A DNA stretch of 54,118 nt, from NCBI GenBank assembly GCA_021399395.1, contig JAAFKJ010000081.1, forward strand, positions 1-54,118, in the 5' to 3' direction. A program made the translations under genes and the position numbers. Source of the DNA: Candidatus Heimdallarchaeota archaeon. Lineage in GTDB: Archaea > Asgardarchaeota > Heimdallarchaeia > Heimdallarchaeales > Heimdallarchaeaceae. Below the pieces are notes generated by a model that was not told the origin of the DNA, made no database searches, and saw only the letters and a program-made list of their open reading frames with translations. This document shows, one piece after another, positions 1 to 54,118 of the stretch; the stretch's first letter is position 1; the number at the start of each line of letters is the position of its first letter.

Positions 1-66
1 CTTCTGGTTCTTCTAGAACTTCCTCAACTTCTACTTCTGGTTCTTCTAGAACTTCCTCAACTTCTA
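1..66. repeat. 33-bp perfect tandem repeat (2 copies, truncated by the window edge) inside the acidic-protein CDS
   Basis: Positions 1-33 and 34-66 are identical (cttctggttcttctagaacttcctcaacttcta). On the minus strand this encodes an 11-aa EVEVEEVLEEP unit. Confidence 0.85.
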
Positions 67-259
67 CCTCTATTTCTGCTGCTGTTTCATCTACCATAAT
101 TTCAGGTTCTATTGATGTCTCTACTGCTGTTTCATCAACAGTGATTTCTTTGTCAATTTGAACTCTCTCTTTAGCTAAGTCATAAAGAAATTGGGCAAAT
201 CTTACAATGTTCTTTTTGTCCCAATCGAGCAATTCCATTGAATCTTCTTTACCATTCAT
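1..259 (-). CDS. Acidic repeat protein, N-terminal part (3' end runs off the window)
   Basis: An ATG at 259-257 (minus strand) opens a frame that stays open to position 1: MNGKEDSMELLDWDKKNIVRFAQFLYDLAKERVQIDKEITVDE...EVEVEEVLEEPEVEVEEVLEEPE. It is absent from the ORF track because it has no in-window stop. No family recognised. Confidence 0.5.
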   Translation of the reverse strand, partial: MNGKEDSMELLDWDKKNIVRFAQFLYDLAKERVQIDKEITVDETAVETSIEPEIMVDETAAEIEVEVEEVLEEPEVEVEEVLEEPE

Positions 260-468
260 ACAGCAAACACTTTAGGGCATTGAGCTAAAATCTCAATTTC
301 TACTACTTTTCATGTTTTATTAACTTTTCTTAAGCTTCCATCTTGATTGAAATTCTGTTTGAAAAATTCACAGCTTATTTAGGTATCCTATAAGGAGAAA
401 AATTTTCTTTTAACAAAGTGCCTACTGCTAAACTAAAATTTAAGAACTCAATTTTATAATATTTTATC

Positions 469-1515
469 ATGAGTGAATCACTCAAACCATTATTGATTCA
501 ATTGGTGGAGTCATTTTCATATTATCTCATAGATGAAGCTCGAAGAGAGATCGGTAAAGATGTTTTAGAAGTACAGATACAAGACATTGAATACATAAAA
601 ACAGGAGGAAGGTTTGGTGATGTTTATGTTATAGATGTTATGTACACCTCATTTTACGATAATCATAAAACAAAACTAGCTATCAAATTTATGGAGAGTC
701 CAACTGAGGCCATAACTGAGATAAAGAATTCCTCATTTCTGGAAAAGAAATTTTCTACACGTTCATTGGTTCAAATCCCAAGGTATGTTTATGTCAACTT
801 AAAATCACCAGTGTTTATAGCTTATGAAGGTGTTACAGGAATTAACTATGAAGACGCATACAATATCAGAGATAAAAGCTTCTGGGCTGGATATGTACTA
901 TCCATAATCCATGAGGGAAAACCTCGGCCTGCAATTACAGATATCTATGAGGAATTATATAGGCGCCTCGTACTTTCAGTATTTGGCGGAGAAAACATTG
1001 AGCAAACAATAATGGAACATTCAAAAAATCTTATTGAAATGATTGCTACTTCGCAGGGTGGAAGTGATGCTTTTGGAGATTTTCATCAAAGTAATCTCAT
1101 GGTACGAACATCACCTCAAGATGAAGTTTTAGCGATTGCTCTAATAGACCCAACTTTCTGGATGCAGGGTGCATTTGATCGTTTTGAGGATGTAGGAACA
1201 TTTTTTGGAAGACAAGCCTTCTTAGAATACAGGGTAACTAAACAGCTTGATTCAACGATTGATGATATTAAGAAGTTTATCCAAGGTTATAATGTTCATT
1301 TAAGAGAAGTCAATGCTATTCCACTAGAAGAGTTGTATCCAAAAGGGTATCCGCTTGATTTCTTCTTGGCAATTTGGGCTATGATGGATATTCTTGATAA
1401 AACTACCACTCAAAATATTCCTCTAAATCATGCAGATATCACCTTACTGAAGGAATTAGCATTTTCACTATTAACTGAACATCCACTCAGTAAAGAAATA
1501 AATAATTTTATATGA
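469..1515 (+). CDS. Protein-kinase-fold / aminoglycoside-phosphotransferase-like protein
   Basis: Four kinase-fold elements are visible. Gly-rich loop-like GGRFGDVYV. LAIKF, a VAIK-type Lys. Catalytic-loop-like FGDFHQSNLMV, matching the GDxHxxN pattern of the APH/choline-kinase family. LIDPTF, a DFG-equivalent Asp. Confidence 0.5.
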   Translation: MSESLKPLLIQLVESFSYYLIDEARREIGKDVLEVQIQDIEYIKTGGRFGDVYVIDVMYTSFYDNHKTKLAIKFMESPTEAITEIKNSSFLEKKFSTRSLVQIPRYVYVNLKSPVFIAYEGVTGINYEDAYNIRDKSFWAGYVLSIIHEGKPRPAITDIYEELYRRLVLSVFGGENIEQTIMEHSKNLIEMIATSQGGSDAFGDFHQSNLMVRTSPQDEVLAIALIDPTFWMQGAFDRFEDVGTFFGRQAFLEYRVTKQLDSTIDDIKKFIQGYNVHLREVNAIPLEELYPKGYPLDFFLAIWAMMDILDKTTTQNIPLNHADITLLKELAFSLLTEHPLSKEINNFI

Positions 1516-1564
1516 TTCCGTTGTAAGAAATATTTTAAAGATAGAAATGCTAGGAGTACTTTAG

Positions 1565-2407
1565 ATGACTAATTCTAACCAAGAGATAATAATCTCCGCT
1601 TACGTATTAGCAAAGATACTTGCAGTTGATTCTTTAGACCATTCAAAGGAATCAGCAGGATTATTACTGGGATATGTAGATGATGATGGGGAAACATTAG
1701 TCATTACAGATTTTGATACCGGAAAACAACAGCAAACATCAACTTATGTTGTGATGGATGATGAAGCTCTAGTTCAGATTGCTACAGATTTACTTAAACG
1801 TGATAAGAAAGAAACAATTGTTGGATGGGCTCATACGCATCCTTCATATGGTTGTTTTCTATCAGGGACAGATAAAAGCACACAAAGAACCTACCAAAGT
1901 CTTTTTTCAAAAGCTGTTGCATTGGTAGTAGATCCTTCGAAATACTATAATTCATCTGATCAGAAAGATTTAGAGATTAAGTTTTTCAGAATGATAGATG
2001 ATGTAGATTACAAAGCAGTTCCTTTTGGAATTTTCTACGATGATGTAACTACACATTTAGCTAATCTAGTAGAATTTGACATCAAATGGGAATTACCTAC
2101 TCTATTACCGGACGAAGTTAAAATCCTGCATCAAAAAATACAATCAATCAAGCCTTCTTCAATGCTTGAAGGTGACAAACAGCTGTTGCATGGTTTCGTA
2201 GATGTTCTAAGTACATCGTCAGAAGAATTTGTTTCTTCAAATGAAGGTAAAGAGACTTTGGAAGCTATTGATATGAAATTAAATCATATCATAAGAGATG
2301 TAAACTATATCTATGGAGAAGAAACCTCTAATCTGTATGCAGTACTAAATGTGATTGCTGTGATTATTATCACAATATCTTGGTTATTAGCTGCATTCAT
2401 AGCTTAG
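1565..2407 (+). CDS. JAMM/MPN+ metalloprotease with a C-terminal transmembrane anchor
   Basis: The JAMM motif is complete: upstream Glu in ESAGLLLG, then HTHPSYGCFLSGTD (H-x-H-x7-S-x2-D). The C-terminal hydrophobic stretch LYAVLNVIAVIIITISWLLAAFIA ends the protein. Confidence 0.8.
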   Translation: MTNSNQEIIISAYVLAKILAVDSLDHSKESAGLLLGYVDDDGETLVITDFDTGKQQQTSTYVVMDDEALVQIATDLLKRDKKETIVGWAHTHPSYGCFLSGTDKSTQRTYQSLFSKAVALVVDPSKYYNSSDQKDLEIKFFRMIDDVDYKAVPFGIFYDDVTTHLANLVEFDIKWELPTLLPDEVKILHQKIQSIKPSSMLEGDKQLLHGFVDVLSTSSEEFVSSNEGKETLEAIDMKLNHIIRDVNYIYGEETSNLYAVLNVIAVIIITISWLLAAFIA

Positions 2408-2469
2408 TTATTCTCAGTTGAAAAAACAAAGGTAGAAGAGTTTTTTTAATAAAAATTGAATCTCTCTTA

Positions 2470-3261
2470 ATGTCTCAGATTCAAATAATCCCAATTCCTT
2501 CAGTAAAGATAATTGAAATGAAAGATGATTTGTTCTCCATCTTACTTGAATCTTTAAAACAAAGTACCATACATTTGGAAAATGATGATATCTTGGTTAT
2601 TGCCAGTAAAGTGGTTGCAGTTGCAGAAGAAAATATAGTATTCTATTCCTCATTAAATCCTTCAGTTGAAGCTATTGAAATAGCCAAAAAAGCACATATG
2701 GATCCGGAATTTGCACAAGTTATTCTAGACGAATCTAACGGTAATTATACTGGATCTGTACCAGGTGCAATAACAACTTTGAATCAGTATGGACTTCTAG
2801 CAAATGCGGGTGCGGATCAATCTAATGCAGGCGAAAAGCAAGTTATTCTCTTACCTGAAGATTGTAAAAAATCAGCTGAAGAACTTCACAAGAAGATATT
2901 AGAGCAAATGGGTTCTTATGTAGGAATAATCATTGCAGATTCTAGAACAACACCTTTGCGATTAGGTACTGTAGGGTGTGCATTAGCTACATATGGATTT
3001 GAAGCTCTTTTAGATGAAAGAGGAAGTGATGATCTTTTTGGTAGAAAAATGCATATCACAGTTCGTGCAATTGCAGATCAATTGGCTACAGCTGCTGAAA
3101 TTGTAATGGGTGAAACCAACGAAAGAACACCATTTGCTGTTATAAGGGGATATCCTATTAACCGAATAACAAATAATGAAGAAGTAGACCTGAATACACA
3201 AATTACAGCTGAAGAGTGCATGTTTATTGGTCCATTTGTGAGAAAACAGAAGAAGGGATAA
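2470..3261 (+). CDS. cofE: CofE-like gamma-glutamyl ligase (F420-0:L-glutamate ligase family)
   Basis: Family blocks are present: LVIASKVVAVAEE, ANAGADQSN, IIIADSRTTPLRLGTVGCAL, and DERGSDDLFGRKMHITVRAIADQLATAAEIVMGETNERTPFAVIRGY. Confidence 0.75.
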   Translation: MSQIQIIPIPSVKIIEMKDDLFSILLESLKQSTIHLENDDILVIASKVVAVAEENIVFYSSLNPSVEAIEIAKKAHMDPEFAQVILDESNGNYTGSVPGAITTLNQYGLLANAGADQSNAGEKQVILLPEDCKKSAEELHKKILEQMGSYVGIIIADSRTTPLRLGTVGCALATYGFEALLDERGSDDLFGRKMHITVRAIADQLATAAEIVMGETNERTPFAVIRGYPINRITNNEEVDLNTQITAEECMFIGPFVRKQKKG

Positions 3262-3264
3262 GAA

Positions 3265-4122
3265 ATGATTAGAGGAATTTTAGGATCTTTAGAAGTTGGA
3301 GATAAATTACCTGTAAAAATTGTTGGTGTAGTAAATCTATCTTCAGCATCATTTTTCAAACATTCAATTGCTCTTTCTGATTCTGATATTAAGAAGAAAG
3401 TTATCGAGATGATAGATGAAGGAGTAGATTGTCTGGATATTGGTGCTCAGTCAACCAGACCTGTTCAGATATATGGTGGAGAGGGTAGAGTCGATAAAAA
3501 TACAGAATTAGAGATTGTGGAATCAGCACTAAAAATATGTTTAGACATATTGAGCAGTTATGAGAATATTGAAATTTCAGTTGATACTCAGAGAAAAATT
3601 GTTGCAGAACGAGCATTGAATATGGGTGTTAATATTATTAATGATATTTCTGGTTTTAAGAAAGAGAAAGAGATAGCTAAAGTTATAGCTGACTTTGATG
3701 CTTCTGCTGTAGTAATGGCTGCTAGAAAAGAACCAGGTGATGTATTCACGGTAAAAGATATTTTGCATGAATTAAATTCTAGTCTCAAAACAGGTTTAAA
3801 AAACGGTATTCAAGAAAACAAACTCATAATTGATCCAGGTTTAGGAAGTTGGGAGGCAAGAGATTATCAACATGACTATACCATAATTAAAAACCTAGAA
3901 GAACTTAGAAATCTACAAAAACCAGTCTATGTTGGAATAAGTAGGAAAACATCAATAGGAAAAGCTCTGAATGATGCTCCTCCAGATCAAAGATTATTTG
4001 GAACAATAGGTGCTACAATAATCGCTATTGTAAATGGGGCTCATATAGTAAGGACACATGATGTTAAACCAACATTAGAAGCTATACGTGTGGCCGAAGT
4101 AATTTTGAATAACCCTGAGTAA
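3265..4122 (+). CDS. folP: Dihydropteroate synthase (pterin-binding domain)
   Basis: DHPS blocks are present: VGVVNLSSASF, DIGAQSTRP, INDISG, IDPGLG, GISRKTSIG, VRTHDV. The start codon lies 3 nt after the cofE-like stop. Confidence 0.8.
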   Translation: MIRGILGSLEVGDKLPVKIVGVVNLSSASFFKHSIALSDSDIKKKVIEMIDEGVDCLDIGAQSTRPVQIYGGEGRVDKNTELEIVESALKICLDILSSYENIEISVDTQRKIVAERALNMGVNIINDISGFKKEKEIAKVIADFDASAVVMAARKEPGDVFTVKDILHELNSSLKTGLKNGIQENKLIIDPGLGSWEARDYQHDYTIIKNLEELRNLQKPVYVGISRKTSIGKALNDAPPDQRLFGTIGATIIAIVNGAHIVRTHDVKPTLEAIRVAEVILNNPE

Positions 4123-4123
4123 T

Positions 4124-5215
4124 CTAATCTGTTTTTTTGAATATTACTCCTTCATCCACTTCAACAATTCTGACAGGTAGATTTAGTTTTTGTTTTAACC
4201 CTTGAGCAACTTCTTCCGTATTGTCTTTTGTCATTATTACAACACTTCCCCCAAGCCCCGCACCTGTTAATTTTCCTCCAAGTGCCCCCAAATCTAAGCT
4301 TTCTTGGACAATTTTATCTAAAATCGGTAAGGAAACATTAATTCCTTCCTTAAGTGCTGAATGCTGTTTTGTTAATAACTCGCCAAGAATTTCAATGCTT
4401 ATTGAGGTCTTTGAGAGCTCAATCTCGGCTTGTTCAGTATACTCTTTGATAGAAATAACACCTTCAAGAATCTTGAAATCAGCATTCGTTAGTTCTTTTT
4501 GATTCTTGTTCAATATATCAGATGAGAAATCTGGAAGCTGAGTATTTGTTAGTTTTTCAAAACGATTTACGATTTTTTTAATAGTTTCTACTTTGTTCCC
4601 ATGAACATCACTGGTAAACTTTGGAGTTTGGCTGTCAACAACAATCAAATCGATATCAGGCTTATTTAATTGAACAACTTCGGGAGGTTCAGTGCTAGAG
4701 AGTCTTATAATCTCTCCATAAGAACAAGCATATTGATCCATTTTCCCACAAGGTACGCCCAGTATATTGTGTTCTGCATCATACGCAAATTCAGCTATCT
4801 GATTCTTTTTCAATTCGATACCTAAAATACCGCTTAAGTTTTTTATCCATCCAACTAAAAGTGCCGCGGAGCTTGATAATCCACTTGCAATGGGGATCTG
4901 ACTCTCTATTGTGACATTGAGTGAAGGAACGAATAAATCGGGATAACTTTTTTTGAATGTTAATAGACCTGCTTCTAAATATGAATCTAAACTCCCCCTC
5001 TTACTAACTGATGATGAAGGTGATTTCGCTATTTTGATTTTTTTGTTTAAATCTTTACTAGTTACGTGAATCCCGTTGTTTTCCGATAGTGTGGAATAAA
5101 TTGATAATCGGAGATTAATTGCAGCTGGAATCACATTAAGTTTGAGATAATCTTGATGCTCTCCGTAGAGACAAACTCTTGCAGGTGATGACGAATAAAA
5201 CATTGTATTCATCAA
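4124..5215 (-). CDS. galK: GHMP-family sugar kinase, galactokinase-like
   Basis: Galactokinase signature-like SPARVCLYGEHQDY. GHMP ATP-binding motif PIASGLSSSAALLV. VPCGKMDQY, compare the GalK CGIMDQ block. Glycine-rich GKLTGAGLGGSVV near the C-terminus. Confidence 0.65.
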   Translation of the reverse strand: MMNTMFYSSSPARVCLYGEHQDYLKLNVIPAAINLRLSIYSTLSENNGIHVTSKDLNKKIKIAKSPSSSVSKRGSLDSYLEAGLLTFKKSYPDLFVPSLNVTIESQIPIASGLSSSAALLVGWIKNLSGILGIELKKNQIAEFAYDAEHNILGVPCGKMDQYACSYGEIIRLSSTEPPEVVQLNKPDIDLIVVDSQTPKFTSDVHGNKVETIKKIVNRFEKLTNTQLPDFSSDILNKNQKELTNADFKILEGVISIKEYTEQAEIELSKTSISIEILGELLTKQHSALKEGINVSLPILDKIVQESLDLGALGGKLTGAGLGGSVVIMTKDNTEEVAQGLKQKLNLPVRIVEVDEGVIFKKTD

Positions 5216-5341
5216 AGATTTATTTAACCAGCTTAATAATTCTTATCGTCTATTAGAAAGAAATGGCTTTAAATTGGCATTTCCTTTTTCCGAAGTAACA
5301 AAGTATTTAAAGAAAATTTGTGAATAAAAATTGGGGATACT

Positions 5342-6589
5342 TTGTCAGAAAACCTATTAGATCGGGTCTTTAAGATTTCTCAGTACATAGAAGATGATGA
5401 ATTCGACGTTCAGAATCAAGAGTTTAGAAGAGACCCCTGGACAATGGATCCTCTCCCTGAGTTATATATCTCCTCTGAGAAGCTCAATAGTCAAGTTGCA
5501 CATTTAGTTCAGATTATTAGCACAGGAAATTCAATTAATTCTATTAGAGGTGATATAAAATCTGGAAAATCCTATCTTATGAACCTGTTAAAGGAAGGAT
5601 TGAAAGAATCTCTATGGAAATATACTGATTTTGACAAGATACATATTCTACTTTTCAATGAAGAAGATTTCAAAGAATACACATTTACTAAGTATGTACA
5701 GAAAATGTCAGAAAATGTTTTGAACAAATTCTTTCCTACTAAAGAACTAAATACATACGAACTACAAAACCATGTTAAGAAAACCAATTCTTTGATAGTG
5801 GTTCTATTAGATGATTTCACTGGAGATAAACTTCATAATATCTCAAGTGATACTGCTAAAATACACAAATCGTTGAAAGGAAACTTCTCATCTATAATCT
5901 CATTCAATGTAAATGACATGCCACTAAGTCTTTCAGGTTTAAAAGAAAAAGGATGGGATCATTTCACTTATTCGATAAGAATTCCAGAGCTTTCCCTAAT
6001 AGAGGCAAAAGATCTCATTCGTTCTAGAATGTGCTATTCTTTGAATAAAGCTTCTTTTAGAGTTACAGAAGTATTTTCAGAAAGTGCGATCGATAGAGCA
6101 TGGAGTACAGCAAAAGGAAATCCTTGGATATTAATATCCATTCTCTCAAATGCTTATGATTACTCTTTGAAAAAAGGATCTAGAACGGTTAGAGATGTTG
6201 ATGTATCTGAGGTGATTGATTTATTCTCACCTTCAACAGTTCAAGACGGACTTGAAGATCATGATAAATTCATGATTCAACAAGCACTTAACAACTTCCC
6301 ATATAGAGAGAGACAAGTTTGTGAGTATCTGATGCATAAAGATGCCACTGCCAAAGAAATAACCATTCATCTTTATGGAGAGCTTCCCTCCTCAGAGTAC
6401 CGAAGTAAATATATGGGAACCAAGAGTTTTCTCAAGAGATTGAAAGATAAAAACGTCGTTGTCGTCGCAGGTGAAAAAGGTCGTTCTCTATTATTTGGTT
6501 TAAATCCAAAAATGAAGGAACGATTAACTCAAGTGACAAGTAGGAGTCAACAGAAAACCTCTGATGAACAAGAAACTATCGCTTTTTAA
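5342..6589 (+). CDS. P-loop NTPase with C-terminal winged helix-turn-helix (archaeal ATPase / Orc1-Cdc6-like architecture)
   Basis: Walker A GDIKSGKS and Walker B-like IVVLLDDF. C-terminal wHTH-like segment RERQVCEYLMHKDATAKEITIHL...FLKRLKDKNVVVVAGEKGR. The start is a TTG as given in the ORF track and is uncertain. Confidence 0.45.
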   Translation: MSENLLDRVFKISQYIEDDEFDVQNQEFRRDPWTMDPLPELYISSEKLNSQVAHLVQIISTGNSINSIRGDIKSGKSYLMNLLKEGLKESLWKYTDFDKIHILLFNEEDFKEYTFTKYVQKMSENVLNKFFPTKELNTYELQNHVKKTNSLIVVLLDDFTGDKLHNISSDTAKIHKSLKGNFSSIISFNVNDMPLSLSGLKEKGWDHFTYSIRIPELSLIEAKDLIRSRMCYSLNKASFRVTEVFSESAIDRAWSTAKGNPWILISILSNAYDYSLKKGSRTVRDVDVSEVIDLFSPSTVQDGLEDHDKFMIQQALNNFPYRERQVCEYLMHKDATAKEITIHLYGELPSSEYRSKYMGTKSFLKRLKDKNVVVVAGEKGRSLLFGLNPKMKERLTQVTSRSQQKTSDEQETIAF

Positions 6590-6616
6590 AAAATAAAATA
6601 GAAAGAAATGAATAGA

Positions 6617-7834
6617 TCATTTCTTAGAAACTGATTTGAAAAATGCTATTATTCTGAATATTATATATGCTACAAATAGATTGATCAACAGTAAAAATGT
6701 ATACTCTGTGAAGATTGCAATTACTGTAGGCATGTTCAGATAGAATTCAGCATCAGCGTTTAGTCCTAATATAACAACATTACTTAGAAGTAAGCTAGCT
6801 ATTAATGGAGCTAAGTTTAACCATAAGAATGATCCTTCGAAATTAAATCTCATTTTGTCTGTTGTTCCTTGAGCTCTCTTATAGACCATTATTCCCATAG
6901 CGATACCCATTGCAAAACCAACTATAGGTAAGATGTAGAATACATTTAGATATTTTACAAAAGTGAAATCACCAGAAGGTAGTTTTGAAAAGATAATATT
7001 CATGAAATCAGTATTTGTTTGTCCATAGATTAATACTGCTTCAGCTTGAGTGTATTTGAAACCAGCGAATATCATGAATACAATTCCAGCTACAATACTT
7101 AAGAATATCAGAATTTGTCCAATTATCTCATGCTTATTAGAGGTAACAGTTGTTGATACTCTTTTGCGGGAAATTATGATGAAGACCATCATATAAATAA
7201 TGGAAAATATCCCAACAACAGTATCATAAACTGGAAATCCATTAATCGTTTCTCCAAAAGCTATGCCCAAATTTTGCAGTTGATATGGTTCAATTGCTTG
7301 TGCAAAGTTTAAGCTAAGGTACAGACTTGTTCCTGCACCAATTAAACCTTGTAGTCCGTAAATAATCCCTATCAGCAGTAATGCTGTTCTACCTGTCATT
7401 TCCATTGTTGCAAAAAATCCTGCTAACAGTGCTGTTAGAAGATAAATAACAATAATAGCCCAATATCCAGAACTAAACAGATTGTTTGCATATAAAGTAC
7501 TGGTAACATAAGGGTTATAGAAGGAGAGAATAGCAGCAACAGCTAAAAAGATTGAAGAAACAATATTCTTAGCAACAGCTGAACCTACCATTATAATAGC
7601 AAGAGTAAAGACAATTGTTGCTGGAGAAAGCCATTGTTGTATTGCTGGAATGTTGAGAATTTCAAGCCAAGGAAGAACAAATTCGGTAACTGAGATTAAT
7701 CCTACTCCAATTACTGTGGTTATTAGTGCTCTAAGGCTGAAAAACTGTCCAAGATGAAAGAATTTTGCATCAGTCATAAACATCGTTCTCTTATTATATT
7801 TAATGTTCTTAACAAATGTTAGGATGTATATCAA
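6617..7834 (-). CDS. Polytopic integral membrane protein, unknown function
   Basis: About ten or more long hydrophobic segments run through the 405-aa translation. No catalytic motif was recognised. The true start may be the internal MFMTDAKFF. Confidence 0.55.
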   Translation of the reverse strand: MIYILTFVKNIKYNKRTMFMTDAKFFHLGQFFSLRALITTVIGVGLISVTEFVLPWLEILNIPAIQQWLSPATIVFTLAIIMVGSAVAKNIVSSIFLAVAAILSFYNPYVTSTLYANNLFSSGYWAIIVIYLLTALLAGFFATMEMTGRTALLLIGIIYGLQGLIGAGTSLYLSLNFAQAIEPYQLQNLGIAFGETINGFPVYDTVVGIFSIIYMMVFIIISRKRVSTTVTSNKHEIIGQILIFLSIVAGIVFMIFAGFKYTQAEAVLIYGQTNTDFMNIIFSKLPSGDFTFVKYLNVFYILPIVGFAMGIAMGIMVYKRAQGTTDKMRFNFEGSFLWLNLAPLIASLLLSNVVILGLNADAEFYLNMPTVIAIFTEYTFLLLINLFVAYIIFRIIAFFKSVSKK

Positions 7835-7866
7835 AAAAAAGGTTGTGATGGTATTAATGACAATTA

Positions 7867-8247
7867 TTATCTTTTAAAGCTGTCACCAAATGACATCAAA
7901 GTGGCCCCAATATAGGTTATCAAGCCCGAAAACGCAGATATGAGGATTACCCAGATACCTGGTATAACAATATTGAGCGGTTCATAGTTACTTTGCCATA
8001 TTCCTAGAAAAACGGTTAACAAAATAAGCGCTGCGAGCATAAACCCTGTTAGTGTTAAGTAAGCATTCTTTTCTTTCTCTTGAAACGACGCAGAAACGGA
8101 TCCTAAAGAGAAACCACCTAGGATACCTATGCCTAGATAAAATAGAAACCACCAATAACCTTCTGTCAATTGTGTTATTGAAATAATAACTCCAAAAATA
8201 CCTATAGCTGTTAAAGCTCCTCCTATAAATGCAGCCGGGCGCGCCAT
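7867..8247 (-). CDS. Small integral membrane protein (about 4 TM helices)
   Basis: The 126-aa translation is almost entirely hydrophobic helices (AAFIGGALTAIGIFGVIISI, WWFLFYLGIGILGGFSLG, and others). It is co-oriented with the flanking membrane gene. Confidence 0.5.
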   Translation of the reverse strand: MARPAAFIGGALTAIGIFGVIISITQLTEGYWWFLFYLGIGILGGFSLGSVSASFQEKEKNAYLTLTGFMLAALILLTVFLGIWQSNYEPLNIVIPGIWVILISAFSGLITYIGATLMSFGDSFKR

Positions 8248-8325
8248 ATTATCATCTCTACTTTTCTAACACCTTGCTTGCTATATTAATATTTCTAAAT
8301 TATTTGTGAAGATAGTTACTTATTT

Positions 8326-9198
8326 TTACTTCTTACCTTTTACTTTGAATCTATCAAATACTATTGATAGTGCAAGATCCAAGTTTTTTATCACATGAAA
8401 AATACGACTAGTTCTGACATATATTTTACGTAAGGCTTTGACAAACAAGTTTTGTTCCACAATTCCCAGTTCATAATAGAGATATTGTTCTTGTTCCTTG
8501 CCTTTAAGACAAATTTTTCCTAAAGGATTCGAAATAGTTATCCAACCATTCCAATAATGACCTCCCTCTTCTCCGAAACGATTAGCATTAACCAACCAAG
8601 CATCATAACTTCGCGCAAGATAGCCAATTCCAAATTCTCTTAAGTCTTCATCATCTGCTAAACTATGTATTATCAAATCTAGTTTGTTTTTCCTTAATGC
8701 TCTGTTTACCTCTTTACTCTGAACATCATAACATATTACTAATCCGGTTTTAATGCCTTTAATATCAGTAACTGTTACTAGATTTTCACCTGGAGAAAAG
8801 AAAGTTTCTCTCATTTTTGTTTTGCGATGAACTGCAATAATCTCGCCTGTTGGGTCAATTAGAACTTGGGAGTTATGAAACCTATCTTCATTCTTTTCGT
8901 TTATTCCAAAACAAAGATAAACATTTTTCTTTACAGCTAATTCTGCCATTATGTTTGTGGTTTTTCCAGGTATTGTTTCAGCGATTTGGTGATGATAATT
9001 AGCTGTCTTATCAAAATTAAAAAACCACCCATGGATTGTTTCACCAAATACTACTAATTCAACAAGGGGGTGATTACTTTTAATGTCTTCAATGAATTTA
9101 GTCATTTTTTTTAAGTTAATATCAGGGTCTTCATCACAAACCATAGAAGTTATTGCAATTTTCAAATGATTAGTAGCTCTATTGACGTTGTATAACAT
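8326..9198 (-). CDS. Carbon-nitrogen hydrolase (nitrilase superfamily)
   Basis: The Glu-Lys-Cys triad sits in its usual contexts: ELVVFGE, HRKTKM, GLVICYD. Confidence 0.7.
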   Translation of the reverse strand: MLYNVNRATNHLKIAITSMVCDEDPDINLKKMTKFIEDIKSNHPLVELVVFGETIHGWFFNFDKTANYHHQIAETIPGKTTNIMAELAVKKNVYLCFGINEKNEDRFHNSQVLIDPTGEIIAVHRKTKMRETFFSPGENLVTVTDIKGIKTGLVICYDVQSKEVNRALRKNKLDLIIHSLADDEDLREFGIGYLARSYDAWLVNANRFGEEGGHYWNGWITISNPLGKICLKGKEQEQYLYYELGIVEQNLFVKALRKIYVRTSRIFHVIKNLDLALSIVFDRFKVKGKK

Positions 9199-9308
9199 TT
9201 ATCCCATAACCAAATAATCTGTTATGTATTCACTAATAAGATTTTTTGGTTTGACTGAGTAAATGCAAGCAGACCCAAGATCAGAATCTAGAATGTGTTT
9301 CAAACGTC

Positions 9309-9524
9309 TTAAACCTGCAAATAGGATAAATGATTTTGCCGCTCGTTGATCATTTGTAAGAATACCAAAATTATCAGTATTGCACCAGTAAAGAATTCAG
9401 CTAGAAATTTCCCTACACCATAAGACGACATTACACCAGTTGAACGCAAAGGTGAAACTTCCGCAGATTCAAGCTCAGCAACCATGTTTCTTGGAAAGGA
9501 AAGTTGAATAAAAAGATTCTGCAA
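9309..9524 (-). pseudogene. Possible remnant of the N-terminus of a MacB/FtsX-type ABC permease
   Basis: The 71-codon ORF starts 20 nt downstream of the ABC ATPase stop, where a permease gene is normally found. PLRSTGVMSSYGVG...GAILIILVFL weakly resembles the KLRS-LTxLGIxIGV first-TM region of FtsX-type permeases. It is far too short to function. Confidence 0.2.
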
Positions 9525-9544
9525 AAATTGTCCAGAAGATTGAA

Positions 9545-10279
9545 TTAACTAAGTATGTCCTTACTTATAGTGCCATCATTCATTATAAGTTGTCTTTGAG
9601 CTAATGATGCAAGGTTAATATCATGAGTTACGAAAATCAGTGTTTTGTTATTTTCCTTACTCAAATCAATTAGAAGTTTAAGTATCTTCTTACCAGTATT
9701 TGAATCTAGGTTTCCAGTGGGTTCATCTGCCAGTATTATCTCTGGATCATTAGCCAAAGATCGCGCGATAGCAACTCTTTGCTGCTCTCCACCTGAAAGT
9801 TGATCTGGTTTATGACTCCTTCTTTCAAGTAAACTAACACTTTCTAGCAAATGATTTACCTTTTCTATTCTTGCCTCTTTCTTTATATTTGCAAGAATTA
9901 GTGGCATCTCCACATTTCGTTCTGCATTAATCTCTTCTAGTAAATTAAAATTCTGAAAAACATAACCTATTGTATCTCTTCGCAATAGACTTAATTCCTT
10001 ATCGGACATCGAAGCAAGTTTTTTTCCATTAATTTTGATTATCCCAGAATCAACATAATCGAGCGCACCTATAAGGTTCAAAAGAGTCGTTTTACCACTT
10101 CCAGATGGTCCAACAATAGAAACTATTTGACCCTTCAAAACTTCTAAAGATACTGAATTCAGTGCTTGAACTTCAACTTCCCCCATTTGATAACTCTTAG
10201 AAACTTTAGTAACTGTTATTATGGCTTTTGCCTTTGAAGATTTACGTTGCTTAGCTTCTTTTTTTGAAGTAGTCATCAT
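9545..10279 (-). CDS. ABC transporter ATP-binding protein (MacB/LolD-like subfamily)
   Basis: Walker [16 protein letters not shown] signature [14 protein letters not shown], Walker [14 protein letters not shown]-loop VTHD. Confidence 0.85.
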
Positions 10280-10297
10280 TGTGCTATAGATTTTGAC

Positions 10298-10615
10298 TTA
10301 TTTTTGTGTATCGATTGGAAATCTGTCTTCCATTATTTTTAGTTCTTTGTGCCAAGCATCTTCTAAGTCTATTTCCATATAGATACACAGTTGGAGAAAA
10401 AGTGAAAAAGCTTGAGCAAACTCTCTTGACAAATCTTCTTTTTTTGGTCTCTTGTGACCAATATCATCCTTGTATTTAGAATTGAATAGAAGATAATTTC
10501 CTATCTCACCAAGTTCTTCATAGAGATGAAGAAGAACATCATTAGCTGAGAATTCTAACCAATTGCGTTGTTTGAGAAAATAAATAAATTTTTCTTGAAT
10601 CTCTTTTAGTTCCAT
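10298..10615 (-). CDS. MazG-like nucleotide pyrophosphohydrolase domain protein
   Basis: Helical EExxE-type context: LHLYEELGEIGNYL and REFAQAFSLFLQLCIYMEIDLEDAW. I chose the internal start MELKEIQEKF at 10615 because the track start (10684) overlaps the upstream gene by 58 nt. Confidence 0.55.
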   Translation of the reverse strand: MELKEIQEKFIYFLKQRNWLEFSANDVLLHLYEELGEIGNYLLFNSKYKDDIGHKRPKKEDLSREFAQAFSLFLQLCIYMEIDLEDAWHKELKIMEDRFPIDTQK

Positions 10616-10626
10616 TAAAATCACTT

Positions 10627-12702
10627 TTATGCTTGATATTTCTTTAATGTCCGTTTTGTAACCTTTGTTTTGCACATCGGGCATTCTTGCTTAATCCTTA
10701 ACCACTGGTTCATATGATCTTCATGAGCTAAATTGCTGCAGGATGGACATTCAACAACGATGTCTCCTCTTCTAACTAATCCTTGACATACAGAACATCT
10801 TGCAGGACGTTGTTGACAGCTACTACATGGTTCATAGGCTGATTTAAGCTCATGACCACAATTCAAACATAGGTTCTTTCTTAAAGGAAGAATGAGTTTA
10901 CCACTCCTCTCAAAATAGGAAGTTGTCAAAGTTCCAGTATAGAACCCTTGGGCAATCATCTGACACATCAGTTTAAACACATCCAAAGGATGCATGTTTG
11001 ATTTAGCTGCAATGGTGGAGAGTTTTATTCTTTTCCTGCGTATCTTTTCAAGTTCATTTACGACTTTGATATAAATCTCTCCGAGTTCTTGTAATTCTAA
11101 ACTAGGTAGATATTTTTGGTGTGAATTTAAGTAAACATATGCCCCCCTAATTGAAACATTCAATATCCCTGAGCCTACTAATTCATAGATAATATTTTTT
11201 GCGGCAATGATAGATTTTTCCCAATACTTCATTATGTTACGAATTGAAACACGAGTATTCGCGATAATATAGCCAAATATCTCTTGGTAATGAATTGGCA
11301 AATCATCTAGTTGTATTAATGGAGGGAATACGGGAATTTCTTCGGGCTCTAAGCTGTTATTTGAAATTATACCTTTAATTAATCCCTTACCATAGAATCC
11401 ATACATTTTTTCTTTTGCATTAAATTTATCGATCCCTAGAGATTCTGCAATTTCCTTAGTTGTAACTTGGGTTTTAGCTATTACCATTCCAAGAACGATT
11501 TTTTCCCATCTCTCTAAGGTGCCTTCTTGTGTGCGAGAGTATCGTCTTAAACTATCAATATAAATTGTTCTTCCTCGTAAAGTACAAGAAATAAAACCTT
11601 CGAGATACAAAGTAATTACGCCATCTAAGATTTCATCAATACTCCTATTCATTAACACAGCAAGTTTCTTCAAAGGAATTCTATCCTGAGTAGAGAGTAA
11701 ACCAAATAAGGCTTCATAGTTGAATAGTGATAAAGATGCCATTTCTTCAATTGTCTCAGTTGGTTTAAGATCGGGAAAAACAACGGGGACGATTTTATTA
11801 TTTTCATTAAAAACGAATTGAAAAGTCCCTCTTGCTGTTAGGAAAGCTAAAATTCGTACAATTTCTTCAGGTTCCTTATCGATATAATTTGCTAATTCCT
11901 TAATACCCACTTCTCGTTTGATTAATGAAAAACCTACGATATCTTTTTCTTCTCCTGTTAATGCACCAACAGGTAGGATTCGAGGAGCAATCAGATATTT
12001 GTCGATGTTTACCATTAATCTATCAGAACCCAACAAACTTGTTGAGTGCTGGAATTTAGCTTCCAATTTTCTATAATGCATTAGAGCAGTAATTCTTTCC
12101 AGTATAAACCTTTCAGAAAATCCAGTTAATTTTGCTACTCTTGATATTTCTGCATTGCGTAGAATCATACAAGTTCCAACTAAGAAGGTATCATCAGAAT
12201 CAATTTTAATTTTCTCTGAAGGTTTCCAAACATAACTAGAGATGAATTCGTTATCTTTTAACGCACCTATCAAAATTCCTTTGCTTATTAGATAAGATAG
12301 GCTAGCAATAATCTCGGTTTTTGGTATTCTAAGAATTTTTGATATCTCAGACAAAAACGTTTTCTTAGTTTGTGATAATAATCCTAGTATTGATTTTCTT
12401 AAAGGATTCAACCTTCCTGGATTTACGGAAGGATACCTATAAATTGAAGCTAAAATGAATCTATTCTTTCTATAATTCCCTCGTATAATTAATGCTTGAA
12501 TTAGAAGTTTAATATAATCCTTTATAGATTCTTCAGGAATCTTATTTGAATCTGAAAATGAAGGGATGTCTATGACTCTATAAAGATAAAGGTGAGTGAG
12601 AATCTGAGCTTTCTTGTTCTTATTAAGAGATATCTCAGGAAGTTCAAGTTCCTGAAAATCTATATTATAAACATCTTCTCTTTCAAAACTCAGTTTTTTC
12701 AC
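10627..12702 (-). CDS. Multi-winged-helix repeat protein with C-terminal zinc ribbon and RING/PHD-like cross-brace zinc finger
   Basis: About 8 recurring modules of 55-85 aa follow the pattern h..L...I...lgI....I..hL..Lh..GhI.G.h. Examples are ISKILRIPKTEIIASLSYLISKGILIGAL, LAVLMNRSIDEILDGVITLYLEGFISCTL and IMKYWEKSIIAAKNIIYELVGSGILNVSI. The C-terminus reads CLNC-x10-CSSC, then CSVC-x12-CPSC-x4-H-x2-H-MNQWL-x6-CPMC. Confidence 0.6.
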   Translation of the reverse strand: MKKLSFEREDVYNIDFQELELPEISLNKNKKAQILTHLYLYRVIDIPSFSDSNKIPEESIKDYIKLLIQALIIRGNYRKNRFILASIYRYPSVNPGRLNPLRKSILGLLSQTKKTFLSEISKILRIPKTEIIASLSYLISKGILIGALKDNEFISSYVWKPSEKIKIDSDDTFLVGTCMILRNAEISRVAKLTGFSERFILERITALMHYRKLEAKFQHSTSLLGSDRLMVNIDKYLIAPRILPVGALTGEEKDIVGFSLIKREVGIKELANYIDKEPEEIVRILAFLTARGTFQFVFNENNKIVPVVFPDLKPTETIEEMASLSLFNYEALFGLLSTQDRIPLKKLAVLMNRSIDEILDGVITLYLEGFISCTLRGRTIYIDSLRRYSRTQEGTLERWEKIVLGMVIAKTQVTTKEIAESLGIDKFNAKEKMYGFYGKGLIKGIISNNSLEPEEIPVFPPLIQLDDLPIHYQEIFGYIIANTRVSIRNIMKYWEKSIIAAKNIIYELVGSGILNVSIRGAYVYLNSHQKYLPSLELQELGEIYIKVVNELEKIRRKRIKLSTIAAKSNMHPLDVFKLMCQMIAQGFYTGTLTTSYFERSGKLILPLRKNLCLNCGHELKSAYEPCSSCQQRPARCSVCQGLVRRGDIVVECPSCSNLAHEDHMNQWLRIKQECPMCKTKVTKRTLKKYQA

Positions 12703-12790
12703 CCAGAGTAACTATCCTTTATAGGCTTCCGTGACTTATTAAAGTTGCTTAATAGAAATAAAAAAGAGAAAGAAAAACAACTAATAATGA

Positions 12791-14095
12791 TTAAGTTCTT
12801 TCTAAGTAATTTTCATATTCCCATTCCCACTCTTCTGATTCTCCTATCTCTTTGGCTTCATCATATTCCTTACATTCATTTCTTTTTACTTTGAGAAATA
12901 TTTCGAGAAGTTCTTTTCCTAAAACATCTTTTATAAAGGAATTTTTCTCTAATGCATCAAGAGCTTCCGATAAACTACTTGGTAATTTGGAGATTCCCAT
13001 TTCCTTTCTTTCACTTTCAGATAGATGCTCTATGTTTTTAGTTGTGGGTTTAATAGGTTCAATTTTATTCTTTATCCCATCTAAACCAGCTGCTAGAAGT
13101 AGAGCTGAAGCTAAGTAGATATTTGATGCAGCATCTGTGGCCCTAAATTCGATTCGGGCACTGCTTTCATAGCCAGGAACTCTAATTAGTGCTGTTCTAT
13201 TGGCAACACCCCAAGATTTGTATACAGGAGCTTCGTGTCCCGGCACTAATCTTTTGTAAGAATTTGTAGTTGGATTGAGAATTGCAGTCATAGCATCGAC
13301 ATGTGCTAAAATTCCGCCAACAAAATAACGGAGTGTATCGCTTATACCCTTCTCCTTGTCTGCAAAAATATTCTCTCCGTTTTTAGTAAGATATTGATGG
13401 ATATGTAATCCACTTCCTGCTAGGTCTGGGAAAGGCTTTGGCATAAAAGATCCAATAAGGTCATTGAATAAAGACTCTGCCTTAATGATGAGTTTAGCAG
13501 TTTGAGTGTTATCAGCTTGTATTAATGCATCAAAAACCATAAATTCAATTTCTTGTTGAGCGTTCCCAACTTCATGGTGAATTGTTTTTACTTTGATTCC
13601 CATATCTTGCATATCAGCTGCAATGTTCCTTCTCAGAAATCCAAGTTCATCAAAAGGTAAAGTGTCCATATATTGTCCTTCTTCAAAAGGTTCAAGATCA
13701 TAATCTAGAAAATACCATTCAAGTTCTGGTCTAGTTTTATATTCAAACTCAAATTCTTTTGCTTGTTCTATGACTTTTTTGAGAATGGTTCTAGGATCAG
13801 AAGGGTGAGGTTGATTATCATTCCCATATATGTCACAAATAAACCTTGCAACTCTTGGTTCCCACGGTAAAACTGCTAACGAATTTAAATCTGGGATTAT
13901 TTTCATGTCACTTTGTTCAGTGGCCAAAAAACCAAGCGAAGATCCATCTACACCTGTACCATCCTTCATGTGATCCCATATATCAGCTGGGAATTCTACT
14001 GACTTTAAGTCACCAAAAACTGTAGTAAACTGAAATTGAACAAACTCGACATTGTTTTCTATGAAAAATTCCTTGATATCGCTCATTACACTCAT
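12791..14095 (-). CDS. glnA: Glutamine synthetase, type I
   Basis: Typical GS-I blocks are present: FQFTTVFGDLKSVEF, DGSSLGF, KPFPDLAGSGLHIHQ, NSYKRLVPGHEAP, NRTALIRVP. Length is 434 aa. Confidence 0.85.
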   Translation of the reverse strand: MSVMSDIKEFFIENNVEFVQFQFTTVFGDLKSVEFPADIWDHMKDGTGVDGSSLGFLATEQSDMKIIPDLNSLAVLPWEPRVARFICDIYGNDNQPHPSDPRTILKKVIEQAKEFEFEYKTRPELEWYFLDYDLEPFEEGQYMDTLPFDELGFLRRNIAADMQDMGIKVKTIHHEVGNAQQEIEFMVFDALIQADNTQTAKLIIKAESLFNDLIGSFMPKPFPDLAGSGLHIHQYLTKNGENIFADKEKGISDTLRYFVGGILAHVDAMTAILNPTTNSYKRLVPGHEAPVYKSWGVANRTALIRVPGYESSARIEFRATDAASNIYLASALLLAAGLDGIKNKIEPIKPTTKNIEHLSESERKEMGISKLPSSLSEALDALEKNSFIKDVLGKELLEIFLKVKRNECKEYDEAKEIGESEEWEWEYENYLERT

Positions 14096-14227
14096 CCATG
14101 CAATTTGTTGGTAAGAGTTAGGAACTTAGTTAATTTAAATAGTTTTTTGAAAGTCGTTAATCCACATTTAATTTCAATTCGTTTTCGACAATTATTTAAA
14201 GAGAGTTGAAGATGTTCCACGAAGATT

Positions 14228-14782
14228 ATGGGTATTCCTACAAAATATTGGACTGTAGCTGGCACAGGTGAATCTGATGTTTCTCAACTGGTAGCGATGG
14301 ATAAAGCCTACATGGATTGTGGTCTTGGTTATCAAAATCATGTAGTAGTATCTTCTATTCCACCAGTAGAAAGAATCACTCCGCAAATACATAAAGACAA
14401 AGGAATAACTTTTGTTACTGTAATCAATGAACTCAGAATGCTTCCTTTTAGTGAAGTTATTTATGTAGTAAGAGCAATGAAGAAAGGAACAAAAGGTGAG
14501 ATTTTGTGTAGCAGTGTCTCCTTAACTAAAATTACAACTCTAATTGAGGGAGAAGAGCATCAATGCTTGCTAGCTTATGAAAGTACAGGTACAGATCTTA
14601 AGAACACAGAACTAGAATCACTAGCTGGTTTAATAGATATGGTACAGGAAAGAAATGCAGTGGTTGATGAATCCTGGGGTAATGATGGATATGAAACAAT
14701 TAGCTCCTCTTTGACAGTAAAAAAAGAATTTGGGTGCTCTGTAGTCTTTGTTGTATTTGACCCATTTACTTACCAATACTAA
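14228..14782 (+). CDS. pdaD: Pyruvoyl-dependent arginine decarboxylase
   Basis: The N-terminal pattern VAGTGESDVSQLVAMDKAYMDCGLGYQNHVVVSSIPP matches the PdaD family, including the Ser-Ser self-cleavage site context (VSSI). Confidence 0.75.
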   Translation: MGIPTKYWTVAGTGESDVSQLVAMDKAYMDCGLGYQNHVVVSSIPPVERITPQIHKDKGITFVTVINELRMLPFSEVIYVVRAMKKGTKGEILCSSVSLTKITTLIEGEEHQCLLAYESTGTDLKNTELESLAGLIDMVQERNAVVDESWGNDGYETISSSLTVKKEFGCSVVFVVFDPFTYQY

Positions 14783-14874
14783 TCAATTTAAGTAGTAAAA
14801 TAAAAAAATCATTAGAAATAAAGCTTAAAAATAGTTTTAAATACCACAACCAAGCAACACTCAAGTGAAGACAT

Positions 14875-16764
14875 ATGAAAAATAAAAAAATATACTCGTT
14901 TACATTCATTCTCCTTGTTACTATAACTATAGGACTAGGACAGTTGACAAACTTCAAAGCTACTGCAGCAGATGATCCCACAGAACCTATTTTCGAAGGT
15001 TTTGCCGCAGAAGGATATGACGAAACTAATGCTATTAATTTTAATGAAGAAACAGAAATTACAGTTGAATATTCTGTTGGTCGTTATGCAGAAGTTGCAG
15101 GAATTAATATCTATGGTTTAGGATCAGGATTAAATCTAGCTCCTACAGATGGATTAGCTCTCAATTTTTCATATAGTCTTAAAGAACGAACATATTATGA
15201 GGGGTCCTTCACACTAACTAATCTAACACAATTCAGAGGATATGCGTGGGTTGGGGATATCAATAATGGAACAATTGAAGATTTGGATGTTTTTAATCAT
15301 CTTGATGCTTGGCATTATCTATATGTTAATGAAGATGGTACTCCTCCTGAGTTCATAAGATTTTACAATGCTTCTTCAGTAATCAATAATCCTTCTGTTT
15401 ATAGAGCAGCAGCAAATAAATCTGATAAACCAATAATGGTTGTTTATAGGGTGTATGGGGGAACTCCTACAGATCTTGTTACTGTAGTTACTTCTGTTTA
15501 TAGAGATGTTATAACAAATGCTTCCGTAAATGTGTTTGATGGTTATCTAAATGTGATAAAAATGAACTTCTCTGTAGAATCTGAAACCTATGTAGAATTC
15601 AATGCAACTATCGAGTTCAATGATAGAACACTTTACGTATGTGCAAATAATTCATACGGCTGGGATTCTTGGGGATCATTAAATGAGCTTCGAACTACTA
15701 TGGACATAAAAGCTCTGTACAATGGTTACGATTTCTACTCACAACCTACACTAGAAGATAAGCTGACTGATGTGGATAATATCAGATTGAATATTACTAC
15801 ATACAATACAACTGAAACAGAGAGTTTTGGGATAAACTATTATGTTGAAGAGAGCGCTGATAATGATACTAGAATTATTCCTTGGACTGAGACAGCTGCA
15901 ACTCTGAATCAAACTTATTATGAAATCAATGCAGCTGATAACAACGAAACAATCCGAGAATATCTTGTATCACTTGGTAGTTTTTCTGCAGGTAATATTT
16001 TGTTTTATGAAGCTTACAACATCTATTATGGTGAGTATTATAATGAGACATATGGTCAAATGAACAGACTAACAATTCATGATTCTTTGCCCAGTCTATC
16101 TTTGTTCCCTCTTAATAGTTCGTATATAAATCGAAACAATATTACATTCTGGTATACTGCGGATATAGCTAGAGGAGAAATCACCGAAGCAACACTTGAC
16201 TTTGATGATGGATCACCAATTGAAATTCTTGGTACAGGTGATGACAATATTACTTATCATATCTATCCTGAAGTTACAGGATCGTTCAATGCAACACTAA
16301 ACGTTACCATAAATATCATTAGAGAAACTGATGTTCCAATACTAATCAACAACACAGCGAATGTAGTAATATACCTGGATTTTGAACCACCAGAACTAAC
16401 AATATTGGATAGAACAAGCAATGATACAGATATTGTAGACGGTTATGTAGAACTTTATTTTGATTATACAGATGATTATACTGGGATATTTAGAGTATGG
16501 GTTTTCTGGGGTGATGGTACCACCTCGAATGTTACAGGAGATAATTATGTTAACCACTATTATACCAATAGTTCAACCTATATTATTACAATAATGGCTG
16601 AAGATAAGGCAGGAAATCAATTTAACTTAACTATAATTTATAATGTAGTATTTCCTGAAATACCAATTATTACACCAACCCCATTTGCTATTATACCTGC
16701 AATATTTTCAATTATGCTTGTTGGTTATGTTGTGAAAAAGAAGAAAGATCAAAGAACACAATAA
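14875..16764 (+). CDS. Secreted, sequon-rich surface protein with two C-terminal PKD-like domains and a C-terminal TM anchor
   Basis: Signal-peptide-like N-terminus KKIYSFTFILLVTITIGLGQLTNFKATA. PKD-like motifs FDDGSP...YHIYPEVTGSFNATLNVT and FWGDGTTSNVTGDNYVNHYYTNSSTYIITIMAEDKAGN. More than 20 N-x-S/T sequons by eye. C-terminal anchor FAIIPAIFSIMLVGYVVKKKKD. Confidence 0.65.
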   Translation: MKNKKIYSFTFILLVTITIGLGQLTNFKATAADDPTEPIFEGFAAEGYDETNAINFNEETEITVEYSVGRYAEVAGINIYGLGSGLNLAPTDGLALNFSYSLKERTYYEGSFTLTNLTQFRGYAWVGDINNGTIEDLDVFNHLDAWHYLYVNEDGTPPEFIRFYNASSVINNPSVYRAAANKSDKPIMVVYRVYGGTPTDLVTVVTSVYRDVITNASVNVFDGYLNVIKMNFSVESETYVEFNATIEFNDRTLYVCANNSYGWDSWGSLNELRTTMDIKALYNGYDFYSQPTLEDKLTDVDNIRLNITTYNTTETESFGINYYVEESADNDTRIIPWTETAATLNQTYYEINAADNNETIREYLVSLGSFSAGNILFYEAYNIYYGEYYNETYGQMNRLTIHDSLPSLSLFPLNSSYINRNNITFWYTADIARGEITEATLDFDDGSPIEILGTGDDNITYHIYPEVTGSFNATLNVTINIIRETDVPILINNTANVVIYLDFEPPELTILDRTSNDTDIVDGYVELYFDYTDDYTGIFRVWVFWGDGTTSNVTGDNYVNHYYTNSSTYIITIMAEDKAGNQFNLTIIYNVVFPEIPIITPTPFAIIPAIFSIMLVGYVVKKKKDQRTQ

Positions 16765-16790
16765 AAATTTGTTCTTCTTTCTCTAATCTA

Positions 16791-16800
16791 TTTTTTCTTT
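16791..16800 (+). terminator. Oligo-T tract, candidate archaeal intrinsic terminator of the surface-protein gene
   Basis: The run ttttttcttt lies 27 nt after the TAA stop at 16762-16764. Archaeal RNA polymerase terminates at oligo-T runs. Confidence 0.3.
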
Positions 16801-16990
16801 ATTTGAAAAGTTAATTACATTTGAAAAATACTTTTCACATCGGGATTAAGTGTGAGTGTTAACTAAACTATTTGTCTTTTGTATTAGCGTTATAGTAAAG
16901 AAAAACAATAAAAAATTACTTTAAACGATAATTTTATTTCATTCAAAATTCTGGAAGTAGAGGCCTTCTATCCTATTTAATTTAGCTAGC

Positions 16991-16998
16991 TTTATATA
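16991..16998 (+). promoter_or_regulatory. TATA box of the tfb promoter
   Basis: tttatata lies 25-32 nt upstream of the GTG start at 17023. This spacing fits a leaderless or very short-leader transcript. Confidence 0.45.
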
Positions 16999-17022
16999 AG
17001 CTCATGTGCATCAATTGATAGA

Positions 17023-17985
17023 GTGAGTAATGTGAGTGAAGAACGCTGCCCCAACTGTAACTCCAGTGAGATAATCAATGATTATACACGTGGTGAATCA
17101 ATTTGTAGTAACTGTGGGTTAGTGGTTTCTAAATTAATTGATACGACTCCTGAATGGAGAGCTTTTACTGGAGAGGAGAAAGCTAATAGAAGTAGAACAG
17201 GTTCACCTGTATCTCCACTGAAATCTGACTTTGGTGTTTCATCTCAGATAAGCTTTGGAAACATCGATATTTTTGGAAAGAAACTTGATCCAAATGTCAT
17301 GGCAAAAATGCGAAGATTGCGATGGTTGAACAGAAGAGATTCTAGATCCCAAATCAGAAACTTGAGAATCGCTTTACGTGAATTAAGAAGAATTGTAAGT
17401 CAATTGGAATTGAGTGATGAAATAGCTGAAGCATCAGCAACTACATATAGAAAAGCTTTGAAGGCTGACCTCATCAGAGGAAGAAGCATCGAATCTATGG
17501 TAGCTGCAGCAATCTACATAGCCGCAAGGCAATATAATAATCCTACAACTTTGAAGGATATTGAAAAACATATCAAAGCTGATAGAAAAGTTATAGCCAG
17601 ATGTTTCAGATTGTATGTTCAAGAATTGCACATTAAACCAACACCAATAGATCCTGCAGTTTTGTTGGCAAAATTATGTAGTGAACTTGAATTGACAACT
17701 GCAACACAGAATGAAGCACTTAAGATTCTTGAAGAAAGCAAATCTAGAAGACTAGATATGGGTAAGAATCCTCTAAGCGTTGCAGCTGCTGCAATTTATA
17801 TAGCTGGTATAAGAACTGGAGAGAGACGAACACAACAACAAGTTGCTAAAGTGGCAAAAACAACCCCTGTAACATTGAGAAATAGATTTAGGGAAATTGT
17901 CGATTCCTTGGAATTAGCAAATGTCATTGTTAAAAGAGGTGCTGCTAGCGCTCCCGTTTATGTTCGAGATCCTTGGAAGTTCTAA
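17023..17985 (+). CDS. tfb: Transcription initiation factor IIB (TFB)
   Basis: N-terminal zinc ribbon CPNCNS...CSNCG. B-reader/linker region, then two cyclin-fold repeats (GRSIESMVAAAIYIAARQ and GKNPLSVAAAAIYIAG). The GTG start is taken from the ORF track. Confidence 0.9.
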   Translation: MSNVSEERCPNCNSSEIINDYTRGESICSNCGLVVSKLIDTTPEWRAFTGEEKANRSRTGSPVSPLKSDFGVSSQISFGNIDIFGKKLDPNVMAKMRRLRWLNRRDSRSQIRNLRIALRELRRIVSQLELSDEIAEASATTYRKALKADLIRGRSIESMVAAAIYIAARQYNNPTTLKDIEKHIKADRKVIARCFRLYVQELHIKPTPIDPAVLLAKLCSELELTTATQNEALKILEESKSRRLDMGKNPLSVAAAAIYIAGIRTGERRTQQQVAKVAKTTPVTLRNRFREIVDSLELANVIVKRGAASAPVYVRDPWKF

Positions 17986-18078
17986 CCCCTTTATACTCTT
18001 TTTAGTATTACCCAAATGTTATTACTGTATTAATCTGCTTTTAAGTATAGTTTGCATCTTTCATATTGGGTGTAAATA

Positions 18079-18432
18079 TTGGGTATTAGGAGAAAAGTTT
18101 CACGAAATACCATTGATGATATAGAGGAAGTACCCTTAAATCAGAGTACTCCCGGAGTAAAATTCTATTCGTTAATAGATATAGTCAAAGCAGAACATAT
18201 TATGGATGAAGTCAAAGAAGGGAACTTAATATTCCTAAATCTAAGCAGAATTTCTGCATATCCTGAAAGAAAAAGTGAATTCTTACAATCACTGAAGGAT
18301 ACGTCTGCTCAACTTCATGCAACATTGAAAATGGTGTCAGAAGAAACACTAATGGTTGCTCCTCAATCAGTACCAATTGAGATTCGTTCGTTGTCTCCAT
18401 CAATGATGAAGAAGAAAAAAGTGGAGAAATAA
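18079..18432 (+). CDS. sepF: SepF-like cell-division protein
   Basis: The core VKFYSLIDIVKAEHIMDEVKEGNLIFLNLSRIS...RKSEFLQSLKDTSAQLHATLKMVSEETLMVAPQSVPI follows the SepF (DUF552) pattern. There is no in-frame ATG before the conserved core, so a TTG start is assumed. Confidence 0.55.
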   Translation: MGIRRKVSRNTIDDIEEVPLNQSTPGVKFYSLIDIVKAEHIMDEVKEGNLIFLNLSRISAYPERKSEFLQSLKDTSAQLHATLKMVSEETLMVAPQSVPIEIRSLSPSMMKKKKVEK

Positions 18433-18470
18433 GAATCCCAGTTACAGAAGATTGCTTAAGGAATTTTACC

Positions 18471-21233
<2,763 letters not shown>

Positions 21234-21335
21234 AATCAGTCTAAAAGCAAATGAAACTATAAAATATAAAAATATGTTTAACAAAAACCGATTCTGTTAC
21301 AATAATTTTTTAAGAGTTCAATTCCGCATTCTATT

Positions 21336-22523
21336 ATGGAAAAAATTGAAATTATAGAGATTGATGGTCAAAATGATGAAGCAATAGAGATGGCTTTCTA
21401 TGCATTTTATCCTTCTCCAGGCGATGTAGATACCATCAAAAAGATGAAACCTTACTTCAAAGACGATACTTCATTAATATTGTATGAAGATGACAAACCA
21501 GTTTCTGCTATAATTTGCAAACCTATCCCCCAGAATGTCCGAGGAATAATAATACCTATGTGTGGTCTTCAAAATGTAGCAACTGATCCTGAAGCTAGAA
21601 GAAAAGGGTATTCAAAGAAATTGATGCACAAATCATTTGAACATATGAAGAAAAAGGATTATGTATTTTCAACACTTTATCCTTTCAAAGAATCTTATTA
21701 TGAAGGATTTGGTTATATTAGTTTTCCACAGGTAAAAACTGCGATTTTTTCCCCTAAGCAAATTACAGGTCTCTTAAAAGAGGATCTACCAGGTGAAGTT
21801 GAAAGACTTAGTTTTGCTGATGGATTTGAGATTTATGAAAAATTCTTGAAGGAAGTCCAGAATTCTCTTCATGGAATGGGGATGAAACATACAACAGAGA
21901 TAATCAGATACAAAGAAAATTCAAAAGAATGGGTGGCTATTGCCAAGTCAGAAAATAGAATTGTTGGAGTTATGACTTACAGAATAACAGGATTTTGGAA
22001 AGAAATTAAAGTCCGTGATTTCTTCTATAGCAACTCCTTAGGTAAATTTCTATTATTACAATTCTTGGCAATACACGCTGATCAAGTCAACGAAATTCAT
22101 CTAATTAACATCAAACCAGATGAATCTCCAGAAACATGGATAAACGATACATTTTGGGGAGAAAAAGGTAAAATAATTAGTAGAGAATGGGTGCCATCAT
22201 GTATGGGGAGAATTATACAAGTAGGAAAAATGTCTGGTATGCAAGTTGGAGAAGGAGAAATTTCTGTAAAAGTAACAGACGAATACTGCGAGTGGAATAA
22301 TAGAACATTTAATTTTAAGAGTAACGATGGGATTTTAGAAGTAACTGAAAAAGAAGAAACAGATTGCGAACTATCTATACAAGGACTGTCAGCATTAATT
22401 TATGGGTGCTATACTCTCGATGATTTTGAGTTTAAAGGGTGGGGAAATCTTTCGTTAGAACATAAGATTAAACTAATAAAATTATTCCCAAAACTAAAAC
22501 CATTTTTACATGCAGATTTCTAA
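21336..22523 (+). CDS. GNAT N-acetyltransferase, Eis-like (GNAT plus C-terminal SCP2-like region)
   Basis: Acetyl-CoA binding motif A: VATDPEARRKGYSKKLM. The size of about 395 aa and the C-terminal extension are typical of Eis-type enzymes. Confidence 0.55.
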   Translation: MEKIEIIEIDGQNDEAIEMAFYAFYPSPGDVDTIKKMKPYFKDDTSLILYEDDKPVSAIICKPIPQNVRGIIIPMCGLQNVATDPEARRKGYSKKLMHKSFEHMKKKDYVFSTLYPFKESYYEGFGYISFPQVKTAIFSPKQITGLLKEDLPGEVERLSFADGFEIYEKFLKEVQNSLHGMGMKHTTEIIRYKENSKEWVAIAKSENRIVGVMTYRITGFWKEIKVRDFFYSNSLGKFLLLQFLAIHADQVNEIHLINIKPDESPETWINDTFWGEKGKIISREWVPSCMGRIIQVGKMSGMQVGEGEISVKVTDEYCEWNNRTFNFKSNDGILEVTEKEETDCELSIQGLSALIYGCYTLDDFEFKGWGNLSLEHKIKLIKLFPKLKPFLHADF

Positions 22524-22553
22524 GCGAAATCTCATTCTTTTCACATTTTTTTC

Positions 22554-23741
22554 TCACACTAATGCATCCCATATGGTAGGAGCAGAATCTGGATAAAATT
22601 TCTTTAAATCTTTAATTTCAATCGCTATTTTTCCTGTACTACCGTGAACGGAATAAGGTAATCTACTAACACGTTTTATATCAGTTGATACAGCTTTATC
22701 AATTCGAGGATATCTTCTAAGAATTATATCATTACCAATATTTCTTCTTACTTTCCAATCATAAGGCATAATCAAATTATACTGATTATGATCAAAAACC
22801 TTAGTTCCTTTAACCTGCTTTATTAGTTTGCTAGCTTTGAGCTCAGTCAAACCAAAATTCTCAAGTTCTATTTTTGTAACATTTAGAAGAGGACCTGAAC
22901 AATATTTACATTTGATATTTTGATCACGTATCCTTTTGTCTAAAGTATCGAATCTCACACCTTCTGCTTTTCTACCTGTTACTTCTTTAATCAATTCATA
23001 AGCTCTGAATTTAGATTTGCAATTTTGACATTGTAAAACGGGATTTTCTAGATCTTGAAGAAAAACATATTCAAAGTAGGGTTTCACTAACAGAGAAAAG
23101 ATTCTGTTTCTAAGAGGTTTTGCTTCATTAGGAATTTCTTCTAGAGACTGAGAACGAGTAGGGTCATTTATCATTGTTAGATAGTTGAGGATAGAAATTC
23201 TTTGTTCATTCGTTAAACTCCTTGTTTCATTATCCATAACCCAGCCATGAACACCTCTTCTTCCAGAGAAAAACCATTTCATCTCTTTAAACCCAAAATC
23301 CTCTTTCATGGTTTCATCTATGAATAAAGCAGCTTCTAAAGCAAGATTCCAACAGAACTCACAATAAACATACTTTTCACACCCACATGTGCGTACTCCC
23401 ACATAATTGCCTTCTGAATCATGGGCATCATAATCGCTGAGGTCGATATCAAAAATAAACTCTCTATATTTCCATCCAATATCTTGTACTCTATTATTTT
23501 TGGACGGTGGTTTATCATAGACAGCTCCAACATAAGCACTTTCTACAGAATTAGAATACATATACTCTTTCATTTTTTCTGGAGTTCTAAAGGAAATATT
23601 TCTGACAACATTTTTATTAACAATGAACATGAATTCTCTAGTTTCAAAGTCTTCAAGACCGATGTAAGAAATAAAACGGTCTAGAGGAAATTTCTTTTTG
23701 TAGTACTCTGAAAGCATATCAGAAGTTAGATTCTCAGTCAT
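22554..23741 (-). CDS. priS: DNA primase small (catalytic) subunit PriS
   Basis: Catalytic Asp motif EFIFDIDLSDYD. Also SGRRGVHGWV and RVSRLPYSVHGSTG. Zinc-knuckle cysteines CGCEKYVYCEFC. Confidence 0.85.
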   Translation of the reverse strand: MTENLTSDMLSEYYKKKFPLDRFISYIGLEDFETREFMFIVNKNVVRNISFRTPEKMKEYMYSNSVESAYVGAVYDKPPSKNNRVQDIGWKYREFIFDIDLSDYDAHDSEGNYVGVRTCGCEKYVYCEFCWNLALEAALFIDETMKEDFGFKEMKWFFSGRRGVHGWVMDNETRSLTNEQRISILNYLTMINDPTRSQSLEEIPNEAKPLRNRIFSLLVKPYFEYVFLQDLENPVLQCQNCKSKFRAYELIKEVTGRKAEGVRFDTLDKRIRDQNIKCKYCSGPLLNVTKIELENFGLTELKASKLIKQVKGTKVFDHNQYNLIMPYDWKVRRNIGNDIILRRYPRIDKAVSTDIKRVSRLPYSVHGSTGKIAIEIKDLKKFYPDSAPTIWDALV

Positions 23742-25086
23742 TGTCCTCAGCCTCCTCTTCTTCTACTTTTGCGTCTTTCTTACCATAAAATCTCTTATAA
23801 GCTAGTCCCGTATAGCTCATCATCTGGTTAATATGATTGCCTTTAATAGACCATCCTGTAAGGAATCTAAAGTACCTTGCACATGCTTTTTTGTATTGTT
23901 GGTCACGCTGTAATTTGGATATGTCTTCAATAGCTGCATCAAGAGATTTCTTGTCTTTTTCTGCAAAACGAATCTTCATGTCTTCAATAATCTTATCGGT
24001 CCTCTTATGAGCCCAATAACAGAAGTAACTGTTTATACATTTTGTACAACTTGGAGGGCTGTAATCTATCCCTCCACCAACTTTTCCATACATATGCTTA
24101 AGTTGGTAATTCACTCTTTGCTTGAATTGTTCAAATGAGATACCAATATTATCAACTGAGTTTTCGTACCAAAATCTTTGTTGTTCCTCGACAGTCATTC
24201 CAGCTTTCTTCAGAAAAATCCCTAGTTGCCAGTTTTCCATGTGTGCAAGATGACCCTCTGATTTCAGAATTCCGATGAGCTCTTGAATACAAGGTGGAAA
24301 GAGTTCTGATTTTGTAAGTATTTCAACTCCTTCATCAATACCAAGGCTAAGATAATCCTTAGAGAGTCTTCTTGATTTAGCTATTTTTTGAATCTTATCG
24401 AAAATTGGTTTTATAGCAGCTTTCAATCCTTCATCATTAACAACTAACTCTTTGGATTTTTCAACAACCTCTCTCAACTGCTTCTCGAATTCTCTCTTAA
24501 CAGCTAGACGTATATCAGCTAGGGTAACAATTCCCCATCCTTTGTAAAGAAGAACCTTCCTTGCAGAAATGATTGCAGGGATTTTCGTGAAGTGAATAGC
24601 AACTTTTTTCTCAAGATCTCTTACATTGGAACCAAACCTACTTTTGGTATATTTTACAGAGCGAGTTTCAATGTTTGCTATGCTGAAATGCCTATAAATG
24701 TCAATTCCATACATTTCATTGATTTCTTGAATTTCTTTTACATTTTCTGTCGAATATAATTCTTTTAACACATTGATTTTTTCATCAAGGCTAGAGGTGC
24801 TTATGAACCTGAATTCAAATAAATCCCCCTCAACCTCAATTAACCATGTTGTCAATCTTGGGTCTTGTGATACAGCTAATTTAAGAAAAGTATGTCCGCC
24901 GAATTCTTCAACTATTATTTTGTTCCACTCATCATCTGACATCCATGATGGGCGAGATATATTCCATAAATCTTCAGAAATAAGACGGTCTAAACGCTCA
25001 TCTGCATATTTATTCCCAACTTCTATATCTAATGATATATTACCAGGATCTTTTAGAACGAACCAATCTGGAACTTCAGTGGACAT
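23734..25086 (-). CDS. priL: DNA primase large subunit PriL
   Basis: Conserved LFPPCIQELIGILKSEGHLAHMENWQLGIFLKKAGM block. C-terminal Fe-S cysteines PPSCTKCINSYFCYW. The stop overlaps the priS start by 8 nt (ATGACTGA). Confidence 0.8.
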   Translation of the reverse strand: MSTEVPDWFVLKDPGNISLDIEVGNKYADERLDRLISEDLWNISRPSWMSDDEWNKIIVEEFGGHTFLKLAVSQDPRLTTWLIEVEGDLFEFRFISTSSLDEKINVLKELYSTENVKEIQEINEMYGIDIYRHFSIANIETRSVKYTKSRFGSNVRDLEKKVAIHFTKIPAIISARKVLLYKGWGIVTLADIRLAVKREFEKQLREVVEKSKELVVNDEGLKAAIKPIFDKIQKIAKSRRLSKDYLSLGIDEGVEILTKSELFPPCIQELIGILKSEGHLAHMENWQLGIFLKKAGMTVEEQQRFWYENSVDNIGISFEQFKQRVNYQLKHMYGKVGGGIDYSPPSCTKCINSYFCYWAHKRTDKIIEDMKIRFAEKDKKSLDAAIEDISKLQRDQQYKKACARYFRFLTGWSIKGNHINQMMSYTGLAYKRFYGKKDAKVEEEEAEDND

Positions 25087-25120
25087 GATACTTCCTAGTT
25101 TAGAAAGTAAAATACCAATA

Positions 25121-26275
25121 TTAAAAAAATTGTGTTAAAGTTTTTTGATTATCATCGATTTTACGGAGGTTAGAAATTTTAACACCAACCAACCTAATAT
25201 CTTCAGGTTTTTTATGTTCAAATTCCTCTAGAAGTTTCTTGACAACAATTCTAACATGTTTGGCAGATGTATTGAAACTAGTTAATGAATGAGCTCTTGT
25301 ATAAGTTTCAAAGTTCTTAAAACGAATTTTGAGAGAAATAGTTTTAAAACTCATTTTCTTGATTGTTAATCTAGAAACTATTGCGTCAATTGAAGAATCT
25401 ATTCTAATCCATATTTCTTCCCATGAATTATATCTGTCAAAGAATGTTCGTTCTTCACTGATAGATTTTCTTTCATGACTAACAAACTTTTCTTCAGTAT
25501 TTTCAGTATTATACCCATTTACAAGTTTCCATGTTTTGAGCCCATATTTGCCAAATTTTTGATAGGCAAGTTGATGAGGAAGTTTGGCAAGATCACCACA
25601 TAGTGTGACATTCTCATTGCTGAAGACTTCAGAACTTTTCTTCCCAACACCAGGAATAATAGTGATTTTCAATGGCGCTAGAAATTCAGCTATTTCGAGT
25701 GGTTTAACAACAACTAAACCATCTGGTTTGTCTGAATCAGAAGCAATTTTGGATAATATTCTATTTGGTGCAATTCCTATAGAACAGGTTAATTCCTCAT
25801 TTGCATAGACTTCATCTTTTAATTCGGTTGCTAATCTCTTTGCTTCTTCATAATCAGATACAACATCAGTCAAATCTAAATAAGCTTCATCATTACCGGC
25901 CACCCTCATAGTTGGGGAATAACGTCCAAGGATTCTCATTATTCTTTTAGACACTTCCCCATAAAGCTTGTAAGATCCTCTAACCATTGTTAAATGAGGA
26001 CACAATTTAAGTGCTTGATTGATTGGCATACCTGAATGAATTCCAAATTTTCTTGCTTCATAGGAACAAGTACTTACCACACCTCGCTTGGTTTTTGGGT
26101 TCCCACCTACAACTATTGGTATCCCCGCTAACTCTGGATCCTCTCTGATTTCTACTGATGCAAAAAAAGCATCTAAATCCATGTAGAGAATAATGGAATC
26201 AAATGTTTGTTCTTTTTCAGAGAAATAAACAATTTGGTTAGCAAGGGTCATACTATACTTAAATGGATTTTTCAA
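25121..26275 (-). CDS. dinB: Y-family DNA polymerase IV (Dpo4/DinB-like)
   Basis: YMDLDAFFASVE, SIDEAYLDL-equivalent NDEAYLDLTD, SIGIAPNRILSKIASD, IPGVGKK. The N-terminal extension relative to typical Dpo4 leaves the start uncertain. Confidence 0.85.
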   Translation of the reverse strand: MKNPFKYSMTLANQIVYFSEKEQTFDSIILYMDLDAFFASVEIREDPELAGIPIVVGGNPKTKRGVVSTCSYEARKFGIHSGMPINQALKLCPHLTMVRGSYKLYGEVSKRIMRILGRYSPTMRVAGNDEAYLDLTDVVSDYEEAKRLATELKDEVYANEELTCSIGIAPNRILSKIASDSDKPDGLVVVKPLEIAEFLAPLKITIIPGVGKKSSEVFSNENVTLCGDLAKLPHQLAYQKFGKYGLKTWKLVNGYNTENTEEKFVSHERKSISEERTFFDRYNSWEEIWIRIDSSIDAIVSRLTIKKMSFKTISLKIRFKNFETYTRAHSLTSFNTSAKHVRIVVKKLLEEFEHKKPEDIRLVGVKISNLRKIDDNQKTLTQFF

Positions 26276-26305
26276 TATAAAAATACAAAAAAAGGGGAAA
26301 AGAGG

Positions 26306-28330
26306 TTATTTTCTTTTACGAATGAAAATAACAACTAATGCTACAACGCTTAAAATAGGTAACGCAATTAGAGGCAACAATTCAGGAGTTATGTCAGGAA
26401 CATCACCAGGAGTTGGATCTGTGATTACGAAATCGTTATTACAATTGTCTGAATCAACATTGCCATATTCTCGTTGAAGTGTCATATCTTCTCCTGTAAC
26501 ATCTCCACTCCAGGAGGTAACACCTGGTATACTTCCAGATCCCCAAGCAACACCATCTTTTGTTGCGCCAGAAGGATCTTTAAGTATTATATCATCTCCA
26601 GTATTGGCGAGTTGAATGTCTCCTAATCCATAATCTGCAGCTGGTGCAGTAACACCCAGATCACTCATTGCACTTTGATAGGCTGCGTTATCAGAACAGA
26701 ATATCAACACTCCATCTGACTCTATCTGCGCATCAACAGGAAGATTATATTCTCCTTCACTATCAGTTAATGACCAACCTTCAAGATATATCGCAAAATC
26801 AAATGCATTATACACCTCAACAAATTCATCATTTGGTTCAGCAACCGCATCATATCTAACTTCAGTGATTAGAAGATTCCATTCACCTACATTGATAATG
26901 TTGATTTTAGATACTACTTCAATTGGGTCTCCGACTGTTGGGGTTCCAATAATTTTGACAGTATGTATGCCATCATCATATGAATCTGTGTCAATATTTA
27001 TACCTACAATACCATCAGGTGCAGACCATACGTGTTTTGATGAACCATCAATGAATATTTCTCCTTCGGTGTATGTATTTACTGCAAATGAAGCTTGGAA
27101 GTTGTAATCACCAGAAGCTATACCGCCTACTTTAGGGGATACAAGAGCAACAGGGGCTGCAAAACCCACTGGTACTTCACTGTTAGCCCAATCATAATCA
27201 AAAACTGTTTTGAAATGAGCAGCAATATTGGAATTCTTGACAATTGCTCCTGCTTCTCTGTTATTTTCAAAAGAGTTATTTGACCAGTTAATGCTTGAAA
27301 CTTGAACTGTTTCACCATCTACAGATACATACTTGTTATGGTTGTGACCTAGTCCTTTGAAGAACCTAACTTGTGCTCCGTTGTTGATGAGCTCTTCTGT
27401 AACATTCTCGTTTGCAACACCTGGTTCTGGAATTAATACTCTTACTGCAACACCTCTAAGAGCTGCATCAATGACATCATCAAGCAAATCGCAATCAAAT
27501 TTCATGTATTGTAACTCTAGATCCAAACTGGTAGTAGCTGATTGAACGAGATTAGAGAGTAGTTCATAAGCATTATCAGGTGCAAAAATTGGAGTTACTT
27601 CTGCATACTCAACAAAGGTTGCGTAGTCAAAGGGGTGTTCATATGTACCTGAGGTTTCATTTGCCTGTAGATTACCAGTAGGAGCTTCTGAAACATAAGC
27701 AGTAGAAATTAATCCATCATCTATGAACACTTCTTCGTAATAAGCAGCAATTGCTGCATCATCAAAAATGAATCCCATCTCTCTGTTTGTTCTTGCTCCT
27801 TCATATTGAGGGATACTTGATGGTGCCCAATTTCCAGAATAAATGTAAGCTTGTTGACTGTCTACAATCCAGAATTTAGCATGGGTAAAAGTAAATGAAC
27901 TACTTGTCCAGAAAACATCTATTCCCGCATTATCCAGTCTCCAAGCTGCTTCTTCAGTGTATTCATCTTCGTAACTATTTACACGATCGTCAGAGAGCTG
28001 GACGACTACATCAACTCCTCTATCATAAGCTCTGATTAACTCACTAACAAGAGGTTCACTTGAGAGAGTATAAACTTCAAGATAGAAAGATGTTTGAGCA
28101 TTCTTAATTGAATTTAATACGATCTCATAAGCATTATCAGGACCGACAAAAGCTGTGATATTTGTAGTGCCTGTAAAAGTTTCAGTAACTATTGCATTTG
28201 TCACAAATCCATCGGTTCCGATTGAAATTTGATTACTTGCAATTACTTGATTTTCACTATTAATTGTAGAAAATACTGGCAAAAGAAGCGACAAAATGAC
28301 TAATAGACTAAATTGTTTTTTTCTTAACAT
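26306..28330 (-). CDS. Secreted phospholipase-D-superfamily (two HKD motifs) protein with lamin-tail domain and C-terminal TM anchor
   Basis: Signal peptide KKQFSLLVILSLLLPVFSTINS. HKD-1 is HAKFWIVDSQQAYIYSGNW and HKD-2 is HNKYVSVDGETVQVSSINW. LTD-like region LLITEVRYDAVAEPNDEFVEVYNAFDFAIYLEGWSLTD...LANTGDDIILKDPSGATKDGVAWG. Anchor LPLIALPILSVVALVVIFIRKRK. Confidence 0.7.
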   Translation of the reverse strand: MLRKKQFSLLVILSLLLPVFSTINSENQVIASNQISIGTDGFVTNAIVTETFTGTTNITAFVGPDNAYEIVLNSIKNAQTSFYLEVYTLSSEPLVSELIRAYDRGVDVVVQLSDDRVNSYEDEYTEEAAWRLDNAGIDVFWTSSSFTFTHAKFWIVDSQQAYIYSGNWAPSSIPQYEGARTNREMGFIFDDAAIAAYYEEVFIDDGLISTAYVSEAPTGNLQANETSGTYEHPFDYATFVEYAEVTPIFAPDNAYELLSNLVQSATTSLDLELQYMKFDCDLLDDVIDAALRGVAVRVLIPEPGVANENVTEELINNGAQVRFFKGLGHNHNKYVSVDGETVQVSSINWSNNSFENNREAGAIVKNSNIAAHFKTVFDYDWANSEVPVGFAAPVALVSPKVGGIASGDYNFQASFAVNTYTEGEIFIDGSSKHVWSAPDGIVGINIDTDSYDDGIHTVKIIGTPTVGDPIEVVSKINIINVGEWNLLITEVRYDAVAEPNDEFVEVYNAFDFAIYLEGWSLTDSEGEYNLPVDAQIESDGVLIFCSDNAAYQSAMSDLGVTAPAADYGLGDIQLANTGDDIILKDPSGATKDGVAWGSGSIPGVTSWSGDVTGEDMTLQREYGNVDSDNCNNDFVITDPTPGDVPDITPELLPLIALPILSVVALVVIFIRKRK

Positions 28331-28396
28331 AGGTATACATACAAATTTTCCCTTAATAAATATGTATCGACCACACGAAAAAAAAAGAATATGAAT

Positions 28397-28852
28397 TTAC
28401 CTAGCTTTCTTTAACAATTCAAAAGCTCTTTTCATTTCAATTGATGCATTAGGTCTACGTGCAGTTCGCTGAATGAGTCTTTCAAACTGATTATATTCTT
28501 TCTCTGTCATATCAAGTGTTTGGATTATTTCGCTTTTTGATAAATTGTCTGCTGATGGAAAATCTGCTAATTCATTTGCGAATTCTATCGGTGTCAATCT
28601 TTCTTTCAACACTTGAGAAGGTTCTCCCCAAACTTGTTTTAGGAAACTAAGATCTTCTTCATTTGCTCCCCAGACGTGAATTGAATAAACATTATCGCTA
28701 AGTTTTTCTGAAATTTTGATTCGAGACTTAACGAAGATGAAATGACCATCTCCTGTATCATGTTTCCTTACTTGTGTATTATATCTCGGCGCGATTTTTT
28801 GGAGTTGGTTTAATATTTGTTGTTTATCGACTGGTTTGAAAATTAATTTCAT
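28397..28852 (-). CDS. Hypothetical protein (151 aa)
   Basis: A clean ORF, co-oriented with flanking genes, with coding-like composition. No motif recognised. Confidence 0.4.
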   Translation of the reverse strand: MKLIFKPVDKQQILNQLQKIAPRYNTQVRKHDTGDGHFIFVKSRIKISEKLSDNVYSIHVWGANEEDLSFLKQVWGEPSQVLKERLTPIEFANELADFPSADNLSKSEIIQTLDMTEKEYNQFERLIQRTARRPNASIEMKRAFELLKKAR

Positions 28853-28907
28853 GTGTTGATAAAAGAATTAAAGAATAAAATTGTTTCTCAAGTGCTAAAT
28901 TGGTATA

Positions 28908-31046
28908 TCAGTTTTCGTGGAACTGGTAGAATTTCTCTATTCTCTCTTCAATTATACTTGATTCAGCTTGAACTAAATGCAAATTTTCTTTTAACCAATT
29001 TGGCAAGTGTTTTTTATAATAATGTCTAATAAATCGATAATCAAGAAGCACTATAACTGCATAATCTTCTAAACTTCTTATTGGTCTTCCAGCCGCTTGA
29101 GAGGCTCTTGTTAATGCAGGAATATTATATCCAAATTCTCTTCCTTTTGTTGGAAATTGGCTTTCGAGATATTCTATTGTTGCATTAATTGTGGGGCTTG
29201 GACGCGCATAAGGTATTCCTACAACAACCACACTTTGCATCTCAGCTCCTGGGTAATCACTTCCCTCTGATGATCTACCACCAAGGACTGAAATTAACAC
29301 TGCTCCATCTTTTCTAGATTCGTTTTTGAAATCCTCTAATAATTTATCATTGTCCAAAGAAGACATTCCTTGATGTGCAATGTAAAGGGGTTTTGATAGA
29401 CTTCGTTCTAGTCCAGTATCAAGGATACTTTTCATAATTGTGTAACTTGCACAGAAAATTCCTGTATTCTTTGGGGTTGAATCCACAACTGAACTAATGA
29501 CTTCAATCATCTTCAGAAAAGTAGCTGGAACCCTATCTTCCATTTTTGAAGATATTTTGTCAATTACTAGAGTAACATGATTTTCCTTATTATATGGGGA
29601 AGGCAAATTAAGTGTTATAGCTTGTGATTCAGGAACACCTACTAATGAAATATATGCATCAAATGGGTCTAATGTACCAGAAAGCGAGACAGTGAGGTAT
29701 GACTTATTGAATATTTCTTTTGTTATTGCTCTTGGATCAAGTGAAAGTGATATCAGTTTAGAATTAGTATCTCCACTCTTTGTTCTTGTTTTAGTTTGGA
29801 AGAAAGCATAATTTTGTTTTCCTTTATTTTCCAACAATTGTCCTAGATGTTTGGCAACAGCTGATGTATATGATAGGGGGGTCTTGTTTTGCTTAACTTG
29901 AATTTCTTTAACAAATTCACCTAATCTTTCAAGTGATTGAATGAGTTTGTCATCAATTTGTTGCATAGATCTTTTCTCAACTTTTTTCAAGAAATCACTT
30001 GGATCTATTCTGATTTCTTCATCAGTGTTTAGGTCCTTTGTATCATCAATCAACACAGCAGCCATAGCTTCTAACAGATCATAAATCTCTCCAGTTTTAT
30101 ATTTCAATGCTTCAGATTGAGCATGGTCTATAGAGTAGCTAGTTAGAGTGCTACTACTGATATCAACAGCTGTTGAAGGTAAATTATGTGCTTCATCAAT
30201 GATTAAAATAATATCATCTAATCCCTTCTCAAGACTTTGAAAAAGTGTATCACGAATCCCTGGATTGAAGATATATTGATAGCTTGCTGCAATTACTTTG
30301 GAATTAGAAATAACTCTTTTTGATATCTCAAAAGGACACATCTCTAATGATTTACCTATATCTAGAATTTCCAAACTATCTAGAATCTGATTGTGAGTAA
30401 TCTCTTTCATTTTATCTTGTTTAGGTTTCTTACCCATATTAACAAAATACTTACACTTCCCTTCCTTCTTCAAATAACTACATATATCTGCTGCATTAGC
30501 CGGATCTATAGCGAATTTTTGGATTATTGGATGTAAACATAACTCTTTCCGACCTCTAAGAGCAATTCCAGAAACAGGTTTGAGTTGTTTGATCATCTTG
30601 AGCTCTTCAATGACTCTACTCATCTGTTGATGTGTACGACATGTATAAATTACCGTCTTATTTTTCTCAAAAGCAATAGGTAAGACGGAAGATAAGACTG
30701 AAATTGTTTTTCCAACACCATTTGCCGCTTGAATAATAAAATGACTGCCTTTTTTCCCTTCTTCTGAGACAGATTCCATAATAGTTTTTTGTAGAGGTCT
30801 AATTGATAAATATGGGAAAAAACTCTCCCAATTCTTCAGACCAGATCTTTCATCTATAACTCGAGGATCTATTGTTTTGGAAGGTCTATTCGAAGCTGAT
30901 GACAATCCCTTCTTTTTCGAAACTGTGATTTTCTTACATTTAGAACATTGTTTCTCTCCAGGACCATTGGGAAGAATTTTGCCACAACTTGGACAAAAAA
31001 CATATTCTTCAACATCTGTTTCTCCCCCATTAGAATGTCCAGTCAT
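28908..31046 (-). CDS. xpd: XPD/Rad3-family 5'-3' DNA helicase with N-terminal zinc ribbon
   Basis: Walker A AANGVGKT and DEAH box IIDEAHNL. Four Fe-S cluster cysteines (CRTH..., ELCLHP, ICSYLKKEGKCKYF). C-terminal helicase motifs SEGSDYPG and QAAGRPIR. Extra N-terminal CPSCG...CSKCKK. Confidence 0.85.
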   Translation of the reverse strand: MTGHSNGGETDVEEYVFCPSCGKILPNGPGEKQCSKCKKITVSKKKGLSSASNRPSKTIDPRVIDERSGLKNWESFFPYLSIRPLQKTIMESVSEEGKKGSHFIIQAANGVGKTISVLSSVLPIAFEKNKTVIYTCRTHQQMSRVIEELKMIKQLKPVSGIALRGRKELCLHPIIQKFAIDPANAADICSYLKKEGKCKYFVNMGKKPKQDKMKEITHNQILDSLEILDIGKSLEMCPFEISKRVISNSKVIAASYQYIFNPGIRDTLFQSLEKGLDDIILIIDEAHNLPSTAVDISSSTLTSYSIDHAQSEALKYKTGEIYDLLEAMAAVLIDDTKDLNTDEEIRIDPSDFLKKVEKRSMQQIDDKLIQSLERLGEFVKEIQVKQNKTPLSYTSAVAKHLGQLLENKGKQNYAFFQTKTRTKSGDTNSKLISLSLDPRAITKEIFNKSYLTVSLSGTLDPFDAYISLVGVPESQAITLNLPSPYNKENHVTLVIDKISSKMEDRVPATFLKMIEVISSVVDSTPKNTGIFCASYTIMKSILDTGLERSLSKPLYIAHQGMSSLDNDKLLEDFKNESRKDGAVLISVLGGRSSEGSDYPGAEMQSVVVVGIPYARPSPTINATIEYLESQFPTKGREFGYNIPALTRASQAAGRPIRSLEDYAVIVLLDYRFIRHYYKKHLPNWLKENLHLVQAESSIIEERIEKFYQFHEN

Positions 31047-31342
31047 GAGCTTCTTTGCTTTCTTATTACTAGGTAATATAAGCTTTGTTAAGAGAGTAGA
31101 TTTAGTGTTTCTACAACAAGGAATCTCTGATTCTTCACTCTGTTAAAGGATTAATTATATAAATTACTCTGTACATATATTATATGGAACAGCTTTAAAC
31201 TAGACTGATACACAAAACAGCTAGTAATGTTTAAATATAACACAAAGGGAAAAGCTAGTTCAACAACTTGCTTTAGCAGTTGAAATAGCCTCTTTGGAAA
31301 GAAATTGAACTGGGGTAGGTTCTAGGTCTGGTTTGAGAAGCT

Positions 31343-33118
31343 ATGACACAAGAAAATATTAGAAATATAGATGAATTGTTGGAAAATACAACCGTTCTAG
31401 TGGAGACTATAGCTTCTGAAATTGTACATTCTACGGATAAAATCTACGCTAGTTATCCTCCTGGTGAAATTGGCTACAATCTTTTTGAGTTCAAAAATGA
31501 TAAATTCCTCAGAGAATTTACAGATAACTTCGATAAAATAAAATTAAAAATTGAAAAGGATATTGCAAGTCTACCCTTTGAAAAAGAGAATGAAGTTCTC
31601 ATTTTAGCTAATCTATTGACTGAACTAAAGGAATATGATTTAGCTGTACAAATTTATGATTATCTTACAAAATATAATCCAGAAAACCGTTTTGCTTGGG
31701 CAAATTTAATCTCTATTTATATTCATAAAGGTCAGCATGATAAGGCGATGGAATGTTATCTCCACCTTCCTCCTGATTTTCTTGAACATGCAAACAATGA
31801 GAAGAAGGATTCATCCGCAAATGCCTACAGAATACTGAATATCTCTACTGCCTACCCATTACATACATCAATAAGTTCTCTTGGTCGTCGTGCTCAGACT
31901 TCATCAGATCTTCAGCAACACTTTGAGCAAGAATTGCGTGATCTCTATACAAACAAGGATTTTGTAAATGGTCAAGAAGCTTTAGCAAATGGAAATACTG
32001 ATGAAGCCTTAATTCTGTTTTCCAGTGTGGTTCTCAAACAACCAGATAGCCATGTTCTTCTTTTCTTTACGGGAAAAGCGGCGTTAGATGGACAGCATTA
32101 TTTGATTGCAGAAGAAAATATCAAAAAAGCAATTCAAATAAAGAACGATATCCCAGAATACTGGAATGAGTTAGCAGATTGTTTCTTCTTACAAAGGAAA
32201 AATGAACAGGCTATAAAATCTTTAAAAACAGCTTTAACCTTAGATTCAACCTGCTTAGAGTGCTGGAATTTAGCTGGAAAAACTTTTTCCACTATTGAAT
32301 CTATGAATGAGTACGAATATTTCATTAAACAAGCACAATTGATGTCTTCAGCGGAAGCAATACTGAGTTTTGTTGATGGGTTGATGAGCAAAAAAAGATT
32401 TGATAATGCTCTAGAGGTTTTACAGATTGGAATATCAAAATTCCCAGAAAATATTCAGATTCTTGAGAACTTAGCTTTAGTTTATGAACGAATGGGGAAA
32501 ATTGATGATGCAATTGGAACTTATGAAGAATTGTTGATGACTGGAAAATCTGTACAAAAATATTTACAGAAAATAACTTCCATTCTCACTGTTTTACATG
32601 ATGATAAAAGACTGGTTAGAATACTGAAGATGGTATCCTCTTACTTGCCATGGGATGAAACAACTCTATGGAATAAAATTGGAGACTTATTAATGAGGGC
32701 AAAAGATTACTTGGGTGCAAGTGAAGCATTCCGTAAAGTAATTTCTTTCGATCCTGATGATTCTCGAATTCAATTCAACTTGGGTCTCGCATACCAAGAG
32801 CTTTCACTTTTCAAGAAAGCTGAAGAAACTTATCGCAAAGTACTTGAATTAAATCCAACAGATCACGCGGCTTTAAACAACCTAGGAAATGTGCTCAAAG
32901 AAATGAAACGTTATGACGAATCTATTGAATCTTATCAAACTGCAATAGATATTGAACCTGACAAAGCTATTTCTTGGGCAAATCTTGGTATTCTCTATGA
33001 AGAGCTTAAACTGAAAAATGAAGCGAAAGAATGTTATCAAAAAGCAAAAGACATTGCTATTAAAAGCAAAGATTATAAAACAGCTGCAAGATTCGAAGAG
33101 TGGGAAAATTCAATATGA
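31343..33118 (+). CDS. Tetratricopeptide-repeat (TPR) protein
   Basis: Multiple 34-aa TPR units, clearest at the C-terminus: WNKIGDLLMRAKDYLGASEAFRKVISFDPDD, QFNLGLAYQELSLFKKAEETYRKVLELNPTD, LNNLGNVLKEMKRYDESIESYQTAIDIEPD, WANLGILYEELKLKNEAKECYQKA. Confidence 0.8.
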   Translation: MTQENIRNIDELLENTTVLVETIASEIVHSTDKIYASYPPGEIGYNLFEFKNDKFLREFTDNFDKIKLKIEKDIASLPFEKENEVLILANLLTELKEYDLAVQIYDYLTKYNPENRFAWANLISIYIHKGQHDKAMECYLHLPPDFLEHANNEKKDSSANAYRILNISTAYPLHTSISSLGRRAQTSSDLQQHFEQELRDLYTNKDFVNGQEALANGNTDEALILFSSVVLKQPDSHVLLFFTGKAALDGQHYLIAEENIKKAIQIKNDIPEYWNELADCFFLQRKNEQAIKSLKTALTLDSTCLECWNLAGKTFSTIESMNEYEYFIKQAQLMSSAEAILSFVDGLMSKKRFDNALEVLQIGISKFPENIQILENLALVYERMGKIDDAIGTYEELLMTGKSVQKYLQKITSILTVLHDDKRLVRILKMVSSYLPWDETTLWNKIGDLLMRAKDYLGASEAFRKVISFDPDDSRIQFNLGLAYQELSLFKKAEETYRKVLELNPTDHAALNNLGNVLKEMKRYDESIESYQTAIDIEPDKAISWANLGILYEELKLKNEAKECYQKAKDIAIKSKDYKTAARFEEWENSI

Positions 33119-33654
33119 GTTCCTCTAATGAGAAACAACCTCCAGAGTGGCAAGAAGTACAACTCAAAATGGCAACAATTTTAGAAAATAATAGTTTTGA
33201 AATTTGGAAGGAACGTTCTATTGCTAATAGGAGAGTTGATATTTTAGCTAAACGTGCTTACAAGAACAAGACTTACTATATTATATTTGAGTTCAAACAT
33301 TATGAGAATGTAACCGGAGGTGTAGAAGACAAATTTCTGGAACAACTACGTGATTATCTGAAACTATTTATTGAACGAGAATTGAGAAGAAAAGGTTTTG
33401 ATCATGTATCTAAGAATTATGTTTTTATTGGATATCTAGTTCTTTCCAAAGACTATGGAATATATAAGAATAGACGAAAGAATTGGAGAAAAAACAAACT
33501 TTTTCCTGAAGATAAAGATTTAGAATCTATTTGGAAAAGGAACTTATACCTATTCAGTTCTACAGAGAAGTATATCCGTCCTAATCTCGAATCAATTGGA
33601 CTCACATTTTATTCTCAATCAACAATAGAAGATTTTACTACTAAAGAAATATGA
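33115..33654 (+). CDS. PD-(D/E)xK (restriction-endonuclease-like) fold protein
   Basis: RRVDILAKR followed 10 residues later by YYIIFEFKHYE gives a D...E-x-K arrangement. The ATG at 33115 overlaps the TPR gene stop (ATGA). The track start at 33100 is a non-ATG codon upstream. Confidence 0.4.
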   Translation: MSSSNEKQPPEWQEVQLKMATILENNSFEIWKERSIANRRVDILAKRAYKNKTYYIIFEFKHYENVTGGVEDKFLEQLRDYLKLFIERELRRKGFDHVSKNYVFIGYLVLSKDYGIYKNRRKNWRKNKLFPEDKDLESIWKRNLYLFSSTEKYIRPNLESIGLTFYSQSTIEDFTTKEI

Positions 33655-33688
33655 TAAGAGTAAAAAACCCCTAATTTTATTTATCTTA

Positions 33689-34603
33689 ATGAGTGTTGAC
33701 TTAACTCGATTCAAAAATGATCTATATTCGATACAGATACTTGAAGAAGGTGTGAGTCTCTATAGTGAAAAATTTGGAGAATTTCTAAATATAGACGATG
33801 TTCTTGTTTTTGGGTTTATTTCTGCGCTCTATAGTTATACATATGCTATCGGTCATGAAGAAGTCAAGTCAATAGATTTTGGAAGTTGTAAGTTCCTTTT
33901 TAGTAAATTATTTGATGACAGACTCCTCGTAGTAATTGCTAAAGATGAAATCTCACATGAAAATGAACAAATTTTGTTGAAAAATATCACTTTGCGATAT
34001 GAAATTTTAACAGATGACAAATCCATAGGTCAAATAACGTCACTTCTTGAAATTGAAGATACCATCATACCTCTTGACATAGTTGCTGAAATTAGAAAGA
34101 AAAGACATAAAGTACAAGAGGAAATTGCTATGCCAGTGGATCTCCCTATGATCCCTGAAATTCAAATACCTGCTATAAAATTTGAAGAATTTTTTGTAGA
34201 AATGCTAACTGAGGAAACACAACTTTCTCCAGAAAAAACAAATACAATTAAGAAGACTTTAACCAACTTCTTTCTTGGATATAAAACATTAATATCAAGT
34301 CTTTTTGCAATCGCTAAAGAAGACCACCTTATATCATTTGTATTTAGCAGACAACCTTTTGATGAAATCTACCCTTTAGTTCAGTATATTATTACCAATC
34401 CTTCAGAAATTAATGTTAGCAAAGAAGTATCACAAAGTCATATTAAACAGGTAAAAATCTCTGATAAAAATTATTTCGTACTAATCTATCTTTCAAAAGA
34501 ACAAAATACTAAATCAGTAGTTTTTAGCAAAAATAAAGGAGAGCTCGAAGCTCTCACCCCTCATCTTAAAAGAATTTCAGCATTCGTTGAAAAAATGATT
34601 TAA
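33689..34603 (+). CDS. Hypothetical two-lobed protein with longin/Roadblock-like N- and C-terminal regions
   Basis: N-terminus: YSIQILEEGVSLYSEKF (beta-beta), DDVLVFGFISALYSYTYAIGH (helix), VKSIDFGSCKFLFSKLFDDRLLVVIAKDE (three strands), then a helix. The C-terminal lobe has a comparable alternation (HLISFVFSR...YFVLIYLSKEQNTKSVVFSK...LKRISAFVEKMI). This is judged by eye only. Confidence 0.35.
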   Translation: MSVDLTRFKNDLYSIQILEEGVSLYSEKFGEFLNIDDVLVFGFISALYSYTYAIGHEEVKSIDFGSCKFLFSKLFDDRLLVVIAKDEISHENEQILLKNITLRYEILTDDKSIGQITSLLEIEDTIIPLDIVAEIRKKRHKVQEEIAMPVDLPMIPEIQIPAIKFEEFFVEMLTEETQLSPEKTNTIKKTLTNFFLGYKTLISSLFAIAKEDHLISFVFSRQPFDEIYPLVQYIITNPSEINVSKEVSQSHIKQVKISDKNYFVLIYLSKEQNTKSVVFSKNKGELEALTPHLKRISAFVEKMI

Positions 34604-34710
34604 TGCAGAAACATTTGCAGTTTTATTATTCTCTGAGTTTAAATACTCATTTCAGTCATATCTGATGAATTCACGAGAATAAAGATAAGATTGATATACT
34701 ATTAATTCTA

Positions 34711-35115
34711 GTGGTTACACAAATATTGGTGGATTTAATGAGTCTATCTGGACAACAAATCGAACAAATGTTACACGAGTTTGAATCAAATACTGAAGGA
34801 GTTTTAGGATGTTCAATAATCTATGCAAAAGATGCATTACTGCTAGCAGAATCATCACAAAAATTTGAAAGGCTCGTGATTCAATGGTTAAGTGAGAAAA
34901 TGCTCTCATTGGCTAAAGAGTCATTACAACAATTGATGAAAGAATTCACTCTCATGAGTGTTACTATCGAAGAAAAGGACCACTTTGTTTATCTTCGACC
35001 AATAGGTGATGAATATTACGCCGTTATAATAACCACAAAAGAAGAAAATCGAGGATTATTAGAGCATAATATCAAAAGATTATTGCAAAGATTAACCCCG
35101 ATTATGATAACTTAA
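34711..35115 (+). CDS. Roadblock/LC7 (MglB-like) domain protein
   Basis: Characteristic layout: IEQMLHEFESNTEGVLGCSIIYAKDALLLAES, then a long helix, then LMSVTIEEKDHFVYLRPIGDEYYAVIITTKEENRGLLEHNIKRLLQRL. The start (GTG 34711 or ATG 34738) is uncertain. Confidence 0.6.
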   Translation: MVTQILVDLMSLSGQQIEQMLHEFESNTEGVLGCSIIYAKDALLLAESSQKFERLVIQWLSEKMLSLAKESLQQLMKEFTLMSVTIEEKDHFVYLRPIGDEYYAVIITTKEENRGLLEHNIKRLLQRLTPIMIT

Positions 35116-35131
35116 AATAAACTTACTGAGG

Positions 35132-35527
35132 TTGAAAGTTGTGGATGTAACAACTCTAAAAGTATTAGCAAAAATGGCAAGTGGAGAAGAAGGACCAAAT
35201 GCTAGATTCCAGTTCATGTCTCCTGATACTAAAGGGATAATATGTTCTTGTTCAACTATAGAAGAACTATATGACTGTATAGTTGACCTCGAACCGGAGG
35301 TTTTGCAAATTCATGTTTGTTCTTGTGAGGATTTTGACCAATCTACTGGAACAAGAGATCTTGCATTCTACATTCACTATGTTTTTGGAGATGCTGAACT
35401 TTCAATGAAAATCTATAGTGCTGCTGAAAGATATGCTGAGGATTCAGACAAACTAAAACTTGAAATTGGGAATCTTCTTTTCACAAGATTGTTGAATTAT
35501 AGTGAAATAGCACTAATTCCTGATTAA
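35132..35527 (+). CDS. Hypothetical protein (131 aa, Cys-containing)
   Basis: A clean ORF 16 nt after the Roadblock gene. gaggt at 35128-35132 could serve as an SD for an in-frame GTG at 35141. No family confidently recognised. Confidence 0.4.
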   Translation: MKVVDVTTLKVLAKMASGEEGPNARFQFMSPDTKGIICSCSTIEELYDCIVDLEPEVLQIHVCSCEDFDQSTGTRDLAFYIHYVFGDAELSMKIYSAAERYAEDSDKLKLEIGNLLFTRLLNYSEIALIPD

Positions 35528-35582
35528 TCAACAAACATAATTCTTTTTTATTCATGGTTTATTTTTCATCTGTATTGTAAAT

Positions 35583-35587
35583 AGGTG
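35583..35587 (+). promoter_or_regulatory. Shine-Dalgarno-like element for the RecJ-like gene
   Basis: aggtg lies 8 nt upstream of the TTG at 35596 and is complementary to the conserved archaeal 16S 3' end CACCU. It supports the TTG start over the ATG at 35605. Confidence 0.35.
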
Positions 35588-35595
35588 TAAAAAAT

Positions 35596-37713
35596 TTGAG
35601 TTCAATGTGTCCAAAGTGCAAAGGCCATGGTAAAATTATAAAAGAGAAAATGACTTGTCCTAGTTGTCTTGGAATAGGAAAAACTTCATTTTCGCTGGGT
35701 GGAGATGAAAAGGGAAACATCTGTGAAAAATGTGATGGGAAAGGCAAGATAATCTTACGTGAAAAATGTCCAGTTTGTGGTGGTAAAAAGACTGTTAAGT
35801 ATTGTAGTTCATGCAAGAAAATTTTAACTGAACCATCCTCTACTGGTTTGTGTTCAAAGTGTGAAGATAGAAAAGTTCCTTTGGTATATGTGCTGAAACC
35901 ACCTATCGATTCTCAACTAATTCGTAAAGAAATGTTGCTTCTTTCAAGAGTTGAAAGCGTTAAGAAAATAGGCATTTTTGTTTCTGCAGGTCAAAATCTT
36001 AATGTTTTGATTAGGACCAAAGATATCACGCAAGATTATGCTTGGGATATCGGTGAAGAAGTAATTGTTAAAGTCACTTTCATTAATGATCAAGGCAAGC
36101 TTTCTGGTGTTCCTGTACATCTAGAAGATTATATAACTGAATCTTTGAGAGGAAAGGTTCGAAAATTACAAATAAAAAATCTAAATGAGGATATGGAAGG
36201 ATCATTTATATCCATAAATGCTCAAGTAGTTTCCATTCTCCAAACTTCTGGACCAACAAGGTTTACTTTGGTAGATCCTTCTGGAACCATTAGTTCTGCA
36301 GCATTTATCAAACCAGGGGAGAGAGCTTTTCCAGAAATTGGTGATGATATGGTTGTTTCTGTATTTGGTGAAATCAATAAACATAGAGATGTTCTTCAAA
36401 TAGAAATCAGAGATATGGAAGAATTGGATACTTCAGAAACTGCTGGAATTCTGAAAGAAATTGAAAAAGCGATTGATAAGAAATCAACTCCTAAGGATTT
36501 TAAATTTTCTATACAAAGCGACTTACTCGAGAAGTTAAAACCAGATTTAATTAGTGTAGCTAAAAGAATAAGGAAGGCAGTTTTGACAGGGCAACCTATC
36601 TACATTCGCAATCATGCCGATGCCGATGGAACAGTGGCAGGTTTTACAGTGCAACATGCAATTCAGAAACTAATGTATCAAGAAGGATATGATGCTGATA
36701 CCATTAGAATTCGTCTTAAACGTCTCCCAAACAAACCACCATTCTTTGATGCTATTGATGTGACAAAAGATTTGGATTTTGCATTATCAGATAAAGTGAG
36801 ATTCGGGGATAAGCTCCCTCTATTTCTCTGTATGGATTTTGGTTCAAGTACAGAATCTTTATTCCCCTACCTCCAGATAAAAGCATTGGGTTTGGAGATT
36901 CTTGTTGTTGATCACCATTTCCCCGATAAAGAAATCAAGGAATTAGTTGATATTCATGTGAACCCATATTTTGTTGGTGGTGGATACGAGCTTTCAGCTG
37001 GAATGTTAGGGTTTGAATTAGCACGAATTATTTATCCTGATGTCCATAATGAACTGCAACACTTACCAGCTATTGCAGGATTAATGGATAGAGTAGGCGG
37101 GGAAGAAATCAAACATTATATCAAATTAGCTGAAAAGAAGGGATACTCAGTTGAAGATCTTAAGAAAATAGGACTTGCAATAGATTTTGAGGTGTATCAG
37201 CTTCGTTTTTCAGAAGGTTATAATCTTATTAAAATTCTATTTGGGGTTGAAACTGATCCAGAATGGCATTCCAACATGTATAATCTAATTGGTAATGAAA
37301 CCAAAGGAATGATGGATAAGGCTTTCAGAAATGCGCTACCAAACTGTAAGAAAAGCGAGTTAGAAAACAAAGTTATACTCGTAACTATAGATGTAGAGCT
37401 TTACTCTCATAGATTTACTTTTCCAAATCCTGGAAAACTGACCGGAATGATTTTTGATTATTATTGTAAGCAAAATGAAGGAAAAGCTGTGGTTACTCTA
37501 GGAGAAGGTCCTGATTTTATCATTCTAAGATCTAAAGGTCTTAAGATCAATTTTCCTGATGCAGTTAAACTAATGCAGAAAAAACTACCAAACGCAGGTG
37601 TTGAAGGTGGAGGGCACGAGGTGGTAGGCTCCTTCAAGTACTATGAGGGTGAAGCGAAAAAAATAAAGAAATTCTTTGTGGAGTTTTTAGCTAAACTAGA
37701 GGTGTCAGAATAG
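35596..37713 (+). CDS. RecJ-like DHH/DHHA1 phosphoesterase with N-terminal DnaJ-type CxxCxGxG zinc finger, S1-like and OB-fold domains
   Basis: CxxCxG repeats: CPKCKGHG, CPSCLGIG, CEKCDGKG, CPVCGGKK, followed by CSSC...CSKC. S1-like IGIFVSAGQNLNVLIRTKD...VIVKVTFINDQGKLSG. OB-like FISINAQVVSILQTSGPTRFTLVDPSGTISSAAF...VFGEINKHRDVLQIEI. DHH motifs HADADG, CMDFG, VVDHHFP. DHHA1 GGGH. Confidence 0.75.
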   Translation: MSSMCPKCKGHGKIIKEKMTCPSCLGIGKTSFSLGGDEKGNICEKCDGKGKIILREKCPVCGGKKTVKYCSSCKKILTEPSSTGLCSKCEDRKVPLVYVLKPPIDSQLIRKEMLLLSRVESVKKIGIFVSAGQNLNVLIRTKDITQDYAWDIGEEVIVKVTFINDQGKLSGVPVHLEDYITESLRGKVRKLQIKNLNEDMEGSFISINAQVVSILQTSGPTRFTLVDPSGTISSAAFIKPGERAFPEIGDDMVVSVFGEINKHRDVLQIEIRDMEELDTSETAGILKEIEKAIDKKSTPKDFKFSIQSDLLEKLKPDLISVAKRIRKAVLTGQPIYIRNHADADGTVAGFTVQHAIQKLMYQEGYDADTIRIRLKRLPNKPPFFDAIDVTKDLDFALSDKVRFGDKLPLFLCMDFGSSTESLFPYLQIKALGLEILVVDHHFPDKEIKELVDIHVNPYFVGGGYELSAGMLGFELARIIYPDVHNELQHLPAIAGLMDRVGGEEIKHYIKLAEKKGYSVEDLKKIGLAIDFEVYQLRFSEGYNLIKILFGVETDPEWHSNMYNLIGNETKGMMDKAFRNALPNCKKSELENKVILVTIDVELYSHRFTFPNPGKLTGMIFDYYCKQNEGKAVVTLGEGPDFIILRSKGLKINFPDAVKLMQKKLPNAGVEGGGHEVVGSFKYYEGEAKKIKKFFVEFLAKLEVSE

Positions 37714-37714
37714 A

Positions 37715-39208
37715 TTAAATCTCTTCTTCATTTTCCTCTAATACTTCTTCCTTCTTTTTTCTTCTGAAGACTTTACCTATTCCACTCTTTGTTTTGGTAT
37801 AAGCCCCTCCAATGGCTCCAGCTACTTTCTTCGAAGGAGAAATAAAAACCTTTGTTGCAGCTGATTTTACACCAAATTTCACTCCTTCTTTCAGAACCAT
37901 ATTCGCATATATTTTCCAGGAATCTTCACCTCGTTTTATTCTATCTATTCTTTCAATTAACTCATCAAAAGGAGGTAAGAATTCATATCTAAATAATTCA
38001 GGAGATGCATAATTTACAAATCTTTTAGAATATTGATAATTTATAATGAAGAATATCATCATAACTGGGATGATGATCACTGCCATTTTGTCCTTAAAAT
38101 AAACTAGACCATTCTTATCAAACACTTCACCAAACACGTCGTAGAAAATGTCATTATCTGTAATTAACTGCAAAAATGTTACATGATAGCTGAGAATTAA
38201 GCCCATTACTGCCATTAGAACGCCTAATGGGGTCATAAATCTAGGAATTTTGAGCAAAAACCATGGTTTTTCTTCCTCAGTTTCAGTTATTTCTCGATTC
38301 TTCTTTCTCTTCCTTTTTGGTAGTTCCTCTTCGATTAAAATTATCTCGGTCTCAATTCCTTTTTCTATTCTTTTGACCTTTATGGCATATCTCGAAACAG
38401 TATAGAATATTAGAAACACGGCTGTTATGATGCTTCCAATATTGTCACTAGGTTCATTCCCTGTTGCCGTGTAGATTGTTAGTTTCCATAGAGTGAATGA
38501 TGAGAAAACATAGAAGAATGCTAGAATTGTATAGAATACATCATCACGCTTTCCCAGAACAAAAATGATTATATTGGTTAATATGGCTGCAACTATCACA
38601 AAACATGCTGATACAAGTAAAAATATCTGACGGTCAACGAAAATTGAGTAATAAAGCAAGTATCCTCCCATAGCTGCATTTAGGATGGAGAGAATAAAGG
38701 CTACTAGACTGAAGATTATTGTACCTTCGTTAGCCTGTTTTCCAAGAAACATAATACTCCCAAGAACTTTATTTCCCCAGAAATTTCTTTGGACAGAGAA
38801 AGTTAAGAAAATAGATACAAGTATCCATCCGAAATATCCGATAGCTGTTACAAATGGAGAAATAAGGGGAAGAAAATAGAGCAACACAGTTCCGCCAGCT
38901 GCGGTAATCAAAGCTGGACCTATCCAATATTTTATCGGATACTTAACAAAGAAAATCCCAAATACAATGTAAGTTACGGCTACTGATAATTCAATAAATA
39001 TTAGAATATCGGCAGCTAACACCATTCCAGTATAGTAGGTCTCAGTTCCTGTCAATTGATTTGCGATAAGATAAAATATTGTTGATGTTACAGAAATTAA
39101 GAAAAATGCAATTGTGTAGAAAATATACCTTTTACTAAAAAGAACTCTGAAACCACTAGTGAAGATATTCTTTATGAATTTGTAAAAAGCTTTCTCAACA
39201 TATGACAT
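37715..39208 (-). CDS. Polytopic integral membrane protein with a central Lys/Glu-rich loop
   Basis: Many hydrophobic helices are interrupted by EEELPKRKRKKNREITETEEEKPW. The tail is charged. No motif recognised. Confidence 0.5.
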   Translation of the reverse strand: MSYVEKAFYKFIKNIFTSGFRVLFSKRYIFYTIAFFLISVTSTIFYLIANQLTGTETYYTGMVLAADILIFIELSVAVTYIVFGIFFVKYPIKYWIGPALITAAGGTVLLYFLPLISPFVTAIGYFGWILVSIFLTFSVQRNFWGNKVLGSIMFLGKQANEGTIIFSLVAFILSILNAAMGGYLLYYSIFVDRQIFLLVSACFVIVAAILTNIIIFVLGKRDDVFYTILAFFYVFSSFTLWKLTIYTATGNEPSDNIGSIITAVFLIFYTVSRYAIKVKRIEKGIETEIILIEEELPKRKRKKNREITETEEEKPWFLLKIPRFMTPLGVLMAVMGLILSYHVTFLQLITDNDIFYDVFGEVFDKNGLVYFKDKMAVIIIPVMMIFFIINYQYSKRFVNYASPELFRYEFLPPFDELIERIDRIKRGEDSWKIYANMVLKEGVKFGVKSAATKVFISPSKKVAGAIGGAYTKTKSGIGKVFRRKKKEEVLEENEEEI

Positions 39209-39323
39209 AACTATGATTCTTACACCATTGTATTAAAACTATTTGTAAATGATTTTGAAACTTCTTATGAGGGTTTCCGATGAATTTATGAACTCGCAAA
39301 AAATCTCTTAATTGTTGGTAATA

Positions 39324-40178
39324 ATGAGTGATAATCCTTTCATAAGTTTTGAGACTTTCTTATTTGATGGTGATGGAGTTTTATATAAGGAATCTGAACC
39401 TCTGCCTGGAGCAATTGAGTTTCTGAATTTCTTGAATGAAAAAAAGAAACAAATTTACATTTTAACAAATAATAGTACAAAAACAAGAAAGGAATTTCAA
39501 ACTAAATTAACCAAATTAGGTATCTCTATTAACATTGAAAATATCCTGACATCCTCATCCTTAACAGCTAATTACATTGCACGTGAATCTCCAAAATCGC
39601 GAATTTATGTGATAGGTGAAGACGGTTTAAAAAATGAACTAAAATCAGCTGGATTAGAAGTTCTAAATGATTGGCAAGAAAAGAATGATGACAAGATATT
39701 TGATTTTAATTTCGATGATGTCGATTATATTATTACAGGAATGGATCGTTTCATAAATTATACAAAAATCTCTAGAGCTACTCATATCCTTCTAAATTAC
39801 GATAAAGTAAAATTCATTGCTACTAATGCTGATTTTACATTTCCCACTGTTCAAGGCTTGATTCCAGGTGGTGGAGCAATGATTAAAATTCTTGAAGAAT
39901 TATCTAGCAGACGTGTTGAACAAATTATCGGCAAACCTGAACCAGAAATGTACGAAACAGCTGTGAAGTTATCAAATACCCCTAAAGATAAAACAATCAT
40001 GTTTGGTGATAGACTTGAAACTGATATTCTTGGTGCAAATCGAATAGGGATGAGTACTTGTTTAGTACTAACTGGTGTAACTAGTATGACTGATTTAGAG
40101 AACCTCACTGACGAAGATGCTCCAACAATAATTGTTAATGATCTTCAGGATGCACTTAGGAGTTTCACCAAATCTTGA
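39324..40178 (+). CDS. HAD-superfamily hydrolase, subfamily IIA (NagD / sugar-phosphatase-like)
   Basis: Motif I FLFDGDGVLY, motif II LTNNST, motif III GKPEP, motif IV GDRLETDILGA. I chose the ATG at 39324 over the TTG at 39312. Confidence 0.75.
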   Translation: MSDNPFISFETFLFDGDGVLYKESEPLPGAIEFLNFLNEKKKQIYILTNNSTKTRKEFQTKLTKLGISINIENILTSSSLTANYIARESPKSRIYVIGEDGLKNELKSAGLEVLNDWQEKNDDKIFDFNFDDVDYIITGMDRFINYTKISRATHILLNYDKVKFIATNADFTFPTVQGLIPGGGAMIKILEELSSRRVEQIIGKPEPEMYETAVKLSNTPKDKTIMFGDRLETDILGANRIGMSTCLVLTGVTSMTDLENLTDEDAPTIIVNDLQDALRSFTKS

Positions 40179-40226
40179 GGGAGAATAAGTGCTTAGATTT
40201 TTATATTAAAATGCTATAGTCTCCTT

Positions 40227-43049
40227 GTGCCACGCATTTTTAGGTTCAAAAAATTTCTGTTCATTTTTCTAATGGTCTGTTGTATGTTTACATATACGAC
40301 ATTTGCACAGAAAGAAGAACTTGCACCAATAAGCACTCCTTCAAAAAAACTAGACTTAGAAGAAATAATAAAAGGAAAACAGTTTCGAGATGAGTTTCTT
40401 GAATCGAATTCAAATGAAGAGTTCAGAGTATTTGTGAAGACTAATAACAACAGAGCGACAAATCTTCTGAAACGAGTTGGTAGAAATGTTAATACTTTCT
40501 ATAGTTATTCAGGGACTGCAATATCGATATCTAAAGCAAATTTACTGGAGCTAATCTTTGATGGATTAGTGATTGGTGTTTGGGAAAATTCAAAGATTTA
40601 TACTTCAGAAGGTGATTATAGTCTTACTTCTTTGAATTATACTCAAGAAGTAGCTAATTATACTGAAATGGTATCAGCTGATACCTTGTGGAGTAGTGGT
40701 TTATATGGACGCAATACAAAAGTAGCAATTTTAGATTCAGGGATAAAGACCGATCATCCAGCACTAAATGTTACAATGAGTGACATAAACAGAATTACCA
40801 ATGCATGGAATTTCATAGGTAATAATGCTGATGTAGAAGATGATCATGGGCATGGAACAAGCGTTGCAGGCATAATAGGTGGAAATGGACTTTATGGTTA
40901 TGATCGAGGCGTAGCACCCAATTGCAGTTTCATGATAGCTAAAATACTTGATTATAATGGAATGGGAACGCTAGAATTATTGATACAGGGAATTGATTGG
41001 GCTATAGAAAATAACGCGGATATCATCAATCTCTCACTAGGGACACTAGTCACTGACAAAGGATCTCCTGATATAGAAGCAGTAAATAATGCGGTTGGAA
41101 ACGATACAATAGTTTGTGTTGCGGCTGGAAATTCCAGAGGGAAAGAAGAATTCGGTTATAATGACATGTATACTATATTATCTCCGGGAATTGCTAAACA
41201 AGCTATAACCGTGGGAGCAATAGATAGCAATCGTATTTTATACAAACATAGTGGAGCTGGTCCAGTAGCTGTAAACTATGATGATTATTCTGATAAATTT
41301 GTTTTTGATGATATTAATCTGGTAAATACTTGGTTAAAACCTGATGTGGTAGCACCTGGGGTGATGATAAATACAACTGCTTTTGAAAGCCAAAAAACAG
41401 CTGTTGTTTCTGGAACAAGTTTTTCCACAGCTGTTGTTTCAGGAATTTGTTCATTATTGAAAGAATTTTTTTCGGATAACAAACCATCTACATTCAAAGC
41501 TTCTTTTCTTGAAACTGCAATTGATATATCTCCAGAAATAGAGACACCTTTAGGTGAATCTATAGAATTAACAATCTCTTCAAAATACCAGGGAGCAGGC
41601 CTTGTTAATGTAACTGCAGCAGGTATTTTCTTAATCAGTCCTCCCCCTATAACAATTTGGCCAAACAGAGTACCTTTTACAAAAGAAGTTTTCCTTCTAA
41701 ATGAATATGATTCTTTTTTCATTAGCGTGTTTGTAAACAGTCCAATTAATTCTCTTTCAATACGCTATTATGCTACATTGAGACCTTCTCTGAGTTTTCT
41801 TAATGTTCCCAGATCCCCGGAAATTGGCCAGTATGATATCTTGATAAGTCTGGATACAACCACAGGAGATGCTGGTCAAACAGACTTTTCTGTAAATTTC
41901 AATGATGGTTTTAGGGATTATGAACTTGAGGTTTCTCTTTATATTGCAAAAGGAAAAGGAAGAATTTTGTATGATTGTAATGAGGTGGGTGAAGATATTC
42001 ATTATTCAATGTATGGGAATCTAAACACCCTTTTAGACATATCCAGATATCTCGGTTTTGTCCCTTCTGTTTTATCTAAAGATGGAATACCTACACATTT
42101 TTCAGATCTTAACTTGAACCATTTTGAAGCAATTGCGCTTATTAACCACAACAGTTCATCGTTGTATGAGTTTACGAGTACTGATGAAGCCGCGCTTCTA
42201 GACTATATCCTTCCTGATGGTGAGTATAATGGTGGGTCAATAATATTCTTACCCACAAGAAGTAGTGATATTTTAGGCTTGAACTCAATGCTGGAGTCTT
42301 TTAACATTACTTATAGTTCGTTATTAATTGAAAATGAATCATTGGATTTATCTTCATTGGATCATCCACTTGTAACCAGTTATAATTCAATTGATGTTCT
42401 TTCATTGCCATCTCCTCTAGAAGTTTTGAAGGAAAATGATACAGTTAATACAATTGCTGATAGATTTGTTTACTTGGATTCACGACTAAGTGGAGGATCT
42501 CTTATATTAGCATGTAATAACATTGAAATGTTCTTGAATTCTCCTTACCTGTTCAATGCTCTAACTTCCACTTATCAGGAAAAGCAATCATCACTTAATT
42601 TTGGGGATAATTATCAGATGTACGAAAATATTTTAGCATCTTCTGCAGTCTCAGATATTTCTGTGAACTATTCAATTAGTACCACTGAAATTAAAATGAA
42701 TACTGAAGTACAAGTTACAATGTCTACTAGTAATAACTTTGGTCCGATAATTGGATGGGATTTCTTCCTAACATTGGAGACTTTGCCACAATCAAAATAC
42801 AGGATTGAGGTGAATTATTATGAACTATTAGATTATAATAATGGAACTTATACTTTCTTTTTTTCTCCTGGAGACTACCCTATTCCCGGAGGAACTTATC
42901 TGCTCTCTATTCGCTCTCCTTATGAGACCAAAACTTGGTCTGTGTACGTAATTGATGATTATTCTTGGGGACCAACACTTGTTACAATATCTATTGCAGT
43001 TTGTGTTGCATTTCTTATAGTGGTTCGAATAAGAATTTCTAAGAAATAA
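40227..43049 (+). CDS. Secreted subtilisin-like serine protease (peptidase S8) with large C-terminal extension and TM anchor
   Basis: Signal peptide FKKFLFIFLMVCCMFTYTTFAQ. Catalytic Asp VAILDSGI, His DDHGHGTSVAG, Asn AAGNS, Ser SGTSFSTAVVSG. C-terminal anchor LVTISIAVCVAFLIVVRIRISKK. Confidence 0.85.
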   Translation: MPRIFRFKKFLFIFLMVCCMFTYTTFAQKEELAPISTPSKKLDLEEIIKGKQFRDEFLESNSNEEFRVFVKTNNNRATNLLKRVGRNVNTFYSYSGTAISISKANLLELIFDGLVIGVWENSKIYTSEGDYSLTSLNYTQEVANYTEMVSADTLWSSGLYGRNTKVAILDSGIKTDHPALNVTMSDINRITNAWNFIGNNADVEDDHGHGTSVAGIIGGNGLYGYDRGVAPNCSFMIAKILDYNGMGTLELLIQGIDWAIENNADIINLSLGTLVTDKGSPDIEAVNNAVGNDTIVCVAAGNSRGKEEFGYNDMYTILSPGIAKQAITVGAIDSNRILYKHSGAGPVAVNYDDYSDKFVFDDINLVNTWLKPDVVAPGVMINTTAFESQKTAVVSGTSFSTAVVSGICSLLKEFFSDNKPSTFKASFLETAIDISPEIETPLGESIELTISSKYQGAGLVNVTAAGIFLISPPPITIWPNRVPFTKEVFLLNEYDSFFISVFVNSPINSLSIRYYATLRPSLSFLNVPRSPEIGQYDILISLDTTTGDAGQTDFSVNFNDGFRDYELEVSLYIAKGKGRILYDCNEVGEDIHYSMYGNLNTLLDISRYLGFVPSVLSKDGIPTHFSDLNLNHFEAIALINHNSSSLYEFTSTDEAALLDYILPDGEYNGGSIIFLPTRSSDILGLNSMLESFNITYSSLLIENESLDLSSLDHPLVTSYNSIDVLSLPSPLEVLKENDTVNTIADRFVYLDSRLSGGSLILACNNIEMFLNSPYLFNALTSTYQEKQSSLNFGDNYQMYENILASSAVSDISVNYSISTTEIKMNTEVQVTMSTSNNFGPIIGWDFFLTLETLPQSKYRIEVNYYELLDYNNGTYTFFFSPGDYPIPGGTYLLSIRSPYETKTWSVYVIDDYSWGPTLVTISIAVCVAFLIVVRIRISKK

Positions 43050-43461
43050 GAATTTGGTAAACGTTTTTACTATATTTTGCGAGTATAGTCATTCCAAGTG
43101 CTAAACTGTAGATGTCTTTTGATGCTGCTAAAACTATATATTGATCAAGATTTAGAAGAATGACAAACCCTTCTGTTCCTTTGATTATAACCTGATCGAG
43201 ATTTCCACATTTGATTTGGTTTACAGTTTGTTGACCCGCTGAATTTAAGGCGGAAGCTAGTGCTGACATTATAACTTGATCTGTACTTTTTTCAGCGAAA
43301 AATGCGAGCTCTTGTCCTTCCGAACTTACCACTGCTATGGCACTTAAACTACATTCCTTTGAGATATCTCTTAATATACTAATTAGATTAGTTTTCTTCT
43401 CTTGGGATAAATCATCCATCATTAAGCTAGAACAACTCTGTAAAATTATAAACTTTCGCAT
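43039..43461 (-). CDS. Roadblock/LC7 (MglB-like) domain protein
   Basis: LISILRDISKECSLSAIAVVSSEGQELAFFAE, then the helix VIMSALASALNSAGQQTVNQI, then LDQVIIKGTEGFVILLNLDQYIVLAASKD. Its 3' end overlaps the convergent protease gene by 11 nt. Confidence 0.6.
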   Translation of the reverse strand: MRKFIILQSCSSLMMDDLSQEKKTNLISILRDISKECSLSAIAVVSSEGQELAFFAEKSTDQVIMSALASALNSAGQQTVNQIKCGNLDQVIIKGTEGFVILLNLDQYIVLAASKDIYSLALGMTILAKYSKNVYQILIS

Positions 43462-43469
43462 ATTTTGAA

Positions 43470-44105
43470 CTAAATCAATTTGTCTTTATGTTTCTTGCAA
43501 ATCGGAGTTGAAACCTCTAAATCCTTATCTTTAGTTTTGTAAACCCAAACATTTAACGCAAAGGCAGGCTCACCACAAATGTAACAAGATTTTTCCTCGT
43601 AAATTGGTTTCTTTTTTCTCGGCATACGATTCCAATGATCTTTGAAATCTTCAAAAGTATCGGTGTATTTCTTGTGAAGTCTTTGAGCTTCTTCATCCTC
43701 ACTAGGTTTATTCCCTGTGGAAAAAACAATATAGCTCCAAACTGCGATGGAAAGTATATTCCCAAATGACTTTAATGGAATATAATGATAACCTGTAATG
43801 TTAATTTGTTGATAACTTTTTTCCATAATGAAGTCTATCATAATATCTTTTCTATGTGAAGTCTGTCCTATGTCTAATTGATACTTCCTGGTAACACGAA
43901 CAATCCTCTTGGAGAGCTCTTCAAATAACCAATCTACGGTTCTTTGACTGCCTTTTCTTCTTATGTTGAGAAATTTGATTTCCAAAATGGGAAAAGATAT
44001 ATCGATGAATATCTCGCTAACGGCTGCATTTGCTTTTCTTACCAAATACTCGTATAAACCATTCGGAAAGGTAAATTTCTTAGGACTAGATGCCACTTTC
44101 TTCAC
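43470..44105 (-). CDS. Hypothetical protein (211 aa) with C-terminal Cys/His pairs
   Basis: A clean ORF ending 8 nt upstream of the Roadblock gene. The C-terminus CYICGEP...(x23)...CKKH could bind a metal. No family recognised. Confidence 0.4.
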   Translation of the reverse strand: MKKVASSPKKFTFPNGLYEYLVRKANAAVSEIFIDISFPILEIKFLNIRRKGSQRTVDWLFEELSKRIVRVTRKYQLDIGQTSHRKDIMIDFIMEKSYQQINITGYHYIPLKSFGNILSIAVWSYIVFSTGNKPSEDEEAQRLHKKYTDTFEDFKDHWNRMPRKKKPIYEEKSCYICGEPAFALNVWVYKTKDKDLEVSTPICKKHKDKLI

Positions 44106-44174
44106 GTATCAAGCTTGATTTAATAAAGAAAGAGAAAGACTAACCTAAAAATATAACGTAAGAAAAAACAATTA

Positions 44175-44504
44175 TCAGTTGCCTTTTGCTGCTTTTTCAA
44201 CAAGAGATTTTAGTTTGTCTCTTTTCGCGCCAATTAACGAGTTAAAAGGCTTACCATCTTTAAATACTACAAATGTAGGTAGACTAGAAATCATGTGCTT
44301 TTGAGCAAAAGCAGATTCAGTATCCATGTTCATACGAACAAATCTTAGTTGATTAGCATACTTTTCTGATAGCTGTTCGAAATATGGTTCGATCCCCTTA
44401 CATGGGCCACACCATGGAGCCCAAGTATCTACAACGATTGGTTTAGTTTCTGTCTGTAATATTTCTTCAAATTCCTCAAAAGTTATGTCTGGTATTTTTC
44501 CCAT
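44175..44504 (-). CDS. trxA: Thioredoxin
   Basis: Active site WAPWCGPCK. The 109-aa size and the cis-Pro context SLPTFVVF fit thioredoxin. Confidence 0.9.
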   Translation of the reverse strand: MGKIPDITFEEFEEILQTETKPIVVDTWAPWCGPCKGIEPYFEQLSEKYANQLRFVRMNMDTESAFAQKHMISSLPTFVVFKDGKPFNSLIGAKRDKLKSLVEKAAKGN

Positions 44505-44714
44505 TTTCTTATCACTTTATTGCGCGTTATACTAATTTGTTTGCTTTTTCAACCACTAGTATATATCTATTGGTGTCTTGAAAATATTTTATAAATAAAA
44601 ATCTATGTAAAACAACCAATGGAAGGAAAGTTTAAGTATATATTTTCAAAGTTTAAATAAGTAAATTAGTGATTAGAGAATGTCTTAAATCACAATAAAT
44701 GGTGTTTGACTTTT

Positions 44715-46724
44715 ATGAGTTCCAGAGTATACGATGATATCAAAGACGCAATAACTAAGGTTCTAAAAAGCAAGTATAAAAGAGAGTTAGATCTAAATTG
44801 GACATTTCCACGTTCTTCTGAACTCGGTGATATCAGCTTTCCTTTGTTTAAAATGTCTAAAGAACTAAAAGAATCTCCTCAAGAAATTGGTAATTTCATT
44901 TTGGAGAACTTACCAAAAACCGATATTATTGAGAAATCAGCTCTTCACGGTGGATTTTTGAATATTTTTCTGAAGAAGAGTGAATTCTTTTCCAAGCTCT
45001 TAAACAACATACAAGAGCAAGAGAAATACGGTGCTAGTAGGGTAAGATCGAATGAGAGGATAATTGTAGAGCACACTTCCTCTAATCCTACTGGACCTTT
45101 ACATGTTGGTAATGTTAGAAGTTCAATAATAGGAGATGTTATTGGACGTCTATACAAGTTCTTAGGAGCTGAAGTGAATATACGTTACTATGTCAATGAT
45201 CTTGGAAGACAAATCGCACCATTAGTTATAGGTTATCAACTGGTAAAGGATGAGATTACACCAGATACAAAAATCGACCTTTGGGTAGGTAAACTTTATG
45301 CAATTATGAATACATTATTTGAAATTAATCAGATAAAGAATCTTATGGAATCCAAAGGTAATAAAGCTGATGGCAAGTCTTCCAAATATGAATTAACTGA
45401 GGTGGAAATTGCTGAATATGAAAGTATTCTTGAAAATGAAGATGCAGAAAATAAGATTTCTTCTCAACTCAATAAACTTCTGAGGGTTCAATCCTCTCTA
45501 AAAAATCGTATACCAAAACTATACACTGTTCTATATGAAGCAACTAATGAGAATATTGCTGATTTGAATTCTCAAACAACCCTGTATGTTAAGAAGTTTC
45601 AAGAAGGCAAAGACAAAGAGATTGTATCTCAATTTAGAGAGCTAACAGAGAAGGTTTTAGCTGGTCACATTGAGACACTAAAAATGCTCAATATTTTCAT
45701 TGAGGATTATGATTGGGAATCTACATATGCTTGGTCTGGTGAAGTACCACAGGTTTTAGATGAACTTAGCAAGAAAGGATATCTTAGACATGATGATAAA
45801 GCTAGATTACTTCTTTGTGATAAAATAGCGAGAGAAACTTCTTACAAAACAAAATATGATATTAAACACGAATTGTCTGATTTAATAATAGTTAACTCTG
45901 AAGGTATCACTCTTTACGTGTGTCGAGATATAGTCTATCATCTGCATAAATTAGACAAATTTGATGCAACCTATTGTTATAACGTAATAAGTAAACAACA
46001 ACAATTAGCTCAACAGGGCGTCAAACTCGCTCTTTATGCTTTAGGAAAACCTGAAATTGCAGATAAAATAGAGCACTATGATTATGAGTATGTCTCACTT
46101 GTAGGTAGGAAAATGGCTGGTAGAGAGTTTGAATATGTTACACCTGATGAGATATATGAACTAACTCAAAAAGAGATATATGAAATCCTCAAGAACAGAG
46201 AATATCAACAAGAACAGATGGATGAGATCGCACAGAAAGTCTCCTCAAGTAGTGTGAAATATCATATTCTCAAAATGGATCCACAAAAAACAATAAAATT
46301 CGATGTTAAGAAAGCAGCAGACCCAAATGAAAACTCTGGTCCTTTTCTACAATATTCATTTGCAAGAGCTCTAAATATCTTACTAAAAGCTCCAGATAAA
46401 GGGATAGATGTTAAAGAAATAATTGATAATGCTAATTCAATTGATCTAAAAATAGAATCAGAAGCTGAATGGAACCTCATTAAAATGATTGAAGATCTAC
46501 CTCATGTACTTATCAAATCTTTGAAAACAGTAAAACCAGATTCAGTTGCAAACTTTACCTATTCTCTAGCTGCAGCTTTTCACAAATTCTATGATGCTTG
46601 TCCTGTCCTAATTGCGAAAGAAGCAGCTGTTCTTCAAACCCGAATTCTTATTGTATATTCAACCATCAAATGCCTTGAAAGTTTATTTGAAGTGATGGGA
46701 ATTGATATTTTAGAAAAGATGTAA
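44715..46724 (+). CDS. argS: Arginine--tRNA ligase
   Basis: Class I HIGH region HTSSNPTGPLHVGNVRS. VNDLGRQI block. C-terminal anticodon-binding (DALR-type) helical domain. I chose the ATG at 44715 over the TTG at 44706. Confidence 0.85.
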   Translation: MSSRVYDDIKDAITKVLKSKYKRELDLNWTFPRSSELGDISFPLFKMSKELKESPQEIGNFILENLPKTDIIEKSALHGGFLNIFLKKSEFFSKLLNNIQEQEKYGASRVRSNERIIVEHTSSNPTGPLHVGNVRSSIIGDVIGRLYKFLGAEVNIRYYVNDLGRQIAPLVIGYQLVKDEITPDTKIDLWVGKLYAIMNTLFEINQIKNLMESKGNKADGKSSKYELTEVEIAEYESILENEDAENKISSQLNKLLRVQSSLKNRIPKLYTVLYEATNENIADLNSQTTLYVKKFQEGKDKEIVSQFRELTEKVLAGHIETLKMLNIFIEDYDWESTYAWSGEVPQVLDELSKKGYLRHDDKARLLLCDKIARETSYKTKYDIKHELSDLIIVNSEGITLYVCRDIVYHLHKLDKFDATYCYNVISKQQQLAQQGVKLALYALGKPEIADKIEHYDYEYVSLVGRKMAGREFEYVTPDEIYELTQKEIYEILKNREYQQEQMDEIAQKVSSSSVKYHILKMDPQKTIKFDVKKAADPNENSGPFLQYSFARALNILLKAPDKGIDVKEIIDNANSIDLKIESEAEWNLIKMIEDLPHVLIKSLKTVKPDSVANFTYSLAAAFHKFYDACPVLIAKEAAVLQTRILIVYSTIKCLESLFEVMGIDILEKM

Positions 46725-46737
46725 AAGGTTATGTTCA

Positions 46738-47718
46738 ATGACTACTATTGAAATGATTTATGGTGGATTTGACCCCGCATTTATCGACATCAATATTCAA
46801 CCTATAAATGAGATGAATGGTGAACTTATAAACGAATTACCACCACTCGGATCTCACCATACCAAAACTAAAATTAGTCTCATACCTGGAGGTAATGGAT
46901 TTAATTTTTGTAGAACACTTGCTACTTTAGGACGTTCAATCACCTTCGTTGGGCCTTCATCACAACTATATGAAAATCTGATAAAAGAGCATAATATTCC
47001 TTTGAAAGTTAAAGCAATAGAAAATGCAGAAGTGAATTATACAGGAATCTTAAATTTACTAAATGGAGAAATCCAATTTAACTCGGTAAAAGGACAACTT
47101 TCTGTTGAAAACTTATCTGCTGATATAATTGAGTGTTATAGAAAAAGCCCATTGAAATCAATTAGTAATATTGCTTTGAACCCTACTTCTATAGAATGGA
47201 TAAGTTCTCTTGTACTAAGTCTGTGGTCAAAAGATTTACTCCAAGATTATCAAGATAAGTTTAACCCTCTTAGTTTATTGCAAGAACAGACAGAGACTAC
47301 TTTTGAAGGCATTATTTTTATTGACCCAAGTGATATCACCGGATTTAACCATCTTAAAGAATTTCAGATATTTCTTTCAGAATTAAGGAAATTAAAGGGA
47401 GAAAAATATTTGTCGGTTAATGAAAATGAATTAAGGTGTATTTCTGATCTATTCCGAAAAACACCTCAGGATTTATCTGAATCTCTTGAATTGCCGATAA
47501 TCTATCATTCAGCAGACGAAGTTGTTTTTTATGGAAAAAAGAATATCAAACTATCAACTAAAAAACTAGATACAAAAAGAACATTCGTTGGAGCTGGAGA
47601 CTGTTTTAATGGTTCCTTTATTCATTCTATCTTTGACAATAATTCTATTGAAGATTCTTTAGGTTTCGCAATCGAATCTTCTTCTTATCTTATTGAGACT
47701 GGAAAATATCCTTCATGA
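46738..47718 (+). CDS. PfkB/ribokinase-family carbohydrate or nucleoside kinase
   Basis: N-terminal GGNGFNF and C-terminal FVGAGDCFNGSFI (the GAGD anion-hole/catalytic motif). Confidence 0.6.
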   Translation: MTTIEMIYGGFDPAFIDINIQPINEMNGELINELPPLGSHHTKTKISLIPGGNGFNFCRTLATLGRSITFVGPSSQLYENLIKEHNIPLKVKAIENAEVNYTGILNLLNGEIQFNSVKGQLSVENLSADIIECYRKSPLKSISNIALNPTSIEWISSLVLSLWSKDLLQDYQDKFNPLSLLQEQTETTFEGIIFIDPSDITGFNHLKEFQIFLSELRKLKGEKYLSVNENELRCISDLFRKTPQDLSESLELPIIYHSADEVVFYGKKNIKLSTKKLDTKRTFVGAGDCFNGSFIHSIFDNNSIEDSLGFAIESSSYLIETGKYPS

Positions 47719-47805
47719 TTACATATCTCAAAAAGAATAAATACGTGAACACAAGTATTAACTCAAGCAGTTCTCGTAGCAAAATTGATGGAAGTATGCT
47801 AAACT

Positions 47806-48840
47806 ATGTCACTTAAAGTTGAAGATTCCAAAGAATACAAAGAAATCCAGAAAAGAATTGATTTATTACAACTTCTCAAGCAATACTATGGCACAGGGGC
47901 AAATTTCTATGATTTTGATACAGGAGAACTCCCACTTAGAGAGCTCATAGCTTTTATGTCTGATGAAGGATTTCCTAGACGACTTCCAGAAGCTGATCAT
48001 GTCCTCAAAAGAATCGATGAAGAAATAATTGCTTTGGAAAATAAAAAGAAAGGAATGAGATTGCAAGAAATGGATGATCGGAATCTCAATTCTCTCCTGA
48101 TTATAACTTCCTGGACAAAACTCATTGGTACTCCGAATAAAGGTGTCTTTCTTGATAAACCAGTCATAGATCTGAGAAGAGACACTATTGTTATGCTCAC
48201 TGATGAAACCCAAACTTTCAAAGAATTAACAGATGAAAGAATTGCAGTAATATTCGGCCCTGGTATTTATTATTCAGAATTCTCGGTTGATGGAAAAAAC
48301 TATTTGGAAGATTCTTTTGAGATAAATGGTGTATGTTTGCCATTGGATCTACTTGGAAAAATTTATACTGCTGATAAAATTTATCATTCAGATAAGATTG
48401 ATGCTACTATTACAGAAGTATCAACTATTTTACCTTTTCACATACTAGAACAGACTGAATCAGTTCAAACATATATTAAAGGAATTATCAGTAGAAATGT
48501 ATTTCTTCCAAACAAAGCTGCAATTGAAAAGTTCAATCAACAAATAATGGATCCAGCTTCCTATCAATCTTCAGAAGGTTTCAAAGTAATGTCAGCTCAT
48601 CCTCTATGGTATAACAAACTTCTCGTTGAGCCTGATTATGAATTTAGAACCGGTAGTGGTAAGAAAGCATATAGTACTGCGGGAATAGGCTCTTTATCTG
48701 GAATGGTTCATAAAATCAAACCAATTATTTTCTCTTCACCCCAAAAAGAAAGAGAACAATTGGAGAGAATAGAGGAGATAGTTAAACAATACCGCGAAAT
48801 GGGTTTTAAACTCTTAAAAGCATGGATACCATCTTATTAA
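47806..48840 (+). CDS. Hypothetical protein (344 aa)
   Basis: A long clean ORF with coding-like composition. No motif recognised. Confidence 0.45.
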   Translation: MSLKVEDSKEYKEIQKRIDLLQLLKQYYGTGANFYDFDTGELPLRELIAFMSDEGFPRRLPEADHVLKRIDEEIIALENKKKGMRLQEMDDRNLNSLLIITSWTKLIGTPNKGVFLDKPVIDLRRDTIVMLTDETQTFKELTDERIAVIFGPGIYYSEFSVDGKNYLEDSFEINGVCLPLDLLGKIYTADKIYHSDKIDATITEVSTILPFHILEQTESVQTYIKGIISRNVFLPNKAAIEKFNQQIMDPASYQSSEGFKVMSAHPLWYNKLLVEPDYEFRTGSGKKAYSTAGIGSLSGMVHKIKPIIFSSPQKEREQLERIEEIVKQYREMGFKLLKAWIPSY

Positions 48841-48842
48841 CA

Positions 48843-49367
48843 TCACAATATAGTTAATGCTGCAATTTGCTCTAACACCCTTTTTTCTACTATTAAGATG
48901 TCTTCTTCACATTTGTATCTTTGACTTAGTTCTTTAATACCAATGAGGGGAAACTGAAGTTCTAATCTTTTCTCTTCAGAAATATTGATTGAACTTAAGA
49001 AATGCTCTACAGCTTCTTTGTTTTCGTCTGAACTTCCTCCAAAAGCTATGATCATAATAACGTTGCATGTTACTTTTATTCCAAATAATTCTAACGCATT
49101 TGATATTTGCTTCTTACCTGAAACCCTTAACAAAAATTCTGTAGCTTGATCTCTAGCTATGTTTTTGTTCTGTTCAAAGGCTTTTAGAGTGTGATAAATT
49201 GAAATCAAAAGATGTTTTTCACTCACTATTAGTGTGGGATCGATGAGCTGCAGTCGAACCTTTTTATTTTGTTTCAATTTCAATTTTTCTAGAAATTCAT
49301 CTAAATTCATATCTTTTGGAGTAAAAAAAACTTGATAATGAAAATTAATTTCTTCTTCATTATGCAT
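48843..49367 (-). CDS. cgi121: KEOPS complex subunit Cgi121
   Basis: The pattern LQLIDPTLIVSEKHLLISIYHTLKAFEQNKNIARDQATEFLLRVSGKKQISNALELFGIK and the C-terminal VLEQIAALTIL parallel archaeal Cgi121 sequences. Confidence 0.6.
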   Translation of the reverse strand: MHNEEEINFHYQVFFTPKDMNLDEFLEKLKLKQNKKVRLQLIDPTLIVSEKHLLISIYHTLKAFEQNKNIARDQATEFLLRVSGKKQISNALELFGIKVTCNVIMIIAFGGSSDENKEAVEHFLSSINISEEKRLELQFPLIGIKELSQRYKCEEDILIVEKRVLEQIAALTIL

Positions 49368-49375
49368 TCGTATAA

Positions 49376-50896
49376 TTACAACTCCTTCGGACCATGAATT
49401 ATGTCCAAGATCATCCTTTCCATATCTATTGGTTGAAAATCTGCTACAAGCTTGGATGCAGATGTAAGACGACCCTCTGATGAAGAGTGAATCTCAAAAA
49501 GTGTATCTCCCTTCTTGAAACGATCTCCTCGTTTTATTTTCAAATGGACTCCAGCTGTTTTATCTGTTGGAGCTCCAGCTTGTCGAGCTAGAGTAGATAT
49601 TGCTGCACTATCTACAGAATATACAACACCTTCACTATCTGCAGTGATGCTCTCAACATAATCAGCTTTAGGTAAATCATCAACCTTGATATTTTCATTA
49701 CCTCCTTGAGCTGCTACAATTTCCTTGAATTTAGTAAATGCCTTCCCACTTCTCAGAATTTCTTCAGAATATTCGTATCCATATCCTCTCGGACACCAGT
49801 TATGAGCTTCGAAAATAATTCCTGTCAGAGATAATGCTTTCTTCATCAAATCTGCACTACCAGTTTGATCTGTTAGAATCTGAAGTACATCTCTTGCTTC
49901 TAATGCGGGACCGATCATACTTCCAATGGGTCTATCTCCTGGACTTATAATACAATCAAGTTTGATTTTCAATGCATATCCAATTGAAGTAAATAAACTT
50001 CCAACTTCTTGCGCATCTTCTCTGTGTACAACCTTTGCTCCCTTACCTGTTGGAAGATCAATTAACACGTATTCAGACCCAGCAGCAATTTTCTTGGATA
50101 GAATGCTAGCAACCATGAACTCTTTGGGATCAATTTTGATGGTCTCTAGGACTGAAATTATTTTATCTGAAATGTCGGCTAAACCTACAGTTTCACCACT
50201 AACAATACATCCTCCTGTGGTATCGACGACATGTATCATCTCTTCAAGTTGAAGTTCAACAGGCATCAATAATTCAACAGTATCAATTGTTCCTGCTGGA
50301 GATGTTATTGCTCTGGTAGAAACCTTCGGAACTGTCAATCCTGCTGCAGCAAGGACGGGGACCATAATAGGTGTGATTCTATTTCCTGCTATTCCTCCAA
50401 TACTGTGTTTGTCAACAACAGGTTTTTTCTTTGGATCAATAATTGCGGAATTGTGAATTATAGCTTTAGCTATAGAAGTAGTCTCGTCTAGAGTTAAACC
50501 CTGTACTTGAAAGAGTGACATTAGAACTGCGATTTGTGTAGGGTGCATCAGATTCTTATCTATAGCGTCAAATATCGAATTGATTTCATCTGCTTTTAAC
50601 TGCTCCCCTCTCATTTTCTTGTGAATTAGGTGAATAATATTCTCATTGGTTAGATCTTTTAAAACTATATCATCACCTTTGTGTATCCCATATTCCTTTG
50701 CGATAACACTAGAAATTCCAATTGTGTTCTCAGGATATTTATCGATGGTATACACCTTTAAACCAAAATTGAAGGGTGATATTTCTATTAATTGACCTGG
50801 CAGGATGTCAAATTTCTGTGCTAATTCATTATTAATAAACATGTATTCTGGTTCAGAATCTAACATTTTTTCTATTTTAACTATTAATTTTACCAT
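49376..50896 (-). CDS. deoA: AMP phosphorylase (archaeal DeoA-type, thymidine-phosphorylase family with N-terminal extension)
   Basis: An N-terminal extra domain of about 85 aa, then the glycosyltransferase-family-3 core DKHSIGGIAGNR, and the C-terminal alpha/beta domain (GVHLKIKRGDRFKKGDTLFEIHS). Length is 506 aa. Confidence 0.75.
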   Translation of the reverse strand: MVKLIVKIEKMLDSEPEYMFINNELAQKFDILPGQLIEISPFNFGLKVYTIDKYPENTIGISSVIAKEYGIHKGDDIVLKDLTNENIIHLIHKKMRGEQLKADEINSIFDAIDKNLMHPTQIAVLMSLFQVQGLTLDETTSIAKAIIHNSAIIDPKKKPVVDKHSIGGIAGNRITPIMVPVLAAAGLTVPKVSTRAITSPAGTIDTVELLMPVELQLEEMIHVVDTTGGCIVSGETVGLADISDKIISVLETIKIDPKEFMVASILSKKIAAGSEYVLIDLPTGKGAKVVHREDAQEVGSLFTSIGYALKIKLDCIISPGDRPIGSMIGPALEARDVLQILTDQTGSADLMKKALSLTGIIFEAHNWCPRGYGYEYSEEILRSGKAFTKFKEIVAAQGGNENIKVDDLPKADYVESITADSEGVVYSVDSAAISTLARQAGAPTDKTAGVHLKIKRGDRFKKGDTLFEIHSSSEGRLTSASKLVADFQPIDMERMILDIIHGPKEL

Positions 50897-51034
50897 GTAA
50901 TAACCGCCAGTTATATTCTGTATCTTTAAACATTAAGTGATTTCAGTTGTATAATAAGCATTGTGGATGAGTAACATTTCCCTTTTCCTCTCCCATAATA
51001 ATTATTAATCACCTATGTCTACATTATTCTAACA

Positions 51035-51187
51035 ATGTTTGGAGAACAAGAAACACCCCAACCAAAAAATGAAGAAGAAGAAGAAGAGAAACTCTTTCGT
51101 TGTAGTGGTTGTGGTACACCTCTAGGCAGATTAGATGAAACATGTCCACACTGTGAAAGGATTAACCCTCATTATCTTCTAAGATAG
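51035..51187 (+). CDS. Small zinc-ribbon protein (50 aa), below the ORF-track size cutoff
   Basis: My own translation: MFGEQETPQPKNEEEEEEKLFRCSGCGTPLGRLDETCPHCERINPHYLLR. It contains CxxC-x10-CxxC. An AT-rich TATA-like ataataattattaa lies about 30 nt upstream. Confidence 0.45.
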   Translation: MFGEQETPQPKNEEEEEEKLFRCSGCGTPLGRLDETCPHCERINPHYLLR

Positions 51188-51248
51188 ATAAGAGACTAAG
51201 GAAAAAGATAAAATACATTTACAATTAATAATCACGTAGGTTAATAAA

Positions 51249-51422
51249 ATGGCTAACATACCTTTACCACCAAGCAAACAAGGACAGTCAAAGGGAAATC
51301 CAGATGCTGACTGTGAGAAATATGAACCAATTATGGGTGATTATTGCAAATATTTCGTAACTAAAACTGGGGAGTGTATGATTAAATTTAACCTATGTGA
51401 TGGTTATGGAAAACTGAAATGA
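51249..51422 (+). CDS. Small Cys-containing protein (57 aa), below the ORF-track size cutoff
   Basis: My own translation: MANIPLPPSKQGQSKGNPDADCEKYEPIMGDYCKYFVTKTGECMIKFNLCDGYGKLK, with four Cys. aggt lies 8 nt upstream of the ATG. Confidence 0.4.
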   Translation: MANIPLPPSKQGQSKGNPDADCEKYEPIMGDYCKYFVTKTGECMIKFNLCDGYGKLK

Positions 51423-51441
51423 AACCATCACCGATTCTTTT

Positions 51442-52275
51442 CTACCTTCTCAACAATTGATCTAGATCGTTACTTACATCTTTTACATTAGCAACTATTC
51501 TGTTCTGTCCTGATCCTTTGATACCCCCCTCATCTATAGTTGAGGATGTAAGAAATAGAGGTTTGAAGAAATCTTTTATCATTTGTTTTCCGTCGCCAAG
51601 TAGACAGGAACAAGTTCCTTCATACTTATCTCCTTCAACTTTTTTAACTCTAAAGAAACTTACATGATTTGATCTATCTCTCCATATTATCAAATTTGCA
51701 GCAAGAATGATATTATCTCTAATTATATGTCCTAAGAATACATTGGAATCGAGACCCAATTCATATAATTCAGAACTTGGCTTTGTATCAAAATTTGTGA
51801 GAACCATCATTTTGGTGTTCTTTGATAATTGTTCGTATCTTTCTATAGGTGTCTGTTCTGTACCTTCTTTTATGATAAATAGATACGATCTGTCTCTTCT
51901 CAAGGTATAAGCTGCTTGATATTCAATCATAGCAGAAGCTAGTTCAATATATAATGGTGCTTCCTTTTTGGTTAGTTCAAACTTGTCTATTGATTGAATT
52001 GGCACTTTAGATTTAGCTAGCAAACTGCACACAAGCACTCCTATCAAATCATGTGAGAGTGGTCCTGCTATAATGCAGCCAGTAGGGAGTAAAATTGCTG
52101 GAAGTTGGTTTAATGGAATTCCTTTTTTCTCAGCAGACTCTCTGTTCTTACTAACTTGATGTATAAAGAGTTTGACTTCTTCTGTTTCAAGAGCACTTAT
52201 TACTGCAGTCAAGAACTTCAGAGAAGGTTGACAATGATCACAATTTTCTTCATGAATAAATATTTCGATTTCCAT
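51442..52275 (-). CDS. Hypothetical protein with N-terminal thioredoxin/glutaredoxin-like CxxC region
   Basis: MEIEIFIHEENCDHCQPSLKFL...KGIPLNQLPAILLPTGCIIAGP resembles a small thioredoxin-fold module (beta-CxxC-helix ... cis-Pro strand). The remaining 190 aa or so are unassigned. Confidence 0.4.
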   Translation of the reverse strand: MEIEIFIHEENCDHCQPSLKFLTAVISALETEEVKLFIHQVSKNRESAEKKGIPLNQLPAILLPTGCIIAGPLSHDLIGVLVCSLLAKSKVPIQSIDKFELTKKEAPLYIELASAMIEYQAAYTLRRDRSYLFIIKEGTEQTPIERYEQLSKNTKMMVLTNFDTKPSSELYELGLDSNVFLGHIIRDNIILAANLIIWRDRSNHVSFFRVKKVEGDKYEGTCSCLLGDGKQMIKDFFKPLFLTSSTIDEGGIKGSGQNRIVANVKDVSNDLDQLLRR

Positions 52276-52354
52276 TTTAGTCCAACTTCAAAGTCATTAA
52301 CAGAATGAATTGCAATATGTGTAGATTAATATAAAGATTTTTGTTCATTGTAAT

Positions 52355-53611
52355 TTATTTCTTAGCTGTTTTTCGGATATATCGAACTAGATATTTTTCT
52401 CTAGCTTCTGAAATAGCTTCGTATGCATGAGCGAAGCAATCTAATCTTCTTTCGGGGATTGGGTCCCAACCTCTTCCGTCACTGTTCTCTGCCAGTAGAA
52501 GGTGTTTCCACATATCCTCAGTAATATCGGCTTCGGGTAGATGTGAAAAATACCAGCGAGCTTCTTGACATAATCTTTCTAGTTTCTTATTATCTTCGTC
52601 TTCTGTCCATAGATCTAATCTTCGTCTTGGGGCCCAGCTACCCGTTTTCATATAACCCAAATCCTTAGGTTTGTGCTTTTCTAAATACTTAGATGGAAGA
52701 ATCATCTCAAACCCCTTTACCTTAAGCATTTGTTGAATCAAATTCTTTAGGTCTTCTTCAGTGAGTAATTTTCCTTCAATAAAACTTCTATATCCAAAAA
52801 ATTCTATATCAGTCCCATAGGGTATAACCAACCCAGTTGAATCTTTGAATTTTGAGAGTAGTTTTGCTACTTTTTTTGGATTGATAAATGGAAATCCAAG
52901 AACACTTGCTGTTGAAAAAATACTCCATGCTTGAGGTACTTTAAGACCAGTAATAGTGCCTTTAACACCTTTTAATTCAACGGGGGAGAAATTTGCTCGC
53001 TTACAGTATTTAGTGATGCCTTTTCTAGCTTTATTGAAATTACTGATTTTTCTAAGAAGTCCTTTAGCTTTGAGAAAATCTATGATATAATGTGTTGCTG
53101 AATAGTATGGTGAATTGTAAAGATTAGCGTCATTAAGGAGAGGATTGCTCATATTATATAATTCTTCATCAATAAATACATACGAGAAATCAAAGTTTTT
53201 TAGAATTCCAGGTAATAGAGGATCATATGCAAGTTCAGGTAACCAGAACCCTTTAGGTTCATAATTCATCACTTTTTTCAGAACCCTCTGGTTAAATTCG
53301 ATTTGTTTTTTTATGTCTTCTATAGGTAAGAGTGGAAAGATGGGATGAGAATAACCGCATCCTGTGAGCTCAAATTTACCTTTATCTATCCCAAGTTTGA
53401 TTAACTCAATAACTTCTGGATATTCACTATTGAGTATCTCTAAAGTTACTCCAGTGAAATTAAGAACTACCTCGATTTTCGGCATTTCTAGTAAAGCTGA
53501 TATAACAGGAACATAACTATGTTTTACAACTTTAGGAATCTCACTTACTGGAATCTCCGCATATTGAAGATTTGCATGTAAAATGATTGTTGAATACACA
53601 AAAAGAGACAC
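52355..53611 (-). CDS. Glycoside hydrolase family 57-like protein
   Basis: N-terminal IILHANLQYAEIP, ELTGCGYSHPIFPLL and GFWLPELAY (the nucleophile-Glu context) follow the GH57 catalytic-domain pattern. Confidence 0.6.
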   Translation of the reverse strand: MSLFVYSTIILHANLQYAEIPVSEIPKVVKHSYVPVISALLEMPKIEVVLNFTGVTLEILNSEYPEVIELIKLGIDKGKFELTGCGYSHPIFPLLPIEDIKKQIEFNQRVLKKVMNYEPKGFWLPELAYDPLLPGILKNFDFSYVFIDEELYNMSNPLLNDANLYNSPYYSATHYIIDFLKAKGLLRKISNFNKARKGITKYCKRANFSPVELKGVKGTITGLKVPQAWSIFSTASVLGFPFINPKKVAKLLSKFKDSTGLVIPYGTDIEFFGYRSFIEGKLLTEEDLKNLIQQMLKVKGFEMILPSKYLEKHKPKDLGYMKTGSWAPRRRLDLWTEDEDNKKLERLCQEARWYFSHLPEADITEDMWKHLLLAENSDGRGWDPIPERRLDCFAHAYEAISEAREKYLVRYIRKTAKK

Positions 53612-53719
53612 TAAATTAACATTATAAACATTTTGGGAACATTACTAACGGGGGACAGTTATTGTTGGTCATTATAGTATTCCGAAGGTATTAAATATCA
53701 ATTTAAGAGAGTTCAGATA

Positions 53720-54118
53720 ATGACTGTTCGAGAGATTCGAAAGAACCCTTTTACAAATGAGTGGATTATCTATTCGGAAACTAGACAAACAAGACCTGAT
53801 CGTGAGGAGGGATTTTGCCCACTTTGCACAGGGTCAGAAGAGGTTCCGAGCTTCAGTCAACCATTGAGAATTCCAAACAAATTTCCTGCACTTAGTCTTG
53901 ATGAAGAAACTAAAAAGACTAAGAAAGGAGATTTTCAGTTGAAAATGAATGGATATGGGAAATGTGAACTGATAGTCTATACTGATGTTCATAATGCTAA
54001 ATTCGTTGACTTGACCAATGAAGAAGTCATGCTCATTTTTGAGAAATGGATGGAAGCAACAAAAGAAATTGGGTCAAATAAAGAAATCAAATATATTCTG
54101 CCTTTCGAAAATTATGGA
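53720..54118 (+). CDS. galT: Galactose-1-phosphate uridylyltransferase, N-terminal part (runs off the window)
   Basis: My own translation: MTVREIRKNPFTNEWIIYSETRQTRPDREEGFCPLCTGSEEVPS...ILPFENYG. The R.NP.T.EW...R..RP, CP.C and FEN.G blocks are GalT-like. There is no stop in the window, so it is absent from the ORF track. Confidence 0.65.
   Translation, partial: MTVREIRKNPFTNEWIIYSETRQTRPDREEGFCPLCTGSEEVPSFSQPLRIPNKFPALSLDEETKKTKKGDFQLKMNGYGKCELIVYTDVHNAKFVDLTNEEVMLIFEKWMEATKEIGSNKEIKYILPFENYG

Follow-up and report, generated by a model that had tools for sequence, protein, structure and literature searches.

The window analysed here is a contig of 54,118 nucleotides from a genome of the Asgard family Heimdallarchaeaceae (family f1 below), and three genes lie side by side on its forward strand. 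The first (33689–34603) encodes a two-domain longin and roadblock protein of 304 residues, hereafter p304, which is made up of an N lobe (approximately residues 1–124), a conserved linker (125–175) and a C lobe (176–304). It is followed by Robl125 (34738–35115), a divergent member of the Roadblock/LC7 family, and by p128 (35141–35527), a short protein resembling DUF5752 and OrfY. Upstream of p304, on the same strand, are overlapping genes for a TPR protein of 591 residues and a protein of 179–184 residues with weak likeness to PD-(D/E)XK nucleases (p184; together 31343–33654). Downstream, on the reverse strand, is the gene for TM497 (37715–39208), a multi-pass membrane protein of 497 residues.

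Taken as open reading frames, the three consecutive genes are separated by 107 and 16 nt, as the sequence-only reading had stated; the Roadblock frame is then readable from a GTG at 34711 (134 residues) and the third frame from a TTG at 35132 (131 residues). Homologues start at the internal ATG at 34738 and at the GTG at 35141, respectively, so that the real gaps are approximately 134 and 25 nt and the third product has 128 residues. The Roadblock product is probably one of 125 residues, not 134, and a GGTGG ribosome-binding-like site is found approximately 10 nt 5′ of its ATG. A non-coding motif resembling AAGATTGATATACTAT (34687–34702, forward strand), situated 36–51 nt 5′ of the same ATG, is kept across diverged members of the genus and the family within a spacer that varies around it, and probably serves as an internal promoter or regulatory site.

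Domain architecture of p304

The AF2 model of p304 comprises two alpha/beta lobes joined by a disordered linker and is of moderate confidence (mean pLDDT 68.7, pTM 0.46), so that the mutual orientation of the two lobes is undefined. DSSP elements assigned on the model give the N lobe the topology of a canonical longin domain, and the topology of the C lobe is of the roadblock type. A Foldseek search with both lobes returned Mon1, Ccz1, Fuzzy and Inturned as best matches (E 1.5e-7 to 1e-4). Single-lobe superpositions in VIA-align gave Z-scores of 9.7–11.3 for the longins of TRAPP and adaptin, MglB, LAMTOR2/3, Asgard Roadblocks and the roadblock domain of a Loki Rag-like GTPase; for the N lobe, the scores to TRAPP, sigma-adaptin and Fuzzy longins (Z 10.5–11.3) are tied within one Z unit by roadblock chains. 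The modelled topology and both structural searches agree on the two-lobed, longin- or Roadblock-like protein that had been read from the sequence. Within the linker, a conserved helix (residues 129–140) and a short strand (169–172) are predicted, with pLDDT below 50 and no modelled docking.

An N-lobe profile built from the family alone found MON1 as its sole matches in the PDB, at an E of approximately 0.2 (0.21). After extension with distant Asgard relatives, among them single-domain longins that themselves resemble PF19036, the profile matched MON1 longin domain 1 at E 5.6e-5. The same Pfam family (Fuz_longin_1, representing LD1 of FUZ, MON1 and HPS1) is matched by 3 of 24 p304 members, with a best E of 0.0048 that is below the cut-off, and weakly by relatives. 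No Pfam family matches p304 above its cut-off, and profiles of the whole protein and of the C lobe find no match among solved chains. GAP longins of the FLCN, SMCR8 and NPRL2 type bear a GP motif and an arginine finger around strands beta1–beta2 (PMC12290439). In the p304 alignment the GP motif and the conserved arginine of the FLCN/SMCR8-type GAP longins are absent; in the beta1–beta2 loop Gly21 is invariant and precedes a Val or Ile, and the N lobe is devoid of an invariant Arg. Full-length homologues of p304 are confined to Heimdallarchaeaceae, where 29 of the 30 genomes encode one.

The Robl125 and p128 families

The second protein had been described as a classic Roadblock/LC7 protein. It is a genuine Roadblock, as judged by the match of its family profile to solved Asgard Roadblocks (9jue chain D, E 4e-4, residues 8–123; 7f8m chain A, E 2e-3, residues 1–123), but not a canonical one: against PF03259 it reaches 14.8 bits, below the Pfam gathering cut-off of 23, and 14 of 19 family members match that profile weakly (best E 6.6e-4). 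Weaker matches of the Robl125 profile include the C-terminal roadblock domains of Gtr2/RagC, and MglC. Orthologues are present in single copy in families f1–f4, across the whole order, which is a new observation, and are 89–98% identical within the genus. Robl125 consists of one Roadblock domain, which evolves slowly; the genome encodes seven further Roadblock proteins. The possibility that it and p304 are recent duplicates was discarded, as profile–profile comparison finds no relation between them.

The third protein, for which no recognisable family had been seen, does have one. DUF5752 (PF19027) is matched by 17 of 20 p128 family members (best E 8.2e-8); the copy in the window alone scores 11.8 bits against a cut-off of 23, and a homologue from family f5 scores 38.4 bits. 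The AF2 model of p128 (pLDDT 78) superposes on OrfY of Thermoproteus tenax (PDB code: 4cso) with a Z-score of 9.9 and an rmsd of 2.7 over 94 aligned residues, the next match having a Z-score of 6.1. Its model has the OrfY fold. Within the DUF5752 profile it is the N-terminal half that p128 fits, the aligned part (positions 20–105 of 208) being only about half of the profile's length. The OrfY gene of T. tenax lies in a trehalose-synthesis operon. Homologues of p128 occur in families f1, f2, f3, f5 and f7, and those outside Heimdallarchaeaceae are found in unrelated gene contexts.

Predicted association of p304 and Robl125

Prediction of a complex between p304 and Robl125 gave a score of 0.36, against 0.00 for the best of three controls. 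It passes a mark attained by 58 out of 80 solved complexes, and by 2 out of 110 pairs that were mismatched. Passes at a score of 0.60 or lower came from just 7 of the 80 solved complexes and from both of the passing mismatches. The runs share at least 20% of contacts, with a partner pLDDT of at least 66, and one of the three scored 0.01. Since roadblock dimers have been solved, the pass may reflect likeness to these and not binding. The heterodimer that the sequence-only reading had put forward is weakly supported by this prediction.

Gene order and a linked membrane protein

The trio is contiguous in 29–30 of 30 Heimdallarchaeaceae genomes. The conserved gene order on which the sequence-only reading depended is present in some 30 related genomes and is not a product of chance. 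The longer array TPR–p184–p304–Robl125–p128 is uninterrupted in all 20 loci of the genus and in other genera; in one genus, p304 and the Robl125–p128 pair are divergent yet still adjacent.

The flanking genes had been read as those of a TPR protein, a nuclease-fold protein and a RecJ-like nuclease, and these assignments are confirmed, with Pfam TPR matches for the first and a weak match of p184 to PDDEXK_9 (E 4e-4, below the cut-off). In f1 the TPR and PD-(D/E)XK-like genes invariably adjoin p304, possibly sharing a transcript with it; their membership of the module is uncertain. TPR–longin fusion proteins exist in Asgard archaea. The RecJ-like (HAN) gene is missing from the block in several members of the genus, one of which retains a remnant, and searches at E 1e-20 did not recover it in four genomes whose block is without the gene. 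In a sister family the orthologue lies on another contig. The RecJ/HAN nuclease is a dispensable neighbour, which is likewise new here. Gene order within the family may in part be inherited synteny, a point that we count against the reading proposed below.

The conserved and informative neighbour is TM497, whose gene lies just beyond the segment covered by the sequence-only reading. Alignment and hydropathy indicate approximately 8–9 hydrophobic segments and a basic loop, and a C-terminal tail (approximately residues 395–497) that is both basic and conserved. The gene directly abuts p128 in members of the genus without the RecJ-like gene. In two sister families (f3 and f4), 10 of 11 assessable genomes have a TM497 homologue no more than one gene away from the Robl125 orthologue, in both divergent and tandem orientations; this linkage is a further new observation. 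Within the order, Robl125 and TM497 are distributed over families f1–f4. We propose TM497 as a candidate membrane partner of the Roadblock protein, to which it may bind physically. Besides TM497, Robl125 orthologues in the sister families have as neighbours a VTT/DedA-type protein, a patatin phospholipase and a membrane protein with a zinc ribbon. Local profiles and Pfam revealed no roadblock gene beside the TM497 homologues found outside the order, and a language-model look-up of TM497 returned low-score leads only. Two neighbours of sister-family Robl125 orthologues were considered as equivalents of p304 and set aside: one of 361 residues is unrelated, and one of 365–400 residues is the zinc-ribbon membrane protein, with no longin domain.

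Small GTPases of the genome

In keeping with the first impression that no GTPase is encoded nearby, none of the 35 PF00071 matches of the genome falls on this 54-kb contig. A Walker-A scan and Pfam revealed no hidden GTPase in the window, where the Walker-A motifs are those of XPD, of an ABC ATPase and of open reading frames other than GTPases. A genome-wide search located approximately 35 Ras-superfamily matches, all elsewhere. In the lokiarchaeon MK-D1, small-GTPase genes are reported to lie, in general, outside the operons of roadblock or longin genes (Tran et al. 2024, PMC10933270). Given the matches elsewhere in the genome and the unlinked genes of MK-D1, the missing GTPase is no anomaly; unlinked GTPases are reported as the Asgard norm.

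Some relatives do have a GTPase gene alongside. In one sister-family genome (G044) the Robl125 orthologue is directly followed by a Ras-like GTPase, and a Rab-like GTPase gene lies convergent to that of a distant two-lobed relative. The GTPase of G044 was rejected as a client, there being no clear orthologue in the present genome, where the best match is approximately 40% identical and one among many paralogues. A GTPase beside a p128 homologue in a sister family (L038) was rejected as well, its best match here being on another contig. The GTPases adjacent to relatives thus yielded no client candidate.

A proposed membrane-linked platform and its alternatives

The three genes are a genuine module, restricted to Heimdallarchaeaceae. 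From the observed folds, conservation and linkage of the trio we propose, with about an even chance of being right, that it constitutes a membrane-linked longin/roadblock platform for a GTPase encoded elsewhere. In such a platform p304 would supply a longin domain of the MON1/FUZ/HPS1 'LD1' type followed by a linker and a roadblock-type domain, and would assemble with Robl125 through the edge-strand and helix pairing usual for longin and roadblock domains. The small protein p128 may join the two to give a heteromeric platform. The neighbouring polytopic TM497 would hold this assembly at the cell membrane. There the assembly would engage one of the approximately 35 small GTPases encoded elsewhere and control it, be it as exchange factor, as GAP or as scaffold.

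An adaptor of the same domains could conceivably work without GTPase action, serving TM497 or membrane and lipid handling directly. Longin domains act in SNAREs and Roadblock domains in dynein. No GTPase is linked to the trio in family f1, the sister-family neighbours of Robl125 orthologues are membrane or lipid proteins, and non-GTPase roles of roadblock and longin domains have been noted (Tran et al. 2024, PMC10933270). We nevertheless regard such an adaptor as somewhat unlikely, because small GTPases are the target of most characterised longin/roadblock platforms, one Robl125 orthologue adjoins a Ras-like GTPase, and the nearest counterpart of the p304 N lobe is the catalytic LD1 of a Rab GEF.

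It is less probable that the three genes work independently of one another and lie together through synteny inherited in one archaeal family. Close relatives share the synteny of the entire 20-kb neighbourhood, p304 is limited to one family, and p128 homologues elsewhere keep company with unrelated genes, all of which would suit independence. Against it, the block outlasts rearrangements of its flanks (TM497 and a HAD gene switch strand, and RecJ is lost) with its short intergenic distances kept, an inversion leaves p304 and Robl125 adjacent, and the Robl125–TM497 adjacency holds across families and orientations. A DNA repair or replication module with the TPR protein, the PD-(D/E)XK-like protein, the HAN/RecJ-like nuclease and XPD would fit the one-strand run of TPR, nuclease-like, p304, Robl125, p128 and RecJ-like genes kept in most f1 genomes and the XPD, DinB and primase genes upstream, but is very improbable in view of the absence of the RecJ-like gene from several blocks of the genus, its place on another contig in a sister family, the lack of TPR, nuclease or RecJ neighbours beside Robl125 orthologues outside f1, and a PD-(D/E)XK assignment below the Pfam cut-off.

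Relation to known systems

Asgard archaea are rich in small GTPases as well as in longin and roadblock proteins, and the trio is expected in kind; its arrangement is undescribed. To our knowledge almost nothing ties a given Asgard regulator to its partner, because the genes are rarely clustered. The locus offers purifiable parts: besides the two-domain protein with its likeness to Mon1, these are a Roadblock of unusual conservation, a small accessory protein and a candidate membrane anchor. They could serve as baits for the client GTPase, and to examine whether the tri-longin Rab activators of eukaryotes have an architecture older than eukaryotes themselves. Should the genes be only another set of longin/roadblock paralogues, they would be an ordinary member of the known Asgard expansion.

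The Robl125 profile matches Asgard Roadblocks (Thor-RB, 7f8m; MK-D1 RB, 7yh1; Roadblock3, 9jue; PMC10933270), MglB and LAMTOR2/3 over its own full length, and both lobes of p304 superpose on these proteins with Z-scores of approximately 9–10. They are dimeric platforms for small GTPases, and the lack of operon linkage to a GTPase at this locus is in agreement with the report on MK-D1 (PMC10933270). Robl125 differs from all of them in being a separate orthogroup limited to one order and below the Pfam cut-off. The genes paired with it encode a protein of two domains and a polytopic membrane protein, where MglB has MglA and LAMTOR2/3 a lipidated anchor of the LAMTOR1 type. In MglA/MglB modules the roadblock gene sits beside that of its cognate GTPase, an arrangement absent here and approached by the Ras-like neighbour in one sister-family genome only.

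It is tempting, if rather improbable, to view p304 and Robl125 as a split prokaryotic 'tri-longin' unit, a relative or surviving forerunner of Mon1-Ccz1, Fuzzy-Inturned and BLOC-3, in which one gene would carry LD1, an alphaX/betaX-like linker and LD2, and the next gene the third domain, with anchoring by a polytopic protein in place of lipid binding. The subunits of TLD Rab GEFs (Mon1-Ccz1, Fuzzy-Inturned in CPLANE, HPS1-HPS4 in BLOC-3) have three such domains per chain, whereas p304 has two and the third would at best come from the separate Robl125 gene; their LD3 is of the helix-lacking lamtor type and Robl125 is a full roadblock. These GEFs are also heterodimers, and the cluster is without a second, p304-like TLD subunit. 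Mon1 and Ccz1 have the domain order of a canonical longin domain (LD1), a linker and a roadblock-type LD2 (PMC8833172), which is the order found in p304. TLD subunits are also the best Foldseek matches over both lobes, and it is the LD1 of MON1 that the N-lobe profile reaches. In these subunits alphaX–betaX, located in the LD1–LD2 linker, completes and bridges LD3, and the helix and strand predicted in the p304 linker, with pLDDT below 50, lie at the same place.

A conserved three-gene module

The genes for p304 (304 aa; 33689..34603, + strand), the Roadblock/LC7 protein Robl125 (34738..35115, +) and p128 (35141..35527, +) form a conserved Heimdallarchaeaceae-specific module, in which a Mon1-like protein with longin and roadblock domains is accompanied by a Roadblock and a protein of the DUF5752 type. 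They lie in a window of approximately 34% G+C, from a source genome of 2.8 Mb that is 82% complete. The coordinates of the three ORFs in the sequence-only reading match exactly the ORFs found. Alignment with homologues places the true starts at ATG 34738 for Robl125 and GTG 35141 for p128, and both products, of 125 and 128 aa respectively, are shorter than the ORFs as first read.

The gene order on which the sequence-only reading relied is conserved in related genomes: the genes for a TPR protein, p184 (weakly PD-(D/E)XK-like), p304, Robl125 and p128 are contiguous in every examined locus of the home family. Full-length p304 is confined to this family (29 of 30 genomes, five genera), and in the rest of the phylum its N lobe gives only generic matches. 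Robl125 has single-copy orthologues in all four families of the order (E 1e-32 to 1e-39) and none elsewhere in the class at E 1e-5. Homologues of p128 are spread over five families of the class; outside the home family their neighbours are unrelated (TauE and radical SAM, CGI-121, and once a Ras-like GTPase). Across the genus, identity amounts to 89–98% for Robl125, the slowest-evolving gene of the block, 66–90% for p128 and 43–83% for p304.

In the 134-nt spacer preceding Robl125 (34604-34737), a hairpin with a T-run follows closely on the p304 stop. The spacer also has a TTTAAATA box at 34638, a motif at 34687-34702 whose conservation extends to diverged relatives and, ahead of the Robl125 ATG, a GGTGG site. 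Together, these elements suggest a putative separate internal promoter for the Robl125-p128 pair.

Fold of p304

No family match for p304 was found in Pfam or NCBIfam. An AlphaFold2 (AF2) model built from 24 homologues (mean pLDDT 68.7, pTM 0.46) presents residues 12-110 as strand-strand-helix-strand-strand-strand-helix and residues 181-303 as a helix-strand-strand-helix-strand-strand-strand-helix lobe. The linker between them is poorly modelled, with a predicted helix (129-140) and short strand (169-172) that both fall within blocks nearly invariant across the family. On this model p304 is predicted to combine a canonical longin with a roadblock-type domain C-terminal to it, and the topology and fold searches bear out the two-lobed, longin/Roadblock-like architecture proposed from the sequence.

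The top Foldseek matches, spanning both lobes, were Mon1, Ccz1, Fuzzy and Inturned (E 1.5e-7 to 1e-4), followed by single-domain matches to LAMTOR2/3, MglB and an Asgard Roadblock. With an independent aligner, the N lobe scored Z 10–11 against longins of TRAPP, adaptin and Fuzzy, with roadblock chains tied, and the C lobe Z 9.7 against the roadblock domain of a Lokiarchaeal Rag-like GTPase. The two-lobe alignments have an rmsd of approximately 20 Å and indicate a common domain order only and no common rigid arrangement.

Among 1.8 billion representatives, a profile search recovered only eight strong relatives of p304; the further matches were weak, involved the N lobe and came from small Asgard longins, of which some are Fuz_longin_1-like (Pfam). 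An N-lobe profile that includes these distant relatives matches longin domain 1 of MON1 with E 5.6e-5; for the family-only profile, MON1 accounts for the sole two matches among 177,635 chains, but with E 0.2. The sequence evidence for the N lobe thus appears to point the same way as the fold searches, towards a MON1-like longin, and this sequence-level tie to MON1 LD1 is new here. The C lobe has no sequence match among the solved chains. According to Klink et al. (PMC8833172), Mon1 and Ccz1 each comprise LD1 (canonical longin), an alphaX-betaX linker, LD2 (roadblock type) and LD3 (lamtor type). In comparison, p304 has counterparts of LD1 and LD2, possibly also of the linker elements, but lacks the third domain. 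Expansions of longin and roadblock in Asgard archaea are well known. Our literature search found no paper tying tri-longin proteins to archaea, and the main text of Eme et al. (2023) mentions neither longin, roadblock nor Mon1.

Distant two-lobed relatives of p304 (286–301 aa, E 3e-14 to 5e-8) were observed at three loci (L077, L078 and L013), with a Metallophos phosphoesterase gene directly before or near them; one is convergent with a gene for a 271-aa Rab-like GTPase with a coiled-coil tail. Separately, a protein of approximately 680 aa that is conserved across the genus opens with a longin domain (genome G000, contig C102:2697-3050) akin to the N lobe of p304 (E 6e-6).

Robl125 and p128

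The designation of Robl125 as a canonical Roadblock/LC7 protein stands in part: its family profile aligns along its entire length with solved Roadblock structures from Asgard archaea, but its PF03259 score is below the Pfam cut-off. At the sequence level, Robl125 is not detectably related to either p304 lobe. A second Roadblock gene in the window (140 aa; PF03259 E 1.7e-8, above cut-off) begins 8 nt after that of a 211-aa protein without a family, which carries a C-terminal CxxC...CxxH pattern; neither member of this pair (43039-44105, − strand) has a Walker A motif.

The third gene had been described as without recognisable family. On the contrary, 17 of 20 members of the p128 family match DUF5752, and the AF2 model (pLDDT 78) resembles OrfY of Thermoproteus tenax with Z 9.9 (runner-up 6.1), an assignment that is new here. 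Cys35, Cys46, His58 and His79 are invariant in the family alignment and Cys60 nearly so; this set may form a metal site.

Complex prediction for p304 with Robl125, the heterodimer envisaged from the sequence, reached the mark with a score of 0.36 (best of three controls 0.00), but one run gave 0.01. The runs share at least 20% of contacts, with partner pLDDT of at least 66. Of 80 solved complexes, 58 pass this mark, as do 2 of 110 mismatched pairs; only 7 of the 80 do so with scores of 0.60 or under, a range that includes both passing mismatches. Because roadblock dimers have already been solved, the pass may reflect likeness and not binding, and the prediction weakly supports a possible association.

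GTPases and linkage to a membrane protein

The genome contains 35 PF00071 matches, none on the contig of the window, and a Walker A scan and Pfam search revealed no hidden GTPase in the window, in agreement with the earlier observation that none is encoded nearby. This is expected and no anomaly, as in MK-D1 the GTPase genes generally share no operons with roadblock or longin genes (Tran et al. 2024).

In two sister families, the Robl125 orthologue lies at most one gene from a homologue of TM497 (37715..39208, −) in 10 of 11 assessable genomes, divergent in some and tandem in others. This order-wide linkage is new here; TM497 homologues outside the order have no roadblock neighbour. TM497 is conserved and polytopic; it has invariant motifs, and one loop and the C-terminal tail are basic. 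The three soluble proteins of the trio are acidic (net charges -12, -5 and -13). From the linkage and the roles of such folds elsewhere, we give roughly even credence to a reading in which p304, Robl125 and p128 would assemble as a heteromeric platform, with TM497 as its probable membrane anchor, and would act on a GTPase encoded elsewhere in the genome. The main rival reading is a membrane adaptor without any GTPase-directed action.

A link to DNA repair, suggested by the RecJ-like nuclease (35596-37713, +; PDB 5yh1 match E 1.3e-97, confirming its earlier identification among the flanking genes) that usually follows p128 in the home family, is weakened by the dispensability of this gene in the block, a further new result. 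Several genus members (loci L028, L030 and L032) lack it, and TM497 then directly abuts p128. A remnant of approximately 54 residues at one locus points to gene loss there, and a search at E 1e-20 did not recover the nuclease from four genomes with nuclease-less blocks (78–88% complete). Mere inherited synteny is likewise weakened as an explanation for the contiguous trio, since the adjacency persists through rearrangements; in one genus, on a short contig, p304 and the Robl125-p128 pair are divergent but still adjacent.

In the sole exception to the Robl125-TM497 pairing (G044), the gene immediately downstream of the Roadblock gene encodes a Ras-like GTPase (L051:6212-6853). Its P-loop is intact and is preceded by no ATG, GTG or TTG start; either the start codon is unusual or the 5' end of the gene is damaged. 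In a family outside the order (f5), TM497 and p128/DUF5752 homologues are on the same contig approximately 13–18 kb apart in every genome checked, all from one genus (e.g. G066, G074 and G071), and may be the remnant of an older linkage. Near Robl125 orthologues there are also a VTT/DedA-type gene, in sister family f3, and, at L056, a gene for a patatin phospholipase. In sister family f4 (L046, L047, L050, L054, L057 and L058), the neighbour on the other side of the Roadblock gene encodes a conserved protein that has a zinc ribbon at the N terminus, a membrane domain at the C terminus and a stretch that is acidic and disordered.
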